The translations under genes were made by a program, and so were the position numbers. The notes under the pieces were generated by a model. It saw only the letters and a list, made by a program, of their open reading frames with translations. It made no database searches and was not told the DNA's origin. A stretch of 64,000 bases of DNA from a virus, in the IMG/VR virus record IMGVR_UViG_3300044609_000721. One strand, 5' to 3'. This document shows positions 1 to 64,000 of this stretch, in pieces (within the stretch, counting starts at the first letter, position 1; each line of letters opens with the position of its first letter).

Positions 1-80
1 ATATTCCATTCATCATACTTTTTGACTTTAATTACGTCGTCAAATTCATTTGCATCTGGATAACAATATCTAAAATTCAT
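1..80 (-). CDS. 5' part of a hypothetical protein running off the window edge (MNFRYCYPDANEFDDVIKVKKYDEWN...)
   Basis: ATG at 80 just downstream of the upstream stop; open frame to position 1. Confidence 0.5.
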   Translation of the reverse strand, partial: MNFRYCYPDANEFDDVIKVKKYDEWN

Positions 81-81
81 T

Positions 82-681
82 TCATGTTCCCTTTATGTTA
101 TAAGTAAGAACTATTCTTTCTTCATCAGTAGAATTCTCTTGTGTCCTATGATTAATCCATGGAGGAAAGATAAGAACGTCATTTGTAGTAACTTCCAATT
201 CTCTCCACAATTGCTTCTCTGGATTGAATGGTAGTCCAAGTTTATGGTACTCTAAAGGATCTCTAAACTCAATATTACCAGATCCTTCTGGACACTTCAG
301 GTAAGCAGAAACAACCATGTCAGACATATTATGAACATGTTCGACGGTTTTTCCTGTTCTTCTGTGAACATTAATCCATGACTTGGTGATGATACTATTG
401 GAAGATAAAAGTTGATTCATCTCCCAAATATATGCAATTCTAGATACCAACCATTTGTGATAATCATTTAAGAGTGGAGAGTTATGAGGTTCTAACTCGT
501 TATCATAAACTCCAACTCTTGCTGTGGATATTGCATCACCAGTTTCTAATAGACTAGACTCTGGTGATACAGACCAATGAGTTCGCAGAGACTCAATCAG
601 AGGATTAAGTTTATCTAAATCAAACTCGTATTTAAATTTCCAAATCAAAGGTGGCCATAAATGTATTGGTGTTCCATCCAT
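82..681 (-). CDS. Putative 2OG-Fe(II) oxygenase (TIGR02466-like, cyanophage type)
   Basis: WINVH...EHVH...SAYLK...GNIEFRDP...LIFPPWINH...RIVLTYNI jelly-roll pattern. Confidence 0.8.
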   Translation of the reverse strand: MDGTPIHLWPPLIWKFKYEFDLDKLNPLIESLRTHWSVSPESSLLETGDAISTARVGVYDNELEPHNSPLLNDYHKWLVSRIAYIWEMNQLLSSNSIITKSWINVHRRTGKTVEHVHNMSDMVVSAYLKCPEGSGNIEFRDPLEYHKLGLPFNPEKQLWRELEVTTNDVLIFPPWINHRTQENSTDEERIVLTYNIKGT

Positions 682-684
682 AAA

Positions 685-906
685 TCAAGAAATTCCACAC
701 TCCTCTTTTGCTAATTCCAGACCTTCAATAGCACCTTGAAGTTTAATGATTAGTTCATACATCTCTTGACGCTTTTGAAAGTCAATTGTAGTAATACCAT
801 AAGGATTTAGTTTGGTATCAGCAAATTCTACCTCAAGTTTTTCTTTATCTTCAATTGCCATTTGAATTTGACCTTTAAAATTATCAATCAGTTCATCAAT
901 AGTCAT
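685..906 (-). CDS. Hypothetical coiled-coil protein (73 aa)
   Basis: ORF tightly packed in operon. Confidence 0.6.
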   Translation of the reverse strand: MTIDELIDNFKGQIQMAIEDKEKLEVEFADTKLNPYGITTIDFQKRQEMYELIIKLQGAIEGLELAKEECGIS

Positions 907-1676
907 AATTTCCGATCTCCTGTTCTATAGCGTTTAAAAATTTCTGTCACTCTATTTATTCTAGATTGAACCGAATCATATCTCATTGTATTGCATCTAT
1001 TTGCATAGACAAATGATTCCTCCATATCATACTCCACTTGTCCAGCACTGTCAATAATGGTCTCAAAGTTATTGAGGTTCAAATACTTCCTATTTACAGG
1101 TACGTACTGAACTAAAGGTGTTCCAGCCTTTACAAATGTTTCACCTTCAAGTACATGCCAAAAAAGTTGAACATTCATAACATGTGCATATCTGGGGTCT
1201 AGAATTCCATATGCTGGAGTAAATCTAGATTCATTGTTATATGCAACTGGCATTTGTATGAATACAATATCATCAGATGCTTTCACTCTCCATGGAGTCT
1301 CAACTTTAACAATTTGCTTAAGAGTATTATCTGGATTATCTAATAGTGGTTCAACTTGCTTTTCATCATGCTTATCAATATACCCATACATACCACGTTT
1401 GAATAGGTATGGTGTTTCCCAAGTAAAACTAGATCCATCACCATTGGTAGTGATAGTAAAGTCTGCAGGAGCAACTAATACGTAACCAGCATGAGCAAGA
1501 TTAGTGATTCCTGGGCAATTTGAAGATGACATGAAACCAGAGAAAGGACATTTCTTTTTCCTTACTTCTGGTTCCATCCATTTCCTTCTAATTGAATGTG
1601 ATGTAATGATTGGGTATAAGTCAGTCACTCCAGGTTCTAGTGAATAGAACCTGATCCAACTCTTTTTTCTAAACAT
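903..1676 (-). CDS. Hypothetical protein (257 aa) of the oxygenase/halogenase cluster
   Basis: Long ORF with 4-nt overlap with next gene; CPF/CPG and GYVLVAP motifs. Confidence 0.7.
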   Translation of the reverse strand: MFRKKSWIRFYSLEPGVTDLYPIITSHSIRRKWMEPEVRKKKCPFSGFMSSSNCPGITNLAHAGYVLVAPADFTITTNGDGSSFTWETPYLFKRGMYGYIDKHDEKQVEPLLDNPDNTLKQIVKVETPWRVKASDDIVFIQMPVAYNNESRFTPAYGILDPRYAHVMNVQLFWHVLEGETFVKAGTPLVQYVPVNRKYLNLNNFETIIDSAGQVEYDMEESFVYANRCNTMRYDSVQSRINRVTEIFKRYRTGDRKL

Positions 1677-1703
1677 AATTTATCTACCTTTATTCAGATT
1701 ATA

Positions 1704-3308
1704 TCATGCATCAACGTGTTCGTCAACCCCATCGTAAATATTATCTCGGAGAAACTCATAGTGAGAAGGTAATGTTTGAACATACTCAACAATATGATCT
1801 CTATATTGTTCATATTTTCGCTTGGAGTCTTCAATCCTATCTAAAGGCCATCCATTACTTTCATAGATTTGCTCAACTTGCCTCTTATACGAAAGTGGTT
1901 TCATTCCCATTCCAGCAGCAATATAATTTGTACCACTGGTTCTAGTCTCCCAGTAATTATTCTGAAGTGATCCTGCAAGGAAACTTTGATATGATGCTTG
2001 ATGATTCACAAATACGTTCATCATATCTGGATTGTATTCATTAATGTTTGTTGCCCATCTCCAGTATGGAGTATCATCTCTCATAGAGAACGCATAGTGC
2101 ATAGAAACAAAATCCACAAATCCAGTCAATTCATGATCAACAGCAAAGTTGTATCCATCAATTTCAGATCTGGTTACTCTACCCTCTCTACGATTGATAA
2201 GATCTACCAGTTTAATCACATTTTCATGAGTTGTGAGCAGTCCTGTAGATTCTAAAGGTTCTACGAATCCATAGGACAATCCAATTCCAACAACGTTTCT
2301 AACCCATGCACGTTCTCTCTTTCCATGACGAATATTAATATGGAACATTTCTGCTTCTTCTGCTCTCTTTGGATCAGTTTTTGCTAAATGCTCTCTGAAT
2401 TCTTTTTGTGCATCCTCTTTAGATGTAAAGCGAGATGAGTAAACATATCCCGTTCCAATACGATTCCAGAGAGGAATATTCCAAACCCATCCATTGTCTA
2501 GTGCATGACAATCGGTAACATTGTGCATTTCATTTTCCCTATCAATATAGGGGATTCTGCAAGCCCATGCACTATCGTTTGCAAGTTTCTTACTGAAAGG
2601 TCTGAAAATAGAACCCATATACCCCTCAAGGAGCATGGATTTAAATCCAGTACAATCAATATAAAGATCTGCACAAATTGCAGTCTCTTCATCAAGAACT
2701 AGATATTTGATTGATTGATCTTTGTTTGGTTCATATCCAGTAATGTTACCAACAATATGTTGAACTCCATTAGGAATACAAATATTTTCCTTTAACCACT
2801 TACCAAATAGTTCCGCATCCATGTGGTATGCAGTATCATATTTAAAACTAAAGTTTCTAATTTTATTGTCTTTATTTCTGGTCTGTTTGTTGTACTTGGC
2901 CAAGAAGGTATTGGCATTATAGAACTCAGCAAAAGTATCTGGAGTATAACTCTCATCAAAGAGAGCAATTTCTGCCCAAGTATTCAGACCATTATGCTTA
3001 TCGGTGAAATCAAACTCTGCACCAAAAGGATATTCAAAATGACTTCCATCATTTTCACGGAAGTTAGTAAATCGAATAGAATTTTTGTAAGTTGCATTAC
3101 ATGCCTTCATCCAATCTTCATCCTTAATATCCAAAAGATCTAAGAATCGATTGATATGACCAAGAGTAGATTCTCCCACGCCAACTGTTTTGACATTGGG
3201 AGATTCAACTAAAGCAATTTCCAAAAATGGGCACAGTTTACTAAGTGCTGCAGCAGTCATCCATCCAGAAGAACCACCACCAACAATTACGACGCTTTCA
3301 ATTTTCAT
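1704..3308 (-). CDS. prnA: Flavin-dependent tryptophan halogenase, PrnA family
   Basis: GGGSSGW FAD motif, VGVGEST, ATYK (catalytic Lys region), GWVWNIP (WxWxIP), FVEPLESTG. Confidence 0.92.
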   Translation of the reverse strand: MKIESVVIVGGGSSGWMTAAALSKLCPFLEIALVESPNVKTVGVGESTLGHINRFLDLLDIKDEDWMKACNATYKNSIRFTNFRENDGSHFEYPFGAEFDFTDKHNGLNTWAEIALFDESYTPDTFAEFYNANTFLAKYNKQTRNKDNKIRNFSFKYDTAYHMDAELFGKWLKENICIPNGVQHIVGNITGYEPNKDQSIKYLVLDEETAICADLYIDCTGFKSMLLEGYMGSIFRPFSKKLANDSAWACRIPYIDRENEMHNVTDCHALDNGWVWNIPLWNRIGTGYVYSSRFTSKEDAQKEFREHLAKTDPKRAEEAEMFHINIRHGKRERAWVRNVVGIGLSYGFVEPLESTGLLTTHENVIKLVDLINRREGRVTRSEIDGYNFAVDHELTGFVDFVSMHYAFSMRDDTPYWRWATNINEYNPDMMNVFVNHQASYQSFLAGSLQNNYWETRTSGTNYIAAGMGMKPLSYKRQVEQIYESNGWPLDRIEDSKRKYEQYRDHIVEYVQTLPSHYEFLRDNIYDGVDEHVDA

Positions 3309-3347
3309 AAGTTTTTCAGATAAATGATCAAGAAATAAATTTAAATA

Positions 3348-3839
3348 TCAATCTTCCTTTTTATAACCTTTCCATCCAGGATATCTTACCCAGGCAGGTT
3401 TTTCCATTGTAGAAATACCACATGGTTTATCTGCACCTGGTTCTTCGTTCTCTGCAAACTCTAGAAGTTCTTCGAGAACCATTAAATTCTCTTGAGACTG
3501 TTGTTTTGGTTTGGGTAAAGTCTCTTTTACATTTTTAATATGATCAACCCAAGTATTTGTTCCACTGACCATATCCTTATATAGCATATCAAGTTGCTCT
3601 CCAACATCACCATAAGCAACTTTTCTTGCCATACCTGGATCAGTATATGGTTGATCCCTCTTCACCCAAACCATATGTCCTTTTTTGGGTGAATATTCTA
3701 GAGTCCATTCTAGAGCAACTTCATCTGGAGCATCAACCCAAAGCATTGCTGCTCCAGGTCCTTCATAAATTTCATACTCTTCTCCAGGATCTTTAATTTC
3801 GTGAATGTATCCTTGAAATCCTACTAATACCTTTTTCAT
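3348..3839 (-). CDS. Hypothetical protein (163 aa)
   Basis: ORF with AGGAG SD, directly downstream of a late promoter. Confidence 0.7.
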   Translation of the reverse strand: MKKVLVGFQGYIHEIKDPGEEYEIYEGPGAAMLWVDAPDEVALEWTLEYSPKKGHMVWVKRDQPYTDPGMARKVAYGDVGEQLDMLYKDMVSGTNTWVDHIKNVKETLPKPKQQSQENLMVLEELLEFAENEEPGADKPCGISTMEKPAWVRYPGWKGYKKED

Positions 3840-3863
3840 GTTTAAATTACTCCTTTCCTATGG

Positions 3864-3871
3864 TATTTATA
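3864..3871 (-). promoter_or_regulatory. T4-type late promoter TATAAATA
   Basis: Exact TATAAATA on minus strand 25 nt upstream of ORF start at 3839. Confidence 0.7.
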
Positions 3872-4670
3872 TGTAATGTGTTACAACCACAAGTCCAGGT
3901 CTTCCATTAGATCCTCTGTGGCCATGATAGTGTGCCCCTGATCCACCAGATCCTGGTGCAGAGTGAGACTGGTGGTTATGACTAAAGTTACCACCTTGAG
4001 GGTGTCCAGCAGCAACGGCGCCGCCGTGATGAGAAGTCCCACCAAGATTAGCACCTCTACCATGATGTGAGTCTCCGCCTCCACCATAAATGTTTAGATC
4101 TCCACCAGATCCAACTCCAGCAAGACCACCAGAGTGTTGGTTATTACGATTGGCACCGAAACCACCAGAAGCAGAGCAATAAGATCCAAATGATGAAGCA
4201 CCACCATTATCTCCTGCGTTTGCATAGTAGGTACCATTCACTTCTCCAGAAACAGTTACTGGAACCGAAGAAATGGATTGCACATTAATAATTCTTTCAG
4301 AATATCCTCCAGCACCTCCACATTCACCATGGCCAGATCCTCCTCCTCCACCACCTTGAACCTTTACGTGAATAAAACGAATATTTCCAGGTTTTGTCCA
4401 AGTACCAGACGAAGTGAATACCTGAGTGCTTAGAATATTACCAGTAGATCCCAATGGTTGCCAAGATGCTGTAGATCCACTGGTCTCTAACCATTTTCCA
4501 GAATTACCAGATTGGGATGGTAATGTAGAATTAGTAGTACCGCTAATTGTACCGTTAATAACCAAGTTACTAACTTGAAGTCTTCCTACAACAGACAAAG
4601 AACCAGAAACTAGATCAAATCCACTAGTTCCACTAAAATCTCTAATATTTGTAACTTTAATAGTACTCAT
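3867..4670 (-). CDS. Glycine-rich fibre/virion protein, paralog A
   Basis: QVFTSSGTWTKP...VQGGGGGG...GGAGGY...GRPGLVVV glycine-rich domain. Confidence 0.75.
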   Translation of the reverse strand: MSTIKVTNIRDFSGTSGFDLVSGSLSVVGRLQVSNLVINGTISGTTNSTLPSQSGNSGKWLETSGSTASWQPLGSTGNILSTQVFTSSGTWTKPGNIRFIHVKVQGGGGGGSGHGECGGAGGYSERIINVQSISSVPVTVSGEVNGTYYANAGDNGGASSFGSYCSASGGFGANRNNQHSGGLAGVGSGGDLNIYGGGGDSHHGRGANLGGTSHHGGAVAAGHPQGGNFSHNHQSHSAPGSGGSGAHYHGHRGSNGRPGLVVVTHYI

Positions 4671-4677
4671 TTGTTTA

Positions 4678-5478
4678 TCACTTGAAATGTGTTACGACAA
4701 CTAATCCAGGTCTTCCATTAGATCCTCTATGACCAGAGAAATATCCACCAGATCCACCAGATCCTGGTGCAGAGTGAGACTGGTGGTTATGACTAAAGTT
4801 ACCACCTTGAGGGTGTCCAGCAGCAACAGCACCACCAAAGTGTGATGCACCACCAACAGAAGAATAGTTGTGGTGTGATTGTCCACCACCACCATAAATG
4901 TTTAGATCTCCACCAGATCCAACTCCAGCAAGACCACCAGAGTGTTGGTTAGTTCTATTAGCACCAAGACCACCAGATGCTGAACAGTAAGCTCCAAACG
5001 AGGAAGCGCCACCATTATCACCAGGACCAGAATAATAAGTACCATTGACTTCTCCAGCAACAGTTACTGCAACTGTGGAAACCGATTGTACGTCAATAAC
5101 TCTCTCTGAGTAACCACCGGCTCCTCCACCTTCACCATGTCCAGATCCACCGCCGCCACCGCCTTGTACTTGAACTTTGATGAATCTTACACCAGTTGGT
5201 TTTGTCCAAGTACCAGATGAGGTGAATACCTGCATACTGGTAATATTGTCAGATGTTGGTTTTGTGATCCACTGTGGATTTGTGCCATCAGTAGAAAGAA
5301 TTCTACCAGCATTACCTGACTGTGAAGGGAGATACTGTTTATTGTTTCCACTAATAGTACCATTAATAACAAGGTTCGAAACTGTCAGAGTTCCGTTAGC
5401 AGTAACTGCACCAGAAGATAAACTAAATCCACCTGTATTACTTAGATCTTTAATTGCTGCAACTTTTAGGGTACTCAT
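4678..5478 (-). CDS. Glycine-rich fibre/virion protein, paralog B
   Basis: Tandem paralog of 3867..4670 with the same architecture. Confidence 0.75.
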   Translation of the reverse strand: MSTLKVAAIKDLSNTGGFSLSSGAVTANGTLTVSNLVINGTISGNNKQYLPSQSGNAGRILSTDGTNPQWITKPTSDNITSMQVFTSSGTWTKPTGVRFIKVQVQGGGGGGSGHGEGGGAGGYSERVIDVQSVSTVAVTVAGEVNGTYYSGPGDNGGASSFGAYCSASGGLGANRTNQHSGGLAGVGSGGDLNIYGGGGQSHHNYSSVGGASHFGGAVAAGHPQGGNFSHNHQSHSAPGSGGSGGYFSGHRGSNGRPGLVVVTHFK

Positions 5479-5500
5479 ACCTTAATCCTCTCTACATGTT

Positions 5501-5508
5501 TATTTATA
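5501..5508 (-). promoter_or_regulatory. Late promoter TATAAATA
   Basis: Exact motif 23 nt upstream of ATG 5478. Confidence 0.7.
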
Positions 5509-5538
5509 AAATTGTTTGATCATAATGAGTCTGTACGT

Positions 5539-6435
5539 TTATGCTCTAGTGATGTAAATATATCCGCTGCCGTCACCAGAGGTATTGCCGCCAGTAGTAT
5601 TTTGTGGATTAGATCCAGAATTAAATGATCCACCTCCAGCAGCATCATAACTCCAAGGTGAGGCACCGCCTCCAGAATATCCACCGCCAGCGCCAGCACC
5701 GTTGGTTCCACCACCACCGCCACCGCCACCGAATCCTCCGCGAGCATTAGCACCACCTACAGAACCATTAGTAAAAGATTGACCAAACCACGATCCACTA
5801 CCATTACCAGTTAATCCACCACCGCCGCCAGCATTACCATATCCGCTGCCGCCAGATCCTCCTGAACCACCTCCAGCCCAAGAAGTACTAAAACCATTCT
5901 GACCAGAGTTTCCTGCAGGACTACCACTTCCACTAAATCCAGAAGCAGATCCTCCTCCTCCACCACCAGCAATAATTAATGGTGAATTATCAGTATAGCA
6001 GACATAAGTGCCTCCTCCACCACCAGCATCATAGTAATTATTTTCTCCGTTTTGCCCAACAACCATTTTCAATTGCGTTCCAGAAGATAGTGAAAATGTT
6101 CCAACCATCAATGCTCCCCATCCACCCCATCTACCCCAACCATTGCTATATCCACCCCTAGCTCCACCTACAGTAATTCTGTAAGATCCACTTGAAGGGA
6201 CTATCCAATATTGATATCCAGAAATAACGTTATAGAATGAGATATTATTTTTCCAAGCATCAACACCTATTCCAGTAAGTCCATTTATACCTTGCGATAA
6301 ACTTGGTCCAGTATTATATGCTTGTCCACCTGGAGTAAATCTAGCCTCGGTAAAAGCATAGCGAGATCCACCAGAACCTGATGACGGACCAACTGGAATA
6401 AGATTTGATTTAAAACCAGTAATAAATGGTGCCAT
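5539..6435 (-). CDS. Glycine-rich domain virion protein (probable start MAPFITG at 6435)
   Basis: YQYWIVPSSGSYRITVGGARGG...GGGGGTY...LIIAGGGGGG poly-glycine fibre-type domain. Confidence 0.75.
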   Translation of the reverse strand: MAPFITGFKSNLIPVGPSSGSGGSRYAFTEARFTPGGQAYNTGPSLSQGINGLTGIGVDAWKNNISFYNVISGYQYWIVPSSGSYRITVGGARGGYSNGWGRWGGWGALMVGTFSLSSGTQLKMVVGQNGENNYYDAGGGGGTYVCYTDNSPLIIAGGGGGGSASGFSGSGSPAGNSGQNGFSTSWAGGGSGGSGGSGYGNAGGGGGLTGNGSGSWFGQSFTNGSVGGANARGGFGGGGGGGGTNGAGAGGGYSGGGASPWSYDAAGGGSFNSGSNPQNTTGGNTSGDGSGYIYITRA

Positions 6436-6440
6436 AGTAA

Positions 6441-7376
6441 TTACGCAAACTCTGACATCTGTAGTAATGGAATCCAACTGTTAGAAGTTCCACCACTTGA
6501 ATCTGTATATTGAGTAACTCTCATCATAGAAACTCCAACCACAACTGTTCTATTTGCAGTTGCAGCAGGTGCTGATCCACCACTCCATCTTGCAGTTCCA
6601 ATGCTTGTACCATCTAACATAATTGTACCAGAAGGTCTATATGCAGTTGAACCATTCTGATATATAATCGTGAAACCAAATGCTCTGTTGGAGTCTACTC
6701 CACCAGTTCCAATACTTGTTTGAGGGAGACCTCTCAGGTTTATCATAAAATTGTTCTGTAGATTAGTGATATAAACGATTCCACCGTCAAGATAGTCAAT
6801 ATTAACAACTGGAGAAGTATCAAAATCAGGTAATCTGTAAGATACCATCTTTTCTCTAATGGCACCAACATCAAATCGTGCTCCTACAGTATTTAAAATG
6901 TCATAAACATCTAAATCTTCGTAAGCAGCAACGTTCGAATCTTCACCAATAACATAGAAATTTGCACCATTTTCAATTGTTAGGGTATATCCACTAGCAA
7001 TTTCTACTGGACCTGCACTATAAGCATTAGTAAACTGAGCACCACCGTTAGCAACTGGACCAATAGTAATGTTTTCATCGATACTATTAGAGTTTGTTCT
7101 AATGTAAGAAGTATCTTTATTACCTACGTGAGGACCACCAGCACCAACAAGAGTCCATCCATCTAGACCCTGGCCGTTTGAGTTGCTGACATAAACCTCT
7201 ACCTTATCTTCAGTTGTATTGAATCTAAGTGTACCGTAAGCAACACCAGTAGGACGTTGAGCAGTAGTACCAGTCGGTAACTGCAAAACACTATTAGTGT
7301 TTAAGAACTGTAGTGAGGAAATCAGAGCTTGAGTACTAGTACTAATCTGATTACCATTGATTTGCTGTAATGCCAT
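6441..7376 (-). CDS. Tail-fibre-like structural protein
   Basis: LQLPTGTTAQRP...GTLRFNTTEDKVEVY motif typical of phage fibres. Confidence 0.7.
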   Translation of the reverse strand: MALQQINGNQISTSTQALISSLQFLNTNSVLQLPTGTTAQRPTGVAYGTLRFNTTEDKVEVYVSNSNGQGLDGWTLVGAGGPHVGNKDTSYIRTNSNSIDENITIGPVANGGAQFTNAYSAGPVEIASGYTLTIENGANFYVIGEDSNVAAYEDLDVYDILNTVGARFDVGAIREKMVSYRLPDFDTSPVVNIDYLDGGIVYITNLQNNFMINLRGLPQTSIGTGGVDSNRAFGFTIIYQNGSTAYRPSGTIMLDGTSIGTARWSGGSAPAATANRTVVVGVSMMRVTQYTDSSGGTSNSWIPLLQMSEFA

Positions 7377-7407
7377 TTGTTACGCAGTCCTTTCCTATTT
7401 GTATTTA

Positions 7408-10400
7408 TTAGATTGGGAACTCTCTAATCTGAATATTGTCTCCATTTCTAGGAGCATCACCAGATCCAAATACAACGTTAGTACCAGAAACTGTATAATT
7501 TGTATCAGGTACTTGGCAAACACCATTGATGAATACCATTACACTTCTGGAATTATGACCAGAGGTAATAGTATATTGTTGGGTTGTACCATCACCAGTG
7601 TACGATCTCAAAATATACTTAGATGGAGAAACACCTCCCTTACCATCAACAACAAGATCACCACTAATATGCTGACTACCAGTAACATCTAATCTATAGG
7701 TGGTGTTTGCAGTACCACCAAGAGCCATATTTGTATTGGATCCAAATGTAGCAATATCAATGAATCCTGTGTTTGTAAGTCCAAACTTATACCATGTATT
7801 GGAATAATAAATCCAACCTAGGTTCTTTCCAGGAGTCCATGATGTATTGTATACAATATCACCGTCAATAGGTGTTGTATAATATGTTAGAGCAGATAGA
7901 TTTGGTTGTCCAGATCCATTGTCTGGTGCCATTAGTGTGGACTTTAGAATTGTACCATCTGGATTCGCATATGTCAACTTCTTGACTTGAATATTGCTGT
8001 CCGAAGTAAGTTTTCCTTGGAATGTTACAGGACCAGCAAATAGTGATTCTAACTGGTTAGATGCACCACCAAGAACCGTCAACTTATCAGTAAGAACAAG
8101 TTCAGAGAATGTCTGAATTGTAGTGTTCTCTTCACCAACAACATTCAACTGAGCAATATCGTCAGAAGTGATCTGTCCAGTAACAGGGTTGATAACCTGG
8201 TTACCGATGAATAGATCACCGTTCGAGTTTAGACCAGAGTAGAATGAAACACCAGCAGCTTCCTTAAGTGACTGAGATAGTTTTACCTGATCTGCAGTTA
8301 GAACTTCAACCTGAGTCTGTGGGAATGCAGTTGAGTAGTTACCAGGACCGAAACCAGTATATTCAAATGTATGGTTACCAGATCTTTGAATAGAGTGACG
8401 ACGAAGTTCAATGGGGATGGGTACCAATTCTCCCTCAGTATCAACCTTGAGTGGAATCATTCTAGTTTCAGCATCACCTAGTCTAGCAGTCAATCCAAAT
8501 GAACCGATTGTTCCAGCACTAGCATTCCATGCAAGGTTATTTTGAGATTCTGCAAGGAAGAATTGTGCTGCTTCCTTTGTGATACTTCTCTTAGTATCCT
8601 TATTTGGAGTTGGAGTAGCACCATCGGTTCCATATACCAGACCAATAGTAATATTATCCGCAACAGAAATAGATGCCAATGGATCAGCATTTGGATTATC
8701 TCTGTCAAATGCAGGATATACTTCGTTCACATTCTGAGAGAATCTAAAGTCATTAAAGTTTGAAGTGGATGGTGTAATAGATGCACACAATACACTCAAG
8801 TAGTAAATACCATCGGCAACACCTCTTTCAAATTGCTGATGAGTTTCAATCTCATACACATAATAAACTTTATTGTATGATGGAGAACTAGACTCACTGG
8901 ATCTTGGTTGCAACACATAACCAGTAATAGGTGCTCTAGGAACAGGGAATGAATCTTTTGGCATTACATAGCGTAATCTATAGATTCTATCTTTCAGAAC
9001 ACGAGCATCAGGTACTCTCTTGATGAATGTAGTTGGAGTAAATGCTAGAGTATTGTAAATGGCATTGGTAGTTAGAGTAGTAAAGATTTCATTACTTGTA
9101 GATGAAACTTGAATATACCAACCACCAACAACACTTTGACCACCAACACTGTATGTGTTTGAGTCAAACTTCAATGGGCTATCTGCAGTATTTGCAGTTG
9201 CAGTAGTTACAGATGGTCCGTATGGATTAATTCTTGCAGATTTAACTGTTGCTGTTGTAGATCCAGAAGAAATTAGCAGACAGTATAACTTATCTGGTAC
9301 AGCAGATCCACCAGTACCATCTTGTCTAGCACCAACAGTATAACCTTGAACTTTCTTTGGAGGTGCAGCATCTGGATTAGTGTATCCATATAGATACAAT
9401 CTCTGTGAATTTGCAACTACTTTGGTTCTCTGAATATCAACGTTAACCCAGTTTACAGATACTTCAGGAACATCAGAAAGAGACTTAGGTGGAATGATGT
9501 GAGTTAGAGTTCCGAACTTATCCTTAGTAAATGCTGCTGCTTTGAATCCCTTACAGCGGAGAGCAGTGTTACCAAAGTTAGAGTTGGAGTTAGTGATGGA
9601 CATGTCAGCACCACTATCAGCAAAGAAGTGATCACCATATCCCACCGCGAACACCGAAACGACCTGAATGAATGCGTCGTTGGATGCCTTAATGTGAACG
9701 TGTCTCCATCCCTTCTTATATCTACATGCACCATCTAGGTGAGCACCTTGGCCACCCTCATCGTAGGATCCAGTAGAAGTGTTATAGCGTACAAATGCAC
9801 GATCGTCTTTCTGTAGAGATAGACCAGTGAACTGTGCAACAACCATGGATTTGAAACCAGTGGTTTTTCCACCATCAGCGTGCATACCATTCATACCCCA
9901 CACAGAACGTAGGGATAGGTTGAACACATATGGAGATGATGAGTCAACAGTATCAATCTCAACCTTAACTAGAATGTTAGATCCAACAGCATTACCAGTT
10001 GGTTCATCAGACATCTGATAGGTAAATACGTTTCCTTGTGCAGATGTTACTTGGAAGGATCCATTGTAGAGAGAGGCATCCAGTTCAGACTGAGTACCAG
10101 TCGATCCAGTAACACCTGAAATATTAACAGAAACCCCAACGGAGAATCCGTGATTCTTAGGATTACCTAGTTCATCAACAGTGATTGCAGTAGCAGTCTG
10201 ACCGTTTCTAGTAATCTGAAGAACCTGGAATTCGTCAGAGATAGGTCCAACGATTCTATTTTCTTCGATTCTTGGTTGTAGTTGGTCTTGTGATGGAGTA
10301 CCAGAGGTATCAGGAATAGAAGTGAATGCTCTCGAAATCTTCTGATAGTAGATCTCAAGGTCAGTTCTGGACTGAAGATCAGGAATGATCGAAGAGTTAA

Positions 10401-11097
10401 TATCAAAGTTTGGTTTTACATTTCCATCAGCAATTAACTGTCTGAGTTCGTTTCTACCATCAGCAAACTCAAATGCAGTTAGTTTGTGGTGTGAATAGTT
10501 TGGTTGGATTGTAGTAGCATCATTCTCTTTGTAGTAAACACCAGTAGAGTCACCATCAAAGAAGGAGAACTGCCAGAAGTAGCAACCACCAGTTACACGG
10601 AAGATTGCAGCCTTTGATGGTTCGTTAACTGTGGTGATGCCTAGAGATGGTCTCGTTGTAGGATAAGGAATGTACTTAGGAATAATCTTAGTTCTTCTAA
10701 GGTCAGATCCTACGATAGAACAACCTCTAGGAACAATAACACCACCTTCAACAGAGTTAAATTTATAAAGAATATTGTTAGGACTTGTCACATCAAAGTT
10801 TGAGTTTTCATCCAGAGGTGGAATTTCTGTGTATAGAATTTCTCCTGGACGATTATCAATAATATATTCAGAGGGGTATAGGTAGATGCTGAATGCATCA
10901 TACTCGTCATTAGAAAGACCAACACGATACGAGAATCGTGATACTTCAAGAAGTGCTCTCTGTAAAGTCTTGAAAGGTCTAAGAGCAGAGTTACCTCTAT
11001 TGTCAATCGAGTCCGAAGCGTCGAAATCATCGGGATTGACGTAGATGATACGTCCCGTTCTGGACGTAATAATATTCTTGAGTCTTGTTAATGACAT
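7408..11097 (-). CDS. Large virion structural protein (1229 aa), tail/baseplate-fibre type
   Basis: MSLTRLKNII...GRIIYVNPDDFDASD...PFKTLQRAL N-terminus seen in cyanophage structural genes; C-terminal YTGDGTTQQY...VFINGVCQ module. Confidence 0.8.
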   Translation of the reverse strand: MSLTRLKNIITSRTGRIIYVNPDDFDASDSIDNRGNSALRPFKTLQRALLEVSRFSYRVGLSNDEYDAFSIYLYPSEYIIDNRPGEILYTEIPPLDENSNFDVTSPNNILYKFNSVEGGVIVPRGCSIVGSDLRRTKIIPKYIPYPTTRPSLGITTVNEPSKAAIFRVTGGCYFWQFSFFDGDSTGVYYKENDATTIQPNYSHHKLTAFEFADGRNELRQLIADGNVKPNFDINSSIIPDLQSRTDLEIYYQKISRAFTSIPDTSGTPSQDQLQPRIEENRIVGPISDEFQVLQITRNGQTATAITVDELGNPKNHGFSVGVSVNISGVTGSTGTQSELDASLYNGSFQVTSAQGNVFTYQMSDEPTGNAVGSNILVKVEIDTVDSSSPYVFNLSLRSVWGMNGMHADGGKTTGFKSMVVAQFTGLSLQKDDRAFVRYNTSTGSYDEGGQGAHLDGACRYKKGWRHVHIKASNDAFIQVVSVFAVGYGDHFFADSGADMSITNSNSNFGNTALRCKGFKAAAFTKDKFGTLTHIIPPKSLSDVPEVSVNWVNVDIQRTKVVANSQRLYLYGYTNPDAAPPKKVQGYTVGARQDGTGGSAVPDKLYCLLISSGSTTATVKSARINPYGPSVTTATANTADSPLKFDSNTYSVGGQSVVGGWYIQVSSTSNEIFTTLTTNAIYNTLAFTPTTFIKRVPDARVLKDRIYRLRYVMPKDSFPVPRAPITGYVLQPRSSESSSPSYNKVYYVYEIETHQQFERGVADGIYYLSVLCASITPSTSNFNDFRFSQNVNEVYPAFDRDNPNADPLASISVADNITIGLVYGTDGATPTPNKDTKRSITKEAAQFFLAESQNNLAWNASAGTIGSFGLTARLGDAETRMIPLKVDTEGELVPIPIELRRHSIQRSGNHTFEYTGFGPGNYSTAFPQTQVEVLTADQVKLSQSLKEAAGVSFYSGLNSNGDLFIGNQVINPVTGQITSDDIAQLNVVGEENTTIQTFSELVLTDKLTVLGGASNQLESLFAGPVTFQGKLTSDSNIQVKKLTYANPDGTILKSTLMAPDNGSGQPNLSALTYYTTPIDGDIVYNTSWTPGKNLGWIYYSNTWYKFGLTNTGFIDIATFGSNTNMALGGTANTTYRLDVTGSQHISGDLVVDGKGGVSPSKYILRSYTGDGTTQQYTITSGHNSRSVMVFINGVCQVPDTNYTVSGTNVVFGSGDAPRNGDNIQIREFPI

Positions 11098-11122
11098 AGT
11101 TTTATTGTCCTATATTACTTAA

Positions 11123-13138
11123 TTAGATAGTAACTCTGTTATAAAGTAGAACTTCAAAGTCCGATGTAGTGTCTTCGAATCCATTTAGAACATAACTAAG
11201 GTCAGCAACACTAGAATTTACAACAATTGATTGACCTGGACCAACTACAATACTTGTATTTTTGTCAGTTACCTTTGTTGCTAATGACTTATCAAACAGA
11301 ATATAATCTTCTGCATTTACAGAAGTTGCAGAAGTAAGAGATGATACAGTAGCAAAGGATCTCACAACACCAACTTCTCTAGGAGAATCATATAACATAT
11401 GTTCAAATGTTCCAGTTCCAGAAACTGCACCAGTGTTTGCAATTGATAGTGTGACGGTTGTTCCACTAATTGCGGTGATTCTAGCACCAGATGCAATTCC
11501 AGTTCCAGAAACTGACATACCTTTAACAAGTCCAGTGGCAGAGCCAACCGTAATTGTCTTAGTACCATTAGATCCAGTAATGGAAGTGGTTATTTCAGCA
11601 AAAGCGACGGAATTAAGTCCAAGAGAAACTTTGAGTGCAGTTCCAGAGTAACTGTGTACATAACCATATGGTCCAATATGAACAGCGCCTACATCGTTAC
11701 TACCAGAACCAGTATCAAAAGAATCAGTTACTGAGATCGTACCATCAATATCATAAACGTAAATACTATTATAAAGTGGAGTATTATCAATTGTAACACC
11801 TCCACCCAATCCATCTTCGTCTAAATCAACAATATTTAAATTGACAGAAGTAGTTGAAGTGATATCAATTTGAGTGTATGCTCCAGCAGATCCAGCAATA
11901 CCAACAATAGAAACTCCAGTTGCATATTCTGCTGTTTCTCCAGTTAATCGGAATCTAAGTGAATGGTTCGTGTTTGATGAATCATTCTGAAGGAATCTAT
12001 ATGTCCTATTCAAGATGGCAGAGAAGTTGGTAATATTCTGATAAATGCCAACACTGCCAATATCATAAACAAATTTCTTCGTTGGTGAGAATGGGTTGTT
12101 AGTTAAAGTACTATAATTTACTTCGGATGCTACAGGTCCAACAGTCACTACTTCATCTTGATCAAAGAAGTTGAGGATAACTCTATCATCATATGTAAAG
12201 TATGAAACGGTGGCGGCAGCAAGATGAGCAGCGGCAGTTGTACCAAATCTTCCTCTAGAAACATCAATAGTTGTACCATTGATACCAAGAATTTCCATCA
12301 ATTCATTATCAATTTTAATATAATTACCGATGGTTAATCCAGTAGCACTTGCAACATCTAGACTAGTTACAACACCATCAATACCGCTAGAGAGAGTTGT
12401 AGTTGTTGCAGTAGTACCAAGTACAGAACAAGTTGAACCACTCTTGTGAGCAGATGCAGTAGTTCCGAACTGTGCTCTAGTTACAGCAGAAATGAATCCA
12501 GTAAAAGTACCAAGCAATACAATTTCAAAATCATTTGAACCTGGTGTTGTACTAACTCCTGGAATGGCAACATACTTACCAGAAGCAACATTAGTGAGAT
12601 TTGCAAATCTTAAATTGGTTGCAGCACTAGTAACGTCAGGAATACCAGCAGAAATTGCGTTGGTAGTAGATTGATAAGAATAGACTAGAGCAGTAAGTCC
12701 ATTTGCTCCAGTTAAAGTATCTCCAGCCGCAATTGTTCCTCCAGTAGGAGCAACACCCAAGTTAAAATTACCAACGTCATCCACTTTAGTTGGAACTTCA
12801 ATGATGCTATCATCTGTTACAACATCAAGATATCTGAAGGTTGCATTTTGACTATCTGTTGTGATCAAACTTCCAGGTACAAGAGCATTTGCCTGAACAC
12901 CAGGAATTAGATCTAACTGGTAAGTACTTACTACGTTACCTTTTCTGTATTCATAGTTACTAGCATCTACAGTTAAAATTTGGTCATAGTCTCTTAGACC
13001 GACTTTATAAGTCGAAGCAGAGGATCCCTGATTGGTTACGTTAAGAACTGCACTAGCAGAACTTCCAATTGGAGATCTGTATAAAAGGGTATCTGTAGTT
13101 GCTGAAGGTTTTGCCGAAGCTAGTTTTCCTGCGGTCAT
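11123..13138 (-). CDS. Virion structural protein (671 aa) with internal repeats
   Basis: MTAGKLASAKP...; repeated V[TS]R[AG][QR]FGTTAxAH motifs; T/S/G-rich. Confidence 0.75.
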   Translation of the reverse strand: MTAGKLASAKPSATTDTLLYRSPIGSSASAVLNVTNQGSSASTYKVGLRDYDQILTVDASNYEYRKGNVVSTYQLDLIPGVQANALVPGSLITTDSQNATFRYLDVVTDDSIIEVPTKVDDVGNFNLGVAPTGGTIAAGDTLTGANGLTALVYSYQSTTNAISAGIPDVTSAATNLRFANLTNVASGKYVAIPGVSTTPGSNDFEIVLLGTFTGFISAVTRAQFGTTASAHKSGSTCSVLGTTATTTTLSSGIDGVVTSLDVASATGLTIGNYIKIDNELMEILGINGTTIDVSRGRFGTTAAAHLAAATVSYFTYDDRVILNFFDQDEVVTVGPVASEVNYSTLTNNPFSPTKKFVYDIGSVGIYQNITNFSAILNRTYRFLQNDSSNTNHSLRFRLTGETAEYATGVSIVGIAGSAGAYTQIDITSTTSVNLNIVDLDEDGLGGGVTIDNTPLYNSIYVYDIDGTISVTDSFDTGSGSNDVGAVHIGPYGYVHSYSGTALKVSLGLNSVAFAEITTSITGSNGTKTITVGSATGLVKGMSVSGTGIASGARITAISGTTVTLSIANTGAVSGTGTFEHMLYDSPREVGVVRSFATVSSLTSATSVNAEDYILFDKSLATKVTDKNTSIVVGPGQSIVVNSSVADLSYVLNGFEDTTSDFEVLLYNRVTI

Positions 13139-13145
13139 TTGTTAT

Positions 13146-14450
13146 CTACCATCCTGATTGAAAATGTGCCTGTAGTTTGAGTCTTCCTCCAAGATTTTTT
13201 GCTGTAATTGCTCCACCAAAATCAATATTCTCTAGTGATCCAGCATTGTTGGTGGATAGTAATGTAGCATCGCCATCTGGAAATTGTATAGTTCTCGTTT
13301 CACTAATATTAGTTAGGTCAAAAACAACTCGTCTCAATGATGATCTAACGTCAGAAAATACTGGTTGATCGTATAATTTATTTTTGATTGTTTGAGATGC
13401 TAACTCAGAAACAAGAATGCTTGTTGCTGTACTATTTAGTGTCGTAGGAAATGAGAAACTATTAGTTGTTGCGGTTAGAAGATTACTTAGTTCAAATTGA
13501 ATCTTTTTGGTTGGATCTGTTGACGTAGCAAATACAGCATCTTGATATACTTTGGAAGTAATTGTCTGTGCTGAGTCAGTACCAACCAGAGTAATACTTA
13601 AGTCAGGGAATCTTACAGTCCTTGGAGCAGTAAGTAAAGAAGCATCAAACAATGCCTTGTTACTTGTGGATGCGTTCAGTGCAAAACTTGGTTGAACAAA
13701 AGTCTTGTTCGAAATCGTCTGTGATGATAGATCATCGACAATTGTACTTTGAATTACACCAGAACCAGGATCTGGGAAGAAATAAGTTTTAGTGCCAGAG
13801 TTAGTTAAAACCCAGTCAATACCAAACTTGGCTTCTTTATTACCATCAGTAATGTAGAGATTGTTTTCAGTTACTCTAATTACTTTGTTGGTGATAGTTT
13901 GTGATGTATCAGTACCAACTAGTGTAGTGCTATTTCCAACGTCAACTAGTGGTAGTGAGAAAATTCTTAGACCAGTACCAATATTGCTTACTTCAAATCT
14001 CGCTCTCTTGTTGCTGCTAACATCATCAACAACTTCGAATTGTGTGTCCTGCAATCTAAAAATAGATCCAGGTTGAACACCTACAGTTCCAGATCCTTTT
14101 GGTTGTAAAAGAATATTAACATTATTTGCTGTAGTGTCAACTGCCTGCAGTTTCGCTGTTACTGTACTAGCAGCACTTTCTGTGATTTTAGAAAAGTAAT
14201 ATCCAGAAGTACCAAAAGAAATTCCAAGTTCATTATAAGCGTTTTGATATAATCCAGTGTCACGATCAAGGTCAAATGCTAGTCCAGGAGCAGTTTTAGT
14301 TCCCGCTGCAACACCACGAAATAACTGATTTACTTTACTTTTTCTATTTGGGATTAGAGGATCAGCAATAACTACTGGTACAATAGCTTCACCAGTAAGC
14401 AAATCATCCGCTAAGTTTTCTAATTGTGATATTTTTTTGGTTCCAGCCAC
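13146..14450 (-). CDS. Virion structural/fibre protein; probable GTG start at 14450 (VAGTKKISQL)
   Basis: Four repeats of the TLVGTDxxQTIxNK type; late promoter at 14483-14490 lies inside the longer called ORF. Confidence 0.75.
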   Translation of the reverse strand: MAGTKKISQLENLADDLLTGEAIVPVVIADPLIPNRKSKVNQLFRGVAAGTKTAPGLAFDLDRDTGLYQNAYNELGISFGTSGYYFSKITESAASTVTAKLQAVDTTANNVNILLQPKGSGTVGVQPGSIFRLQDTQFEVVDDVSSNKRARFEVSNIGTGLRIFSLPLVDVGNSTTLVGTDTSQTITNKVIRVTENNLYITDGNKEAKFGIDWVLTNSGTKTYFFPDPGSGVIQSTIVDDLSSQTISNKTFVQPSFALNASTSNKALFDASLLTAPRTVRFPDLSITLVGTDSAQTITSKVYQDAVFATSTDPTKKIQFELSNLLTATTNSFSFPTTLNSTATSILVSELASQTIKNKLYDQPVFSDVRSSLRRVVFDLTNISETRTIQFPDGDATLLSTNNAGSLENIDFGGAITAKNLGGRLKLQAHFQSGW

Positions 14451-14558
14451 AAGTAACCTTCGGGGGGATTGTTCTTCAGATTTATTTATACAAGAAAAAG
14501 GACTAGGGTATTTCACCTAGTCCTATTACTTCCTTCACACGGACAACTTATTATACCA

Positions 14559-14780
14559 CTAAAATGGTGGTCCGTCAAATCCTTCGATTGAATGTATCTT
14601 CTTCTTTAAGTCTTTCACTAAAGTACGAACTATCTGAGACTGCTCTTCATAGAATGGATCCCCAGTACTCAAATAAAATTCTTGTAATTTATCTACATAC
14701 TTCAGCATCTGATATATGTGGGGATTCCAGGGATCTCTAGTTGGAGCAAAGTAAGTTCTTCGCTCTGTCTCTGGTGGCAT
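14559..14780 (-). CDS. Hypothetical protein (73 aa)
   Basis: ORF. Confidence 0.6.
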   Translation of the reverse strand: MPPETERRTYFAPTRDPWNPHIYQMLKYVDKLQEFYLSTGDPFYEEQSQIVRTLVKDLKKKIHSIEGFDGPPF

Positions 14781-14805
14781 GTATACCTACTGCATACGCT
14801 AGTAT

Positions 14806-15753
14806 TTATGATAAAATTGTCTTAGTTCGATTAATATATTCATTGCGAATATACTCACCGTAGGATTGATTTGGGTCAATCCTGTTTTTGCAACTACCAA
14901 CACCACAATATCCACAGTTCTTACCTACAACTAGGTAATTCATAATTATGTTCTTGTAAGTGTCAGTTCCATTACCAACAATAAGTGGAGTAATATCAAC
15001 TCCATTCATGGCAAGGAGATACATGGAGTTGAATACAATGTCCATGCTGTTATTGTGAATCAATCCATTAAATTCACAGAAGGTAATATACTCTTCGTAA
15101 CTTGAATTGTGCAAACTATACAGAACAGAATATACTGTACCTATCTTATGCATCAATTGATCTGAATTGAAAATATCAGCAACATCAGTAACCAATCCAC
15201 TATATGAAATATCAGATATGGAATTTTTATCCCATGGGAAGTTCCAATTATTGGTAATCATATAATCCAACAACTCACGAAGTTTGTGTGATTGTGGTTG
15301 TTGCATATAAAAGATTCTATTACATTGATAGAGAACTTTCAAGTAGTACTGCTCTGAAGATTCATCTATTGTTTCATAACCAAGTACATCAATAGAGTTC
15401 TTTTCAAAACTTGGTTCATCATATAGATTCTCAAGGATGTTTAGTTCCTTTATTCCACATGATCCAATCCAGTCAGTAAATTGTGGTTGGAATTTCTCTT
15501 GAAAGATTCCTACCTTACCTTGGAAACATTTCTTGGATACCTGAGTGCCCAGGTAAAAGATTGGACTTTCTGATATTATGTCATACTCATCTGAAATTTG
15601 CAAATCAGTATGATGAGATGTATATGGTACACCAACTCCTTTGTAATAGATTTGACTACCTTTATATACTCTACCATCAACGTACTCTAAATTATCATCA
15701 ATATGGATATTATTGACTACATTTCCAGTAGTATCATACACAAGTACATCCAT
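14806..15753 (-). CDS. Hypothetical protein (315 aa)
   Basis: Long ORF, C-terminal CxxC-x3-C cluster. Confidence 0.7.
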   Translation of the reverse strand: MDVLVYDTTGNVVNNIHIDDNLEYVDGRVYKGSQIYYKGVGVPYTSHHTDLQISDEYDIISESPIFYLGTQVSKKCFQGKVGIFQEKFQPQFTDWIGSCGIKELNILENLYDEPSFEKNSIDVLGYETIDESSEQYYLKVLYQCNRIFYMQQPQSHKLRELLDYMITNNWNFPWDKNSISDISYSGLVTDVADIFNSDQLMHKIGTVYSVLYSLHNSSYEEYITFCEFNGLIHNNSMDIVFNSMYLLAMNGVDITPLIVGNGTDTYKNIIMNYLVVGKNCGYCGVGSCKNRIDPNQSYGEYIRNEYINRTKTILS

Positions 15754-15773
15754 AATAATATTTTAGTATGTAA

Positions 15774-15845
15774 AGCCTCCGACAAGATTCGAACTTGCGA
15801 CCAGCGGTTTACAAAACCGCTGCTCTACCACTGAGCTACAGAGGC
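15774..15845 (-). tRNA. trnT: tRNA-Thr(UGU)
   Basis: GCCTCTG acceptor, GCGGT-TT TGT AA-ACCGC anticodon arm, GTTCGAAT T-loop. Confidence 0.93.
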
Positions 15846-15846
15846 A

Positions 15847-16119
15847 TTAATCGTATTCTGGAGGCATACACTCTGGATTTTCCAGTTCCACATCAAACAG
15901 ACATGGGTGTGCCTCCTCATCAATCAAATAGAAAGATATTTTATATAGGTCTTCTGGTTCCCACCTTCTTTGTTGATCTGCTTGTTTGATCAGATCTTCA
16001 TCGTAGATAGCATTTTCTTCAAGTTCATCAAACGTAAAGGGGAAAGAATTGATGAAGTACATTCGAACAATCATCTCGCCTCTATTATACCAACAATACG
16101 CCTGAGTGATCTTGTACAT
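15847..16119 (-). CDS. Hypothetical cyanophage protein (90 aa)
   Basis: ORF, acidic, packed between genes. Confidence 0.65.
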   Translation of the reverse strand: MYKITQAYCWYNRGEMIVRMYFINSFPFTFDELEENAIYDEDLIKQADQQRRWEPEDLYKISFYLIDEEAHPCLFDVELENPECMPPEYD

Positions 16120-16126
16120 AAATGTT

Positions 16127-16345
16127 TTACTTTAGAGACCTTGCTGGATTCATAACTGGATACACTGGTGGCACATTACTATGTACAATCACTTCATCCC
16201 AAAAAGTAGGATGACAGATTACACAACAATCAAGATACGCATCAGCATCCACATTCACGCAAATAGTAATATATTGATCAGATATAAATCGAATATAACC
16301 CGTAATGTGTTTCCATTCGACATAAGATCCAATCTCAAAATTCAT
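16127..16345 (-). CDS. Hypothetical protein (probable start MNFEIG)
   Basis: GAGGTG SD before ATG 16345. Confidence 0.6.
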   Translation of the reverse strand: MNFEIGSYVEWKHITGYIRFISDQYITICVNVDADAYLDCCVICHPTFWDEVIVHSNVPPVYPVMNPARSLK

Positions 16346-16685
16346 ACCCACCTCTAGGGAAAGATTTAGTTGCGTGTGATTTTGGTTTAAATTGTTCAAT
16401 TACATGCCAAACGGCAGATTCAGGATTGCTTAGTCCGCAAGTGTAAATATCAATTGCGGCACTACCTTTCTCTGGCCACGTATGGATTGAAATATGTGAT
16501 TCAGCAAGGAGGAGAACAAAAGTAATGCCTTGGGGTTCAAATTTATGGAAAACAGAATTTAAAATTGTTGCCCCAGATATAATTGCTGCTTGACGTAGTG
16601 TTTTATCAATGAAGTCTAAATCATCAAGTAATTCACTTTGAACGCCATAAACTTCAAGGGTGCAATGCTTTCCTAAATTTTCCAA
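16335..16685 (-). CDS. speD: S-adenosylmethionine decarboxylase proenzyme (pyruvoyl-dependent)
   Basis: GKH..LEVYG, HKFEPQG.T...LLAESHISIHTWPE.G.AAIDIYTCG. Confidence 0.92.
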   Translation of the reverse strand: MENLGKHCTLEVYGVQSELLDDLDFIDKTLRQAAIISGATILNSVFHKFEPQGITFVLLLAESHISIHTWPEKGSAAIDIYTCGLSNPESAVWHVIEQFKPKSHATKSFPRGGYEF

Positions 16686-16730
16686 GGCATACCGTCTCCA
16701 TTCACTAAATTTCCAACTATTTAGTTGGAA

Positions 16731-16803
16731 TAGGAGTGGTGGGATTCGAACCCACCCTTGAACGATTTTAAGTCGTTTGCCTCTTCCGCTGGGCTACACT
16801 CCC
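16731..16803 (-). tRNA. trnL: tRNA-Leu(UAA), short variable loop
   Basis: GGGAGTG/CACTCCT acceptor, AACGA-CT TAA AA-TCGTT, GTGGG-TTCGAAT-CCCAC. Confidence 0.85.
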
Positions 16804-16848
16804 GAAAGAATCGCGGTCTCTCAACCGCATGTATGTATGATACCAGAC

Positions 16849-17103
16849 TCAGAAAGGGATGTCAAGAGGAGGAGGACCAGCAAGAGCAGTCTCAGGAGAC
16901 TCAAGAACCTTTTGCATCTGTTGCAACTCTTCAATCAAATCTTCAGGAAGAGGTGCCTTTTCAATCACAGGAACCAAGAGTACATCTCCACTTTCACTTG
17001 TAACACGGAAAGACATCTTATTTCGTCCTACAAGTGTATCAACAATAAAATCAGCGTACTCAGCAAGTTCATCAAGAGTAATTACTGGGACTTGTGTGTT
17101 CAT
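16849..17103 (-). CDS. Hypothetical protein (84 aa)
   Basis: ORF overlapping upstream gene by 4 nt. Confidence 0.65.
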   Translation of the reverse strand: MNTQVPVITLDELAEYADFIVDTLVGRNKMSFRVTSESGDVLLVPVIEKAPLPEDLIEELQQMQKVLESPETALAGPPPLDIPF

Positions 17104-17297
17104 AGTTTATAAATTCGTTGTTCAGCGGGAAGAGTTTCCTGGCAGAAGTTTACCATATTTTCAAACTCTTGTAAACCCTCCTCATTCCATTCACATGCGA
17201 CTGTCTGAAACTCACCATCAGTACCATGCATTTCTACAGTACGTTTGGTGAAATCAATTACCACATGGTCTAGCGTGGCATCGGGACGGATATTCAT
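17100..17297 (-). CDS. Hypothetical protein (65 aa)
   Basis: ORF downstream of a TTGACA-18-TAGGAT promoter (17323-17352). Confidence 0.65.
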   Translation of the reverse strand: MNIRPDATLDHVVIDFTKRTVEMHGTDGEFQTVACEWNEEGLQEFENMVNFCQETLPAEQRIYKL

Positions 17298-17348
17298 CAG
17301 GGGTGCTCGGGGGTCTCACGACATCCTAGCACAGGTCCAGGCGGTTTG

Positions 17349-19835
17349 TCAATTCAGTTTAATGGTCGTTGCGGTTAGTGTCATGATTGTTGCAGCGGTC
17401 ATCGTCATGGCTTGTCCAGCATTCAATGATAGAGCACCGCCGATAGCACTCATAGCGATTGCACCTGTGGTAACTGTAGCGGTTAATCCTCCCGCAGCAA
17501 CAGTAAAGAACATACCACCAGTTCCAACTAAAAGTGAGATTGGTCCAGCAGTATTGTTCACAGTATATCTAGGAACTGCATCTGCTCCCAATCCAGGATT
17601 GATAATCATGTCATATGAACCATGCATGATCGTAAAGATACCAGACTTTGCTCTAGGTAGAGGTGGGAAGTTGATATTTCTAATTAGTGAGGGAGTCTCA
17701 ACATAGATTGCATTACCTGCAGCCAACTTGAGGTCATTTGTGCAGTTGATGTTTAACGATGGAGCATTTAAGTTCATCGTATCTGTCATGATCTTAACAT
17801 CAGTTCCAGGTTTGGATGCGATAGTTGATCCCATACCCTGCATAGAGACTTTACCTCTACCAGCAATCTCAGTGTCACTATCAAAAACGATAACATTCTT
17901 GGATTGCTTTCCACTAGTATTACCTTTTGCTCCAGTTGATGTTACTGGCAATGGAGCACCATTGACTTTGAATGCCAATCTTCCACCAACTTCAATATCA
18001 AGATCTCCAGTGATCTTTAACTTATAACTACCTCCAACATTCTGCTGGAACTCACCAAGGTTTTCAAGTAGGAAATCTTTCTGAGTCTCTACCTTAGTTG
18101 CACCAGGGAAGGTAATGACATCACCAAAAACAGTCTTCTGGGGATTTGGTGCGGTCTGTGCTCCAGTAGACTTATTCTGCTGTTCAGCATCATACTTTTC
18201 TTTCCAGTTGCGATATTCCTGATTATTAGAACGAATACTCCACCATGACATACCACTAGCACGTCTTTCAATAGTGGATTGCCTACCTGGAGTACCACCA
18301 TGAATCATATTATATCCACTTAATTGATTACTTGAAGTTGTCAAGTATTCATTTGCATCTTCAAGAATTGCTTGAACAGCATTAACAGAAGATTTCACTG
18401 CAGCAACAGTAGTATTAGTTGTTACTGCTTGTCCACAACCAGCAGCAATTGATCCTAATGGATTTGATTCTGAGATGTTACAATCAGTAGTTCCAAGGAA
18501 AGGTACAAATGACGTAATCTTATCTCCACCAGGAGCAGTGCGATCACACATTGTTGGTATTAGTCCCAACAGAAGACTGATAATGCTAGTGATACTACTG
18601 AGATCTTGAATATTAATCTTCTCAAGATTTTGGAAGAATGCCGTTCCACTCTTCATTACATTAGATACTGTCTTCGAAACTGCAACAGCGGAAGAAATTG
18701 CACTAACAATACCATTGATACCAGAAATAGCATCACTAATTGTACAAAGTACTTGGTTAACAATATCATCAAAAGCACCTTGTATTAGAGATGTCAATTG
18801 ATCAAACGAAGATCCAACAACAGATTGAACAAAACCCTCAATACCTTGAGACAGAACATTCATTGTTACGCTGAGCCAAGTGGAGTCCAATCCACAAAGA
18901 ACTCTCAGAACTGCCTGAAGAATTGCCTGAATAGCAGTGGTTACAACTCCAGGAATGCCAGTGATACCTGCAATTTTTAAAGCTTTAAGACCAGCAGAAA
19001 TTGTCTGTAAAAACAATTCTTTAACAGCAGCAAGTGCTTCAGATAAAACTCCAGATATTAAATTGATTACAGAACCAGTAAGTGCAGACATGTTAACTGG
19101 TAATCCACTACTGATACTGACATAACTGTTTTTACCAATAGAAACTACATTTGCACCAGTGATCGCAATGTTCTGCAGCATTCTAGTTAAAGTTCCCTCA
19201 AACGTATTGACGCTACCAGCAACAGCGTTGGCTGCTGGAGATGCTGCAATAGTAGGAACTGCAGGGTTAGCAGAACTACCACCAAATTGAACCTGAGCAA
19301 ATGTATTTGCATCAGAAAATACTTGCTTCTCGTTAACTGGAGTATTTAATGAATTTGGTGGTGCTGATGCTCCAGTATCAACTCTATTAGTAGCACTAGA
19401 TTTTAGAGATAGATTTGCTTCTGCACTATACTTATCATTACCAAAAATAGAATTATACTCACCTATACCAACCCCAGGTTGCTTTCTTGCTCTAACAACA
19501 CCCATGATAACAGGTTGCTGAGCTTCTTGACCATCAAGAAAGAAACCCATAACCATAGCACCATTCTGCAATTGTCCTGCAGATTCTCCAGATGCTTCAA
19601 CTCCAGGTTGATTTGTTGGTTGTAAAACTACTGACCAGGGAAGATCTTCGTTTGGTATCTTTTCCTTGAACTTATCATCAAGACCAGTGTACCATCCCAT
19701 GATCCTGACTCTACATCTACCGAGTCTTAATGGATCTTTATTATCTACAACTTCACCAAACCACCAGAAAAATCCATCTTTACCTAGATAATCTACTGTT
19801 GGTTCATTAATAATACCGTCAAACGTATTTGGCAT
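17349..19835 (-). CDS. gp5: Baseplate hub / spike protein gp5 (OB-fold N-terminus, no recognisable T4 lysozyme domain)
   Basis: FFWWFGEVVDNKDPLRLGRCRVRIMGW...LPWS.VLQP...VMGFFLDG..AQQPVIMG; beta-helix-like C-terminus. Confidence 0.88.
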   Translation of the reverse strand: MPNTFDGIINEPTVDYLGKDGFFWWFGEVVDNKDPLRLGRCRVRIMGWYTGLDDKFKEKIPNEDLPWSVVLQPTNQPGVEASGESAGQLQNGAMVMGFFLDGQEAQQPVIMGVVRARKQPGVGIGEYNSIFGNDKYSAEANLSLKSSATNRVDTGASAPPNSLNTPVNEKQVFSDANTFAQVQFGGSSANPAVPTIAASPAANAVAGSVNTFEGTLTRMLQNIAITGANVVSIGKNSYVSISSGLPVNMSALTGSVINLISGVLSEALAAVKELFLQTISAGLKALKIAGITGIPGVVTTAIQAILQAVLRVLCGLDSTWLSVTMNVLSQGIEGFVQSVVGSSFDQLTSLIQGAFDDIVNQVLCTISDAISGINGIVSAISSAVAVSKTVSNVMKSGTAFFQNLEKINIQDLSSITSIISLLLGLIPTMCDRTAPGGDKITSFVPFLGTTDCNISESNPLGSIAAGCGQAVTTNTTVAAVKSSVNAVQAILEDANEYLTTSSNQLSGYNMIHGGTPGRQSTIERRASGMSWWSIRSNNQEYRNWKEKYDAEQQNKSTGAQTAPNPQKTVFGDVITFPGATKVETQKDFLLENLGEFQQNVGGSYKLKITGDLDIEVGGRLAFKVNGAPLPVTSTGAKGNTSGKQSKNVIVFDSDTEIAGRGKVSMQGMGSTIASKPGTDVKIMTDTMNLNAPSLNINCTNDLKLAAGNAIYVETPSLIRNINFPPLPRAKSGIFTIMHGSYDMIINPGLGADAVPRYTVNNTAGPISLLVGTGGMFFTVAAGGLTATVTTGAIAMSAIGGALSLNAGQAMTMTAATIMTLTATTIKLN

Positions 19836-19865
19836 GATACAATCGTATATTGATGTCCTTCAAAA

Positions 19866-19900
19866 TATTTATACAAAAAAAGGGAGGTCACCCTCCCGAT
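19866..19900 (-). terminator. Terminator GGGAGG-GTGA-CCTCCC + T-run, immediately followed by late promoter TATAAATA (19866-19873) for gp5
   Basis: Hairpin, T6 tract and exact late motif read directly. Confidence 0.75.
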
Positions 19901-19902
19901 AA

Positions 19903-20265
19903 TCAAACTCTACTATAACAAATACTAGCAACACCTTGACTTGGTGAAGCAATAGTAGAAAATGCACCATAGGATAGATCTAGATCCCTACCACCTACAT
20001 AAGGACCACGATCATTCACACGCACAATCACTGATTTACCATTTCGTTGATTCGTCACTCTCAACTTTGTACCAAATGGCAACCACTTGTGTGCTACCGA
20101 TTTCCCATAAGCATTGTATCTTTCTCCATTGGCAGTTGTCTGCCCATGATATCCATCACCGATTCCATAATGTGAGGCGAGGGAACATCCGCTCGCTGCC
20201 TTTGCGGAAAGGGGTGCCAGACCCACCAGACCAAAAGCAAGAATTGAAATTGTTTTAAAAAGCAT
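19903..20265 (-). CDS. rlpA: RlpA-like lytic transglycosylase (DPBB) with N-terminal signal-like segment; probable start MLFKTISIL
   Basis: ASHYG...HGQTTANGERY...AHKWLPFGTKLRVTN..NGKSVIVRVNDRGPYV.GR.LDLSYGAF. Confidence 0.9.
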   Translation of the reverse strand: MLFKTISILAFGLVGLAPLSAKAASGCSLASHYGIGDGYHGQTTANGERYNAYGKSVAHKWLPFGTKLRVTNQRNGKSVIVRVNDRGPYVGGRDLDLSYGAFSTIASPSQGVASICYSRV

Positions 20266-20275
20266 TAATTTTGAT

Positions 20276-20340
20276 AGAACTCTACATCCCAATAGAAGGG
20301 GGGTATACCACCCCTCTCGGGGGGCACCTTCCTGGGCTCT
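20276..20340 (-). ncRNA. Candidate structured 5' leader of rlpA
   Basis: GC-rich nested stems AGAGC/GTTCT, CCCA/TGGG, GGAAGG/CCTTCT, CCCC-GAGA-GGGG. Confidence 0.5.
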
Positions 20341-20386
20341 AAATGATAGTAGTCAAGTGCTTCATGACAAAAAAATCTACTATCAA

Positions 20387-20458
20387 TGGGCGATACTGGA
20401 TTCGAACCAGTGACCATCTCCGTGTAAAGGAGGCACTCTACCGCTGAGTTAATCGCCC
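20387..20458 (-). tRNA. trnV: tRNA-Val(UAC)
   Basis: GGGCGAT/ATCGCCC acceptor, CCTCC-TT TAC AC-GGAGA, GTTCGAAT. Confidence 0.93.
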
Positions 20459-20893
20459 AAAATGATAGTAGTCTTTGCTACCCCATATCAGTTTATTGTC
20501 TATATAACCCGCATCGCGTGTCATAAGTACATTATTATGTAGTTTGAATTCGGAACGGAGATTTGCACCGCGAACGATACACTCCGTTCCGATATTTTTA
20601 CCAAACCACGTATTATCCCTAAATGTAATCAGTACATCACATTTATTGTTCTTGGTACCATCATCATTCCAACATTGCAATAAAATCCCAGATTCTGTTT
20701 CAATAAAAGTGTTTAACCTTTTTCGGTAAGGTTCGTTTTCTCCCATATAGTGATACCACTGTTTGGAAAGATACTTATCTTCACCGACATATTCCCAAGA
20801 AGAAAGAATCCAGGCATATTTAGTTGGGTTGCTGAACGCTTGGTCTTTGTTTGACCAGCGACCAAGCAGGTGTCTCAAGAACTCCGTTATCAT
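20438..20893 (-). CDS. cpeT: T-type phycobiliprotein lyase (CpeT/CpcT-like)
   Basis: LLGRWSNKDQAFSNP..YAWI...QWY......PYR...CD......W.G...CIVRG...D.G....IWG. Confidence 0.8.
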   Translation of the reverse strand: MITEFLRHLLGRWSNKDQAFSNPTKYAWILSSWEYVGEDKYLSKQWYHYMGENEPYRKRLNTFIETESGILLQCWNDDGTKNNKCDVLITFRDNTWFGKNIGTECIVRGANLRSEFKLHNNVLMTRDAGYIDNKLIWGSKDYYHFGRLTQR

Positions 20894-20913
20894 AGCACAA
20901 GATCAGTGGGGTG

Positions 20914-21126
20914 TCAAACGTCGTAGATGCGGCACTCGTCTGCGTGAGGGTTGTCGTTGCAGTATAGCTCTAATGCAGTTGGATCCCTATCTTCATTTGG
21001 ATGATTTGCCTTATATGATTCTAGAGATTTCAACTCTTCTTCAGTATGCCTTCTTTGCTGTGGAGAAGTTGTTGGATTATCTAGGATATCGGCATCATAT
21101 TTAATATGCTTATCGATACTATCCAT
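20914..21126 (-). CDS. cp12: CP12 Calvin-cycle inhibitor, cyanophage type
   Basis: C-terminal LELYCNDNPHADECRIYD motif. Confidence 0.88.
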   Translation of the reverse strand: MDSIDKHIKYDADILDNPTTSPQQRRHTEEELKSLESYKANHPNEDRDPTALELYCNDNPHADECRIYDV

Positions 21127-21152
21127 AGAATTGTAAAAAATAGAAGTTAATA

Positions 21153-22490
21153 TTATTTAGGAGTAGCATCTCCTAGGGAATCTTTGACCAAATCAAGTTC
21201 ACTGATAAGTGATTCACCACCAGAATACTTATGGCGGACTCCTGCAATAATATACAACCCCGTATAAATTTTGTCAAGTTGAATTTTTCCTTTTTCGGTA
21301 ACAGTGTCTGGAATCTCAACAAAGACAGAATTACCTGCGTTAAGTTTTAAATATCCAGGAACTTTAATTGATAACTTAATTGCCTCAAAATTAACTTTCC
21401 TACAATGAGTATAGATTGCAGTATCTTCCCATCTGCTTATATACTCACCAGTAGATGGTTGTATTTCCTTGGCTTTATCACTATCCCATAAATGCAATTG
21501 ATTTGCTCTATACCTAACTCTTCTTGGAGTTTGCATTAGAGATTTTATACCTTGATCACCCTCTTCATATGGTTTGATGTTGCCAAGATGTTCCATCTTA
21601 TTATAAACATCAAGTATATTAAAGTAACTTCCACCGTAGGGTATTTCTGGACTACCATTAGTTGGTACCTTTGAGTTGGATATAAAGTCTAGTGAGACTC
21701 CAACAAAAGCACCAGACCAATGACCATTCCTAACAGCATATAAAGAATCAAATAGATTTGGAAATGATATTGATTGTATATTGAATATATCCTTTCCTGT
21801 ACTATCTTCTCCTAAATTTTTCATAAAGTATCCATAGGTTGGAACTGTCCTATTGGTCTTTTTCTTATATTCTTCCTTTGCATCTTTGATGATTTTATCA
21901 AATGATTTGAAGTGGAATCCATCTGGATTCTCATAGAAAATAAATCCAGATTGTTTTTGATTTTCACTTCGAACTGCTTTAGATCCCAACCAGTTAACAA
22001 CATCAAAAGGTCTCCAGTTCGGAACTACACATTTAATATTATCCTTTGTTTTTTCTATGAAAATACCTTTCTTTGTGCCAAGTTCATTCGTAAGAATTTC
22101 ACTTATAACTTCATCTGCTCTTTTATCTTTATAGCACTTGAAGATATTGGTAACTTCATTAAGTATAAATTCATTGGATACACACTCAAGAACATACTTC
22201 TCATTCTTCTCATATCTAACTCTAGGCCCAATACGATAAATTCTCATGAAATAAGTGTGAGTTCCAGTGAGAGTATCCTCAAGAATAATCTCTACCATCT
22301 CATTACCCTTCAACGTCTTGATCATTCCTACCGAGTCGTTGATAGCAATGGTCATTCTCATGCATGGAAAATCTAGAGATTGAATAATATTAATCTCATT
22401 AACTAGAGACTCCCAGTTATCAGACTTTTGCTTAAGATCACTCGTAGTAAATCTTGCAGAATGTAGTTTTGTTTGTACTGACTGTGACAT
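21153..22490 (-). CDS. Baseplate hub-like protein (gp27/GpD-type), putative
   Basis: Position in baseplate cluster; GFIFYEN.DGFHFKS and G.YIIAGVRHKY motifs. Confidence 0.6.
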   Translation of the reverse strand: MSQSVQTKLHSARFTTSDLKQKSDNWESLVNEINIIQSLDFPCMRMTIAINDSVGMIKTLKGNEMVEIILEDTLTGTHTYFMRIYRIGPRVRYEKNEKYVLECVSNEFILNEVTNIFKCYKDKRADEVISEILTNELGTKKGIFIEKTKDNIKCVVPNWRPFDVVNWLGSKAVRSENQKQSGFIFYENPDGFHFKSFDKIIKDAKEEYKKKTNRTVPTYGYFMKNLGEDSTGKDIFNIQSISFPNLFDSLYAVRNGHWSGAFVGVSLDFISNSKVPTNGSPEIPYGGSYFNILDVYNKMEHLGNIKPYEEGDQGIKSLMQTPRRVRYRANQLHLWDSDKAKEIQPSTGEYISRWEDTAIYTHCRKVNFEAIKLSIKVPGYLKLNAGNSVFVEIPDTVTEKGKIQLDKIYTGLYIIAGVRHKYSGGESLISELDLVKDSLGDATPK

Positions 22491-22496
22491 AATAGA

Positions 22497-25469
22497 TTAT
22501 GCGAATTTCCAAGAATATTGAATTAATGATGTAGTAGGATTTAGTGCTTCAATTGGTAGATTTCTACTTGGTCCTGGCGCTGGAAGTATTATTGGTTTTG
22601 CTGGTGATGTCTGAACCTGGGTCTGTGTTTGATTCTGTTGTTTAATTGCGCCTGCAGCGACCGAAGATGCCCCTGCAACAGCAGCGACGGCTGCTGCCTT
22701 GGTCTGACTCTTTAATTTATCCTTCTCCGCTTCTGCTGACGTTGTGGCGCTAGTTAGGGAAGGAGAAGATGCTGGTGCAGGTGATAGACCTAATGCTACA
22801 TTCAACTTATTAAATGTTTCAGCAAGTCCAGTAATACCTGCCATCTCATCTTCAGTTTCAACTGGTATTTGATTTTCAGTGTCTGTAGATGGTCCAGATC
22901 CTGGTTTTGCCCCCTGTATAGGTTTACCACCAATAGTAATGTCCTTCAATGCTCCACTAACAAGAGGATCTAATGATGTCCCCTTACCAAAATCTTGCTT
23001 TGTTCTGTGCTCAAAGTGTAGGTGAGGTCCAGTACCTATTCCAGTATTACCTAAGGTACCAATTTTAGATCCTGGAACTACTGTGTCTCCCCTCTTAACA
23101 AAAAATCCATCCAAATGAGCAAATCTAAGAATTTTTGATGGACCAACTTGCAAATCAACAGTATTTCCATATCCACTATAACTTCCAGCATAGAGAACCT
23201 TACCTCCAGTAATAGAAGTTATAGGAGTTCCTCTAGGTACTCCAGCGAGATCAATACCAGCGTGCCAACGACCCCATCTAGGACCATATTTTGACGTAAT
23301 AACCGCTCCACCTGAAGTAGCCGTTCTTAGTCCTTCATCACCTGATCCTTTCTCCTCTTTAACTTTTCCACCCTTAGCATATTGGGGAAGAGCGTATCCT
23401 CCAGACTTTGCTTGCTTAAATCTAGAAGAAGTAAGTCCCTTGTTATTCTTAGTTGCTGGAGTATCAAATGGAATTACAAATGCACTATCAGATGCTCCAC
23501 CTGCTGCTTTCTTAAATCCAACCCATTCAGTACCATGACCAATGAATGAAGTAGACATTCCACCATCAAGAGAGACGGGATATCCAGACATAGGACCAGA
23601 AATCCATCCACCCTTAGAAGCTTCTTGCTCTTTCTTTGCAGCATCAATTAACTTCTGCTTGTTCTTAATATCATCTTGTGTGATATATTTAAGGTCCAAT
23701 CCCTTTTGAGCAGCATTATTAACAAAGTATGCTCTTACTTGATTAAATGCTTTCTGTCTAATTGCTGCATTTTTGTTTCCAGAGATATCAATTTGATTTC
23801 CAAATGCCCAATCTTGAAATACCTCATAGTCACCATTGGTAGCATTGATTATTACTCTGTAAGGTTTTCCATCTGGTCCCTTAAATTTAACTTCGCCTCC
23901 CTTTCTGTCTCCTGCTTTAGAACTGAATTGAGAACCAGTTTGAGATGCTTGCCCAGCATCCATTGCTTTAGTTGCACCTTCTCTTCCTTGATCTGCACTT
24001 CCAGCACCTTGAGCACCAGCGGCTAGAGCAGATGCTGATGTATTATCTATTGAATCTGGTGGAGTTGCTGTTGGAGTTGTTGTACCCCCAATCTTATTGG
24101 CAATTACTTGCCCCGCAACCATCAAATCAGTAAGCAATCCAAGAACAGTATTATCACCCTTCCTGGTAAACTTCGTCTCTGTAGTTTTAACAGTCTTTCC
24201 TCTACCATACAGTTTCTGTAGTGAGGATTCTTTAGTCTTTCCTTTCTGTGGTTCAGCAGTTTTAGTCTGCCCAGATAATTTCTTAACTAAAGAAGAAGGA
24301 ACTCCAAAACTATTTGCAACTGGTGCAATAATATCGCTAAGAATTGGACTTAGTTTAGATGCAGGTCCACCAGTTTGTCCAACAACGCTTGAAATAGCAC
24401 CAATAATACCAGCACCAATTCCCTTGAATGGTGCCATGTATAGATCAGAAAGATTCTTCGCTTTCGCTTTATCTGGTTTATTGGTATCAGTACCTAAAGT
24501 AGATAGTGGTTTGATACCAGCATCACGAATTCTCTTCTTATTATCTAAAGGAATCTTGACTTCTGGACCCCTCTCACCCATTACTGCCTGGGTTGGTCTA
24601 GTTACGATTCCACCATCTTTCAAGTGAGGAGCCTCAGATTCACCCTGAGACATGCTTCCTCCGATAGCCGCAGCAGTTCCAACAGCAGCGGCGGCACCTA
24701 ATAGACGCCCTGCCTTTCCGCCTCCACGAATTGCTCCACCAGAAGACCTTCTACCTTTTAATAGTTTAGATGCTTGACTTACAGACTTCCAAATAGTTTG
24801 AAGTACAAACTTAACTCCACTTAGAAGTAACTTTGGGTTTTTGAGGAATGTGAATCCAAGAAGCAGAGATCCAAATCCAACAATAAACGTACCAAATCCC
24901 TTAAGTCTATCCCAGAACCCAAGATTGCTGTCAAGCATTGCTGCAAGACCATCAAGAGTTTTAGTAATATTGTCAGTTATGAATGTTTTCAGAAAATCAA
25001 ATACACCTACTATTGCTTCCCATATCTTAGATAATTTCTGCTGATTTGCTGGGTTAGCAATCCACCTCAGAACAGATTGGGTAATTACTGCTCTCATCAG
25101 GAACCCACCGAGCTCCATGAGTCCTTCAAAAAATCCTCCAATTGCAGGAAGTACTGCTTTAGTTACATTAGACTCTAATTTAGTAAGTCCGCTAGATCCT
25201 TTCTTATTCTTATCTGCCCTTTCCTTCTGAAATTGTTTCTTCTCATCCTCAAGTTCCTTAGACTTCAACTTAAGGTTTTTGATGAGAGTATCACGAATCT
25301 GAGTATTAATTACAATTGTAGAATTTAGGGTGGCGCCCATTCTGTTAAATGCTGTTGCAAATGCAGAATAAGAAGATGCTGCAACTCCACCCGATTTAGA
25401 TACCTTAGGTACCGTAACCATTTTATAGAATACTGTTTTTGGTTTGGAGGTAGGAATTGCGGATGGCAT
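22497..25469 (-). CDS. Tape-measure-like tail protein with M23 metallopeptidase domain
   Basis: Helical N-terminus; ITSKYGPRW...HAGIDLA...YGN.V...FAHL...GTGPHLHFE. Confidence 0.8.
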   Translation of the reverse strand: MPSAIPTSKPKTVFYKMVTVPKVSKSGGVAASSYSAFATAFNRMGATLNSTIVINTQIRDTLIKNLKLKSKELEDEKKQFQKERADKNKKGSSGLTKLESNVTKAVLPAIGGFFEGLMELGGFLMRAVITQSVLRWIANPANQQKLSKIWEAIVGVFDFLKTFITDNITKTLDGLAAMLDSNLGFWDRLKGFGTFIVGFGSLLLGFTFLKNPKLLLSGVKFVLQTIWKSVSQASKLLKGRRSSGGAIRGGGKAGRLLGAAAAVGTAAAIGGSMSQGESEAPHLKDGGIVTRPTQAVMGERGPEVKIPLDNKKRIRDAGIKPLSTLGTDTNKPDKAKAKNLSDLYMAPFKGIGAGIIGAISSVVGQTGGPASKLSPILSDIIAPVANSFGVPSSLVKKLSGQTKTAEPQKGKTKESSLQKLYGRGKTVKTTETKFTRKGDNTVLGLLTDLMVAGQVIANKIGGTTTPTATPPDSIDNTSASALAAGAQGAGSADQGREGATKAMDAGQASQTGSQFSSKAGDRKGGEVKFKGPDGKPYRVIINATNGDYEVFQDWAFGNQIDISGNKNAAIRQKAFNQVRAYFVNNAAQKGLDLKYITQDDIKNKQKLIDAAKKEQEASKGGWISGPMSGYPVSLDGGMSTSFIGHGTEWVGFKKAAGGASDSAFVIPFDTPATKNNKGLTSSRFKQAKSGGYALPQYAKGGKVKEEKGSGDEGLRTATSGGAVITSKYGPRWGRWHAGIDLAGVPRGTPITSITGGKVLYAGSYSGYGNTVDLQVGPSKILRFAHLDGFFVKRGDTVVPGSKIGTLGNTGIGTGPHLHFEHRTKQDFGKGTSLDPLVSGALKDITIGGKPIQGAKPGSGPSTDTENQIPVETEDEMAGITGLAETFNKLNVALGLSPAPASSPSLTSATTSAEAEKDKLKSQTKAAAVAAVAGASSVAAGAIKQQNQTQTQVQTSPAKPIILPAPGPSRNLPIEALNPTTSLIQYSWKFA

Positions 25470-25543
25470 ATATTAACCCTTTTGTAACATTTCTTAACAT
25501 TCCTTTTTCATGATTTTTGGCGGCGCTTCGGAACGCCCCCTCG

Positions 25544-28500
25544 TCAAAAACCGTTGGTAATTGGATTTTGCGATCTAATTACCTGTGGTGATTCATAAAT
25601 TATAGTTTGATTACTACCAATATTTAGTGGTATGGGAGCAACCAATACCGATGGTGAATCTTCAATAGTCTTAGTGATTTGACTAGATTGTGAAGATTGT
25701 GATAGTTGTGCTCCAGAAACATTTGGTTTACTCGGAGAGATTTTTGGTGCTGGTGGCAGAACTGCTGGTGCTGGTGGTTTTTCAGTTTGTACTGGTTTTA
25801 ATCCCAATGCAGAATTGAGTTTATCAAATACATCAACCAGATTCACCAATGCCTTCAATGGATCTTCTTCAACTTCCTGCGATGCTGATGGTGAACTAGT
25901 AGAATCCGTACTAGGAGTCATACTCGATGCATTCAACTTCTCAAAGTGCCATGGTTCAAACCCACCTTTAGCCCAATCAGGTAGTCCCCATCCATATGCA
26001 GAACCTTTATTATTGATCCAGTTTTGTGATTTTGCAGCACCAATATCAAGAGCAAGTCCCCAACCATGCTTAGATGTTCCAGGTTTTGCTGCCATACCTC
26101 TAGGTTTGGTATTAAACATATAGACCTGACCATCATAATCACGATAAGATCCAGTGATATCTGAAACTAGATCCACACCATCTTTTTTAGCAGCACCAAC
26201 CATTGATTTGAATGATTGTGCTACCTCACCCTTCCTTAATTTATGACCTCTCCCAACATCTTCTAAAGCAGAACTTGGTAGTTTCCCATTCTCATACTTA
26301 CCACCAGTTGCAAATTTAACCATTCCACCAATTGCTTCACCTTTCAATCTAGAAAGTTCACTTTTATCCTTTGGTGGTTTAGTTCCCTGCACAATCTGAT
26401 TTACATTCCTACCTACTCCAGGAGGAGGTACAGTACCCCCCTGTGCTTTTTTCACATTACTCTGCTTAACCTTAGATAGAGCATCTCTAATCGTACTAGG
26501 CTTCATGCTGCTGCTCTGACCCTTATACTTAAATCTACCATAAGCATCAGGCAAGGAAGCAAACTCATATGCCAACCCATCCATGAATGCTTCATCACTC
26601 ATCTGACCACTTAACCACCTTGATCCTCCACGGTTCTGCTCAATATTAACCTTAGATACAATTAGATCTTGATTTGCTGGACTGTACATATCTTTATCTG
26701 GATTCAATCCTGCTGCTTTTGCTCTACTTACGAGGTACTCAGGAAGTTGTTGGTACTTACCTACAGCACCAGTTGCTCTTCTAGCAACCTCAGCGATAGT
26801 CATCTTTGTAGCACCATTGAGAGTGGTACTTGGATACATCGCCTCATAATTACCCCCAGATTCCTTTCCAGCAATAAGATCAAGAAGGGCAGCCCAATCA
26901 CCAGTAGCACCTCCAGAAACTCCTCCAGAAGGAGCGCCACCTGCTGAAGCACCTCCTCCACCACCTGCAGAAAAATCTTTAGTCGTAAGCAGCGCAAAAA
27001 CACCCAAGACGTTTGCAAGAGCACCTCTTAGATTGTCCATAGTATTATTTGTTTTACCAACATTAAACGTTGGGTTTCTCTCACCAATATACTTGAGTTC
27101 TACGTCTTCAGACTCTTTAAGTTTATTCTGTAAGTTAGTCTTCGACTTAACTACGGACTTACTCAAACTATCTCCACCAGCGGCAGCAGAAACATTTCCC
27201 AACCCGAAAAGTTGCTTTGCTTTATTAATATCTCCCGATAGTAATTGCTTTGCAATTTCACCAGAAGAACCCATTCTCTCAAATGATGAGTTAACTGATG
27301 AAACAAGTGTTGCAGCAATATTACCAGACATTGCTGTTGATAATTTTGCAAGAGGAATAACTGCCTCTGGTCCTTTCTCACCAATCAATGCCTGAGTTGG
27401 TTTTGTTACTAATCCACCTTCAGCGAGTGCTGGTGGAGCGATCCAATCATAAAGTTTAGATGACAACCAATCTCCAATGATACCACCAACAATACCACCC
27501 GCTGCTGTACCTGCAACAGGTAGGATTGCGGATCCAACTGCAGCACCAATACCTGCACCAATACCAGATCCAATAGCAATTACAGCAGATCTAGCAATAG
27601 GTTCCTTGAAGATTAAAGTCCTAACAGCGAAGTCAATCAGAGGACCGATAATAGGAATTCTTCTGAAAATCTTTCCTACTGCTTTACCCAAAAACTTCCC
27701 ACTGGATCTAGAGGCCGCTTTACCTGCAGCACCACCTGCTGATGGTTTACCCGATGTTGGTTTTGTTTTACCTGATGTTGGTTTTGTTTTACCTGATGTA
27801 TCTACATCCGCACCGCCATCGGATTTAAGTAAGTCTAGGGTATTAAGAACATCTCCCAATAAGGAAAATGGATTTAGCAGATACCCTAGAGCCTTAAACC
27901 CAGCAATACCAATCAGAATCTGCCCAAGACCACCGAGAACTTGCTTGAATCTATCGAACCCCTGCTTGTCCCCAGTTCCAAATACAGATGATACCCCAGT
28001 GAGGAAATTATCTATTGACTTATATGCAACATTATAGATGAATCCGAAGATCTTTGCTGCACTATTAACAAAACTCTGAATGTTCTTACCATTCTTAGGA
28101 TCAGCAATCCACTTCAATATCCCTTGAGTTATAAGTGCTCTAGCAGCAAATGTAACAATGGATTCAAATGGTTTGAAGAATTCTTCCAACCATCCTAAAT
28201 TTTTTGATACTTCTTTCTTCCCTTCCTTTTCAACATTCGTAGATACGCTTGATTTTTTACCAAGACTTTCCTGCTTATCTTCCGATTGTTGATCTTTTCT
28301 ATATTGCTCTTTTCTCTTGGCAAATTGACCACTGCTCACCAGATACTGATTATCAGTCTGAATGATAGTGAGTATTTGCTTTTGTACTTTACCTAAAGAT
28401 TCTACTGAAGCCCCAATTCTATTCACAGATAAAAGAACACTACGGGCAGACTTAATACTGGACATAGATCCTCCAGTAATCTGCTTTCCACCCGCAATGA

Positions 28501-28579
28501 TTGCAGCACCCTGACGAGATCCAGAAGTAATCAAACTAGGATTTACAAACTTATATGGTTTGATAGTACTTGAAAACAT
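25544..28579 (-). CDS. Tape-measure-like tail protein with lysozyme-like domain and VanY/M15 D-Ala-D-Ala peptidase domain
   Basis: LLDLIAGKESGGNY...AVGKYQ; SYR...AAKPGTSKHGWGLALD...EPWHF. Confidence 0.8.
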   Translation of the reverse strand: MFSSTIKPYKFVNPSLITSGSRQGAAIIAGGKQITGGSMSSIKSARSVLLSVNRIGASVESLGKVQKQILTIIQTDNQYLVSSGQFAKRKEQYRKDQQSEDKQESLGKKSSVSTNVEKEGKKEVSKNLGWLEEFFKPFESIVTFAARALITQGILKWIADPKNGKNIQSFVNSAAKIFGFIYNVAYKSIDNFLTGVSSVFGTGDKQGFDRFKQVLGGLGQILIGIAGFKALGYLLNPFSLLGDVLNTLDLLKSDGGADVDTSGKTKPTSGKTKPTSGKPSAGGAAGKAASRSSGKFLGKAVGKIFRRIPIIGPLIDFAVRTLIFKEPIARSAVIAIGSGIGAGIGAAVGSAILPVAGTAAGGIVGGIIGDWLSSKLYDWIAPPALAEGGLVTKPTQALIGEKGPEAVIPLAKLSTAMSGNIAATLVSSVNSSFERMGSSGEIAKQLLSGDINKAKQLFGLGNVSAAAGGDSLSKSVVKSKTNLQNKLKESEDVELKYIGERNPTFNVGKTNNTMDNLRGALANVLGVFALLTTKDFSAGGGGGASAGGAPSGGVSGGATGDWAALLDLIAGKESGGNYEAMYPSTTLNGATKMTIAEVARRATGAVGKYQQLPEYLVSRAKAAGLNPDKDMYSPANQDLIVSKVNIEQNRGGSRWLSGQMSDEAFMDGLAYEFASLPDAYGRFKYKGQSSSMKPSTIRDALSKVKQSNVKKAQGGTVPPPGVGRNVNQIVQGTKPPKDKSELSRLKGEAIGGMVKFATGGKYENGKLPSSALEDVGRGHKLRKGEVAQSFKSMVGAAKKDGVDLVSDITGSYRDYDGQVYMFNTKPRGMAAKPGTSKHGWGLALDIGAAKSQNWINNKGSAYGWGLPDWAKGGFEPWHFEKLNASSMTPSTDSTSSPSASQEVEEDPLKALVNLVDVFDKLNSALGLKPVQTEKPPAPAVLPPAPKISPSKPNVSGAQLSQSSQSSQITKTIEDSPSVLVAPIPLNIGSNQTIIYESPQVIRSQNPITNGF
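27753..27794. repeat. Two exact 21-bp tandem repeats (SGKTKPT units) in a linker
   Basis: gatgttggttttgttttacct x2 plus partial copies. Confidence 0.8.
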
Positions 28580-28794
28580 TATAGACTCGACCTACCTTGT
28601 GATTGCTGTTGTTGTTTCTTATATTTCTCCTCTTCTTCCTTAAGATGACTGAGAAGTTTATCAACATAAAATTGTTTCTCCCAAGGTACCATGTTCTCTA
28701 GATCCGAGTAAGACCACTTATGATAGTGAATTAATGCAAAATTAGTTTCCAAGTGGTTCTCTAAACTAGAGTGTAATAGGGCTATTCGAAAAAA
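28579..28794 (-). CDS. gp51: gp51-like baseplate hub assembly protein, not in the ORF track; no ATG before the conserved part (frame FFRIALLHSSLENHLETNFALIHYHKWSYSDLENMVPWEKQFYVDKLL...)
   Basis: Manual translation; LEN..TNFAL..H.K.S...LENM.PWE motif of T4-like cyanophage gp51; stop TAA overlaps next ATG. Confidence 0.8.
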   Translation of the reverse strand, partial: FFRIALLHSSLENHLETNFALIHYHKWSYSDLENMVPWEKQFYVDKLLSHLKEEEEKYKKQQQQSQGRSSL

Positions 28795-29495
28795 CTTCCA
28801 AGTCCTTCCAGTTTGACAGTGCTTGTAACACCTGTTTTGGGATTCTCAACTTCAATTTCATGCTCTAATTTTGGCATAGTAGCAAAGAAATCCTGCAACT
28901 TCTGGAACTGATCGCTCTTCATACTTTCCAAGAACTCCATTAGTTCTTTCTTAGTATAAGTCTTGGCATCAGAAACATCATCACCTTCATAGATCTGACT
29001 CATACAAGTAATAGAAAGATCGAAAATATTATCAACTGTGATTTCATCTCCACTAAAATTCAATTTCACAAAAGTATCAAGTGAAGGATACTTCATGATA
29101 ATTCCAATGTTATCAGTGAGTTCAATCTTATTGCTATGCTTTTCTGGGAACTTTACATGAACAGATTCAAGATCAATTTCTACCTGCACTTGAGTTTCTT
29201 CATCATCTGGGCATGTGACCATGACTTTAGAAACTTCACCAATAGACTTAGAACGAATTCTAAGGAATACATATTCAATATCGAATGTGGATAGTTCTTC
29301 AACTCTAGATTTTAGATTGGTACAATTTTTGATAATGGTTTTAACTGCACTAATCATATCCTTCTCTTCACCCAATTGCATAGCAGTTAGAAGAAGTTTT
29401 TCTTCCTTCACAAGGAATGGACGATACTTAACAATTTCTTTTGACGATGGCAATTCCAATTCATATTCAGGAACCACTAATTTAGGTAAAGGCAT
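28782..29495 (-). CDS. gp26: Baseplate hub subunit gp26
   Basis: MPLPKL.VPEYELELPS...YRPFLVKEEK.LL...FD.EY.FL.IR.KS.GE...CP...LEGLGSFF. Confidence 0.9.
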   Translation of the reverse strand: MPLPKLVVPEYELELPSSKEIVKYRPFLVKEEKLLLTAMQLGEEKDMISAVKTIIKNCTNLKSRVEELSTFDIEYVFLRIRSKSIGEVSKVMVTCPDDEETQVQVEIDLESVHVKFPEKHSNKIELTDNIGIIMKYPSLDTFVKLNFSGDEITVDNIFDLSITCMSQIYEGDDVSDAKTYTKKELMEFLESMKSDQFQKLQDFFATMPKLEHEIEVENPKTGVTSTVKLEGLGSFFE

Positions 29496-29539
29496 AATTA
29501 CTCCTTAATATAGTTATCAGTAAAATTATTTAGTGCAGT

Positions 29540-30385
29540 TTAAATAGTGAGATTTCTTCCACTAGTATCTGTAAGAATTGTTTGTGTAAGTCCCTGTGGT
29601 CCTGGTCCTGCAGCAGTACTTGCTTGTTGAGCAGCAGCAGATGCAGCAACTCCTCTAGTTCCTAAAGATACTGCAACTTCTTCAATACCATCATTAGATG
29701 GTACATAGAATCTATACCTCTCAAAATAAAATGACACTTCCATCGTTGCATAATTTGCAGGTCCAGATTGGAGTTGCATATTGCTGATATTGAATGGAAA
29801 AGCATTCTTCATTGTCCACACACCTACACATTTATTCCACTTAGTTGTAGTGAAATTTCTTTGTGATGGATTTACCAATGACATTTCAGCATTTTGATCG
29901 TATGGATTTGATCCACCTCTTTCATACTTAAAGATGTCAATGTATGATGTGCAGATGTCATCATACCAAGATACTCTCTGACTTGCATCATTTGCAGAGT
30001 AATTCATCCACCTCTCAAAGAAGGTTCTTGTTTTATATGTACGTGGAATAATAAATTGAATACTAATTTCACTAAAAGTTGTAGAGGTTGGATATCTCCA
30101 CATAGTACCGACACTTTTTATCTCACCAGTTGTCAGTTGCCTGCTGGGAACTGTAACATCTGTGGCATAGTAGGTAAGTAATCTAGACTTATCAGTTCCA
30201 GGTCCAGAAGTATTTCCATCGTTGAAAAAATCATTAAACCAACTACTACTATTCATCACCTTAGGTTTAGTCCTAAAACGAACCCAATATAAGTTGTTGT
30301 ACGATGGTGCTTCCCTTCTAGCAAGGCTTAAGAAACCTTGAAAACTGTTTGCACCAGATAAACCTGTAACAGCTACATCTGCCAT
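29540..30385 (-). CDS. gp54: Baseplate tail-tube initiator (gp54/gp19-like fold)
   Basis: DVTVPSRQL...YP...FSEISIQF...FFERWM...FP.NIS...L...EVSFYF. Confidence 0.7.
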   Translation of the reverse strand: MADVAVTGLSGANSFQGFLSLARREAPSYNNLYWVRFRTKPKVMNSSSWFNDFFNDGNTSGPGTDKSRLLTYYATDVTVPSRQLTTGEIKSVGTMWRYPTSTTFSEISIQFIIPRTYKTRTFFERWMNYSANDASQRVSWYDDICTSYIDIFKYERGGSNPYDQNAEMSLVNPSQRNFTTTKWNKCVGVWTMKNAFPFNISNMQLQSGPANYATMEVSFYFERYRFYVPSNDGIEEVAVSLGTRGVAASAAAQQASTAAGPGPQGLTQTILTDTSGRNLTI

Positions 30386-30393
30386 TGTGTCCC

Positions 30394-30426
30394 TATAAAT
30401 AGTTTTATGCTTTTATTATTATTTAT
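30394..30426. promoter_or_regulatory. Face-to-face late promoters: TATAAATA (+, 30394-30401) and ATAAATA (-, 30420-30426)
   Basis: Both motifs in the 40-bp gap between divergent gp54 and gp4. Confidence 0.65.
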
Positions 30427-30874
30427 GCCGTATAACAAGAACATCCTAAAGGGTGTGTATACGCCAAAAAATCCATCAAAATATAAAGGAGATCCGAATA
30501 ATATAATTTTTCGTTCTTCGTGGGAACTTAAGTTTATGAAATATTGTGACCATAACAATGTCGTTTTGGAATGGGGCAGTGAAGAATTATTCATTCCATA
30601 CATATCACCTGTTGATAATAAGACTCATAGATACTTCCCAGATTTTTACATCAAAGTTAAAGATCGTTCAGGAAAGATTAGTAAATATCTAGTTGAAGTG
30701 AAACCACAATATCAGGTGAATGGTCCAGTCCCACAAAAAAGAATGACAAAGAAATATTTGAATGAAGTGATGACCTACGCAGTCAACCAAGCAAAATGGA
30801 AAGCTGCAGAAGAATTTTGTAATGATCACATGTGGAAATTCATTATACTAACGGAAAACGAATTAAAGGTCTAA
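30425..30874 (+). CDS. gp4: Head completion protein gp4 (TnsA-like nuclease fold)
   Basis: G.Y.PKNP.KYKGD..NIIFRSSWE..FM..CD...WGSEE...PY.SP.D...HRYFPDF. Confidence 0.92.
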   Translation: MPYNKNILKGVYTPKNPSKYKGDPNNIIFRSSWELKFMKYCDHNNVVLEWGSEELFIPYISPVDNKTHRYFPDFYIKVKDRSGKISKYLVEVKPQYQVNGPVPQKRMTKKYLNEVMTYAVNQAKWKAAEEFCNDHMWKFIILTENELKV

Positions 30875-30878
30875 CTAA

Positions 30879-31922
30879 ATGGCAACAACGTACAAAACTT
30901 ATCACTACCCATCAACACCTCCAGTAATTGGAGAGACTGATGCTGGTTTAATGGCGTTAGGTACTGAATGGAGTCAGGGATCTGCGATGCCAACAGAGTA
31001 TATTGACTTCCTAAAAATTCAAGCAATCCAAGTTAATTATGATAAGGGTGCAGTTCTAAGTAACTTGGGTGCAGTAAATGCTACTGGTATAGAAGACAAA
31101 ATTAAACCTTTAGATACTGTATACCTCTACATGCCTCAACAACTGGCAGCAAGTTATGGTGTTTCATACAATCCAGTTGCAATGGGTGTTGCTGGAGTCG
31201 CCGCAACTAAAGGATTAGGTACTTCAGGAACACAAATCGTATCAGAAATTCAAGCAGCAGCTTCAGATGCAGCACCAGAAGCACTATTCAATACAATCTC
31301 AACTGGTTTAAGTGGTCTGTCTAAGACAGTTGGAGTAGCGTACCAAGGAAATGGTAGTGCATTATCTGCCGTTTCACAAGGGAAAATATTCAACCCATTC
31401 GAAGAACTCATTTTCCAAGGAGTAGGTTTTAGAAGTCATCCATTCTCATGGAAGTTAGTTGCTAGAAACGAAAGAGAGGCAGATGATATTATCAATATCA
31501 TCAAGTTCTTCAAAGTAAATATGTTACCAAATTTTGATAACAAATCTATTCAACCTGGAGAAAACCCAAGTAATACAACATCTACATCTACTACACCTTC
31601 AGGTTCAACAACAAATGCACAATCTGCTGGACAAACACCGTTTGGAACTGGAACTGGTGCTAGGTATTTAACCGTACCAAATAGATTTAAAATATCAATA
31701 GTAAGAGTAAATTATAATGCTGGTGGATATACATCTGGAAATGAATTGGGCAATAGCATTTATAGATTCAAAGATTCTCTATTAGAGTCTATGAATGTTA
31801 GTTATACACCAGACAATCAATACGTATCTACGGCTCAGGGAAAGGTACCTGCAGTTCAACTGGATCTAGTATTCAAAGAAACTGCTTACGTTACCGCAGA
31901 AGACGCAAACCAGGGTTACTAA
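30879..31922 (+). CDS. gp48: Baseplate tail-tube cap gp48
   Basis: NPFEELIFQGVGFRSHPFSWKL.ARNEREA..I..IIKFFK..MLP. Confidence 0.85.
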   Translation: MATTYKTYHYPSTPPVIGETDAGLMALGTEWSQGSAMPTEYIDFLKIQAIQVNYDKGAVLSNLGAVNATGIEDKIKPLDTVYLYMPQQLAASYGVSYNPVAMGVAGVAATKGLGTSGTQIVSEIQAAASDAAPEALFNTISTGLSGLSKTVGVAYQGNGSALSAVSQGKIFNPFEELIFQGVGFRSHPFSWKLVARNEREADDIINIIKFFKVNMLPNFDNKSIQPGENPSNTTSTSTTPSGSTTNAQSAGQTPFGTGTGARYLTVPNRFKISIVRVNYNAGGYTSGNELGNSIYRFKDSLLESMNVSYTPDNQYVSTAQGKVPAVQLDLVFKETAYVTAEDANQGY

Positions 31923-31924
31923 AA

Positions 31925-32590
31925 ATGGCAAACTATTTTCAAAACGTACCAAATATTCGTGTTGGTGTTCCAGGAATGGACACCTCACAACAAGAATATG
32001 TTGTCATAAAAAATATTTTCAGAAGAGTTAAAGGCGTCTTCATGGCAATGAAGAGAGATAGTATCTTCGAGAAGTATACTATTCCTGGTGATGAAAAACC
32101 ATATCAAATATCACAAAGAATATACAATACTCCAAACTATGAGTGGATCATTCTACTGACTAATGATATAACAAATATCTATACTCAGTGGCCATTGTCA
32201 CAAAGAGAATTTGAAGAGATGATGCATAGGAAATATGGTACAAAAAGTAATGAGACTAAGCATTGGGTCACAAAAGAAGTGTTATTTAATAACATGGTGA
32301 TTGTACAATCTGGTATCTTAGTGAATCAAAATTACACTTACAAAAGACCAGATGGTGTAATGATTGGTGGAGATAGTTTAGTTAGACCCATATCACATTA
32401 TGAATACGAGTACGAACTGAACGAAAGTAAAAGACAGGTGTATCTACTAAATCCAGTATACATAGATGAATTTGATAGACAGATGAGAGAACTGCTTCAG
32501 TATCCAGAAAGTGATGATAGAGTTTCATATACACAAAAACGTTCTGGTGACGACGAAGAAATATATACCGTAAGAATTTTCGACACATAA
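31925..32590 (+). CDS. gp53: Baseplate wedge gp53 (LysM-like)
   Basis: YF...PNI...KNIFRR...EKYTI.GDEKP..IS..IY....Y.WIILL.NDI.N.Y.QWP. Confidence 0.9.
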   Translation: MANYFQNVPNIRVGVPGMDTSQQEYVVIKNIFRRVKGVFMAMKRDSIFEKYTIPGDEKPYQISQRIYNTPNYEWIILLTNDITNIYTQWPLSQREFEEMMHRKYGTKSNETKHWVTKEVLFNNMVIVQSGILVNQNYTYKRPDGVMIGGDSLVRPISHYEYEYELNESKRQVYLLNPVYIDEFDRQMRELLQYPESDDRVSYTQKRSGDDEEIYTVRIFDT

Positions 32591-32617
32591 AAAAAGGGGG
32601 GTATCAAACCCCCCTTT
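32588..32617. terminator. Bidirectional terminator between convergent gp53 and gp32
   Basis: A-run, GGGGGGT-ATCAA-ACCCCCC hairpin, T-run. Confidence 0.75.
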
Positions 32618-32623
32618 ACTTTA

Positions 32624-33565
32624 TCAATCTTCTTCTGCCAGTCGTGCAAAGTAGGAAAGATCATCATCCTCATCTGCATTGAAATTAGGAAGAGACGGTG
32701 CTGCTTGCCCAACCGAAGAACGGAAGTTGCTAATTTCTTCACCCCAATTAGAAGGAGAAGAAGGTGCAGTCACGATTTCATTCTCTTCAGTTTCACTATC
32801 AACATAACGAGAAGCCTGACGCTTAGGAGCACCAAGAACAGAATTCAAACGTGCCTCAAGTTCCTCATAGGTTTTGAAGTTCTTGGGATCAGTGAATTCG
32901 GTAAGGGCGTATTCCTTCTTCCAGATAGATTCCAGTTGATCATCACTCAGTTCCTCAAGGGTTCCAGGACGAGAGAACTCGGACTTATCGTAGTTCCAGT
33001 AACCATCCACCTTACGAATCTTCAGTTTGAAGTTTGCACCTTCCCAGAAGTCAAAAGGATTGATAGGAGTTTCATCCTTGAACTCAGGTTGCATTGCTGC
33101 CATGATCTTATCGAAGATCTTCTTACCAAACTTATAAAGGAAGACTCGCCCTTCATTCTCAGGATGAGCAGGATCTTCTACCACATAGATGTTAGCGTAG
33201 TAAGAGAGTTTACGCTTCTGCTTACGAGCAATTTCCTTATCAGCATCACTACCACTATTCCACAGTTGACGATTCATTTCACCAACAGGATCTTTCTTGT
33301 TGAGAGTCGTCAGACTGTTCTCAATATACCATCCACCAGGACCTTGGAACGCATGACTCCAAATCTTTGCCCAAGGAATATCTTCACCCTCAGGTGCAGG
33401 AAGGAATCGAATTACAGCATAACCATTACCCGACTTATCCATCTCGGGTTTCCAGAGGCGTTCGTCAGCACCACTGCTGCTCTCTGGATTAGAAATCTTC
33501 TCGACTTCCTTAGTCAGTTTCTCGAAAACAGAACCCGACTGCTTTTTAAGTGCTGCAAAAGACAT
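32624..33565 (-). CDS. gp32: ssDNA-binding protein gp32 (start MSFAALKKQ)
   Basis: DERLWKPEMDKSGNGYAVIRFLP...H.FQGPGGWYIENSLTT; acidic tail. Confidence 0.96.
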   Translation of the reverse strand: MSFAALKKQSGSVFEKLTKEVEKISNPESSSGADERLWKPEMDKSGNGYAVIRFLPAPEGEDIPWAKIWSHAFQGPGGWYIENSLTTLNKKDPVGEMNRQLWNSGSDADKEIARKQKRKLSYYANIYVVEDPAHPENEGRVFLYKFGKKIFDKIMAAMQPEFKDETPINPFDFWEGANFKLKIRKVDGYWNYDKSEFSRPGTLEELSDDQLESIWKKEYALTEFTDPKNFKTYEELEARLNSVLGAPKRQASRYVDSETEENEIVTAPSSPSNWGEEISNFRSSVGQAAPSLPNFNADEDDDLSYFARLAEED

Positions 33566-33629
33566 GTATTTCTCCGTATTAGTTGTATTTGTTGGATTGT
33601 GGGGCGGACCCCCCTCACCCGACCATGAT

Positions 33630-33658
33630 ATCATACCCTATTTAGGAACGCTTGTCAA
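33630..33658 (-). promoter_or_regulatory. Dual promoter for gp32: TTGACA-17-TATGAT with late CTAAATA inside the spacer
   Basis: -35 at 33653-33658, -10 at 33630-33635, CTAAATA at 33639-33645. Confidence 0.7.
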
Positions 33659-33974
33659 GGTCCGCGACGACCTTATCCAAATATTTTTCAGTTGAGATCA
33701 AAGATTCCATAAGATTTGAATAACCAAACATATTTGAAATCAAATCAATTCGATGCTTCATATCAGAAGCTTCTTCATCAGTACCTGAGGATAGTTGCAA
33801 TCTAGTGTAGAATATTTTTTGTTTTTCTATTAGTTGCTTTGTTTTATTGATATGCTTTATCGCATCCTCCTTTGGCATTGAAGTAAGTTCATCAGATTTA
33901 TCATACAATTCCATGTATGTATCATATATTGATTGCAAATGGTCTTGGACCATTTCCGAATTAAAAAAGTTCAT
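33642..33974 (-). CDS. Conserved cyanophage protein (DUF1825-like)
   Basis: MNFFNSEMVQ...IEKQKIFYTRLQLS...D.EA..MK. Confidence 0.65.
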   Translation of the reverse strand: MNFFNSEMVQDHLQSIYDTYMELYDKSDELTSMPKEDAIKHINKTKQLIEKQKIFYTRLQLSSGTDEEASDMKHRIDLISNMFGYSNLMESLISTEKYLDKVVADLDKRS

Positions 33975-34582
33975 ACTTTTTCTTTTACTGTTTTTAAAAT
34001 GATTGACTTATACTTCTTACAATCAATCGTTAGAAATGGAGCATATTTAATTACTTGTATTTTCACTTGTTGCCAAACAGGATCTGTTAAGGTTTCATCC
34101 AATCTTTTAACATATCCTAAACAGGTCTCAAAAATAACTAAAGTCTCTAAGCTAATTTCTTTTCTCAAATAAGAAGTAAGAATGTTGGGATGTCGTCCCT
34201 TTGAACAAACAAATAATTTATCAAAGTTTTCCTCGTAGGGAAAGTCAATATTGTCCAATAGAAGACTGACTTCTTCCCTAAAATTATATAGGAAACTCTC
34301 TTGTTTCTTTTTCCAATTGGAGTATATAGTTTCTCCACTCGGACGAATAATATCCTTGATGTATCCCCTATTGTCACTTATAAAGTTTGATACGAAATAC
34401 TCCTGTATTCTATCACGGTCGTACTTAGATGCCAACTTCTTAAAAAAATAGGAGTCATTCCTTTTGTTGAATGACTCCTCACTTGCTCTAGTTTTTCCGT
34501 TGAACCTGAAGTAGTCGTAGTCATCTTTAGTGAAGTGAAGTTTAAGAGAAAGATACATCTGATAAACTTCAAATCCAGTCAT
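33971..34582 (-). CDS. gp59: Helicase loader gp59
   Basis: MTGFEVYQMYLSLKLHFT...YDYF.FNGKTRAS..SF.KR.D.YFF. Confidence 0.88.
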   Translation of the reverse strand: MTGFEVYQMYLSLKLHFTKDDYDYFRFNGKTRASEESFNKRNDSYFFKKLASKYDRDRIQEYFVSNFISDNRGYIKDIIRPSGETIYSNWKKKQESFLYNFREEVSLLLDNIDFPYEENFDKLFVCSKGRHPNILTSYLRKEISLETLVIFETCLGYVKRLDETLTDPVWQQVKIQVIKYAPFLTIDCKKYKSIILKTVKEKV

Positions 34583-34833
34583 AGCGGTAAGATTCCCCTC
34601 GACGTTTTCTTCATGTAGTTAAGGCTCTGTGCCTGATACTTAAGTTTTTCTTTTAGTGGTTTGGAGACTAATTTAGATACTGTCTCCAGTTCAATTTCAT
34701 TCTCCTCACAATAAGTAACGATTGCCTCAATATAGTTTACTAAACCACCAGATTCTTTGACAATACGTTCAATGTCTTCTGTGAATTTGGTTGCAGTTAG
34801 AAACTTATCTTCTGTGGAATCGTTATTTTGCAT
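34579..34833 (-). CDS. gp33: Late transcription coactivator gp33
   Basis: KF...IE..V....NYIEAIV.YCEENEIELETV.KL.SKPLKEKLK. Confidence 0.9.
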   Translation of the reverse strand: MQNNDSTEDKFLTATKFTEDIERIVKESGGLVNYIEAIVTYCEENEIELETVSKLVSKPLKEKLKYQAQSLNYMKKTSRGILPL

Positions 34834-35497
34834 TCTTTCTTCCAGCATTAAAAGCATCGATATACTCCTTTAATAATGTAAAATAATAATCTAGATCGTA
34901 CTTCACTATCACTTGGCAATCGCCTTCTTCTGTAGCAATGATAGTTACAATCTTCTTTGGCATAAGTCCAGTTCGTTCGTAGAACATAACTGCGTATGCA
35001 GTTTCTTGGACAAAATAGTTTTCAATCCACTCTTCTTTTTTTTCTTTATCTGATGTTTTGAAATCAATTACAGCAAGTTCGTTATCAAACTCAGCAATAC
35101 AATCAACTCGTCCTGCTACACCTAGATAATCGGAATATAAAGCACCTTCAAGAACATGAATGTTATTGATCCTATTGAGGATAGGTTTCGCAACTTGGAA
35201 TAAAGTAAAAGGAAGAGGTTTACTTTTGTGCTCTTCAAGTGATTCATTCTTTAGATATGATTCAACAATACTATGAAAAGCAGTACCTCTTCCTGTTGCT
35301 CTGGTTGTTTTACGATTTGCTACCTCTTCCCCAACTCTCTGGCGCCATTCCTTAAAGAATGCTGCCTTCTTAAATGAAGTTACTGTAGTAATGGATGGAT
35401 ATTGTTTCCCCGATGGTGTGGGGTAGAAACGCATACCATCTTTATCAATGGACTCCAGTTCTTCAAGTTGAACTGGAAGGGTAACAAAATTAAACAT
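34823..35497 (-). CDS. PD-(D/E)XK exonuclease
   Basis: YPSITTV...RGT.FH...E..LYS..L.VAGRVDCIAEFD..LAVIDFKTS...Q..AYA. Confidence 0.85.
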   Translation of the reverse strand: MFNFVTLPVQLEELESIDKDGMRFYPTPSGKQYPSITTVTSFKKAAFFKEWRQRVGEEVANRKTTRATGRGTAFHSIVESYLKNESLEEHKSKPLPFTLFQVAKPILNRINNIHVLEGALYSDYLGVAGRVDCIAEFDNELAVIDFKTSDKEKKEEWIENYFVQETAYAVMFYERTGLMPKKIVTIIATEEGDCQVIVKYDLDYYFTLLKEYIDAFNAGRKNAK

Positions 35498-36252
35498 CAG
35501 AAACCTAAATTCAATTTACTAATAATGTAACTACGGACAAGACCAGAACGAACGATGTCATCAACACCAAACTCAATACAACGAAACTCTTCCATGGTTT
35601 CTAGGATCTTCATGAAGTCTAGGACTCCATTCTTTTCATTCTGCTTAATAAGGTCAGACTGAGTAATATCACCAGAGAAAATAATCTTAGCATCTTGACC
35701 CACACGGGTAATCATTGAGTCAAGTTCATGGAAGTTTAGGTTAGCAAACTCATCGACAACAATGATGCAGTTATCGAGAGTGACACCACGAATATAAGAA
35801 GTGCTCCAGAAGGAGATAGTTTCTTGAGCCCTTAGATTATTATATAGCATCTCAAAGGCATTATCGTCAGGCATCTCAAACATAAACTTTACCATATTCT
35901 TATAGGGAATCTGATAAAGTGCTGATTTATCTTCATGATCTCCAGGAAGGAAACCGATTTCTCTAGTTGGGACAAGAGAACGAACAACGTAAATCTTTTC
36001 GTATGGTGTATTGGGATTAAGTACTTCCCTCAGTGCTAGGTATAGACTGATAAATGTTTTACCAGTACCAGCACACCCATGAAGAATCATATGTTTGTCA
36101 TCTGACCAAGCATCGAACACAGCTCTTTGTGAGTCTGTTAGTGGTTCGATGTTGAGGAGGTGATCACTATTAATTGGTTTCTTTCTTCTCATTTGTTTCG
36201 CACTCATTCCAGCGGGAACTACAGAGTTGTTGTTTCTCTTTTTAACTGGCAT
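35497..36252 (-). CDS. phoH: PhoH-family ATPase
   Basis: GCAGTGKT, RSLVPTREIGFLPG, IRGVTLD..I.VDEFAN, SGD..Q.DL, DIVRSGLV. Confidence 0.95.
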   Translation of the reverse strand: MPVKKRNNNSVVPAGMSAKQMRRKKPINSDHLLNIEPLTDSQRAVFDAWSDDKHMILHGCAGTGKTFISLYLALREVLNPNTPYEKIYVVRSLVPTREIGFLPGDHEDKSALYQIPYKNMVKFMFEMPDDNAFEMLYNNLRAQETISFWSTSYIRGVTLDNCIIVVDEFANLNFHELDSMITRVGQDAKIIFSGDITQSDLIKQNEKNGVLDFMKILETMEEFRCIEFGVDDIVRSGLVRSYIISKLNLGF

Positions 36253-36253
36253 A

Positions 36254-36484
36254 TCAGGTAAATCGTGATAGGTTTGCTCTCGGATGTGCTTCTTGCACTT
36301 TAGTCATTACTTCTTTGAATGCATCCGAACTTTTCGGTGCTCCATACATAGTTCCCCCACATCCAGCAGACCAATCTTTATCCCATTCAGGATTATCCTT
36401 GCGCCACTGTTCATACTCTTTCATTGTCATGTAAAGTTCTTGTTTGTCACCAGTATTAGTATTAATAACGGGATATGTTGGCAT
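36254..36484 (-). CDS. Conserved hypothetical cyanophage protein (76 aa)
   Basis: MPTYPV.N..TG...E..M...EYEQW.KDNP. Confidence 0.7.
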   Translation of the reverse strand: MPTYPVINTNTGDKQELYMTMKEYEQWRKDNPEWDKDWSAGCGGTMYGAPKSSDAFKEVMTKVQEAHPRANLSRFT

Positions 36485-36497
36485 TGAGCACCTCCTC

Positions 36498-36644
36498 TTA
36501 TTTAGTGGTAGCGATTTGAGACTTATTTGAGAACTCTTTCTTGAGTTCTTTACGGATCCTTTGATAGAAATCTAGAATGTCATGATTGTTATTGTAGATC
36601 AGACCACACTCTTTTGCGACTTCAATTACTTCTTGGTTATTCAT
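36498..36644 (-). CDS. Small hypothetical protein (48 aa, MNNQEVIEVAKECGLIY...), not in the ORF track
   Basis: Manual translation; fills the gap between thyX and the next gene. Confidence 0.55.
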   Translation of the reverse strand: MNNQEVIEVAKECGLIYNNNHDILDFYQRIRKELKKEFSNKSQIATTK

Positions 36645-36646
36645 TT

Positions 36647-37342
36647 TCAATCAATCCTGATACAAGGTTGTGTATTTTCCCAGTCTTTACAATCACACTC
36701 TCCATCACACCATCCAAGTGCTTCAGCAACACTCGGGAACTGACAAACAAAGATTCTCTTTGCTGCCTCTGCAACTTCCATGTGTTCTGCTTGAGTTCCG
36801 TTCTTCTCTCGGAGACCGATGTAGTGGATCCATGAACGGCACGAGCCTGTCATGTAGATACGAGTGGGAGTATTTTGTGGAAGCACCTTGCGGGCACACT
36901 CCTTTGCCACTCCTGCAGTAAGCATATCATCATACAGATCCATGATGTCAGCGAAGACATGCTTGATGCGACGTTCAAAACTACGCTTCAGTTCAGGATC
37001 AAGATCATCGATAGAGTTCTGACGATTCTTGGTATCCTGCTTACGAAGTTGGGGAACAGGAAGTTCTTCAGTTAGAAGAGATGCATCAGCATACCGTTGG
37101 GAAAACTGCTGGAAGCAGAAGCTTCTATGACGAAGAATTTGAGTTGCGATATCTAGAGTTGTTTCGATCTCTAGGGTCATGGTTGATTGCTCAAACACAG
37201 ACCAGTGCTGGTGATCAATACAATACTTTAGAAGTTTAGCATAGTTAGGGTTCTCCTGGTTTGAAGGATTACTAACCCTTGCGATATATGCCATTGTCTT
37301 TTCTGCATCTGGAGTCACAGAAACCAAACATGCTTTAGTCAT
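36647..37342 (-). CDS. thyX: FAD-dependent thymidylate synthase ThyX
   Basis: ARVSNP, H.HWSVFE, QILRHRSF.FQQFSQRY, GVAKECARKVLP, SCRSWIHY..LR. Confidence 0.95.
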   Translation of the reverse strand: MTKACLVSVTPDAEKTMAYIARVSNPSNQENPNYAKLLKYCIDHQHWSVFEQSTMTLEIETTLDIATQILRHRSFCFQQFSQRYADASLLTEELPVPQLRKQDTKNRQNSIDDLDPELKRSFERRIKHVFADIMDLYDDMLTAGVAKECARKVLPQNTPTRIYMTGSCRSWIHYIGLREKNGTQAEHMEVAEAAKRIFVCQFPSVAEALGWCDGECDCKDWENTQPCIRID

Positions 37343-37628
37343 TAGATCTTTTACCTCTCAAAATTCTTGCTACGACCACCGTTCCCAGTGATTCAACGTA
37401 ACCTATGTTAGCAAAGTTGAACATTTTTGTCAAGGACACATTGAAGGCAACCATGAACAGTAACGGCAGTACAACAGTATAGGTGATGACACCATTAATT
37501 ATTTGTGATACTGCCTTTACTTGCTCAGTGTGTTCTTGCTCTTCAGTTAGTTCTTCTTCTTGTTCTTCAATCGCTCTTTGATCAAGATAGATTGTAGTCT
37601 TATTCTTCTGTTTCAATTGATTTTTCAT
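37335..37628 (-). CDS. Hypothetical membrane protein
   Basis: Hydrophobic stretch IITYTVVLPLLFMVAF. Confidence 0.6.
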   Translation of the reverse strand: MKNQLKQKNKTTIYLDQRAIEEQEEELTEEQEHTEQVKAVSQIINGVITYTVVLPLLFMVAFNVSLTKMFNFANIGYVESLGTVVVARILRGKRSND

Positions 37629-38019
37629 CTTGTTTAGGACAATCAGGAACCCATGGGGCACATAATCTCATTTCTCCACCCAATAATTCTTGTGCTTTAG
37701 AACCGTCAGGTGCTTTTTCTGAATACACTGGAGGTGAAACCTCAGCAGGTCTTTCTCCAATAGATTTCCAGTAATCATCAATGGCTTTGTCTACATCACG
37801 TTTGATCCTTCTATCTAATTTTTCAGGATCTTTAATTACAAACTCATTGAGTATTGTACCTGGGAAATATTTTCTTTGAACTGCATCCAGTATATCCCAA
37901 AGTTGAATTTCGGAAACACCAGTACACTGAGATAGAGTTGCGATTATTGTTGACAAAACAATTCCAATAATCGCATACTGCTTAATGTCTGGTTTTTTAT
38001 TTCCGAAATTGAACTTCAT
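37600..38019 (-). CDS. Hypothetical protein with N-terminal TM segment (start MKFNFG)
   Basis: YAIIGIVLSTIIATLSQC. Confidence 0.6.
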   Translation of the reverse strand: MKFNFGNKKPDIKQYAIIGIVLSTIIATLSQCTGVSEIQLWDILDAVQRKYFPGTILNEFVIKDPEKLDRRIKRDVDKAIDDYWKSIGERPAEVSPPVYSEKAPDGSKAQELLGGEMRLCAPWVPDCPKQDEKSIETEE

Positions 38020-38273
38020 TTTTTCTTCTTCTCTTGTTTCTTGGGTGGACCCCACAACTTAGGATTGACTCTACCTTCAGTTTGTTTAAAGTCAACAAAA
38101 TCTTCACGATACCTATCCCAATAATAATCAAAGATTTCGATCTTCTTATTGGCAATGATCAAATCGTAAGTAATGACTCCATCCATTTTATACGTCACCA
38201 AATATGAAGTGTATGGCAAAGTTCGATCACTTGCCATCTCTGGATCACAATTCTGATGGAGAATTCTCATCAA
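38016..38273 (-). CDS. Conserved hypothetical protein (85 aa)
   Basis: ORF with 4-nt overlaps at both ends. Confidence 0.65.
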   Translation of the reverse strand: MMRILHQNCDPEMASDRTLPYTSYLVTYKMDGVITYDLIIANKKIEIFDYYWDRYREDFVDFKQTEGRVNPKLWGPPKKQEKKKK

Positions 38274-38722
38274 CTACGGCCTCCCCATGTGATTTGTGGA
38301 AATGCTTCTTCCACTACTGCTTTGGTGATACGATACTTCTTCTGCAGTTCTTTATCTTTCACTAGACAAAGTAGTTCTGCTTCAGAACTATGAAGACCTT
38401 CTAACAATTGAACGAACATCTGTTCACGCTGAAATTGCTTCAGTTCATTGTTGCCACCTTTGATGTAGTTGTACAGTTTCCTATACTCTTGTTCTAGGAT
38501 TGTATGTTCCGTTCCTGCAGGTGCTTCATTAGGACGATAGGGAACTTCCCCTTCTGGAATCATTGAAATGATACTCTCATCATAATTCCAGATTAGGATA
38601 GAGCGAAGTGCTTGAGTATTATATTGTTGCAGTAGTTTAATTTTCTCTGCTTTAGTCTTAGCATTCGAAACTTTTTGCAGGACTTCAGAAAGCAGCAGTC
38701 GATTACTAGTGTCCATTGACAT
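38270..38722 (-). CDS. Conserved T4-like hypothetical protein
   Basis: LLLSEVLQKVSNAKTKAEK...PEGEVPY...RE.MFVQLLEGLH..EAELL. Confidence 0.7.
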   Translation of the reverse strand: MSMDTSNRLLLSEVLQKVSNAKTKAEKIKLLQQYNTQALRSILIWNYDESIISMIPEGEVPYRPNEAPAGTEHTILEQEYRKLYNYIKGGNNELKQFQREQMFVQLLEGLHSSEAELLCLVKDKELQKKYRITKAVVEEAFPQITWGGRS

Positions 38723-38723
38723 T

Positions 38724-39599
38724 TTAAAATTCTCCGATTTTATCAAGTAAATTAATAAGTTGTTGTTTCACAAAATAACTATACATTTTATTTCGTGGAG
38801 TTTGGGTCACTGAATCAAATGATTCTAGAATTCTTTCTTCGACCTCTACAGGTATATATGAGAAATCAATTAGAGTCAGATTACGCTTATAGTAATTCAT
38901 CTGCTCTTCATTGCAAAATTGTTCTGCTGATAGATTAACAATCCTATCAAGATTCTTTTTCATTAAAGGTTTTTGTCTTTTACCTTCAACGAAAGTATCA
39001 TCGGGAGAAAGATAATTTGGAATACCATCAGACTTATCTCCCTTAAGAACATGCTCAAGAATATATTTCTTGGGATCCATTCCAGAAACAAACTTCTTCA
39101 TCACTGGATTGTACTGCTTAAGCCAAGGATACTTTTGCAATTGAATGAAATCTTTATCTCCAGAAAGAATGAGAACCTTACCAATAGGTTTCATGTCTCG
39201 TTGCAACTTAATATTTTCGTGTGCTTGATATTTGGTTAGGACAGAAATAATATCATCTGCTTCTGCACCATCAACCTCCATAACTTTGTATGGCATGTTC
39301 TCACGAATTTCATCTCTAATCTGATTAAGAATCTCAAAAATAGATCCCCAATTAAAATTAGATTTCTCTCGATCTTTCTTTCGAGTTCCTTTATAGTATG
39401 GGAAATATTCCCTCCTCCAATAATGTTTGGAGTCATAACAAAGGACTAGTTCCCCATACTCCTCACCAAACTTCTGATTATACATCCGAAGAGAGTTGAG
39501 AACCATATGGCGAACTAGTCCCTTATCAAGTTCATTAGATAATTGAATCTGAACCATCAGATTAGAAATCATCACTTGGTTCATATCGATAAGGATCAT
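38724..39599 (-). CDS. rnh: T4-type RNase H (5'-3' exonuclease)
   Basis: MILIDMNQ, D...YWRR, EADDII, ILSGDKDF.QL, GDKSDGIPN. Confidence 0.93.
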   Translation of the reverse strand: MILIDMNQVMISNLMVQIQLSNELDKGLVRHMVLNSLRMYNQKFGEEYGELVLCYDSKHYWRREYFPYYKGTRKKDREKSNFNWGSIFEILNQIRDEIRENMPYKVMEVDGAEADDIISVLTKYQAHENIKLQRDMKPIGKVLILSGDKDFIQLQKYPWLKQYNPVMKKFVSGMDPKKYILEHVLKGDKSDGIPNYLSPDDTFVEGKRQKPLMKKNLDRIVNLSAEQFCNEEQMNYYKRNLTLIDFSYIPVEVEERILESFDSVTQTPRNKMYSYFVKQQLINLLDKIGEF

Positions 39600-39604
39600 G
39601 TCAG

Positions 39605-39847
39605 TTATTCATCTTCCTCATCAAATATATCATCATCGTCCGAGAATGTCAAGTAGGTCAGTTCATCTTGTAGGATACGACCGTCTTCATCTAGCATTTC
39701 TGGATGAATGATGTGCTTAGCGTAACTAGCATTTTGATACCAAGCATCAAATAAATTATTCGAAAACCATCCAAGTACAAAGGCAAGGATGAAAGTACCT
39801 ATCGTCAAAAAGAAAGATACGTATATAAACTCTATATGCTCTAGCAT
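39605..39847 (-). CDS. Hypothetical membrane protein (80 aa)
   Basis: N-terminal TM, HPEMLDEDG motif. Confidence 0.65.
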   Translation of the reverse strand: MLEHIEFIYVSFFLTIGTFILAFVLGWFSNNLFDAWYQNASYAKHIIHPEMLDEDGRILQDELTYLTFSDDDDIFDEEDE

Positions 39848-39918
39848 GGGTTCCTCCTGCTAACGTTTTGGATAATAAAAGAACCCAACCTCCTATCTAA
39901 ACTCAAAACTATTTATTA

Positions 39919-40155
39919 CTAAAGGAGTCCCTTAGATCTAAAGTAGTTAATAGATTCAGTGCATCCACCAAGAAGAAGATCATCATTAATTACTCTAGGA
40001 AAAGTCGAACCTTCTCCGAACTGAGAGTAGAATTGATTGCGGTTAAAGTCTCTATCTAAAATATACTCTGCATAATTCCACCCCTTGGCGTCAAATACTT
40101 GTTTAATCTTGTCGCAATATGGACAACCAGGCTTAGTGTATACAGCAAGTTTCAT
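39919..40155 (-). CDS. nrdC: Glutaredoxin
   Basis: YTKPGCPYC...TFPRV...LGGC. Confidence 0.92.
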   Translation of the reverse strand: MKLAVYTKPGCPYCDKIKQVFDAKGWNYAEYILDRDFNRNQFYSQFGEGSTFPRVINDDLLLGGCTESINYFRSKGLL

Positions 40156-40319
40156 GTCAGTCCCCCTGTCATTTGATTAAAATTGTCTTGCATTTCTTTA
40201 AATGTTTTCTTCTTCAATTCATCGTCATCGATGAATTCATCAAGTACTTTAATGATATCATTAAATGAATCTCGAATCAACTCAACAGTTTCAGATACGT
40301 CTAGTTTATCAGGTTCCAT
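40152..40319 (-). CDS. Small acidic hypothetical protein (55 aa, MEPDKLDV...), not in the ORF track
   Basis: Manual translation; stop overlaps the glutaredoxin ATG. Confidence 0.55.
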   Translation of the reverse strand: MEPDKLDVSETVELIRDSFNDIIKVLDEFIDDDELKKKTFKEMQDNFNQMTGGLT

Positions 40320-40336
40320 ATATTAAAGTACTGAAG

Positions 40337-40410
40337 TCCAGATGGAGGGATTTGAACCCCCGACCGCCCGCTCCCAAAGCGGATGCGCTACCAAACTGCG
40401 CTACATCTGG
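40337..40410 (-). tRNA. trnP: tRNA-Pro(UGG)
   Basis: CCAGATG/CATCTGG acceptor, TCCGC-TT TGG GA-GCGGG. Confidence 0.92.
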
Positions 40411-40498
40411 TGGCGGAGGGGGTGGGATTCGAACCCACGGAGGCTTTCACCTCGCTGGTTTTCAAGACCAGAGCCTTCAACCACTCGACCACCCCTCC
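40411..40498 (-). tRNA. trnS: tRNA-Ser(UGA) with encoded CCA, abutting tRNA-Pro with no spacer
   Basis: GGAGGGG acceptor, CTGGT-CT TGA AA-ACCAG, long variable arm. Confidence 0.93.
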
Positions 40499-40509
40499 TT
40501 ACATACTAT

Positions 40510-40538
40510 ATATTAGTCCATTTCACCGAGTTTGTCAA
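40510..40538 (-). promoter_or_regulatory. Sigma70-like promoter TTGACA-17-TAATAT for the tRNA-Ser/Pro pair
   Basis: -35 at 40533-40538, -10 at 40510-40515. Confidence 0.75.
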
Positions 40539-40833
40539 GGGTCTTGATCTCAAATAAAGAAGACTTATAGTATCTGGAGATCTTTTTAGTCTTTTTCCAC
40601 TTTTCATGTTTAGTGGAATCGGTAGAATGAATTTTCTGAAGTGCTTTCAATTCTTCTAAGGTTTTATAAATTTTTCTATTCAGGACAGCACTATGTCCTT
40701 CATCCTGATTTGGAATATAATTGTCTTGAGGTACAAGACTTTCCACTTCAATCTCGCCTTCTGGGATGCGTTGTTGCATCTCCTCTGGAAGATCTTCGTA
40801 TTTAATTTCAGGCAAATCCATTAAGTTCTCCAT
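40513..40833 (-). CDS. Hypothetical protein (106 aa)
   Basis: ORF coupled to upstream stop. Confidence 0.65.
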   Translation of the reverse strand: MENLMDLPEIKYEDLPEEMQQRIPEGEIEVESLVPQDNYIPNQDEGHSAVLNRKIYKTLEELKALQKIHSTDSTKHEKWKKTKKISRYYKSSLFEIKTLDKLGEMD

Positions 40834-43800
40834 TAAGTACCAGTATTATCTAGATTGTCTTCATAGTATGTTTCACCACCTGGCAAGTTTGCTGGCAGAC
40901 TATAACCATACCTATAACGAATCTGACCATCATCACCTTTTCTTCCAGGTATATCATTTCTGACTTGAGTAACCTTTATCTGGAAGGTGAAATACTGTCC
41001 GCTAATATTAGCAGGTTTATCATATATCGTCAAGTTTCTAGTGAGTCCCCACTCTGGAGAGGTTTTATCCCACCAAGGTTGAGTACCCTCACTTTGTAAT
41101 GGTGGGAATGTACCAGTAACAGTATCGTTTACGGCCCACCCAGCACCCAATCCCCACTTAGGGATTCCTCTCAATCTAATTTTAGTTGACCAAGTATTTC
41201 CAATCTTAACTGGATTCCACCATAGGGCAAGTTCCAATGATTTTGGTTTGTAAATACCATCTCTGTTGATACTATTATTATCTGCTCCTTCATATGTTCC
41301 ATATCTCAATCTCTGTAGATCCAAATCATTCGTGGGATTTGAATCGGTAGATCCCCAAAAATAATGAAAGGGGAACTCTACACCACTCATATCATTTGTC
41401 CAAACACCTTGACCCATCCCAGGAATAGTTACATCATAAGTCGATCCAGAAGAATTGTATAGTGCATATTCATTGCCGTTAAATATGATACTAAATCTAG
41501 TTGGTCTCGATCCACCAAATCCTCCACTACCATGGCGATATGATTCATCATTTGTTCCAGGACGTTGATAACCAGAAATAAATCCTCCTGGTGCTTGATA
41601 AAAATGTTCAACAGTTACTGCTGGATGATTGATAACAAATGTCTTACCAGAAGAACCACCAAAAGCAGTAGAATCACCATTCTGGCAAGATGCAGATCCA
41701 TACTTTAAATCATAAGCAGTAAGTCCAGATCTTCCTCGGCGGCCGCCTCCTCCACCGCCACCAGGACCATCACCAATTCTATGGTCACTACCATACTTAC
41801 CGCAGTACATATCAGTTGACCAAATTTTATTCATGGATGGATTGTAAAGTTCTAAAGCAAGGCCTGCTGGGTTATCTTTCCAGTTATTACCATCTTCACC
41901 ATTATAAAGAAGGAACCTAAACACATATCTTCCAGCAGAAGAATTTGAAAATGTAATTGTATTTGGTACAGAACTTCTAAAGTCTGAGCATGTTCCAATC
42001 AAAGTCCAATTATTAGCTCCATTAAGATCTGCAGGTAGAGTAGAAGGGAATGCTGAATTTGAATTCAGATCTGGATTCCTATCGGGTTCACCATTATAAA
42101 ATCTAGATCCATCAACATATGATGATTGACCTGGATCATACCATGCTGCTCTGTAGATTCCGACTTTATTATCGCACAACACTTTAATTGTGTGAGTTCC
42201 TACAGAAGATAATTCTAAATTTATCCTAACATCTTGATATTGACCTTGTACTGGATCATGATCATTTACCCATACAGACCTTTCTGCCAACCAGTTACTC
42301 CAAGATGGATGATATTTACTTACCGAGTATAGTGGTGGGTTTGAAAATAGTGGTATTGCATCCCTAAGAAATCCATACGATTCATTCGTATTGATATCAG
42401 TTTTTGAAATGTTGTCTCCACTGTACAAATTATTCTGCCAATTACCCCAAGGTGCAGGATCACACCCATCATTAGAGTTGCTACTCTTGACATAAGAATC
42501 TCCACCATCATTCGATCCTTGTGAACTTCTTGTTGCTCCACCTGATCCCACAACTATAGTAAGAGTCGCACCAGGAGTTACAGGTACATCAGAAGTCCAA
42601 GCATATCCACCACCGCCTCCACCACTTCCATGATCATCACCAGTTGGATCTTTAGCACCGCTTCCGCCGCCTCCAATACAAACAACTTCACTCAAAGATG
42701 TAACTCCTACTGGAACAGTCCAAGAATATGATCCTGGTGATGTATATGAAAGTGTACTGCTGCCATACTTAATTCTTACGGCTCCATTTCCACCAGCACC
42801 GCCTGTCCCGCCAGGGGCGCATCCTCCTCCACCGCCGCCATAGGCGCCTCCAGATGCCCCGTTAGCAGTGCTACTGCTGGACCCATTGGATAAGTGGTAC
42901 CCGTCTAGGGAGACCCCGTGGCCTCCTCCACCGCCCTTGGTGGCGATGGTGGCAGTATTCTTGGATTGCCCCGTCTCATATCTCCCGCCTGCACCGCCTC
43001 CATACTTACCTGAAGTTGGATCATCGCTTCCACCATTGCCACCATCATTACCAACTCCAACGTGGACTTTACCAGAAATACCTAATTGATAATCGTCCAA
43101 TCCACCATGACCACCAGTAGAGTAGCATAGAACATTTTTATGTGCATTCGATCCATTTTCCAAGAAAGATAAACATCCTTGGCCTCCACCTCCACCACCT
43201 CCACCAACAGAAGCAATTAACTGACCATTAATATAAAGTTCTGAGGATCCTCCTCCTCCACCTCCACCACCTGAGGCTCCATTTTGCCCCGATGTTCCAC
43301 CTGGAGATCCACCATTAAATGATTTTAATAATTTTTTTTGTTCATTACTGAAATGTATTCCAGGGCGGCCACCTTCTCCAACTACGGCAACTATGGTATT
43401 CGTTATGGATGGATCCAAAGAGATGTTAAATCTCAATAAAGATCCAGTTCCTCCAGAATTATTTCCAGATCCCGAACCACCATTAGATCCCCTATCACCA
43501 CCGCCTGCTCCTCCGCCAGCGCCAATCATAATTACATCCATACTATTAATACCTATAGGTGTAGTATGTTCGTAAATTCCGTGGGCACTATATCTCTGTA
43601 TAGATCCACAGATCAACATTGGTTGAACTTCAATTGGTAAGGTTTTTATTTTTGTATTTACTGGTAATAACCCTCCACATCTCTCAGCAACAATTGAAGG
43701 ATCATCCAAGATATCATCATAATCTTCGGCTGTACATTCACTCATAACCCTAGGATCATAACAAATCCTAGTATTCTCATCAATATCAATACATTCTAGT

Positions 43801-44174
43801 TCCCCAAGTAATCCAGGATCACCTATGGTATCAAGTAAAACTGTTGGTGGAGAATCGATTGCAACTGTAGCAGGAAGATCACTAACAGGATCTTCTGGAC
43901 AATCATAATATTTTCCAGTATCAATCAATCCAGTACCTTCACTGGAAGCAATATCACATATTGGTCCATATGGACCATTAGGAGTATATTTTTGTAAAAC
44001 TGTAACAGACTTACAAAGTGATGCTTTCTTCAAAGATGGTGGTCTGGTAGTAGAAGTGGTAGTATCTTCGACTGAAGATTCGACGATAACTTCTCTTATT
44101 ATAATTTCTGGTGTAGGTTCAGGGATAATGTCACAAATTGGACCATACAACCCATTAGGAAAATAGATTGTCAT
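40833..44174 (-). CDS. Large glycine-rich virion structural/fibre protein (1113 aa)
   Basis: Duplicated PNGxYGPICDI N-terminal motif; several MIGAGGG/CIGGGGSG glycine-rich modules. Confidence 0.72.
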   Translation of the reverse strand: MTIYFPNGLYGPICDIIPEPTPEIIIREVIVESSVEDTTTSTTRPPSLKKASLCKSVTVLQKYTPNGPYGPICDIASSEGTGLIDTGKYYDCPEDPVSDLPATVAIDSPPTVLLDTIGDPGLLGELECIDIDENTRICYDPRVMSECTAEDYDDILDDPSIVAERCGGLLPVNTKIKTLPIEVQPMLICGSIQRYSAHGIYEHTTPIGINSMDVIMIGAGGGAGGGDRGSNGGSGSGNNSGGTGSLLRFNISLDPSITNTIVAVVGEGGRPGIHFSNEQKKLLKSFNGGSPGGTSGQNGASGGGGGGGGSSELYINGQLIASVGGGGGGGGQGCLSFLENGSNAHKNVLCYSTGGHGGLDDYQLGISGKVHVGVGNDGGNGGSDDPTSGKYGGGAGGRYETGQSKNTATIATKGGGGGHGVSLDGYHLSNGSSSSTANGASGGAYGGGGGGCAPGGTGGAGGNGAVRIKYGSSTLSYTSPGSYSWTVPVGVTSLSEVVCIGGGGSGAKDPTGDDHGSGGGGGGYAWTSDVPVTPGATLTIVVGSGGATRSSQGSNDGGDSYVKSSNSNDGCDPAPWGNWQNNLYSGDNISKTDINTNESYGFLRDAIPLFSNPPLYSVSKYHPSWSNWLAERSVWVNDHDPVQGQYQDVRINLELSSVGTHTIKVLCDNKVGIYRAAWYDPGQSSYVDGSRFYNGEPDRNPDLNSNSAFPSTLPADLNGANNWTLIGTCSDFRSSVPNTITFSNSSAGRYVFRFLLYNGEDGNNWKDNPAGLALELYNPSMNKIWSTDMYCGKYGSDHRIGDGPGGGGGGGRRGRSGLTAYDLKYGSASCQNGDSTAFGGSSGKTFVINHPAVTVEHFYQAPGGFISGYQRPGTNDESYRHGSGGFGGSRPTRFSIIFNGNEYALYNSSGSTYDVTIPGMGQGVWTNDMSGVEFPFHYFWGSTDSNPTNDLDLQRLRYGTYEGADNNSINRDGIYKPKSLELALWWNPVKIGNTWSTKIRLRGIPKWGLGAGWAVNDTVTGTFPPLQSEGTQPWWDKTSPEWGLTRNLTIYDKPANISGQYFTFQIKVTQVRNDIPGRKGDDGQIRYRYGYSLPANLPGGETYYEDNLDNTGT

Positions 44175-44226
44175 TACATACGAAAGGTTTTATTTTATTT
44201 AGATAACAATTCAAAACAAAAAAACG

Positions 44227-44234
44227 TATAAATA
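44227..44234 (+). promoter_or_regulatory. Late promoter TATAAATA heading the plus-strand island
   Basis: Exact motif. Confidence 0.75.
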
Positions 44235-44239
44235 ATCTC

Positions 44240-44473
44240 AGGAGGAGAAATCCTTCGGTTAGAGATCAGATGTATTACTAAAAGATTCCAGCAATGGCTC
44301 TTTCATTAATCCTTCACCTCTAATTGAATTACGATTCAATTTTAAATAGAAGTAATCCCAGACGATTCACCTACAATTGTCTGTGGGAGCGATTCGTCTG
44401 GCATTATGTCATGGACGGATTGAATCGTTTTCTCCTCTCCTTAAACACATTCTTTTCCTTAAGGAGAAAACAA
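44240..44473 (+). ncRNA. Candidate ~230-nt multi-stem 5' leader RNA
   Basis: Nested inverted repeats: 44242-44250/44429-44437, 44331-44340/44419-44428, 44358-44365/44394-44401, 44259-44264/44318-44323. Confidence 0.6.
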
Positions 44474-45301
44474 ATGGCAGAACCCGTTTATATGCCCGAT
44501 CCATGGGCAGCACTCGCATCACAGCACTCAGACATCCGTAGAGAAGGTTCTGTAGAGCGTGGCGAGATTCGTTATGACATCGCAACTAAGACTGGCGATG
44601 TTCGTGAAGCAGTTCTCGTTGGAAATTCTGATCTTCGTAGAGAAGGAGCAGTCGGTCTTGGCGAGACTAAGTATGCTATCGCTGCTTCATCAGAAAACAC
44701 CAACCGTGATGTTTTAACTTCTGGTTATCACACACAAGTTAAGGTAGACGAAGCTGCTGATAAGATTCAGCAAAGAGCTACCGACTTCTATATTTCTGGA
44801 CAAGCAAGAGATTTTGATCAGTCCCGTGATCTTGCTGCTCTAAGAGCAGTCACAGACCTCGCTTCTCAAAAACTCAGTTCAGAAATTCTTCTCGCTACTG
44901 AGAAGACTGCTACTGCTGCTGCTCTTGAGTCAGCAAAAGTTGCTGCTGCTGTAGCACTTGGTCAGCATCAACTCAGCAGAGAGATTGCTGAAGGTAAGTA
45001 TGAGACTAGCAAGCAGATTTCTTACGAAAATGAGAAGACTCGTGACCTCATCAATTCACTCAAGAATGATGAACTCAATCGTATGCTGATTGAGCGTAAC
45101 ACCGACCTAAGTGGTTGCCGTCAGGATTACTGGGCTGCCAGAGAGGGTCTGTTCAACAGTCAGTTCGCTGCTCTTTCTTCACAAGTTAATTCTCAGTTCA
45201 ACGCTTTAAACAGCCAAGTAGCTGAGACCCGTCAGGGTATGGTTAACTTCGGAACCATGGCTGGAGTTGGTCAGTCTTCAACCAGCAACGCTGTACGCTG
45301 A
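44474..45301 (+). CDS. Ala-rich helical hypothetical protein (275 aa, start MAEPVYMPD) with internal repeats
   Basis: AAGGAG SD at 44461; repeated SD[IL]RREG...GE.[RK]Y.IA units. Confidence 0.8.
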   Translation: MAEPVYMPDPWAALASQHSDIRREGSVERGEIRYDIATKTGDVREAVLVGNSDLRREGAVGLGETKYAIAASSENTNRDVLTSGYHTQVKVDEAADKIQQRATDFYISGQARDFDQSRDLAALRAVTDLASQKLSSEILLATEKTATAAALESAKVAAAVALGQHQLSREIAEGKYETSKQISYENEKTRDLINSLKNDELNRMLIERNTDLSGCRQDYWAAREGLFNSQFAALSSQVNSQFNALNSQVAETRQGMVNFGTMAGVGQSSTSNAVR

Positions 45302-45321
45302 TTTAGTTCAGTAGTTATCAA

Positions 45322-45347
45322 GGGGGAGACCATCTCCCCCCTTTTTT
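45322..45347 (+). terminator. Intra-operon Rho-independent terminator
   Basis: GGGGGAGA-CCA-TCTCCCCC followed by T6. Confidence 0.85.
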
Positions 45348-45361
45348 AAAGGAGAATAACT

Positions 45362-45982
45362 ATGGACTCAGCAGAAAGAAGACTTATTGACCTTTATAAT
45401 CTCCTCGCTCAATACCAAAGAAATGGAGATTCAGATCTTGCTGGAAATATTCAGACAATACGTACTGAAATAACCCAGATGTTAAATGCCCGTGCTGGTG
45501 GCAATGACAATATTAACATCGTTATAGATGGCGGAGAATGCCCCGATGAATGCCCACCAGGGCCACCAGGACCACCAGGAGAACAAGGTCCACCAGGACC
45601 ACCAGGACCCCAAGGGGAACCAGGGGAGGGAACACCAGGACCACCAGGGGAGCAAGGTCCACCAGGACCGCAGGGACCACCAGGAGAGTGCTCATGCAAA
45701 TGCAAAAGCATCTTGGTTTCATCTGATTATACTGCTACTTGTGATGATTACTACATCGGTGTCAATAGTGACGGACCTGTTACTATTACGTTACCTTCAG
45801 AATGTACCGACTGTTGTGAGATCATTGTAAAGGCAGAGATGGGTCCGCCATTGGGAAATCGTAAAGTTACTGTAACTACTGTTGATGGTAGTTACATTGA
45901 TGGTAAAGACAAATATGTTATGGAAGTACCTTACCAATCGGTCAATGTATTTTGTCGTGGTGGAGATTGGTACATCATCTAA
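45362..45982 (+). CDS. Collagen-like protein (G-X-Y repeats flanked by Cys motifs) with C-terminal beta domain
   Basis: ECPDECPP-(GPP/GEQ/GEP)n-GECSCKCK; C-terminal YTAT.DDYYIGV...VTITLP...RGG.W.II. Confidence 0.85.
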
Positions 45983-45993
45983 CGGAGTAAACA

Positions 45994-46605
45994 ATGGCAT
46001 ACTTAGCACAACCCACATCAAAAACAGATTATGGAGTGGTTGGAGTTGGAGATTTCATTAATGTTTTTGATGGATTCATTTCATTAGAACAAGATGTATC
46101 TCCTGACGCTTCGGTATCTTTCAATCAAGTTACTATTGATGGAGAGGTTGCTGTAACTTCAGTAACACCTTCTTCTGGTGATGGTATTAAATTAACTGAT
46201 GTTGTTACTACAGGTAACGATACGTCGTTCACCATTTATAACACTGGTGTTCTTTCTTTAACTGCTGGTGATGGTATTAGTATCTCAGACAGTACTGGTT
46301 ATATTACTATCTCTGCTTCTGGTGCTGATTTAATTTCCACTATTGGAGTTACTGGTTCTTATACCGCAACTGCCGATGATGAATACATCGGTGTCTTTAG
46401 TGCATCCGCAGTTACAATCACACTTCCAGTTGGCGTTACTGGTCGTGTTTATATCATCAAAGATGAGTATGGTCAAGGATCTGGAAAGATTACTATCAAA
46501 CCATCTGGGACTGAAAAAATTGATAATAAAGCAGATTACATTATATCTGTACCTAATCAATCAGTATCCGTCGTATTTCGTGGCGGACAATGGAGAATCA
46601 TCTAA
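45994..46605 (+). CDS. Fibre-like protein sharing the C-terminal domain of the collagen protein
   Basis: YTATADDEYIGV...VTITLP...IDNK..YIISVPNQSVSVVFRGGQWRII; GV.SLTAGDGISIS repeats. Confidence 0.8.
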   Translation: MAYLAQPTSKTDYGVVGVGDFINVFDGFISLEQDVSPDASVSFNQVTIDGEVAVTSVTPSSGDGIKLTDVVTTGNDTSFTIYNTGVLSLTAGDGISISDSTGYITISASGADLISTIGVTGSYTATADDEYIGVFSASAVTITLPVGVTGRVYIIKDEYGQGSGKITIKPSGTEKIDNKADYIISVPNQSVSVVFRGGQWRII

Positions 46606-46617
46606 TTTTATAAAACC

Positions 46618-47208
46618 ATGAACTTTAATATCAAACCATCTCTACCAGATGACAGAGATTACATTTATAGAAACGATAGCACTGAAGTTCTCAGAGAATC
46701 TGTAGACCTTCGTGAGTGGGATACTCTACCACAATCCAAAGAATTGATCGAAAACACATTCAATCAAGATGGAATATATTTAAGAGATGGTCTGAAGTCA
46801 CTAAAAAAATTAGGCAAAATTTCTTCCTATCAAAAATTAATTAGCATTTATTATATTACTGAAGTGTTGAATCACAACAAACCAGTTGTATTCGGAATGG
46901 AAATTTATGATAGTTTTATGGATCTGAATGAGCGTATTTCTACTGTAAACTTTCCAGGAAGAAAAGAAAGAAGTATTGGTGGCCATGCTATGTGTATGGT
47001 TGGATATGATATGAGGAAAAGATTATTTTTAGCAAAAAATAATCTTGGAACTAAATGGGGAGACAACGGATACTGTTGGATTCCTTTTGATTACATTAGG
47101 CAGGAAGGATACGACATTTGGACTTTTGATATATCAAATCAAGCAGGAGAACCTAATGTACTACCACAGACCATACCCCTACTACCATCACAGAAGATAT
47201 TGCTATGA
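46618..47208 (+). CDS. Degenerate papain-like (C1A) cysteine peptidase lacking the catalytic Cys segment
   Basis: SVDLREW, GGHAMCMVGYD, KWGDNGYCWIPFDY present; QxxxGSC absent. Confidence 0.75.
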   Translation: MNFNIKPSLPDDRDYIYRNDSTEVLRESVDLREWDTLPQSKELIENTFNQDGIYLRDGLKSLKKLGKISSYQKLISIYYITEVLNHNKPVVFGMEIYDSFMDLNERISTVNFPGRKERSIGGHAMCMVGYDMRKRLFLAKNNLGTKWGDNGYCWIPFDYIRQEGYDIWTFDISNQAGEPNVLPQTIPLLPSQKILL

Positions 47209-47290
47209 CAACTATTATTGGGGTGGTTGCCATCCTTATTACAATAGATATTGGGATTATAACCCATATTATTCTTACTATCCTTACTAA
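47156..47290 (+). CDS. Tyr/His-rich peptide (44 aa, MYYHRPYPYYHHRRYCYDNYYWGG...)
   Basis: AGGAGA SD at 47145-47150, ATG 47156. Confidence 0.7.
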   Translation: MYYHRPYPYYHHRRYCYDNYYWGGCHPYYNRYWDYNPYYSYYPY

Positions 47291-47304
47291 GTAGGAGATT
47301 TAAA

Positions 47305-47598
47305 ATGCATTATTATAGACACAATAGGTATCATAGATACCCCTACTATAGGAGATATTATAGTCATTATCCTTACTACTATAGAAGATATTATGACCCA
47401 TATTATAGATACATGAATAATGCAATTGATAGTGATATCGTAAATATTGATGATGATATTGTCATCTATAGCAATACTCAAAGTAAGGTTGAAGTTTCAG
47501 AAGAACATAAACCAAAGGAAATCGTTATGGAAGTGAATGAAGAAGAGGAAGATGATGATATATCTAATATCGAACCCTCTCGTCTAATTCTTCTATAG
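47305..47598 (+). CDS. Tyr/Arg/His-rich N-terminus with acidic C-terminus (97 aa)
   Basis: AGGAGA SD; MHYYRHNRYHRYPYYRRYYSHYPYYYRRYYDPYYRY then D/E-rich tail. Confidence 0.75.
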   Translation: MHYYRHNRYHRYPYYRRYYSHYPYYYRRYYDPYYRYMNNAIDSDIVNIDDDIVIYSNTQSKVEVSEEHKPKEIVMEVNEEEEDDDISNIEPSRLILL

Positions 47599-47602
47599 CA
47601 AT

Positions 47603-47637
47603 AAAAAAGAGTGGTTTTGCCACTCTTTCTTTTTATT
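47603..47637. terminator. Bidirectional terminator closing the plus-strand island
   Basis: AAAGAGTGG-TTTTG-CCACTCTTT with flanking A and T runs. Confidence 0.8.
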
Positions 47638-47918
47638 TAATTTTCTTCTTCTACAGTATTACAATCTTGTTGGTAAGCTTTCTCAAGATCTTTAGATTCT
47701 CTTGTATCAACAACAACCCATTCCTTTTTAATATCAAGATAGGTTTCCCAGATTGGTACACCGTCAGATTCCATTCGTCTGTATAGTCTACCTTGATACG
47801 GTGAGAAATATTGCCCAGAGAAGTGACGTGCAACTTCTAGTTTAGGATTCTTTAATTGTTCTAAAGTTTGCTGAAGATTAGCAATCTGTTCTTCAATTTG
47901 TTCAATAGTTAATGACAT
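47637..47918 (-). CDS. Hypothetical protein (93 aa)
   Basis: ORF. Confidence 0.6.
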   Translation of the reverse strand: MSLTIEQIEEQIANLQQTLEQLKNPKLEVARHFSGQYFSPYQGRLYRRMESDGVPIWETYLDIKKEWVVVDTRESKDLEKAYQQDCNTVEEEN

Positions 47919-47927
47919 AATTTTTAA

Positions 47928-48392
47928 TTAGGTGAAAACGGCTAGTCCAGTTATATCATCATATGAAAGTTGATCAGTAAAACTAATTGTATCTGATCCG
48001 ATAATTAGATCTTCATCAGATTTAACAAGTTCTACAAGACTCATAAAATAATCTTCAACTTCATGCAAATCACTTCCACTTGAAAGTTCCCATGCTTTTT
48101 CGAAAATCTTATCTGCTTTTGGGTGATTTGTCATAGAATACTTAGAGATTAGATCTCTGCGAAACTCATTCTGTAGTTTAACAATTTCACCATGATAATG
48201 TTTCAGATGAGCATTATATGATATTTCATCTAAAACATATTCTTCCACACATCCATTAGGTGCTTGAAAATCCTCATCAAATTGTCTTTTCATTCCTACC
48301 ATTACGCCCTTTCGGTAATAGTAAATAGTCATATAATCGTCCTTTTTCGGTATTGATACCGATGTCTTTTGATAATATGAATAGGGTTTCAT
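47928..48392 (-). CDS. Hypothetical protein (154 aa)
   Basis: ORF downstream of a TTGCTG-17-TATACT promoter (48456-48484). Confidence 0.65.
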   Translation of the reverse strand: MKPYSYYQKTSVSIPKKDDYMTIYYYRKGVMVGMKRQFDEDFQAPNGCVEEYVLDEISYNAHLKHYHGEIVKLQNEFRRDLISKYSMTNHPKADKIFEKAWELSSGSDLHEVEDYFMSLVELVKSDEDLIIGSDTISFTDQLSYDDITGLAVFT

Positions 48393-48562
48393 TAGGTTTT
48401 ACTGTATAGTGCAGCAAGACTCTGGGCGCTAGGGGGCTGCCCTTGTCTTGAATATAGTATAGCAGACCTTAGTATATACAGCAAGGGTTTTGCGGCACTC
48501 TGCAGCACCTATATGTAATGTTCGCATATACCCGTCAGGGATCCATGACAGGCATTGTTAAA

Positions 48563-49588
48563 TTATCTTACATGATGTCCCCCAAACATGTAACGCATTC
48601 CGTTCAGGATTTTTGCTCCGAAGGATCCGAGATTTCGTGAGTTAAATCTTTCAAAAAGGGCAGTAGTAATAACAGGAGCGGGAACCCCCAGATCCACAGC
48701 GGCAGAAACAGTCCAACGACCCTCACCACTGTCGGATACGCCTCCAGAGAACTGTTTAAGGCTACCATCCCTGCGTAGCACATCAGCAGTAAGATCGAGT
48801 AACCAAGACCCAACCACGCTACCACGACGCCATAACTCAGCAACCTCAGCAACGTCAATATCATAGCAATAGGATTCTGGGTCTGCCATTGGAGCAACTT
48901 CAGCATCACCTTCTCTGACATATTGAGCACCCATATTAGCGTTCTTGATAATGTTAAATCCTTCTGCGTATGCCTGCATCATACCATACTCAATGCCATT
49001 GTGAACCATCTTTACAAAGTGTCCTGCACCTGGACCACCACAATGCAACCAACCAAACTCAGCAGAAGTTACATCCGAGTCAAACTGAGTCCTCTTGGCA
49101 GCACTGATTCCTGGGGCAAGTGCATCAAATATCTTTGCACAAGTGGCGACTGCAATATTTCCACCGCCAACCATAAGACAGTATCCACGATCCAAACCAT
49201 AAACACCACCGCTAGTGCCACAATCAATATATTGGACACCAAGTTTTGCCAGACGTTCTGCTCTCTTCCGACTGTCCTTAAAATTGCTATTGCCATGATC
49301 AATAATAATATCTCCTTCACCACAATATCGTAGTAACTCATTGATCGTCTCCTCTACTGTTTCTGCTGGCACAACCATCTGAAAGATTCCTGGTTGTTGT
49401 CCATCTTTTTTTACTATCTTAACAAGATTTTCAATAGTAGTTGCAACTCCATTCACATATCCTTTCTCATATGCTTCACTTGCCTTTTCATAATTCCTAC
49501 GATAACCCCAGACTTCTATTCCTGCCTTCATCATACGACGAGACATTCCTTCACCCATGCGGCCCAGTCCGATCAATCCAACTCTCAT
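48563..49588 (-). CDS. gnd: 6-phosphogluconate dehydrogenase (short form)
   Basis: GLIGLGRMG, IIIDHGNS, DCGTSGG..G, GAGHFVKMVHNGIEYG.MQAYAEG, DSGEGRWT. Confidence 0.96.
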   Translation of the reverse strand: MRVGLIGLGRMGEGMSRRMMKAGIEVWGYRRNYEKASEAYEKGYVNGVATTIENLVKIVKKDGQQPGIFQMVVPAETVEETINELLRYCGEGDIIIDHGNSNFKDSRKRAERLAKLGVQYIDCGTSGGVYGLDRGYCLMVGGGNIAVATCAKIFDALAPGISAAKRTQFDSDVTSAEFGWLHCGGPGAGHFVKMVHNGIEYGMMQAYAEGFNIIKNANMGAQYVREGDAEVAPMADPESYCYDIDVAEVAELWRRGSVVGSWLLDLTADVLRRDGSLKQFSGGVSDSGEGRWTVSAAVDLGVPAPVITTALFERFNSRNLGSFGAKILNGMRYMFGGHHVR

Positions 49589-49791
49589 TTTTCCCAATCC
49601 TCGTAAATTTTTCTGAAGTACATATCCACTTTTGTCAAACTATCTAAGTGAATGTCACAAACATAATTATGATCATCACACCACTGAAGTGCAATAGCAT
49701 GAAACTTTTCTTCACTTATGACTCTCTTTACACCATACAATCTGGCGAATGATGACATTACAAAATGCCAACACTGATCTTGTGATTTCAT
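49585..49791 (-). CDS. Hypothetical protein (68 aa)
   Basis: ORF overlapping the gnd start by 4 nt. Confidence 0.6.
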   Translation of the reverse strand: MKSQDQCWHFVMSSFARLYGVKRVISEEKFHAIALQWCDDHNYVCDIHLDSLTKVDMYFRKIYEDWEK

Positions 49792-49852
49792 TTTTCTAAC
49801 TAATTATAATGAGTTCTTTCTAAGATGTTATTTTCTGTTATGAATTGACAAC

Positions 49853-49877
49853 AAAAAAGGAGTCCCGAAGGACTCCT
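49853..49877 (-). terminator. psbA terminator with cUUCGg tetraloop
   Basis: AGGAGTCC-TTCG-GGACTCCT + T6 on minus strand. Confidence 0.85.
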
Positions 49878-49898
49878 AAGTTTACTATGAGTAAGAGA

Positions 49899-50978
49899 TC
49901 AACCGATTGCAGGTGCGGTGAGTGCCACAGGGGTCATCTCAGCAGCAGCAAGGTCAAGAGGGAAGTTGTGAGCATTACGTTCATGCATCACTTCCATACC
50001 CAGACCACCACGATTCAGGATGTCTGCCCAAGTAGGAATAACACGGTTCTGACTATCAACAATCGACTGGTTAAAGTTGAAACCATTCAAGTTGAATGCC
50101 ATAGTGCTAACGCCCAGAGCAGTAAACCAAATACCAACAACAGGCCAAGCAGCAAGGAAAAAGTGAAGACTGCGACTGTTGTTGAAGCTTGCATACTGGA
50201 AAATGAGTCGTCCAAAGTATCCATGAGCAGCGACAATGTTGTAGGTTTCTTCTTCTTGTCCGAACTTGTATCCATAGTTCTGGGACTCAGTTTCTGTCGT
50301 CTCACGTACAAGACTAGAGGTGACAAGAGATCCGTGCATAGCAGAGAAAAGAGAACCACCGAAGACACCAGCAACTCCCAACATGTGGAAAGGATGCATG
50401 AGAATGTTGTGTTCTGCCTGGAAAACAAGCATGTAGTTGAAAGTTCCCGAAATCCCCAGAGGCATTGCATCAGAGAAGGATCCTTGACCGAAGGGATAGA
50501 CCAGGAACACTGCAGAAGCAGCAGCAACGGGTGCAGAGTAGGCAACACAAATCCAAGGACGCATACCGAGTCGGTAAGAAAGTTCCCATTCGCGTCCCAT
50601 GTAAGCATAGATACCGATCAGAAAGTGGAAGACGACCAGTTGGAATGGTCCACCATTATATAGCCATTCATCAAGAGAAGCAGCTTCCCAGATGGGATAG
50701 AAGTGAAGACCGATAGCGTTGCTTGAAGGAACTACAGCACCAGAGATGATGTTGTTTCCGTACATTAGAGAACCCGCAACAGGTTCACGAATTCCATCGA
50801 TATCGACGGGAGGTGCAGCAATGAAGGCAACGATGAAACAGATAGTAGCAGCGAGAAGGGTAGGAATCATCAGGGTTCCGAACCAACCGACATAAAGACG
50901 ATTGTTGGTTGATGTTACCCACTCACAGAACTGTTCCCAAACATTACTTCCACCGCGTTGTGCGATAGTAGCAGTCAT
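49899..50978 (-). CDS. psbA: Photosystem II D1 protein, intron-free
   Basis: [13 protein letters not shown]...[10 protein letters not shown]...[13 protein letters not shown], with C-terminal extension. Confidence 0.99.
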
Positions 50979-51046
50979 AGTTAGTACTCCGAGTAGTGGT
51001 TATGAATGTGAAGAAATGTTTCCATTCCTTAACACTTATTTATAAT

Positions 51047-51070
51047 AGCATGGTCGGTTAACCGTGTCAA
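51047..51070 (-). promoter_or_regulatory. psbA dual promoter: TTGACA-17-TATTAT overlapping late TATAAATA
   Basis: ttgacacggttaaccgaccatgctattataaataag on minus strand. Confidence 0.8.
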
Positions 51071-51115
51071 GTGGTTCGGGCAAGAAAAAAGGAGTCCCTT
51101 GAGACTCCTTTGAGA

Positions 51116-51625
51116 TTATGCGATACCAGTGAGACTAGTTAGATAATTCAACATAGTTTGAGGATCAGTAACTTCATACGGATCATCATCAGCGTTGTCT
51201 CGTTTATTGGGTTCTTCAAACACTTTAATGATATTTTGATTATCAATCAAAGCAGAATACCGCCAAGACCTCATACCGAATCCCAGATTTGATTTATCAA
51301 CTAGCATTCCCATTCCGTCAGTAAAATCTGCATTGCCATCAGCAACCAGTTTAACTTTCCGAACATTCAAATCTTTAGCCCAAGAGTTCATAACGAATGC
51401 ATCATTTACACTGACACAATAGATGTCATCAATACCGTGCTTATTAAATTCATCAAACCTCTCTTCAAATGAAGGAAGTTGCTTAGTGCTACATGTGGGA
51501 GTGAAAGCACCAGGGAGAGAAAATACAATTACTTTTTTATTGGAAAAAAGTACACTAGAATTTTTAGTGACAAATTCACCATCTTCTCTCAGAACAAAAT
51601 TAACGTCAGGAATAATATCAATCAT
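51116..51625 (-). CDS. Peroxiredoxin (Prx5/Redoxin type)
   Basis: VFSLPGAFTPTCS..QLP, IYCVSVNDAFVM..W, DGNADFT..MG, RSWRYS. Confidence 0.92.
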   Translation of the reverse strand: MIDIIPDVNFVLREDGEFVTKNSSVLFSNKKVIVFSLPGAFTPTCSTKQLPSFEERFDEFNKHGIDDIYCVSVNDAFVMNSWAKDLNVRKVKLVADGNADFTDGMGMLVDKSNLGFGMRSWRYSALIDNQNIIKVFEEPNKRDNADDDPYEVTDPQTMLNYLTSLTGIA

Positions 51626-51707
51626 ATGTTTGGGAAAGTTGATTCAAAGAATGGAATAGTAATACCAAAAAGGAAATGGTAGTAACTGTAAAAATTACTT
51701 CACCCAT
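51618..51707 (-). CDS. Small single-TM peptide (29 aa, MGEVIFTVTTISFLVLLFHSLNQLSQTYD) coupled to hli
   Basis: Manual translation; ATG overlaps the hli stop. Confidence 0.55.
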   Translation of the reverse strand: MGEVIFTVTTISFLVLLFHSLNQLSQTYD

Positions 51708-51916
51708 CACCAGAGACCAGGAATGATTTGCCCAGTAAGAGCATAAGCACCGATAGCAGCAACGAAACCAAGCATGGCAAGACGGCCATTCAGTTTTTCA
51801 GCGCGTTCGTTATGAGTTTCAAATTCGTGATTTTGCATGTCTTCCTCCGTAATGTACATAGTGGGTTCTTTGGCAAACATATTTTGTTGACCAAATTCAT
51901 TGGTAGTAACCGTCAT
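51707..51916 (-). CDS. hli: High-light-inducible protein
   Basis: AEKLNGRLAMLGFVAAIGAY..TGQIIPG. Confidence 0.95.
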   Translation of the reverse strand: MTVTTNEFGQQNMFAKEPTMYITEEDMQNHEFETHNERAEKLNGRLAMLGFVAAIGAYALTGQIIPGLW

Positions 51917-51950
51917 GTTAAGTTTTATAACAGTCTACATTATATAGTCT

Positions 51951-52196
51951 TCAGTCAAGATTTGTCAAGACTTCCTTGACCAGATTGATGACTGGTTGTT
52001 GGCGATCGTATCCTTTGAGACTACCACGTTTCATGATAGGTTCTCCATTCAGGGGAGAGGGTTCATAGACCTCATATTCATAATTGTGTTTTGTAGTAAG
52101 ACCCTTACCAGTGGCATTCCAGATACGAATCTCTGCAAGTTGTTTGCCTCCGATAGTCATACCGTAGGGTTCAAGTTCAACTTTAACGCGAAGCAT
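51951..52196 (-). CDS. Hypothetical protein (81 aa)
   Basis: ORF. Confidence 0.6.
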   Translation of the reverse strand: MLRVKVELEPYGMTIGGKQLAEIRIWNATGKGLTTKHNYEYEVYEPSPLNGEPIMKRGSLKGYDRQQPVINLVKEVLTNLD

Positions 52197-52198
52197 AA

Positions 52199-52405
52199 TT
52201 AATCTCTTGGTTTAGGTTTGCTACATTCAATACAGTAGTAGGAGAACCCACTACGAAAACACTTTACCACTTGGTAGTGGTCCTTGTCAAGGGGTTTCTC
52301 GGTGTGGCACTTGGAGCACTGTCTAGTCCCACCACCAGCAGAGGTTTGTGAGGGTGGTGAGAAACTGCTCATGATAGACCGTGCGGCTTGGATTAGGTTT
52401 ACCAT
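52199..52405 (-). CDS. Small CxxC...CxxC zinc-finger-like protein
   Basis: RQCSKC..EKPL...YYCIEC. Confidence 0.6.
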   Translation of the reverse strand: MVNLIQAARSIMSSFSPPSQTSAGGGTRQCSKCHTEKPLDKDHYQVVKCFRSGFSYYCIECSKPKPRD

Positions 52406-52904
52406 CTTTCATGTCTTGGAGATACTGGATTATACCACGAACTACTGGGGTATCTTGGAAGTATTCGTGCATTCGGTAACAATCGAACTTCTCAATGTAT
52501 TCTACGAAATCATGTAGAGGATCCGTGTTACGACGGTATCCCCAGATGAATACATCTTCATCTTTGATGCCTTCTTTGTTGACGATATCAAGTTTAACAA
52601 ACTTTTCTCCGTCTTCATTTACTTCTTCTTTTTCTCTATCAAACTTGAAGTGAAGACCATCATAATACTTTTCATGTAGTTCCTCGTCTGGTGCTACACG
52701 AACTCGCTCATTCTTTGCCATGATATATTCCATGCGACCTTTCGCATCCTCGTTAGTCAAACGGAATACAATGTTGCCGATGTAATAATCTACAGGACCA
52801 CCGTAGAGGTGAGAAGATTCTCGTTTTCTGAATGAGAGATGAGTAATCTCAAATCCAGGGTCTTCGTGTTCAGTTTCAACTAATCCTTGAGAAATCATAA
52901 TCAA
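52323..52904 (-). CDS. Hypothetical protein (193 aa)
   Basis: Long ORF ending LCWWWD. Confidence 0.65.
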   Translation of the reverse strand: MIMISQGLVETEHEDPGFEITHLSFRKRESSHLYGGPVDYYIGNIVFRLTNEDAKGRMEYIMAKNERVRVAPDEELHEKYYDGLHFKFDREKEEVNEDGEKFVKLDIVNKEGIKDEDVFIWGYRRNTDPLHDFVEYIEKFDCYRMHEYFQDTPVVRGIIQYLQDMKDGKPNPSRTVYHEQFLTTLTNLCWWWD

Positions 52905-53140
52905 TACCTAGAAGGAATGTCATCATAATGATCCAAATCTTTGCCGTGCTTGATGTGCTCCTTGCGAAGTTTTTTCAAATCTTTCATCATATCTTTGATT
53001 TGTTTGTATGCTTCATCAGCAGTGATCTTATTTCCGATTTCCAAACCAACAATAAGATCTACCTTATCACCGAATCTAGCAAGTGCTCTTTCAAATTCAG
53101 TAAGCGATTCGTAACCCATAATAACCTCCATTTGTTTCAT
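52901..53140 (-). CDS. Conserved hypothetical protein (79 aa)
   Basis: FERALARFGDKV..IVGLE...KI...EAY..IK. Confidence 0.65.
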   Translation of the reverse strand: MKQMEVIMGYESLTEFERALARFGDKVDLIVGLEIGNKITADEAYKQIKDMMKDLKKLRKEHIKHGKDLDHYDDIPSRY

Positions 53141-53211
53141 AGGACTACTGGGAGTTGAACCCAGACTAACCCGTTATAAGCAGGCCGCTCTAACCATTAA
53201 GCTATAGTCCC
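53140..53211 (-). tRNA. trnI: tRNA-Ile(UAU)
   Basis: GGGACTA/TAGTCCT acceptor, GCCTG-CT TAT AA-CGGGT. Confidence 0.85.
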
Positions 53212-53382
53212 CTAATGTATTTGTTGACTTAGCATGTATTCTACTGTGTTAGCAATGTCGTTCATTGCATCACGTAGATCAGGTCTTTGACCCGATTCTT
53301 GTTTAATTATAGGACGATGATTATCCGTAAGGGTCCATCTCCATTGTTGCATGGATTCGGAGTACCAAAGCTTAATGTTCAT
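53212..53382 (-). CDS. Small hypothetical protein (56 aa, MNIKLWYSESMQQWRWTL...), not in the ORF track
   Basis: Manual translation. Confidence 0.6.
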   Translation of the reverse strand: MNIKLWYSESMQQWRWTLTDNHRPIIKQESGQRPDLRDAMNDIANTVEYMLSQQIH

Positions 53383-53527
53383 TCTTTTGGTACTCCAGTC
53401 GTATCCAATTAATCAGTGCATTAACTTCCATCCTTTTCTCTTCGGAGAAGTCTGAACTTTTATTGAAAAGATAAAAATCTAATGCTTCAATAGCAAGATC
53501 TCTATCTTTCTGTGATATGAGTGACAT
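53372..53527 (-). CDS. Small hypothetical protein (start MSLISQKDR)
   Basis: The longer call runs into tRNA-Gly. Confidence 0.55.
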   Translation of the reverse strand: MSLISQKDRDLAIEALDFYLFNKSSDFSEEKRMEVNALINWIRLEYQKNEH

Positions 53528-53548
53528 AATAAATCCCTTACGATGGGA

Positions 53549-53620
53549 AGCGAAATAGGGGACTCGAACCCCTGACATCTAACTTGGAAGGATAGCGTTC
53601 TACCACTGAACTAATTTCGC
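53549..53620 (-). tRNA. trnG: tRNA-Gly(UCC)
   Basis: GCGAAAT/ATTTCGC acceptor, CTATC-CT TCC AA-GTTAG. Confidence 0.9.
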
Positions 53621-53639
53621 ATTTGGATAATATATCCAA

Positions 53640-53711
53640 CTCCCCCACCTCGATTCGAACGAGGAACCTTAGAGTTAACAGCTCTCTGCTCTGCCGTTGA
53701 GCTATAGGGGA
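53640..53711 (-). tRNA. trnN: tRNA-Asn(GUU)
   Basis: TCCCCTA acceptor, GAGAG-CT GTT AA-CTCTA. Confidence 0.92.
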
Positions 53712-53753
53712 ATGATTGGTCTCCTTCTAGGCTATGTGCCTAGCGAGTACCAA

Positions 53754-53835
53754 TGTCGGTAAGAGGACTTGAACCTCCACGAATTACTTCACTGGAACCT
53801 AAACCCAGCGCGTCTACCAATTCCGCCATACCGAC
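53754..53835 (-). tRNA. trnL: tRNA-Leu(UAG)
   Basis: GTCGGTA/TACCGAC acceptor, CTGGG-TT TAG GT-TCCAG, long variable arm. Confidence 0.92.
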
Positions 53836-53838
53836 TTG

Positions 53839-53910
53839 TTCTCTGTCTAGGAATCGAACCCAGTTTCCATGTGTGTTGTCCACCCGTCCTTACCAATAGA
53901 CTACCAGAGG
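53839..53910 (-). pseudogene. tRNA-like element with intact D/T loops and degenerate acceptor and anticodon arms
   Basis: TAGTCTATTGGTAAGGAC and CTGGG-TTCGATT-CCTAG; mismatched CCTCTGG/ACAGAGA; non-canonical anticodon loop. Confidence 0.65.
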
Positions 53911-53911
53911 T

Positions 53912-53986
53912 TGGGAGCGGGAGTTGGAATTGAACCAACTACCTGGAGATTATGAGACTCCTGTGCAACCGTTACACTTCCCCGCT
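53912..53986 (-). tRNA. trnM: tRNA-Met(CAU), elongator-like, CCA encoded
   Basis: AGCGGGG/TCCCGCT acceptor, GGAGT-CT CAT AA-TCTCC. Confidence 0.8.
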
Positions 53987-53997
53987 TTGTTCCCTCC

Positions 53998-54026
53998 ATT
54001 ATATAGGAGGGAATGGAGGATGTCAA
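53998..54026 (-). promoter_or_regulatory. Perfect consensus sigma70 promoter TTGACA-17-TATAAT for the tRNA array
   Basis: -35 at 54021-54026, -10 at 53998-54003. Confidence 0.85.
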
Positions 54027-54029
54027 CCC

Positions 54030-54200
54030 TCCACGCTTGGCTCGCCACTTGCCCTTTGACTGGAGGCAAGAAACCAGGCGGAGAAAGAATTCCCCATCCG
54101 CACCACTTACTTTTTAAAGGAAAAGCAAGAAACCTGAGGGGGTATCCCGACCAGTGCTGTTAACGTCCATCCGTGACGAATGAGGGTCAATTGACTCCAC
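54030..54200 (-). ncRNA. Candidate structured ncRNA with two covarying hairpin repeats (possibly a known cyanophage motif such as manA/wcaG; not verified)
   Basis: GGTTTCTTGC..AAGTGGYG repeats at 54101-54134 and 54043-54075. Confidence 0.55.
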
Positions 54201-54232
54201 CAGTACTTTTAAAGTCTCTCCGTGACTAGACA

Positions 54233-54529
54233 TTAGAATTTAATAATGTCTTCTGCCATTCCACCTCTAACTCCGCTATTGATATAGTTATAAGGAATCT
54301 CATCCACTCCATAATCGTATCCATAATTGAATAGGATACTGTCTCCTTCTGTTTCCCTAGTAACTTTAACGAAACGAGAATTGGTTGTCCAACCCTTAAC
54401 ACGCTCTAGAGTTTCTGTGATTTGTCGAAGAAGATATGGATCTTCATTCTTAGCGCCAAGACTAAGTGCTTCTCGCAATGCATCTTGAGCACGTTCGAGT
54501 TGGTATTTAACGGAATCAGTCATCATCAT
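54233..54529 (-). CDS. Hypothetical protein (probable start MMMTDS)
   Basis: ORF; GGAG SD. Confidence 0.55.
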   Translation of the reverse strand: MMMTDSVKYQLERAQDALREALSLGAKNEDPYLLRQITETLERVKGWTTNSRFVKVTRETEGDSILFNYGYDYGVDEIPYNYINSGVRGGMAEDIIKF

Positions 54530-54761
54530 CTCCTTTAATGTAACATGGAACCCGATCAGGATCCAACCATTTAGTATACTCAAAATCTTCTATGGCAAGA
54601 AAAAGTTGAGTTTCATTGTCACAGAGATACATGTCTCTGTATTTACCAGTGTAGGAATCAACTTTCTGAATCCTACAATCGGGTTTCCCATTAACCTCTA
54701 GTGTTCCAACTTGAACATAGCGGTAGGGAAACCGCTCCATAACAACAGTGGGTTTCTTCAT
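54516..54761 (-). CDS. Conserved hypothetical cyanophage protein (81 aa)
   Basis: ERFPYRYV..G....NGKPD.RIQK...YT..Y.DMYLCDN..Q. Confidence 0.7.
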   Translation of the reverse strand: MKKPTVVMERFPYRYVQVGTLEVNGKPDCRIQKVDSYTGKYRDMYLCDNETQLFLAIEDFEYTKWLDPDRVPCYIKGDDDD

Positions 54762-54779
54762 AATGAATAGTTCAAAAGG

Positions 54780-54853
54780 CGTCTCAGGAGGGACTTGAAC
54801 CCCCGACCAACTGCTTAGAAGGCAGATGCTCTATCCAACTGAGCTACTGAGAC
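54780..54853 (-). tRNA. trnR: tRNA-Arg(UCU)
   Basis: GTCTCAG/CTGAGAC acceptor, TCTGC-CT TCT AA-GCAGT. Confidence 0.93.
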
Positions 54854-54861
54854 ATTCTACA

Positions 54862-55014
54862 TCAAGCAGGGGTTTTTTGCAACTGCTTGATCTGATCAGC
54901 GATTTCTTTTGCTTCGCTGAGGCGTCCTTCACTTGCGAGAGAGTGAAGTTGGTCAATTAGAGCTTCTACAGTTTTGTCCATAACAGTTTTGTAATCGTTC
55001 ATGAAATCAACCAC
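54862..55014 (-). CDS. Small hypothetical protein (GTG start after AGGAGG)
   Basis: SD plus promoter TTGACA-17-TATCCT just upstream. Confidence 0.55.
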   Translation of the reverse strand: MVDFMNDYKTVMDKTVEALIDQLHSLASEGRLSEAKEIADQIKQLQKTPA

Positions 55015-55064
55015 TTGGACCTCCTTGACTGACTTATATAGGATAGCATGGGTAGGGCGCCCTG

Positions 55065-55496
55065 TCAAGCCCCCTTGAAGTAGTCTTTTCGCATGTACCT
55101 TCCCAAGATATTAGAGTTATAATACTTAGGAATTCCATCGACAAGAGACTCTGATAGTACATTATTTAGAAACAATTGTTTAGTTTCTTCAAAATTGCAC
55201 ATACCTTTTGTAGTATGTAGCGATAGAATCTCTCTAGAAAAGTAAAGTTTACCGTACTTCTTGATATCCTCTTTTAGTTCTGGACATGATCCATAATAAT
55301 TTTTCCAATCAGATTCTTGTTTAACTCTTCTTTTCTTACCAGGTGGAGTTCTATAACTCCAGAAGTATTTTCTACCTATGTAAGATCTTCCAGTTTTAAT
55401 GGATTCTATTCGATAAACAAAACCGAAGTAATCTTCTATCTGATCTGAAGTAAAAGGTGCTGCATCATATATCCATGGGTTCTCATAATCTAACAT
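55065..55496 (-). CDS. GIY-YIG-family endonuclease (putative)
   Basis: GFVYRI....GRSYIGRK...YYGS...E. Confidence 0.75.
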   Translation of the reverse strand: MLDYENPWIYDAAPFTSDQIEDYFGFVYRIESIKTGRSYIGRKYFWSYRTPPGKKRRVKQESDWKNYYGSCPELKEDIKKYGKLYFSREILSLHTTKGMCNFEETKQLFLNNVLSESLVDGIPKYYNSNILGRYMRKDYFKGA

Positions 55497-55556
55497 TAAA
55501 TAACCTCTAATCTCTTAGAGGTATTTATAGAGTATGTCTTGAACCCTCACAGAGTT

Positions 55557-55585
55557 ATTTTACAGGGAAAAAAAGGGGTTGTCAA
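55557..55585 (-). promoter_or_regulatory. Early promoter TTGACA-17-TAAAAT, followed by late TATAAATA (55522-55529) and a hairpin
   Basis: Motifs read directly. Confidence 0.7.
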
Positions 55586-55643
55586 GTGGTCTTTGTCACC
55601 CGACAACCTTGCGACGACGATATTTGGGTTACCCCGAATCTAT

Positions 55644-56822
55644 TTATGCGAAGATACGTCCCCATCCGCTCTTAGGACCGTCAGGAAGCCACCTCTTCTG
55701 CAGGACGCTACGAGCGTAGACAGCACCATCTCCGTTGCTCACAGCACCCGTATACCCATCGTTGAGGGATCCATAGGGATCGTTGACCACGTAATCGCCT
55801 GCAGGGGTCTTACCCACTACCACGAGCATGTGCCCTCCTGTAGGGGCACTGAGGGATCCCCTATGAAGGATTCCGATCACCACAGGACGACCAGCAGCAA
55901 GTTCCCTATCCAGATCCTCGAATCCTAGGGAATAACTAAAGGATGACTTAACTCCATAAGAAGCAAGCACTCTAGTTTGTACTAAGTGATCTGTAGTATC
56001 TCCAGTTGAGAATACTTTCTGTACATAAGCATCATCACCTTTAGATCCCTTAAGAGTTCCTGGTTTTAGATACTCAAGTACCATAGCACAAGCAGAACTA
56101 TTGCAAGTTCTATCTGCATCTCTGTAGTTATCTGTCTGTGGGAAGAATGGAACATCAAGTACAGAGGACTTTGGTTTCTCTGGTTTGGTTCTGAATGTCT
56201 TCACCCATGCAGAAGTATCTTTCATCTCTTCTGGTAGTTTAGCAATAAGAATCTTTTCCAGCATTCCTGCTGCTTCTACATGCTTAGGGTTCTTCTCATC
56301 GTAATGCTTGAAGAAATTGTGTAAATCTATAAACTCCATTGTGTATCCTCCTATTGGTTTTCTCCATAAATCTCCTTCGGCTTTACGCCTTCTTAGTAAT
56401 CCTGCTTCAACATTAGATCCAGGATCACGATATAACTCTAATGTTTTAGGTATTGCTGCCCAATTCTTCTCTCTCAGATTGCGAGAGATAGTATCAAATC
56501 CTTCACTGCCATAAAAATTCGCCCCCAAGTTATACGCAAAACTTAGGAGCGCACCTTTTTGATTATCATTTAGTTCATCCCAATAGGGAATCTTCTGGAC
56601 TGCAGGAAGAAAATAATTCTTCATCTGAAAGTCCAGAAGACTATCTGCGTACTTTTGAGTAATAGTTCTTCCTAGTTTAAAGGGACTACCATCAAAATCT
56701 CTTGTACTACCCCATCCAATAGTGATTGGTTCTCTACCAGTTTTGGGATCTGGATATGCATGTAGATGGCAATCCTCAAAGGCCTTGATTAATTCAAGAC
56801 CTGATTGAGGTGTTTGGGTCAT
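55644..56822 (-). CDS. Endolysin: GH24 lysozyme fused to a C39-like peptidase domain
   Basis: LIKAFEDCHL.AY.DP......TIGWG...ALLSFAYNLG...GLLRRR.AE; VPFFPQ...CNSSAC...GH..V.VG......VNDPYG. Confidence 0.85.
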   Translation of the reverse strand: MTQTPQSGLELIKAFEDCHLHAYPDPKTGREPITIGWGSTRDFDGSPFKLGRTITQKYADSLLDFQMKNYFLPAVQKIPYWDELNDNQKGALLSFAYNLGANFYGSEGFDTISRNLREKNWAAIPKTLELYRDPGSNVEAGLLRRRKAEGDLWRKPIGGYTMEFIDLHNFFKHYDEKNPKHVEAAGMLEKILIAKLPEEMKDTSAWVKTFRTKPEKPKSSVLDVPFFPQTDNYRDADRTCNSSACAMVLEYLKPGTLKGSKGDDAYVQKVFSTGDTTDHLVQTRVLASYGVKSSFSYSLGFEDLDRELAAGRPVVIGILHRGSLSAPTGGHMLVVVGKTPAGDYVVNDPYGSLNDGYTGAVSNGDGAVYARSVLQKRWLPDGPKSGWGRIFA

Positions 56823-57961
56823 AGTTGGAATCCTTCAAATGTGTTTTTAGTTACATCCTGCTTAATGCCGCCGACAACGTATGATTCAATTTCAGTTTCC
56901 TGTGGAGCATTTTGCATCATCTTAGAATTCAACCAGTGCTCAGTCCAGGGAAGAGGATTATTCTTTGCTGGAATATCATAAATTGCTGGAAGACCAATAG
57001 ACTTCATGCGACGATTAGCAATCCACTCAACATACTGTGAAAGCAGCTTAGTATTTAGTCCAATCATAGATCCATCTTTGAACAGGTATTCTGCCCAGTT
57101 CTTTTCCTCATCTACAGCATTCCTAAACATCTCAACAATATTATTCTTCTCTTCCTCTGCAATACGAACCATATCTGGATCATCACCAGCAGCCCACTTA
57201 TTCAGAATCTTCTGAGTAAGAACTAAGTGTTGGGATTCGTCTCTGGCGATGAGGGAGATGATTTTGGCACTTCCTTCCATGAGTTTAAGTTCACCAAAAG
57301 CGAAAGAGCAGGCAAACGATACGTAGAACCGAATTCCTTCGAGGATATTAACGTTAGCAATCGCTCGATAAAGTTTTCTTTTGAGTTCATATCTATTTTC
57401 TTGTGCGGTAGTAACACCCTCTTGAGCAAACTTCCAGTCATTAGAAGCACCATATTGATGTGCTGCAGATAGAAATTCATCGTAAGCAGCAGTCACACTA
57501 TTTGCTCTAGCAATGATCTTCTCATCATCAAGAACAGTATCAAGAATTTCAGTGGGATCTGGATACACATTCTTAATGATATAAGTGTAAGAACGGGAAT
57601 GAATCATTTCCATGAATCCCCACACTTCCATACATGCTTCCAGTTCAGGTAGAGAACAGTATGGAAGGAAAGCAATACTAGGACCACGACCCTGAACAGA
57701 ATCAAGAAGAATTTGGTATTTGAGATTCGATGTAAAGATGTGCTTTTGTTCTTGGCGAAGTTGTTGATAATCGGCACGATCCTTTTGGAGGGAGACCTCC
57801 TCAGGTCTCCAGAAATATCCAAGTTGAGATTGAGTTAGTTTATCAAAGTCTGGATACTTATATGAATCATACCTTTGGACTCCAAGAGGAGCCCCAAAGA
57901 ACATAGGTTGTTTTTTAGTGTCAACTTTTTTTGAGTTGAATACAGTCATTGATTCTACCAT
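56819..57961 (-). CDS. nrdB: Ribonucleotide reductase class Ia beta subunit
   Basis: FWRPEEV, Q.LLDSVQGR, E.IHSRSY, LEGIRFYVSFA, IARDE..H, PQETEI..Y. Confidence 0.97.
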   Translation of the reverse strand: MVESMTVFNSKKVDTKKQPMFFGAPLGVQRYDSYKYPDFDKLTQSQLGYFWRPEEVSLQKDRADYQQLRQEQKHIFTSNLKYQILLDSVQGRGPSIAFLPYCSLPELEACMEVWGFMEMIHSRSYTYIIKNVYPDPTEILDTVLDDEKIIARANSVTAAYDEFLSAAHQYGASNDWKFAQEGVTTAQENRYELKRKLYRAIANVNILEGIRFYVSFACSFAFGELKLMEGSAKIISLIARDESQHLVLTQKILNKWAAGDDPDMVRIAEEEKNNIVEMFRNAVDEEKNWAEYLFKDGSMIGLNTKLLSQYVEWIANRRMKSIGLPAIYDIPAKNNPLPWTEHWLNSKMMQNAPQETEIESYVVGGIKQDVTKNTFEGFQL

Positions 57962-57974
57962 TAGTTTTCCTTCT

Positions 57975-60275
57975 CTAGATTTTACACGAATCACAATCTT
58001 CTTCAGCTTCCAATAGTTCACTAATCAGATCGTCCACGTTCTGTTTTGCCTCATCATCACCATCCTTCTTAGCATCATAAGTATTCTGATAGTAGGAAGT
58101 CTTCCAACCATACTTGTATGTATTGAGGAAGTCTGTTGCCATCACTGACACAGGAACTTCATTATCGGCATAATTTTCTGGATTATATGACCAGTTTCCA
58201 GAAATCGCTTGATCGAAGAACTTTTGCATAACAGCAACAATATTAATATAACCAGTGTTGCTAGGCATATCCCAAAGAAGCGTATAGTTGTTCTTGAGAG
58301 ATTGATAAGAGGGGACAATCTGCTTGAGAGGTCCTTTCTTCGATTTCTTAACGGACAAGTAACCTCTAGGTGGTTCGATTCCATTTGTTTCGTTTGACAC
58401 AACGGAACTGCTCTCCGATGGCATCTGTGCGGACAGTGTTGAGTTCCTGAGACCGTGAGCCAAGATGGATGATCTAAGACTTTCCCAATCATAATTCAAT
58501 TCATTAGGTACGATTTCATCAACTTCCTTTTTATAGGTATCAATTGGAAGAATACCATCAGCATACTTAGTACGATCAAAGTATCCACAAGGACCATACT
58601 CTTTAGCGAGTTGGTTGGATGCTTTCAGTAGATAGTACTGGAATGCTTCAGTTAGATCATGAACCAGTTTCCATGCACCAGGATCATCATAGTGCTCACC
58701 ATGACGAGCAAGATAGTGTGCAAGACCAATGTATCCAACACCCAGAGAACGACGATTGAGTGTGGAAAGTTCTGCAGCAAGTACAGGATACTCCTGATAA
58801 TCAATCAGAGAATCTAGACCACGAACAGCAAGATCACAAAGTTCTTCAAGTTCATCAAGGTTCTTCAGTTTGCCAACATTAATCGCAGACAGAATGCAGA
58901 GAGCAATCTCTCCCATAGGATCATCAATATGCTGAACTGGTTTTGTTGGCAGAGTAATTTCTTGACAGAGGTTACTCATCCATACCTTATCCTTGAAGGA
59001 AGAGTGAGAGTTACAATGGTCGATGTTCATGATATACAAACGACCAGTCTCAGCACGTTCTTTCAGGAGGTCCAGAATGAGTTCTTGAGCTCCGATAGTC
59101 TTTCTAGGAATAGACTCATTTCGTTCTGCAGCAACATACAGATCGTCAAATCCGTCAAGCCCAAAATTAGCACTAAGCTCAGGAACGTCGTGGGGACTAA
59201 AGAGTGAAATTTCTTCGTTCTTGATGAATCGTTCATAGAACAACTTGCTGATTTGGATGCTGTAGTCTAACTTACGAACTCGGTTATCTTCAGTTCCTTT
59301 GTTATTTTTTAATACAAGGATGTCTTCGATTTCCTGGTGCCAGATGGGGAAGTGTACTGTTGCTGATCCACCTCGGATTCCATTTTGTGTACAGCATCGT
59401 ACAGTCGATTCAAACTTCTTAAGGAAAGGAACAACGCCAGTGTGCGTAACTTCTCCACCTCGGATCTTACTGTTGATACCACGGATTCGACCTGCGTTGA
59501 TACCGATTCCTGCCCTTTGTGAAACATAACGACCAATGGCCATATCACTACTAAAAATGCTATCCAGGGTGTCATCAGAGTCAACCAGAACACAAGACGC
59601 AAACTGACGAAGGGTAGTTCGGACTCCTGCCATGATTGGCGTTGGGATGTTGATTTTGTGCTTGCTTGTGGCATCGTAGTACCTCTTCACATACGATAGT
59701 CGGGTTTCCTGAGGATAATCAGCAAACAGAGTAGCAGCAATCAACATATACATGTATTGAGGAGTCTCAAAAATGTTATTGTTGCTACGATCCTGTACAA
59801 GATATTTATCTACAACCTGACGTAGACCAGCATAGGTAAACAAGAAGTCGCGTTCATGATCGATAAAGGAATCGATCTTATCCCAATCATCCATGGAATA
59901 TTTTCCTAGTAGTTCTCCATCATAAACATTTCGAGAAACACCACCAACAAGATGATCATGAACATTTGGAAATGCTACTTTCCAATTCTGTCCAAAGACA
60001 TGCTTGCGTAGACCGAAAAGGAGAAGACGAGCAGCGACAAACTGATAATTTGGATTATCAAGAGAGATGAGATCACTGGCAGATCGGACAAGAATCTCTT
60101 GGATTTCCGATGTTTTAATACCATCATAGAATTGGATGTTTGCATTCATTTCTACTTGAGATGCTGAGACACCACTCAGACCATCACAAGCATGTTCTAC
60201 CATCGTATGAATCTTTTCGATATTGATATACTCGATAGAACCATTTCTTTTTTCTACTTTTAGACCGTTGCTCAT
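57975..60275 (-). CDS. nrdA: Ribonucleotide reductase class Ia alpha subunit, no intein or intron seen
   Basis: ATP cone, PTPIMAG.RT..RQFASCVL, SNLCQEI, MPSESSS. Confidence 0.97.
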   Translation of the reverse strand: MSNGLKVEKRNGSIEYINIEKIHTMVEHACDGLSGVSASQVEMNANIQFYDGIKTSEIQEILVRSASDLISLDNPNYQFVAARLLLFGLRKHVFGQNWKVAFPNVHDHLVGGVSRNVYDGELLGKYSMDDWDKIDSFIDHERDFLFTYAGLRQVVDKYLVQDRSNNNIFETPQYMYMLIAATLFADYPQETRLSYVKRYYDATSKHKINIPTPIMAGVRTTLRQFASCVLVDSDDTLDSIFSSDMAIGRYVSQRAGIGINAGRIRGINSKIRGGEVTHTGVVPFLKKFESTVRCCTQNGIRGGSATVHFPIWHQEIEDILVLKNNKGTEDNRVRKLDYSIQISKLFYERFIKNEEISLFSPHDVPELSANFGLDGFDDLYVAAERNESIPRKTIGAQELILDLLKERAETGRLYIMNIDHCNSHSSFKDKVWMSNLCQEITLPTKPVQHIDDPMGEIALCILSAINVGKLKNLDELEELCDLAVRGLDSLIDYQEYPVLAAELSTLNRRSLGVGYIGLAHYLARHGEHYDDPGAWKLVHDLTEAFQYYLLKASNQLAKEYGPCGYFDRTKYADGILPIDTYKKEVDEIVPNELNYDWESLRSSILAHGLRNSTLSAQMPSESSSVVSNETNGIEPPRGYLSVKKSKKGPLKQIVPSYQSLKNNYTLLWDMPSNTGYINIVAVMQKFFDQAISGNWSYNPENYADNEVPVSVMATDFLNTYKYGWKTSYYQNTYDAKKDGDDEAKQNVDDLISELLEAEEDCDSCKI

Positions 60276-61267
60276 ACCTTCTTCCAAGTGTTAAATTTAA
60301 GTTGTGCTTCTAAACCTTCGTAGATATTTGTCTCTACGATTTTCTGAACATCATGTCCAGCGAGTACCATATCGTTGAGATCCTTTTCATGTATGTCTGA
60401 AGGGAAAATTACGATTGGTAGTTTTCTATCTATTACCTTTTGCATCCTAGCAACAATCTGCTGGTTTCGTGGTTCATTGTCATAAACGAATACGAAGTTA
60501 CTTTTACCAGAAACGAATTCCCAATCCACATCAGCACCAACCATAGCTATTGCATTAGTTAGAAACAGACTATCAATAGGACCTTCGGTAATAAAGACAT
60601 CTTTAGTGTAATCAACTCCATCAAGATTATAGATCTTTGGATGAGAGTCATCTAGGATGGTAGTAATATACCTCAACTGGGTATTGTTTGTCAAGGATCG
60701 ACCTTGAAAACCAAACCACTCACCATTCCTAATGAGTGGAATAATGATTCGACTATGATCGTTATCTACGTTGTCGAATGTATCTTTCTGAGAATTTACC
60801 CACGCTTTATATTTGGGGCAGTAGTAAAGTTTATTTAGTTTATCTTTGGGGATCTTCCGATCCAGTAAATACTTTTTTGCGGGGTGTACCTCATCGAGAA
60901 TGGAAATAGGAACAACACCTTTCTTATCACTTTTGAATTTCGGTTTATCGAATTCTAGTTTTGGGTTGGGGGTGTTTGTTGCCTTTCCAGTGAGACCCTC
61001 TTTATATCGTTTTAGAACGTATTCATCATAGAGATCTGTAGCATTGTCCTTTAGGAAATTTGCAAGAGTCCTTCCGACTCCACAGTTATGACACTTGAAA
61101 AGGATGTCATTCTTTTTCAGATAGAAATACCCCCGTGTTTTAGACTTACTCTTATGTGAGTCTCCACAGTAGGGGCATCGGAAGTTATAAAGATTGTCTT
61201 TCTTTCGTGAAAATTTTTCCAGTCTGGATGAGACTAGACTCACATATTCAACATCAATGTAACTCAT
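60272..61267 (-). CDS. gp61: DNA primase gp61
   Basis: NFRCPYCGDS....K.RG...FKCHNCG; EGPIDSLF; DNEPRN; KD.NDM. Confidence 0.95.
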   Translation of the reverse strand: MSYIDVEYVSLVSSRLEKFSRKKDNLYNFRCPYCGDSHKSKSKTRGYFYLKKNDILFKCHNCGVGRTLANFLKDNATDLYDEYVLKRYKEGLTGKATNTPNPKLEFDKPKFKSDKKGVVPISILDEVHPAKKYLLDRKIPKDKLNKLYYCPKYKAWVNSQKDTFDNVDNDHSRIIIPLIRNGEWFGFQGRSLTNNTQLRYITTILDDSHPKIYNLDGVDYTKDVFITEGPIDSLFLTNAIAMVGADVDWEFVSGKSNFVFVYDNEPRNQQIVARMQKVIDRKLPIVIFPSDIHEKDLNDMVLAGHDVQKIVETNIYEGLEAQLKFNTWKKV

Positions 61268-61698
61268 CTAGATTGGGTTTGGTTGCTCCCCCCATTATAG
61301 GCCATTCCCAGCATGTTGTCAACAAAGGGGACGACGAAACCCACGATCAGGACGGCGGCACCAGTCAGGGCGGCGGCCTGCCATTTGAATTTTGATAATT
61401 CGGTTATATTGTTCTCTACAGTTTCCAATCTCTTGATAACAGATTTGTGCTCTTCGGAATTTTGATGCTTAACATCCTCTATCATTTTTACAATTAGGTC
61501 ATCTGTCTTGATGCTCTGCTCAATACGTTCATCGTGCTTAGCAAGAATGTTTGCAATACGTTGATTGGATTCCGAGATTTTATCTACAGCGTTCTCCAAC
61601 TTGTCTAACATCTCCCTGGATAGAGTTTCGTAGATGTTTAATTTAGACTCCAGTACATCTAACTTGGCGAGTTCTTTGTTTATTGTATTGTTAAACAT
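61264..61698 (-). CDS. Coiled-coil protein with C-terminal TM
   Basis: LAKHDERIE; KWQAAALTGAAVLIVGF. Confidence 0.65.
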   Translation of the reverse strand: MFNNTINKELAKLDVLESKLNIYETLSREMLDKLENAVDKISESNQRIANILAKHDERIEQSIKTDDLIVKMIEDVKHQNSEEHKSVIKRLETVENNITELSKFKWQAAALTGAAVLIVGFVVPFVDNMLGMAYNGGSNQTQSR

Positions 61699-61708
61699 CT
61701 CTATATCC

Positions 61709-62353
61709 TCAGGATTGTGTTGAGTCTAGAGATCCACTTTTAGCATTCTGTTGTAGTGTTTTCTGTTGGGACTGCAATCTCTTTTGCATTTCAACTTTCT
61801 TCTGCTGTAATTGCTTTTGCATATTTTGCTTAGCAAGTGCAATTCTTTTTTGTGCGTCCGTCTTAGCAACTTGTTGCTTTTTAGATTGGTCCTGTTTTGC
61901 CTTTTGTGGATTATCTAATGTATTCGCTAAAGGTTGGGGTGAAGGTATAGCAGTTTGATTCATACTCGCCTCTAAAACTACATCTGCAATTCTCTTCAGA
62001 GCTTTTGATCTTTTTTGGGTATAAAAATCAATTACTTCTGTCGGAAATATTCTTTTAATATTTATAATTTGCCCATAGTCACGAAAATACTTACGCAGTT
62101 TATTCTTAACTTCTGTTTCAGTTTTCCCATACAGAATAACTTCGCCAACTCCTGCAAGTTTAACTTGAAAAGCATAAGTCATTGTGGACTCATAAATTTT
62201 CTTTTTTGGTTTTCTCCTAATAATTTTAGAACCCTTTAGTCTACCAGGAGGTTCTACTGCTGGAGGAAGAGATGTCTCTACTCCAGTGCCCACAGCATTA
62301 GTAGGAGCAACACCAGCGGATATAGCAGATTCTTCATTCATCTTATATACCAT
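61709..62353 (-). CDS. Hypothetical protein (214 aa), Q/K-rich C-terminus
   Basis: Long ORF. Confidence 0.65.
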   Translation of the reverse strand: MVYKMNEESAISAGVAPTNAVGTGVETSLPPAVEPPGRLKGSKIIRRKPKKKIYESTMTYAFQVKLAGVGEVILYGKTETEVKNKLRKYFRDYGQIINIKRIFPTEVIDFYTQKRSKALKRIADVVLEASMNQTAIPSPQPLANTLDNPQKAKQDQSKKQQVAKTDAQKRIALAKQNMQKQLQQKKVEMQKRLQSQQKTLQQNAKSGSLDSTQS

Positions 62354-62705
62354 TTAATTGTATTTGTATCGTGTTGTCGATTTCAACATCATTTAAGAAA
62401 TTTTCAGGCCACCTGTTTAAGAACAATAAAAATGTTTTTAGACATGACCAATACTCTTTTTCTAATTTATATAGTAATAGGGGAGTTGCTGCTTCTCCCC
62501 AGACATTATACAAAATAATTAGATGATTAAGAATAAGATGAGTTCTTGCCACATTACTTTTCAAGTAACGTTTGAAGAGTCTCTTCAGATATTTAAATCG
62601 TTGAAGATCCTCCTCAAAGTCTTCATATGTAGCGGATTGAGGATTCTCATAATTCTTAATTGCGAATAATAAGAAATTATCCTCGTTTAACTCATCAAAT
62701 TGCAT
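62343..62705 (-). CDS. Conserved T4-like hypothetical protein (120 aa)
   Basis: F.EL...NF..FAIKNY.NP......F.EDL.RFKY.KRL...LILNHLI.LYNV. Confidence 0.75.
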   Translation of the reverse strand: MQFDELNEDNFLLFAIKNYENPQSATYEDFEEDLQRFKYLKRLFKRYLKSNVARTHLILNHLIILYNVWGEAATPLLLYKLEKEYWSCLKTFLLFLNRWPENFLNDVEIDNTIQIQLNGI

Positions 62706-62719
62706 AATCTATAATCTCA

Positions 62720-63334
62720 TCAGGTTCCGAATGTTAAGGTTGCTGCACCGTTAGAAGTTACTTCCTCAGTACCACCAGCAGAGGTGATCTTGACTCTGTA
62801 TGCAGTTCCATTTAGGGTATTGTCAGTTACACCAGCAACAGTTAGAGTTGCACCCGTGTATCCAGTGTAGATTGAACCATCAGTGGTAGCACCGATGTTA
62901 ACCCAACGAGTTGCAGAAGGAGCAAGTCTCTGCCATGCATAAGCAAGAGTTCCAGGAGTTCCAGTAGTGGAAGTAGTAACTGCGAAGGTTGCACCACCAG
63001 TCGTAGTGGTTGCACTAGCAGGTTGACCAGTGATGGTTACTGCAGATGCTACGTCTGCTGCGATTGTATCATCAGTCTGAGTCTCATTAGCATTCGTATC
63101 GGGATTGCTGAGAGCAACTAGTTTCTCTGCCTTGTGGCGGGTATTACCTGATGCATCAGTATAGGTGTAGTATGACCACCAACCAGGGCCATCAATACCA
63201 CGAGTGCGGTTCTCGTTTAGTGCTGCTTCTGTCTCATCAACAAAAACGATTGTTGGAGTGATTGATCTTGAAGCAATGGTCATTGCCACCTTTGCTTTAT
63301 TAGCGTTTGAATCTGTTCTTCCGTAAAGAGACAT
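62720..63334 (-). CDS. Virion structural protein with C-terminal Ig-like domain
   Basis: ITGQPASAT...ATFAV...AYAWQR...ATLTV....NG..YRVKIT; late promoter at 63368-63375. Confidence 0.75.
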   Translation of the reverse strand: MSLYGRTDSNANKAKVAMTIASRSITPTIVFVDETEAALNENRTRGIDGPGWWSYYTYTDASGNTRHKAEKLVALSNPDTNANETQTDDTIAADVASAVTITGQPASATTTTGGATFAVTTSTTGTPGTLAYAWQRLAPSATRWVNIGATTDGSIYTGYTGATLTVAGVTDNTLNGTAYRVKITSAGGTEEVTSNGAATLTFGT

Positions 63335-63386
63335 TGTGTTCTCCGATAAACTTTGATATCCTGTATTTATTTATAAAAAAGGGGTC

Positions 63387-63551
63387 TTAGTGAGACCCCT
63401 TTCCATATAGCATTGCTCTGATTAGATGTCGTATAAAATCTATAATACCGTTTTCCTTAAATCGTTTTGTCTTAGCGAGGTATTCTGAAAATGCTAGGAG
63501 CAATCCCAGCACTACAGTAATACCCCAATTAAGAACTAAACAACTGATCAC
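63387..63551 (-). CDS. Small TM protein (54 aa, GTG start), possibly holin-like
   Basis: Manual translation: NWGITVVLGLLLAFSEYL.KTKRFKENGI. Confidence 0.5.
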   Translation of the reverse strand: MISCLVLNWGITVVLGLLLAFSEYLAKTKRFKENGIIDFIRHLIRAMLYGKGSH

Positions 63552-63721
63552 TGACAGTTCTTAAGAAGTGCCGTGCGGACAGTACCAGCAAGTAGATCAT
63601 CAATGTCATTGTCAGTAGTTTTAGCATAACGCTCAACTAGTTCAACGACAAGTCTCTTAGTGTGGCATGAACCAATAAGAGCAAAAAGAATTGGTTTTAC
63701 AACCTCTACGATAGCGCCCAT
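63548..63721 (-). CDS. Small hypothetical protein (57 aa, MGAIVEVVKPILF...TDNDIDD)
   Basis: Manual translation; GGAG SD. Confidence 0.6.
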   Translation of the reverse strand: MGAIVEVVKPILFALIGSCHTKRLVVELVERYAKTTDNDIDDLLAGTVRTALLKNCQ

Positions 63722-63769
63722 AATTAATCTCCTTTACTATTTTTTAATGTATTGGGTTTCCCCATCTAT

Positions 63770-64000
63770 TTAGTCAAACCTACTTGAATACATTCCCTTA
63801 TTTGCTGCCTTCTCTTTAGAAGTATGTCCATGCTTGACAACTCTAGAAACTTGGCGATTTACTCTTCTGTTTTGGGTTTCTTGAGGAGTTTCCTTAGCAC
63901 CTCTTTCCTTAGGTGCTTGACGAGAACCAGGATGATTCTGCTTGTGTGCTTTTCCTTCTACCGATTTAGAGATATCAAGTTTAGTTCCAGTCTTCTTTTC
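63770..64000 (-). CDS. 3' end of a basic hypothetical protein entering from the window edge
   Basis: Open frame from 64000 to TAA at 63770. Confidence 0.55.
   Translation of the reverse strand, partial: EKKTGTKLDISKSVEGKAHKQNHPGSRQAPKERGAKETPQETQNRRVNRQVSRVVKHGHTSKEKAANKGMYSSRFD

Follow-up and report, generated by a model that had tools for sequence, protein, structure and literature searches.

Organization of the gene 26 locus

The DNA analysed, a 64,000-nt stretch of the viral record IMGVR_UViG_3300044609_000721 (hereafter the window) belonging to a T4-like cyanophage, carries on its minus strand a gene 26 relative lying between genes for a tail-tube-fold protein and a tape-measure-like protein. 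An open reading frame (ORF) in the -1 frame runs across the end of gene 26. The features of the locus, in the order in which they are read, are as follows.

29540..30385, minus strand: upstream neighbour, tail-tube-fold protein of 281 aa (phrog_45 'tail tube', 3e-40)
29501..29506, minus strand: Shine-Dalgarno (SD) sequence AAGGAG, 5 nt before the gene 26 ATG, read directly from the sequence
28782..29495, minus strand: gene 26 (ORF 29495..28782), 237 aa, predicted short tail assembly chaperone (TAC-N)
28803..28809, minus strand: internal SD-like purine run GGAAGGA, candidate 5' stimulator, ending 8-9 nt upstream of the heptamer
28788..28794, minus strand: slippery heptamer T TTT TTC, phased as X XXY YYZ relative to gene 26 (frame-0 AGT TTT TTC, S234 F235 F236)
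28782..28784, minus strand: TAG stop of gene 26, one sense codon past the heptamer
28582..28787, minus strand: -1 frame extension (Gp51_C), 69 codons including the C at 28788, RIALLH...GRSSL
28579..28581, minus strand: TAA stop of the -1 ORF, overlapping the ATG of the next gene (TAATG)
25544..28579, minus strand: tape-measure-like gene, 1011 aa, with an M15/VanY peptidase domain and a glycine zipper

The gene 26 product matched PF12322 T4_baseplate over the full profile (1.1e-69) and phrog_150 (1.2e-78). The AAGGAG in front of the gene indicates that real starts in this stretch are marked by a strong ribosome-binding site. Relatives of gene 26 carry the annotation 'baseplate hub subunit'. The minus strand at the 3' end of the gene reads CTG GAA GGA CTT GGA AGT TTT TTC GAA TAG, and the initial annotation, which had given the last six codons and placed T TTT TTC at 28794-28788, was correct to the base. 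Read from 28794, the -1 frame gives FFRIALLHSSLENHLETNFALIHYHKWSYSDLENMVPWEK... and stays open for 71 codons, with its first TTG at residue 15 and its first ATG at residue 35 (codon 34 past the heptamer start), as had been claimed and as re-reading confirmed.

The proposal that the -1 frame encodes a gp51-like sequence was borne out by profile comparison, the -1 peptide matching positions 56-120 of phrog_634 (1.3e-22) and residues 207-244 of T4 gp51 (hhalign E 5.5e-4). Products like the -1 extension are labelled PF28602 Gp51_C in precomputed Pfam annotation, and the extension is modelled as helical with a pLDDT of 78. In some relatives the gp51-like ORF bears the name 'gp51 / baseplate hub assembly catalyst'. 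An exhaustive profile search for the -1 peptide returned 1947 matches, nearly all of 46-100 aa; a word-indexed search, which is weak evidence, found no longer proteins containing it. The few longer proteins with the -1 peptide were considered as natural in-frame fusions and rejected, as they came from indel-ridden long-read contigs or were chimeric repeats.

Predicted chaperone fold and neighbouring genes

The AlphaFold2 model of gp26 had a mean pLDDT of 85.6. In an exhaustive VIA-align comparison with 48,161 solved chains, tail assembly chaperones occupied ranks 1-3: the best match to residues 1-88 was 2ob9, the tail assembly chaperone of HK97 (Z 7.4, rmsd 3.7 over 84 aligned residues), followed by 3fgx (Z 7.3) and 3klu (Z 7.0), while rank 4 had a Z of 4.7. 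The N-terminus of gp26 is thus predicted to adopt a tail-assembly-chaperone fold, the match being moderate (Z about 7) and confined to the first 88 residues. Foldseek gave no match of the gp26 model in the PDB at E <= 0.001, and sequence searches of solved structures with gp26 and the -1 peptide profile gave nothing meaningful.

The 281-aa upstream neighbour showed weak matches to Phage_T4_gp19 and Phage_TTP_2, is annotated likewise in S-CREM1, phiN3, AS-zj and R10Z, and is probably a gp54-type tube initiator. The 1011-aa product on the other side contains a PF02557 VanY domain (2e-9) and a Gly-zipper and matched tape-measure PHROGs 167 (1.4e-12, residues 57-376) and 16823, with values ranging from 1e-12 to 1e-13. 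BLASTP found no similarity between this product and T4 gp29, and the designation tape-measure-like is taken from the PHROG matches only. The gene order of tube-like protein, chaperone and tape-measure-like protein recurs in distant T4-like phages.

Conservation of the heptamer and switch of the frame under selection

TTTTTTC occurs 13 times in the window, with 23 +/- 5 copies expected from shuffles; a single heptamer is no more than chance would supply, and the weight rests on its conservation across relatives. For this comparison 93 loci were assembled, comprising the window, 12 GenBank phages and 80 IMG/VR contigs. Relative to the window, gp26 of S-CREM1 is 93% identical and that of the remaining loci about 50-60% identical. 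T TTT TT[C/T] was found in phase and one sense codon short of the stop in 93/93 loci, a count drawn from sequences that are not phylogenetically independent. At the three wobble positions that the heptamer has in frame 0, entropy was zero, compared with 1.0-1.9 bits at neighbouring wobble positions. The codon preceding the heptamer was AGT, TCT, GCT, AAT, GAT or GGT, always with a final T. The same signal was present in Sinorhizobium phage phiN3, Stenotrophomonas phage Ps15, Aeromonas phage AS-zj and a KVP40-like Vibrio phage. Relatives in the Ackermannviridae have kept the -1 Gp51_C ORF and lost the heptamer (GAG ATT TTC ATT TAA).

The position of the heptamer coincides with a change in the frame under selection. 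Across 87 unique sequences, the frame-0 mean entropy per codon position was 0.73/0.45/1.45 before the heptamer, and the frame -1 values after it were 0.90/0.58/1.30, so that codon periodicity leaves frame 0 for frame -1 precisely at the heptamer and ahead of the gene 26 stop. The first freely varying -1 wobble base, at +8, likewise lies ahead of this stop. The final gp26 codon is GNN and accordingly encodes A, G, E, V or D, whereas the -1 codon CGN that overlaps it encodes Arg in >90% of sequences. The gene 26 stop is TAG in 81/93 loci, and its letters are fixed because the overlapping -1 frame reads NTA GCN (Ile/Val/Leu, then Ala).

The alignment of the gp26-gp51 junctions thus conserves both heptamer and frame offset in all 93 loci and contains no conserved independent start codon. 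Together with the frame-specific selection, this strongly supports the programmed -1 frameshift joining gp26 to gp51 that the initial annotation had suggested from the window alone.

Proposed frameshift and its candidate stimulators

On these comparisons, gene 26 is very probably extended by a -1 frameshift of the lambda G/GT type, giving chaperones of 237 aa and 305 aa. Most ribosomes would decode AGT TTT TTC GAA and terminate at TAG to yield the short product (TAC-N, 237 aa, about 27 kDa). In a minority, the tRNA-Phe pair occupying the P and A sites would slip from UUU UUC and re-pair on UUU UUU, and these ribosomes would proceed with CGA AUA GCC in the -1 frame. The long product (TAC-NC, 305 aa, about 35 kDa) is predicted to consist of gp26 residues 1-236 followed by the 69-residue helical Gp51_C extension. 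The heptamer follows the rules described for X XXY YYZ sites (Sharma et al. 2014, PMC4066793).

An SD-like run, GAGG/GGAGG at a distance of 8-10 nt upstream, probably aids the slip in the manner of E. coli dnaX; the nearby stop codon would perhaps provide a second aid. In most relatives the SD-like run reads GAGGG or GGAGGG. Its Glu codon was GAG in 59/85 sequences, compared with 30% GAG elsewhere in gene 26, and its Gly codon was GGG in 22%, compared with 6%. The predicted duplex of the run with the anti-SD had a mean energy of -6.7 kcal/mol, compared with -1.2 over the remainder of the gene; in 94% of 88 sequences it was among the top 10% for the gene. Because the run overlaps the conserved residues L-E-G-L, selection at the nucleotide level is only suggested, by this choice of codons. 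RNAalifold detected no conserved RNA structure downstream of the heptamer (energy 0.0 over 87 sequences), and the 90 nt downstream in the window folded no better than shuffles (z -0.27); with no conserved downstream structure, the efficiency of the shift may be low. It is conceivable, though on balance doubtful, that these phages use a distinct type of signal in which UUUUUUC lacks a 3' RNA structure and is driven only by the upstream GAGG/GGAGG and the stop one codon further on.

The poly-T character of the site also raises transcriptional slippage, by which a single extra U inserted by RNA polymerase at the T6 run would leave a fraction of the mRNAs with both ORFs in one frame. Sequence comparison cannot separate this from a ribosomal slip, because a one-base insertion gives the identical protein. 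The site is indeed a homopolymer run, of T6 in most loci, T7 in phiN3 and T8 in Melnitz; however, T6 is short beside known bacterial transcriptional slippage sites, which are runs of about 8-9 or more. Moreover, the run always stands in X XXY YYZ phase, and the SD-like element, placed at the spacing that stimulates dnaX, would be idle in polymerase slippage, so that this explanation is considered very unlikely. We infer that slipping does take place, at some frequency, and that it is ribosomal rather than transcriptional in origin.

Start codons and possible separate expression of the gp51-like ORF

Separate expression would make the gp51-like ORF a small gene of its own, translated from its own start or by termination-reinitiation into a free peptide of 40-65 aa. 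This is how it is commonly annotated, the ORF being a separate CDS in 9/12 GenBank relatives, and gene callers yield hundreds of such short proteins. In 65/93 loci (about 70%) the first ATG lies at codon 5, 6 or 8 past the heptamer, just beyond the gene 26 stop, and in phages of this kind there may be some independent initiation or termination-reinitiation.

The called starts are nevertheless scattered, over profile positions 1-22 or even 14 codons upstream of the heptamer, and among the 12 GenBank relatives the annotated starts differ or the ORF is unannotated. The early ATG is missing in the other 28/93 loci, where the first ATG falls at codons 11-35, and the start columns hold Met in some sequences and Leu, Ala, Val, Glu or Asp in others. 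Restricting the comparison to the 26 sequences that lack an early start left the frame-switch pattern unchanged. The window belongs to the loci without an early ATG, and a start at its first ATG would leave out half of the conserved domain. Between the heptamer and the early ATGs, the codons (Arg, Ile/Val/Leu, Ala/Gly/Ser, Leu/Met) are selected in the -1 frame despite their overlap with gene 26. As the initial annotation had noted, the gp51-like ORF lacks an SD, none being found before its candidate starts, whereas gene 26 has AAGGAG. The stretch between the two ORFs yielded no promoter beyond chance level, no terminator and no T4-type late promoter. A separate gene also gives no account of the invariant wobble bases of the heptamer, and in T4 the same domain is fused to a gp26-like domain. 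Independent expression as the general explanation is thus very unlikely.

That the frame break is a homopolymer sequencing or assembly error within one continuous gene 26-gp51 is barely credible: the two metagenome proteins continuous in one frame (P0001 and P0011) stem from pilon-polished long-read contigs in which gene 26 lies in 2-4 pieces, pointing to indel errors, and an identical break with a stop one codon past the heptamer recurs in 93/93 independent sequences, finished isolate genomes included.

Comparison with T4, lambda and dnaX

In T4, gp26 and gp51 are hub assembly chaperones. T4 gp51 consists of a gp26-like domain and a Gp51_C tail, which by profile matching is the architecture predicted for the fusion here. 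Its residues 1-201 matched PF12322 (3.9e-52), the whole protein matched phrog_150 over positions 13-280 of 282, and the last 49 residues matched phrog_634 at positions 57-103, the same region as the -1 peptide of the window. The two systems thus share the families PF12322 and Gp51_C and a short and a long form with a common N-terminal part. They differ in that T4 has two divergently transcribed genes, 26 and 51, whereas the window and complete cyanophage genomes have one gene and a -1 ORF. A single PF12322 gene was found in each of the complete S-CREM1, Syn19, P-SSM4 and Melnitz genomes, compared with two in T4. The IMG/VR record of the window, 47% complete by CheckV, contained one PF12322 match, and in the record as it stands a T4-style pair of separate full-length genes for the short and long forms is absent.

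In lambda, the tape measure is coated by G and GT, the latter bringing in tube subunits through its extra domain. The lambda and gene 26 systems are alike in having two overlapping ORFs directly upstream of the tape-measure gene (a candidate tape-measure gene here), a heptamer near the end of the first ORF, a long form made of the short form and a C-terminal domain, no obligatory downstream structure and an N-terminal chaperone fold, which is predicted here. The lambda heptamer is G GGA AAG, in contrast to T TTT TTC, and no sequence similarity between the two systems is detectable. In addition, gp26 is about twice as long as gpG, with extra domains after residue 88, and belongs to a contractile-tailed T4-like phage whose proteins have historically been called baseplate hub components. 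The gpG/gpGT analogy drawn in the initial annotation is strengthened by the architecture of T4 gp51, the predicted chaperone fold and the position directly upstream of the tape-measure-like gene. By analogy with lambda and T4, both forms would make a coat on the tape measure, and through its additional domain the long form would connect the resulting complex with hub or tube proteins when the tail is initiated; we infer the binding partners of the short and long forms from this analogy. The -1 frameshift in tail assembly genes is reportedly conserved among long-tailed phages, as described by Xu, Hendrix and Duda in Mol Cell in 2004.

The dnaX site resembles that of gene 26 in its X XXY YYZ heptamer with an SD-like element about 10 nt upstream, which here is confounded by L-E-G-L. 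In E. coli dnaX, the -1 heptamer and internal SD-like sequence also need a strong 3' stem-loop, whereas no stem-loop is conserved here; the dnaX shift shortens the protein, while that of gene 26 would extend it.

Relation to earlier work and implications

The initial annotation suggested that this frameshift was not known to have been described in T4-like cyanophages, a view that did not hold, since papers citing Vladimirov, Gautam and Davidson (2022) attribute to that work an earlier description for T4-like phages. As represented in those papers, gp26 and gp51 serve T4-like phages as their short and long tail assembly chaperones (Vladimirov et al. 2022, via PMC10885494 and PMC12846349), and poly-T slippery sequences were reported in the TAC-N genes of these phages (Vladimirov, Gautam and Davidson, Virology 2022;566:9-15, via citing papers). 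The frameshift arrangement for T4-like phages thus appears to have been published in 2022. A literature search on gp26, gp51 and frameshifting returned nothing specific beyond papers citing that work. The window contributes confirmation and some detail of the signal, namely the upstream SD-like element and the lack of a downstream structure, rather than a discovery.

The main value of the analysis is a correction of annotation, in which one gene gives two products joined at the heptamer. Currently, 12/12 GenBank relatives show a small gene with an arbitrary start or omit the ORF, and hundreds of metagenome calls do likewise. The frameshift would account for the apparent gene 51 stub in T4-like cyanophages and tie the T4 'hub assembly catalyst' gp51 to the universal pair of short and long tail chaperones, the two-gene solution of T4 being the exception among its relatives. 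The heptamer loss in Ackermannviridae might mean that this gene family has a second slip site, of the tetramer type. If the signal were indeed of the distinct type considered above, phages of marine picocyanobacteria, whose hosts are sparing in SD initiation, would exploit the anti-SD tail mainly for recoding.

A probable programmed -1 frameshift at the end of gene 26

The source of the window is an 83.8-kb IMG/VR record (CheckV completeness 47%) belonging to an uncultured T4-like cyanophage, whose nearest isolate over this stretch is Synechococcus phage S-CREM1 (85% nucleotide identity). Gene 26, with AAGGAG upstream, reads CTG GAA GGA CTT GGA AGT TTT TTC GAA TAG at its 3' end, and a -1 reading that begins at the heptamer meets no stop for 71 codons (FFRIALLHSSLENHLETNFALIHYHKW...). 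The features concerned are:

29495 to 28782, minus strand: gene 26, 237 aa
28794..28788, minus strand: slippery heptamer T TTT TTC, in X XXY YYZ phase with gene 26
28581..28579, minus strand: stop of the -1 ORF, overlapping the start of the following gene as TAATG
25544..28579, minus strand: downstream gene, 1011 aa

The heptamer, its phase and the 71-codon -1 ORF had all been read correctly in the initial annotation. Its proposal of a chaperone-type -1 frameshift joining gp26 to the gp51-like (Gp51_C) sequence is supported by conservation of the heptamer at 93 loci, a frame switch, the architecture of T4 gp51 and a fold match, and the frameshift is very probably real.

Conservation of the heptamer

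A lone TTTTTTC is no more than chance would give, and its weight comes from comparison across relatives. The window holds 13 copies on both strands versus 23 +/- 5 expected from dinucleotide-preserving shuffles (100 of 100 shuffles had at least 13), so that the motif is, if anything, avoided, in keeping with coding sequence avoiding slippery runs. The junction alignment that the initial annotation had suggested as a check comprised the window, 12 GenBank loci (S-CREM1, S-H38, SynMITS9220M01, S-SZBM1, Syn19, S-RSM4, P-SSM3, P-SSM4, S-WAM1, P-RSM1, ACG-2014d and Methylophilales phage Melnitz) and 80 IMG/VR contigs, with gp26 identities to the window protein of 49-60%. The heptamer was kept in the same phase at 93/93 loci, as the variant T TTT TTT in Melnitz, and was followed by one sense codon and a stop at every locus except Melnitz. 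The preceding codon was AGT, TCT, GCT, AAT, GAT or GGT, always ending in T. Across 87 unique segments of 142 nt, entropy was zero at all three frame-0 wobble positions within the heptamer and 1.0-1.9 bits at the neighbouring wobble positions. A similar ending, GAT TTT TTC AAT TGA, closes the tube-like gene upstream in one IMG/VR relative (L050:1142-1154), where the -1 frame is open for 16 codons only; near-stop heptamers thus do arise by chance.

Frame switch and start codons

Mean entropy by codon position was 0.73/0.45/1.45 in frame 0 upstream of the heptamer, and the same pattern was found in the -1 frame downstream (0.90/0.58/1.30). The reading frame under selection thus changes from 0 to -1 at the heptamer. 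In the -1 frame, wobble bases begin to vary freely at +8, a position inside gene 26 and ahead of its stop. GNN, the final codon of gp26, specifies Ala, Gly, Glu, Val or Asp, and the -1 codon overlapping it is CGN, encoding Arg in >90% of sequences. The gene 26 stop is TAG at 81 of the 93 loci, an unusual preference explained by the -1 codons being NTA GCN. Given selection on the -1 frame within the end of gene 26, the residues F-F-R-[I/V/L]-[A/G/S]-[L/M], upstream of every possible start codon, would be translated.

No conserved start codon for the -1 ORF was found among the 93 loci. Counted from the heptamer start, the first ATG is codon 5, 6 or 8 in 65 loci and falls at codons 11-35 in 28 (codon 34 in the window); in those columns Met alternates with Leu, Ala, Val, Glu or Asp. 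The frame-switch pattern was the same in the 26 sequences that lack an early start. Between gene 26 and the -1 ORF there was no promoter above chance, no terminator and no T4-type late promoter.

GenBank records annotate the -1 ORF from differing starts or omit it (S-WAM1, P-RSM1, ACG-2014d); for S-WAM1 gene 26 itself (L010:1619-2206), the annotation gives 195 aa and an internal start, probably mis-called, homologues being about 237 aa. A search of 1.84 billion proteins with the -1 peptide profile returned 1947 short products whose called starts are scattered from profile position 1 to 22, or lie 14 codons upstream of the heptamer. The few longer matches are artefacts of indel-rich long-read contigs or chimeric repeats. 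Two long-read metagenome contigs from ENA with names ending _pilon (L093 and L094) have gene 26 broken up into 2-4 called pieces, with the gp26/Gp51_C junction in a single reading frame; these are homopolymer indel errors mimicking natural fusions in protein databases.

A possible stimulator of slippage

No conserved RNA structure was found downstream of the heptamer. Upstream, the L-E-G codons make up GAGGG or GGAGGG, ending 9-10 nt before the heptamer, a spacing similar to that of the dnaX 5' stimulator. Glu is encoded by GAG in 59/85 sequences versus 30% elsewhere in gene 26, and Gly by GGG in 22% versus 6%. Mean anti-SD pairing was -6.7 kcal/mol at this SD-like site versus -1.2 over the remainder of gene 26; in 94% of sequences the site ranks among the top 10% within the gene. 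The SD-like run is probably a stimulator of the -1 slip, with the qualification that L-E-G is also conserved as protein sequence and that the loci compared share ancestry. An identical protein would result from transcriptional slippage on the T run, but this is rated improbable because the run is short and an SD-like element lies upstream.

Protein families and chaperone identity

Gp26 matched PF12322 (T4_baseplate, 1e-69) and phrog_150 (1e-78). The -1 peptide matched positions 56-120 of phrog_634, "baseplate hub assembly catalyst" (1.3e-22); -1 ORF products carry precomputed Pfam labels for PF28602 (Gp51_C), and no family was matched in a Pfam-A copy lacking this newer model. In T4, genes 26 and 51 are divergent neighbours. 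The first 201 residues of T4 gp51 (249 aa) matched the full gp26 family profile (3.9e-52), and the whole protein covered 13-280 of the 282 positions of phrog_150. Its last 49 residues aligned to phrog_634 positions 57-103, inside the stretch matched by the window peptide, and residues 207-244 aligned with the -1 peptide profile in hhalign (E 5.5e-4). T4 gp51 therefore consists of a gp26-like domain plus Gp51_C, the same architecture as the predicted cyanophage frameshift product (305 aa). T4 has two gp26-family genes; a single one is present in each of four complete genomes (S-CREM1, Syn19, P-SSM4 and Melnitz).

Foldseek gave no match with the AlphaFold2 model of gp26 (mean pLDDT 85.6). In an exhaustive comparison with 48,161 chains, the top three matches, all over model residues 1-88, were tail assembly chaperones (HK97 2ob9, Z 7.4; 3fgx, Z 7.3; YqbN 3klu, Z 7.0), the fourth scoring Z 4.7. 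Despite the moderate Z-scores, this clean separation and the shared family make a chaperone fold for the N-terminal part of the gp26 model credible. T4 gp26 and gp51 are listed as hub assembly chaperones (Leiman et al. 2010, PMC3004832). Gp51_C was modelled as a small helical domain.

The downstream 1011-aa protein has tape-measure PHROG matches, a VanY/M15 peptidase domain and a glycine zipper, and showed no similarity to T4 gp29. It is the first of two large consecutive genes after the chaperone gene (22497-28579, minus strand); the second product (990 aa), with an M23 peptidase domain, likewise has tape-measure PHROG matches without similarity to gp29. In relatives, these genes are annotated as endolysin, metallopeptidase or hypothetical protein.

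Distribution and relation to published work

The signal T TTT TTC also occurs in Stenotrophomonas Ps15, Aeromonas AS-zj and a KVP40-like Vibrio phage, and T TTT TTT in Sinorhizobium phiN3. Two Ackermannviridae gp26 homologues end GAG ATT TTC ATT TAA, without an X XXY YYZ heptamer:

L102:1457-1800: Klebsiella phage Madison
L103:1460-1800: Dickeya phage PP35

In both, some 500 nt ahead of the following gene are unannotated, and there the -1 frame still specifies a peptide resembling Gp51_C (...DLLSYF...MPWHLD...); the only room for a shift is a T_TTC tetramer or adjoining codons.

In the initial annotation, such frameshifting was not known to have been described in this group. Citing statements in two papers point instead to a description in T4-like phages by Vladimirov, Gautam and Davidson (2022): the PRFect paper (PMC10885494) cites it for some T4-like phages having, in place of frameshifting, two genes, one short and the other a long fusion, and the paper on phage Adele (PMC12846349) for poly-T slippery sequences within T4-like phage TAC-N genes. 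On the strength of these statements the phenomenon is treated as published and the window locus as one more unannotated member of it. The main value of the gp26/Gp51_C finding lies in annotation correction, together with details of the signal architecture.

Follow-up and report, generated by a model that had tools for sequence, protein, structure and literature searches.

The DNA analysed here, a stretch of 64,000 nucleotides that we call the window, belongs to an 83.8-kb fragment, about 47% complete, of a T4-like cyanomyovirus. Among isolates, Synechococcus phage S-CREM1 is the closest, with 80% nucleotide identity over the baseplate genes. A 299-nt spacer separates the 5' end of a collagen-like gene on the minus strand (40833-44174) from the ATG at 44474, and within it a leader of 234 bases (44240-44473) lies between a T4-type late promoter and a fibre-like gene. 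This gene encodes a 275-aa protein and stands at the head of a plus-strand island in which collagen-like and papain-like genes are also found. The features of the promoter, leader and gene are collected in Table 1. A terminator-like hairpin directly follows the gene and closes a one-gene unit, and the late mRNA that carries the leader is apparently monocistronic. The plus-strand island as a whole (44227-47637: leader, long-helix gene, collagen-like gene and papain-like gene) is absent from S-CREM1 (L284:2734-7230), where psbA comes immediately after the orthologous collagen-like gene; the island is thus an insertion in a variable region.

Table 1. Features of the late promoter, the leader RNA and the downstream gene (positions in the window)
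Feature	Position	Strand	Description
T4-type late promoter TATAAATA	44227..44234	+	TAAATA core at constant distance from P1 in the family members read
P1, 5'-terminal hairpin	44241..44256 (44241-46/44251-56)	+	GGAGGA-GAAA-UCCUUC with GNRA tetraloop; 5' strand SD-like; 3/6 pairs changed on both sides; 95% of cells paired
P2 domain	44258..44324	+	closing helix GUUAGAG/CUCUAAU, 44258-64 with 44318-24; 2/7 pairs covary
Long irregular hairpin inside P2	44269-44315	+	P2a GUAUUA/UAAUCC, P2b AAAGA/UCUUU, P2c CC/GG, variable loop; nearly invariant
P3	44331-42 with 44417-28 (domain 44331..44428)	+	9/11 pairs changed on both sides
P3/P4 internal loop	44343-51 and 44408-16	+	conserved, purine-rich
P4	44352-68 with 44391-44407	+	5/15 pairs changed on both sides
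Apical hairpin of P3 domain	44370-88	+	3/5 pairs changed on both sides
Linker	44429..44452	+	UUUCUCCUC (44429-37) is the 3' strand of the clade-specific P0; may instead pair with the SD
SD hairpin	44453..44468	+	anti-SD pyrimidine tract, UUAA loop, SD GGAG at 44463-66; weak; 99% of cells paired, one-sided changes only
275-aa protein	44474..45301	+	predicted one long alpha-helix (AlphaFold2 helix 19-260, pLDDT 80.6)
Intrinsic-terminator-like hairpin, then T run	45322..45340	+	directly after the 275-aa ORF

Cyanomyoviruses use NATAAATA as their late promoter (PMC2984593). The window carries a box of this TATAAATA/NATAAATA type in a T4-like cyanomyovirus, the box is kept in relatives, and similarity to these relatives begins exactly at its TAAATA in both blastn and nhmmer searches. 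A transcript start near 44240 is predicted from this onset of conservation together with the known NATAAATA promoter. The distance from TATAAATA to the ATG is 239 nt here, against 22-58 nt for the six other TATAAATA boxes in the window. A second sequence, TTTAAATA (44342-44349), matches the late promoter box at 7/8 positions inside the P3/P4 internal loop; it is restricted to the window's clade and is therefore probably incidental.

The helix predicted for the 275-aa protein fits an oligomeric coiled-coil fibre. The protein belongs to no Pfam family, and nothing specific was found for it in Pfam, PHROGs, PDB (by sequence or profile), the ESM Atlas or a Foldseek comparison with viral models. 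Among the candidates scored, 772 are homologues at E <= 0.001; those among the 120 matches listed are all unnamed or 'hypothetical'.

Homologues of this ORF gave access to its upstream regions. A search of IMG/VR returned 52 loci, and further leaders came from pattern scans and protein look-ups, for a total of 25 distinct leaders aligned. All 25, whether from phages or metagenomes, have a TAAATA box directly upstream and an SD and the AUG of an ORF homologue at the 3' end. Sampling by protein alone gave a similar picture: 6 of the 7 homologue loci that yielded DNA carry the leader. The leaders are 74-94% identical to that of the window and the adjoining coding DNA 69-84%, so that the leader is conserved equally or better; at one locus (L025) the leader is 94% identical and the protein 67%. 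Upstream context varies between loci, which makes promoter, leader and gene the conserved unit. The leader occurs once per genome in the window's genome and in five related genomes, two of them complete (250-258 kb), with neither extra copies nor other target genes among these six. The matches that pattern scans found in viral and metagenome contigs were mostly due to chance, and nhmmer retained only leaders that precede homologues or are interrupted by contig ends. In isolate phage records, tblastn did not find the protein homologue, and a search with the region's DNA matched only the neighbouring collagen-like gene (in S-CREM1), yielding no isolate with the leader. The more distant homologue loci (L019, L021, L024, L031-L053 and L281) have no match to the covariance model of the leader, and the boundary of the family is therefore real at this sensitivity.

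A preliminary description of the region had proposed that the late-promoter transcript begins with a long structured non-coding RNA, in which four complementary pairs nest into a multiway junction. All four pairs are present in the sequence: 44242-50/44429-37 (9 nt) and 44331-40/44419-28 (10 nt) are 100% complementary, and 44358-65/44394-401 and 44259-64/44318-23 are each contained in a longer inverted repeat. The RNA from 44240 to 44480 folds to -73.5 kcal/mol, compared with -50.2 +/- 4.1 for shuffled controls (z = -5.72), and 0/200 shuffles fold as well; the leader passes this comparison, which had been named in advance as a check. The minus strand of the leader folds less exceptionally (z = -3.9).

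Covariation among homologous leaders, the other check named in advance, was found in two alignments. A covariance model aligned 25 leaders, with standard pairs in 97.3% of cells; 24/63 pairs are changed on both sides, compared with 3-7 when the partners are slid by 1-3 columns, a count to be read in the knowledge that the members are fairly close relatives and that this main counting alignment is fitted to the structure. Because of that fit, a structure-blind MAFFT alignment of 15 leaders serves as the independent check: in its RNAalifold consensus, 17/66 pairs are changed on both sides. For the model-fitted alignment, none of 500 shuffles matches the count of two-sided changes or the observed covariation score. 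Shuffle test and covariation together support the long structured non-coding leader. In the P2 domain (helices 2-4), 98% of cells are paired; double compensations occur in P2b in 3 sequences (AU to GC, AU to UA), and P2 has one, GC to AU, in L060. The loop of P1 is a GNRA tetraloop (GAAA, GCAA or GAGA) in about 18 of 22 members, as read by eye from the alignment. Inserted segments fall in loops and junctions, not helices; in nine members, P2a and the 3' strand of P2 are separated by ~60-70 additional nt that form a hairpin of their own. When all column pairs were scanned, no convincing pseudoknots or long-range tertiary pairs emerged; besides an alternative fold, to which we return below, there were only short runs in which a purine-rich tract faces a pyrimidine-rich one, and these covary little.

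The plus strand scores 165-274 bits with the leader model and the minus strand at most 43. G-U pairs are frequent, which accounts for the 5-10 times lower score of the minus strand, and the difference marks the element as an RNA of the coding strand. In all 25 members the element lies between promoter and RBS on that strand, with compensatory change, as expected of a cis-acting 5' leader. It is very improbable that there is no functional RNA at all, and that the helices are incidental inverted repeats held in place by recent common descent or a DNA-level signal: the members are indeed related, as the 74-94% leader identities show, and several invariant stems are for that reason uninformative on covariation, but 24 pairs are changed on both sides with pairing kept, the score collapses on the minus strand, insertions spare the helices, and flanking context differs by locus while similarity starts exactly at the promoter. 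The structured leader is real, conserved, strand-specific and single-copy, and it keeps to this gene and this type of promoter.

The leader had also been described as free of any credible short gene, and the relatives bear this out: ORF positions and frames differ among 22 members, one of which is without any leader ORF of at least 20 codons. A hidden small gene in the leader was rejected for this lack of conserved positions and frames. In the window, an in-frame open stretch runs from 44324 and is not conserved. The public gene call at L278:701-1684 (protein P0050) extends the ORF ~30 codons into the leader (327 aa, compared with about 297); some public gene calls, of which this is an example, extend the ORF into the leader wrongly.

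The relatives divide the four pairs of the preliminary description into two groups. P2, P3 and P4 are kept throughout, and the outermost pair, 44242-50/44429-37, is found only in the window and three relatives (L025, L014 and L283). This outer helix, P0 (GAGGAGAAA/TTTCTCCTC), is thus present in 4 of the first 22 leaders aligned and absent from 18. The nested multiway junction can be seen in the window's minimum-free-energy fold, but its closure is a feature of this clade and not of the family. In members without P0, its 5' strand forms the local hairpin P1, which covaries, and its 3' flank lengthens P3. The mechanism first put forward, in which the SD-like 5' end of the transcript pairs with the pyrimidine tract before the RBS, depends on this helix, which occurs in only these 4 leaders. 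In the window P0 and P1 are 3 kcal/mol apart, and the choice between them alters which pyrimidine tract covers the SD; this alternative may be relevant at the level of the clade, and is not a family feature.

The SD and start codon had been placed near 44461-44474, in agreement with the GGAG at 44463-66 and the ATG at 44474. This SD is predicted to be paired in 22/22 members tested (P unpaired 0.02-0.20). For the 17 other SD-bearing genes of the window the median P(SD unpaired) is 0.47, and 3/17 are also occluded. Fixed position, strand specificity and a consistently occluded SD fit the cis-regulatory role that had been suggested for the leader, a role that we infer from these features.

We lean towards the reading that the leader is a cis-acting 5' UTR that stabilises the late fibre-protein mRNA and gates its translation, probably as a platform for binding a factor. 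The late promoter TATAAATA would give rise to an RNA that begins with the P1 hairpin, GNRA-capped in most members, and continues into two compact domains, P2 and then P3/P4 with its conserved purine-rich internal loop. A short pyrimidine tract would keep the SD in a weak hairpin directly before the AUG of the long-helix fibre-like protein. P1 and the tight fold may shield the message from 5'-end-dependent decay, and the occluded SD would make translation conditional. The near-invariant P2 stems and the P3/P4 internal loop could form a docking surface for a trans-acting factor; the candidates are a phage or host protein, or the ribosome, and such a factor would tune translation of the fibre protein late in infection. 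Against this reading, the SD hairpin is weak and shows one-sided changes only, 3 of the 17 control genes are also SD-occluded, and close homologues of the protein (L019, L021 and L281) are preceded by a different leader.

Mere stabilisation would not call for so much invariant sequence, and this leaves room for a sensing function. The P3/P4 domain offers a candidate for such a function: CAGACGA (44359-65) can pair with UCGUCUGG in P4 or with the apical UYGYCUG (44377-83), and the released 3' strand of P4 can form the hairpin UCUGGCA-UUA-UGUCAKG (44397-44413; 44397-44403 with 44407-13). In a riboswitch-like switch, the domain would toggle between the consensus and this alternative fold, triggered by a small molecule, an ion, temperature or the kinetics of co-transcriptional folding, and so change how a pyrimidine tract engages the SD. 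We consider such a switch unlikely. The alternative pairs are standard in 91% of cells, compared with 31-55% in slid controls, and 4 of them are changed on both sides; the leader has a conserved aptamer-like core, covarying helices, invariant or highly conserved junction nucleotides and a GNRA-capped P1; and the choice between P0 and P1 would supply a second toggle in the window's clade. Yet in each of the 22 members the alternative fold is the less stable one, by 1-14 kcal/mol (14 in the window), its helix alt-1 is only 84% paired, and the SD is paired in the predicted ensembles whichever way the P3/P4 domain folds, so that fold and SD are not clearly coupled. Rfam holds no riboswitch match, and the leader stands upstream of one long-helix protein family only, with no pathway genes that would indicate a ligand; since this one gene family is of unknown function, no ligand suggests itself. 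The alternative fold may represent an intermediate of co-transcriptional folding or a state that is regulated.

The RNA might also have a job of its own, as a processed stable non-coding RNA or as a companion RNA that shares its transcript with the fibre protein and works with that protein, in the manner of phi29 pRNA, the RNA partner of a packaging motor. RNAs with a tertiary fold typically have such a size, several domains, a GNRA loop and invariant internal loops, and this RNA is co-transcribed with a structural-looking protein. We regard this as quite improbable: the conserved block is continuous to the AUG, with no terminator or conserved processing signal before the SD, the RNA is never found apart from the gene, and homologous proteins exist without the leader. 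Taken together, it is possible, if rather doubtful, that the leader represents a new class of phage-encoded sensing RNA, be it a riboswitch or a factor-dependent two-fold switch, or a structural RNA partner of the fibre.

The exceptions among the homologues bear on what the RNA serves. L019, L021 and L281 encode close protein homologues (about 69-75% identity) behind an unrelated leader. The protein thus does not need the leader RNA, and the RNA accompanies the T4-type mode of expression, not the protein itself. Phage groups seem to have swapped the coding region while leaving its leader behind. At these three loci the leader is of a third type (GACGGAATYCTATAG...TTAYAWAATTCC), and the proteins have an N-terminal extension.

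The Rfam search that had been suggested for the leader found no family at threshold. A permissive scan of 43900-44800 and of four relatives with Rfam 15 gave nothing better than E about 0.7-1, and a scan of 14 related loci at gathering thresholds gave tRNAs only; the leader is uncatalogued in Rfam. The best match is freshwater-2 (RF02980), with 21.4 bits in the window and at best 27.6 bits (L279), below that family's gathering score of 49.9; five phage genomes have no freshwater-2 match above the cut-off. With scores below the cut-off, and sub-threshold matches in two unrelated control genomes as well, the leader is not a member. The freshwater-2 alignment (44397-44476) sets the first hairpin of that family on the alternative hairpin UCUGGCA-UUA-UGUCAKG, and the RBS context AAGGAGAAAACAAAUG is common to both RNAs. 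Both features hint at an origin of freshwater-2 RNAs in related phages. We found nothing relevant in the literature on 'freshwater-2'.

Comparative genomics has brought to light orphan structured leader motifs in metagenomes and phages (Weinberg et al. 2010, PMC2864571), and a 2023 catalogue lists 8,495 candidate structured RNAs mined from IMG/VR (PMC10690425), among which the present leader might be found. The leader resembles these orphans, including freshwater-2 RF02980 and the cyanophage manA and wcaG RNAs, in being borne by phages or metagenomes, in lying directly 5' of a gene and in being recognised by covariation. The likeness to freshwater-2 is confined to the 3' end of the leader (a UCUGGCA-UUA-UGUCAGG hairpin, a pyrimidine linker and AAGGAGAAAACAAAUG); the leader is ~2.5 times longer, comprises three domains and is associated with a late promoter and a single gene family.

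Two better-known groups of 5' UTR elements offer functional parallels. Bacterial mRNA 5' stabilisers, such as the terminal hairpin of the ompA 5' UTR and the STAB-SD of Bacillus cryIIIA, are short and simple. The leader shares with them a long 5' region that opens with a hairpin, SD-like purines far upstream of the RBS, and a structural-gene mRNA that is presumably abundant; unlike them, it has ~170 more nt of covarying, partly invariant structure, beyond what protection needs. The translational operators of T4-type phages include the gene 32 pseudoknot, the RegA sites and the SD-sequestering hairpins of the late genes e and soc. The gp32 system is also covered in PMC10690425. Like these operators, the element is a T4-type phage leader with an occluded ribosome-binding site, where control of translation is likely to depend on a protein; it has no similarity to them in sequence or structure, and those known from T4 are small. 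For e and soc of T4, the late promoter is located within the hairpin, so that late transcripts escape sequestration, whereas both arms of the SD hairpin are present in the late transcript here.

To our knowledge, few structured RNAs of ~200 nt with good covariation are still uncatalogued, and most known phage leaders are short. The present leader precedes a late gene of structural type in a widespread group of T4-like cyanophages, which as viruses influence primary production in aquatic habitats. If the leader does no more than stabilise and gate an mRNA, it illustrates how late phage genes can be controlled post-transcriptionally and supplies a 5' UTR module that is compact and portable. If sensing is true, the leader would be a rare instance of a riboswitch that is specific to a virus and controls the composition of the virion, by which a cyanophage would set the amount of fibre protein in its virions from the state of the infected cell. 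The clean alignment, defined helices and predicted alternative fold make these readings directly testable by probing and reporter assays.

Other leaders precede more distant members of the same gene family. At L032:2700-3000, L034:2700-3000 and L049:2700-3000, and also at L050, more distant homologues stand behind TATAAATA with a different conserved leader, whose block reads GGGAAYC.ACCCG..CGGTARCGGCGACG..CACCGT.AGTC; these loci may represent a second family of structured leaders for this gene. In the jumbo-phage-like contigs L035-L048, the gene that precedes the homologue has a translated end that, by eye, resembles a LuxR-type regulator. An AAGTA-containing promoter-like motif lies ~150 nt upstream of the homologue in these contigs (locus position ~2850-3000) and is followed by a 5' hairpin, ATGAGAG...CTCTCAT. 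A 5'-terminal hairpin thus recurs before this gene family in unrelated leaders.
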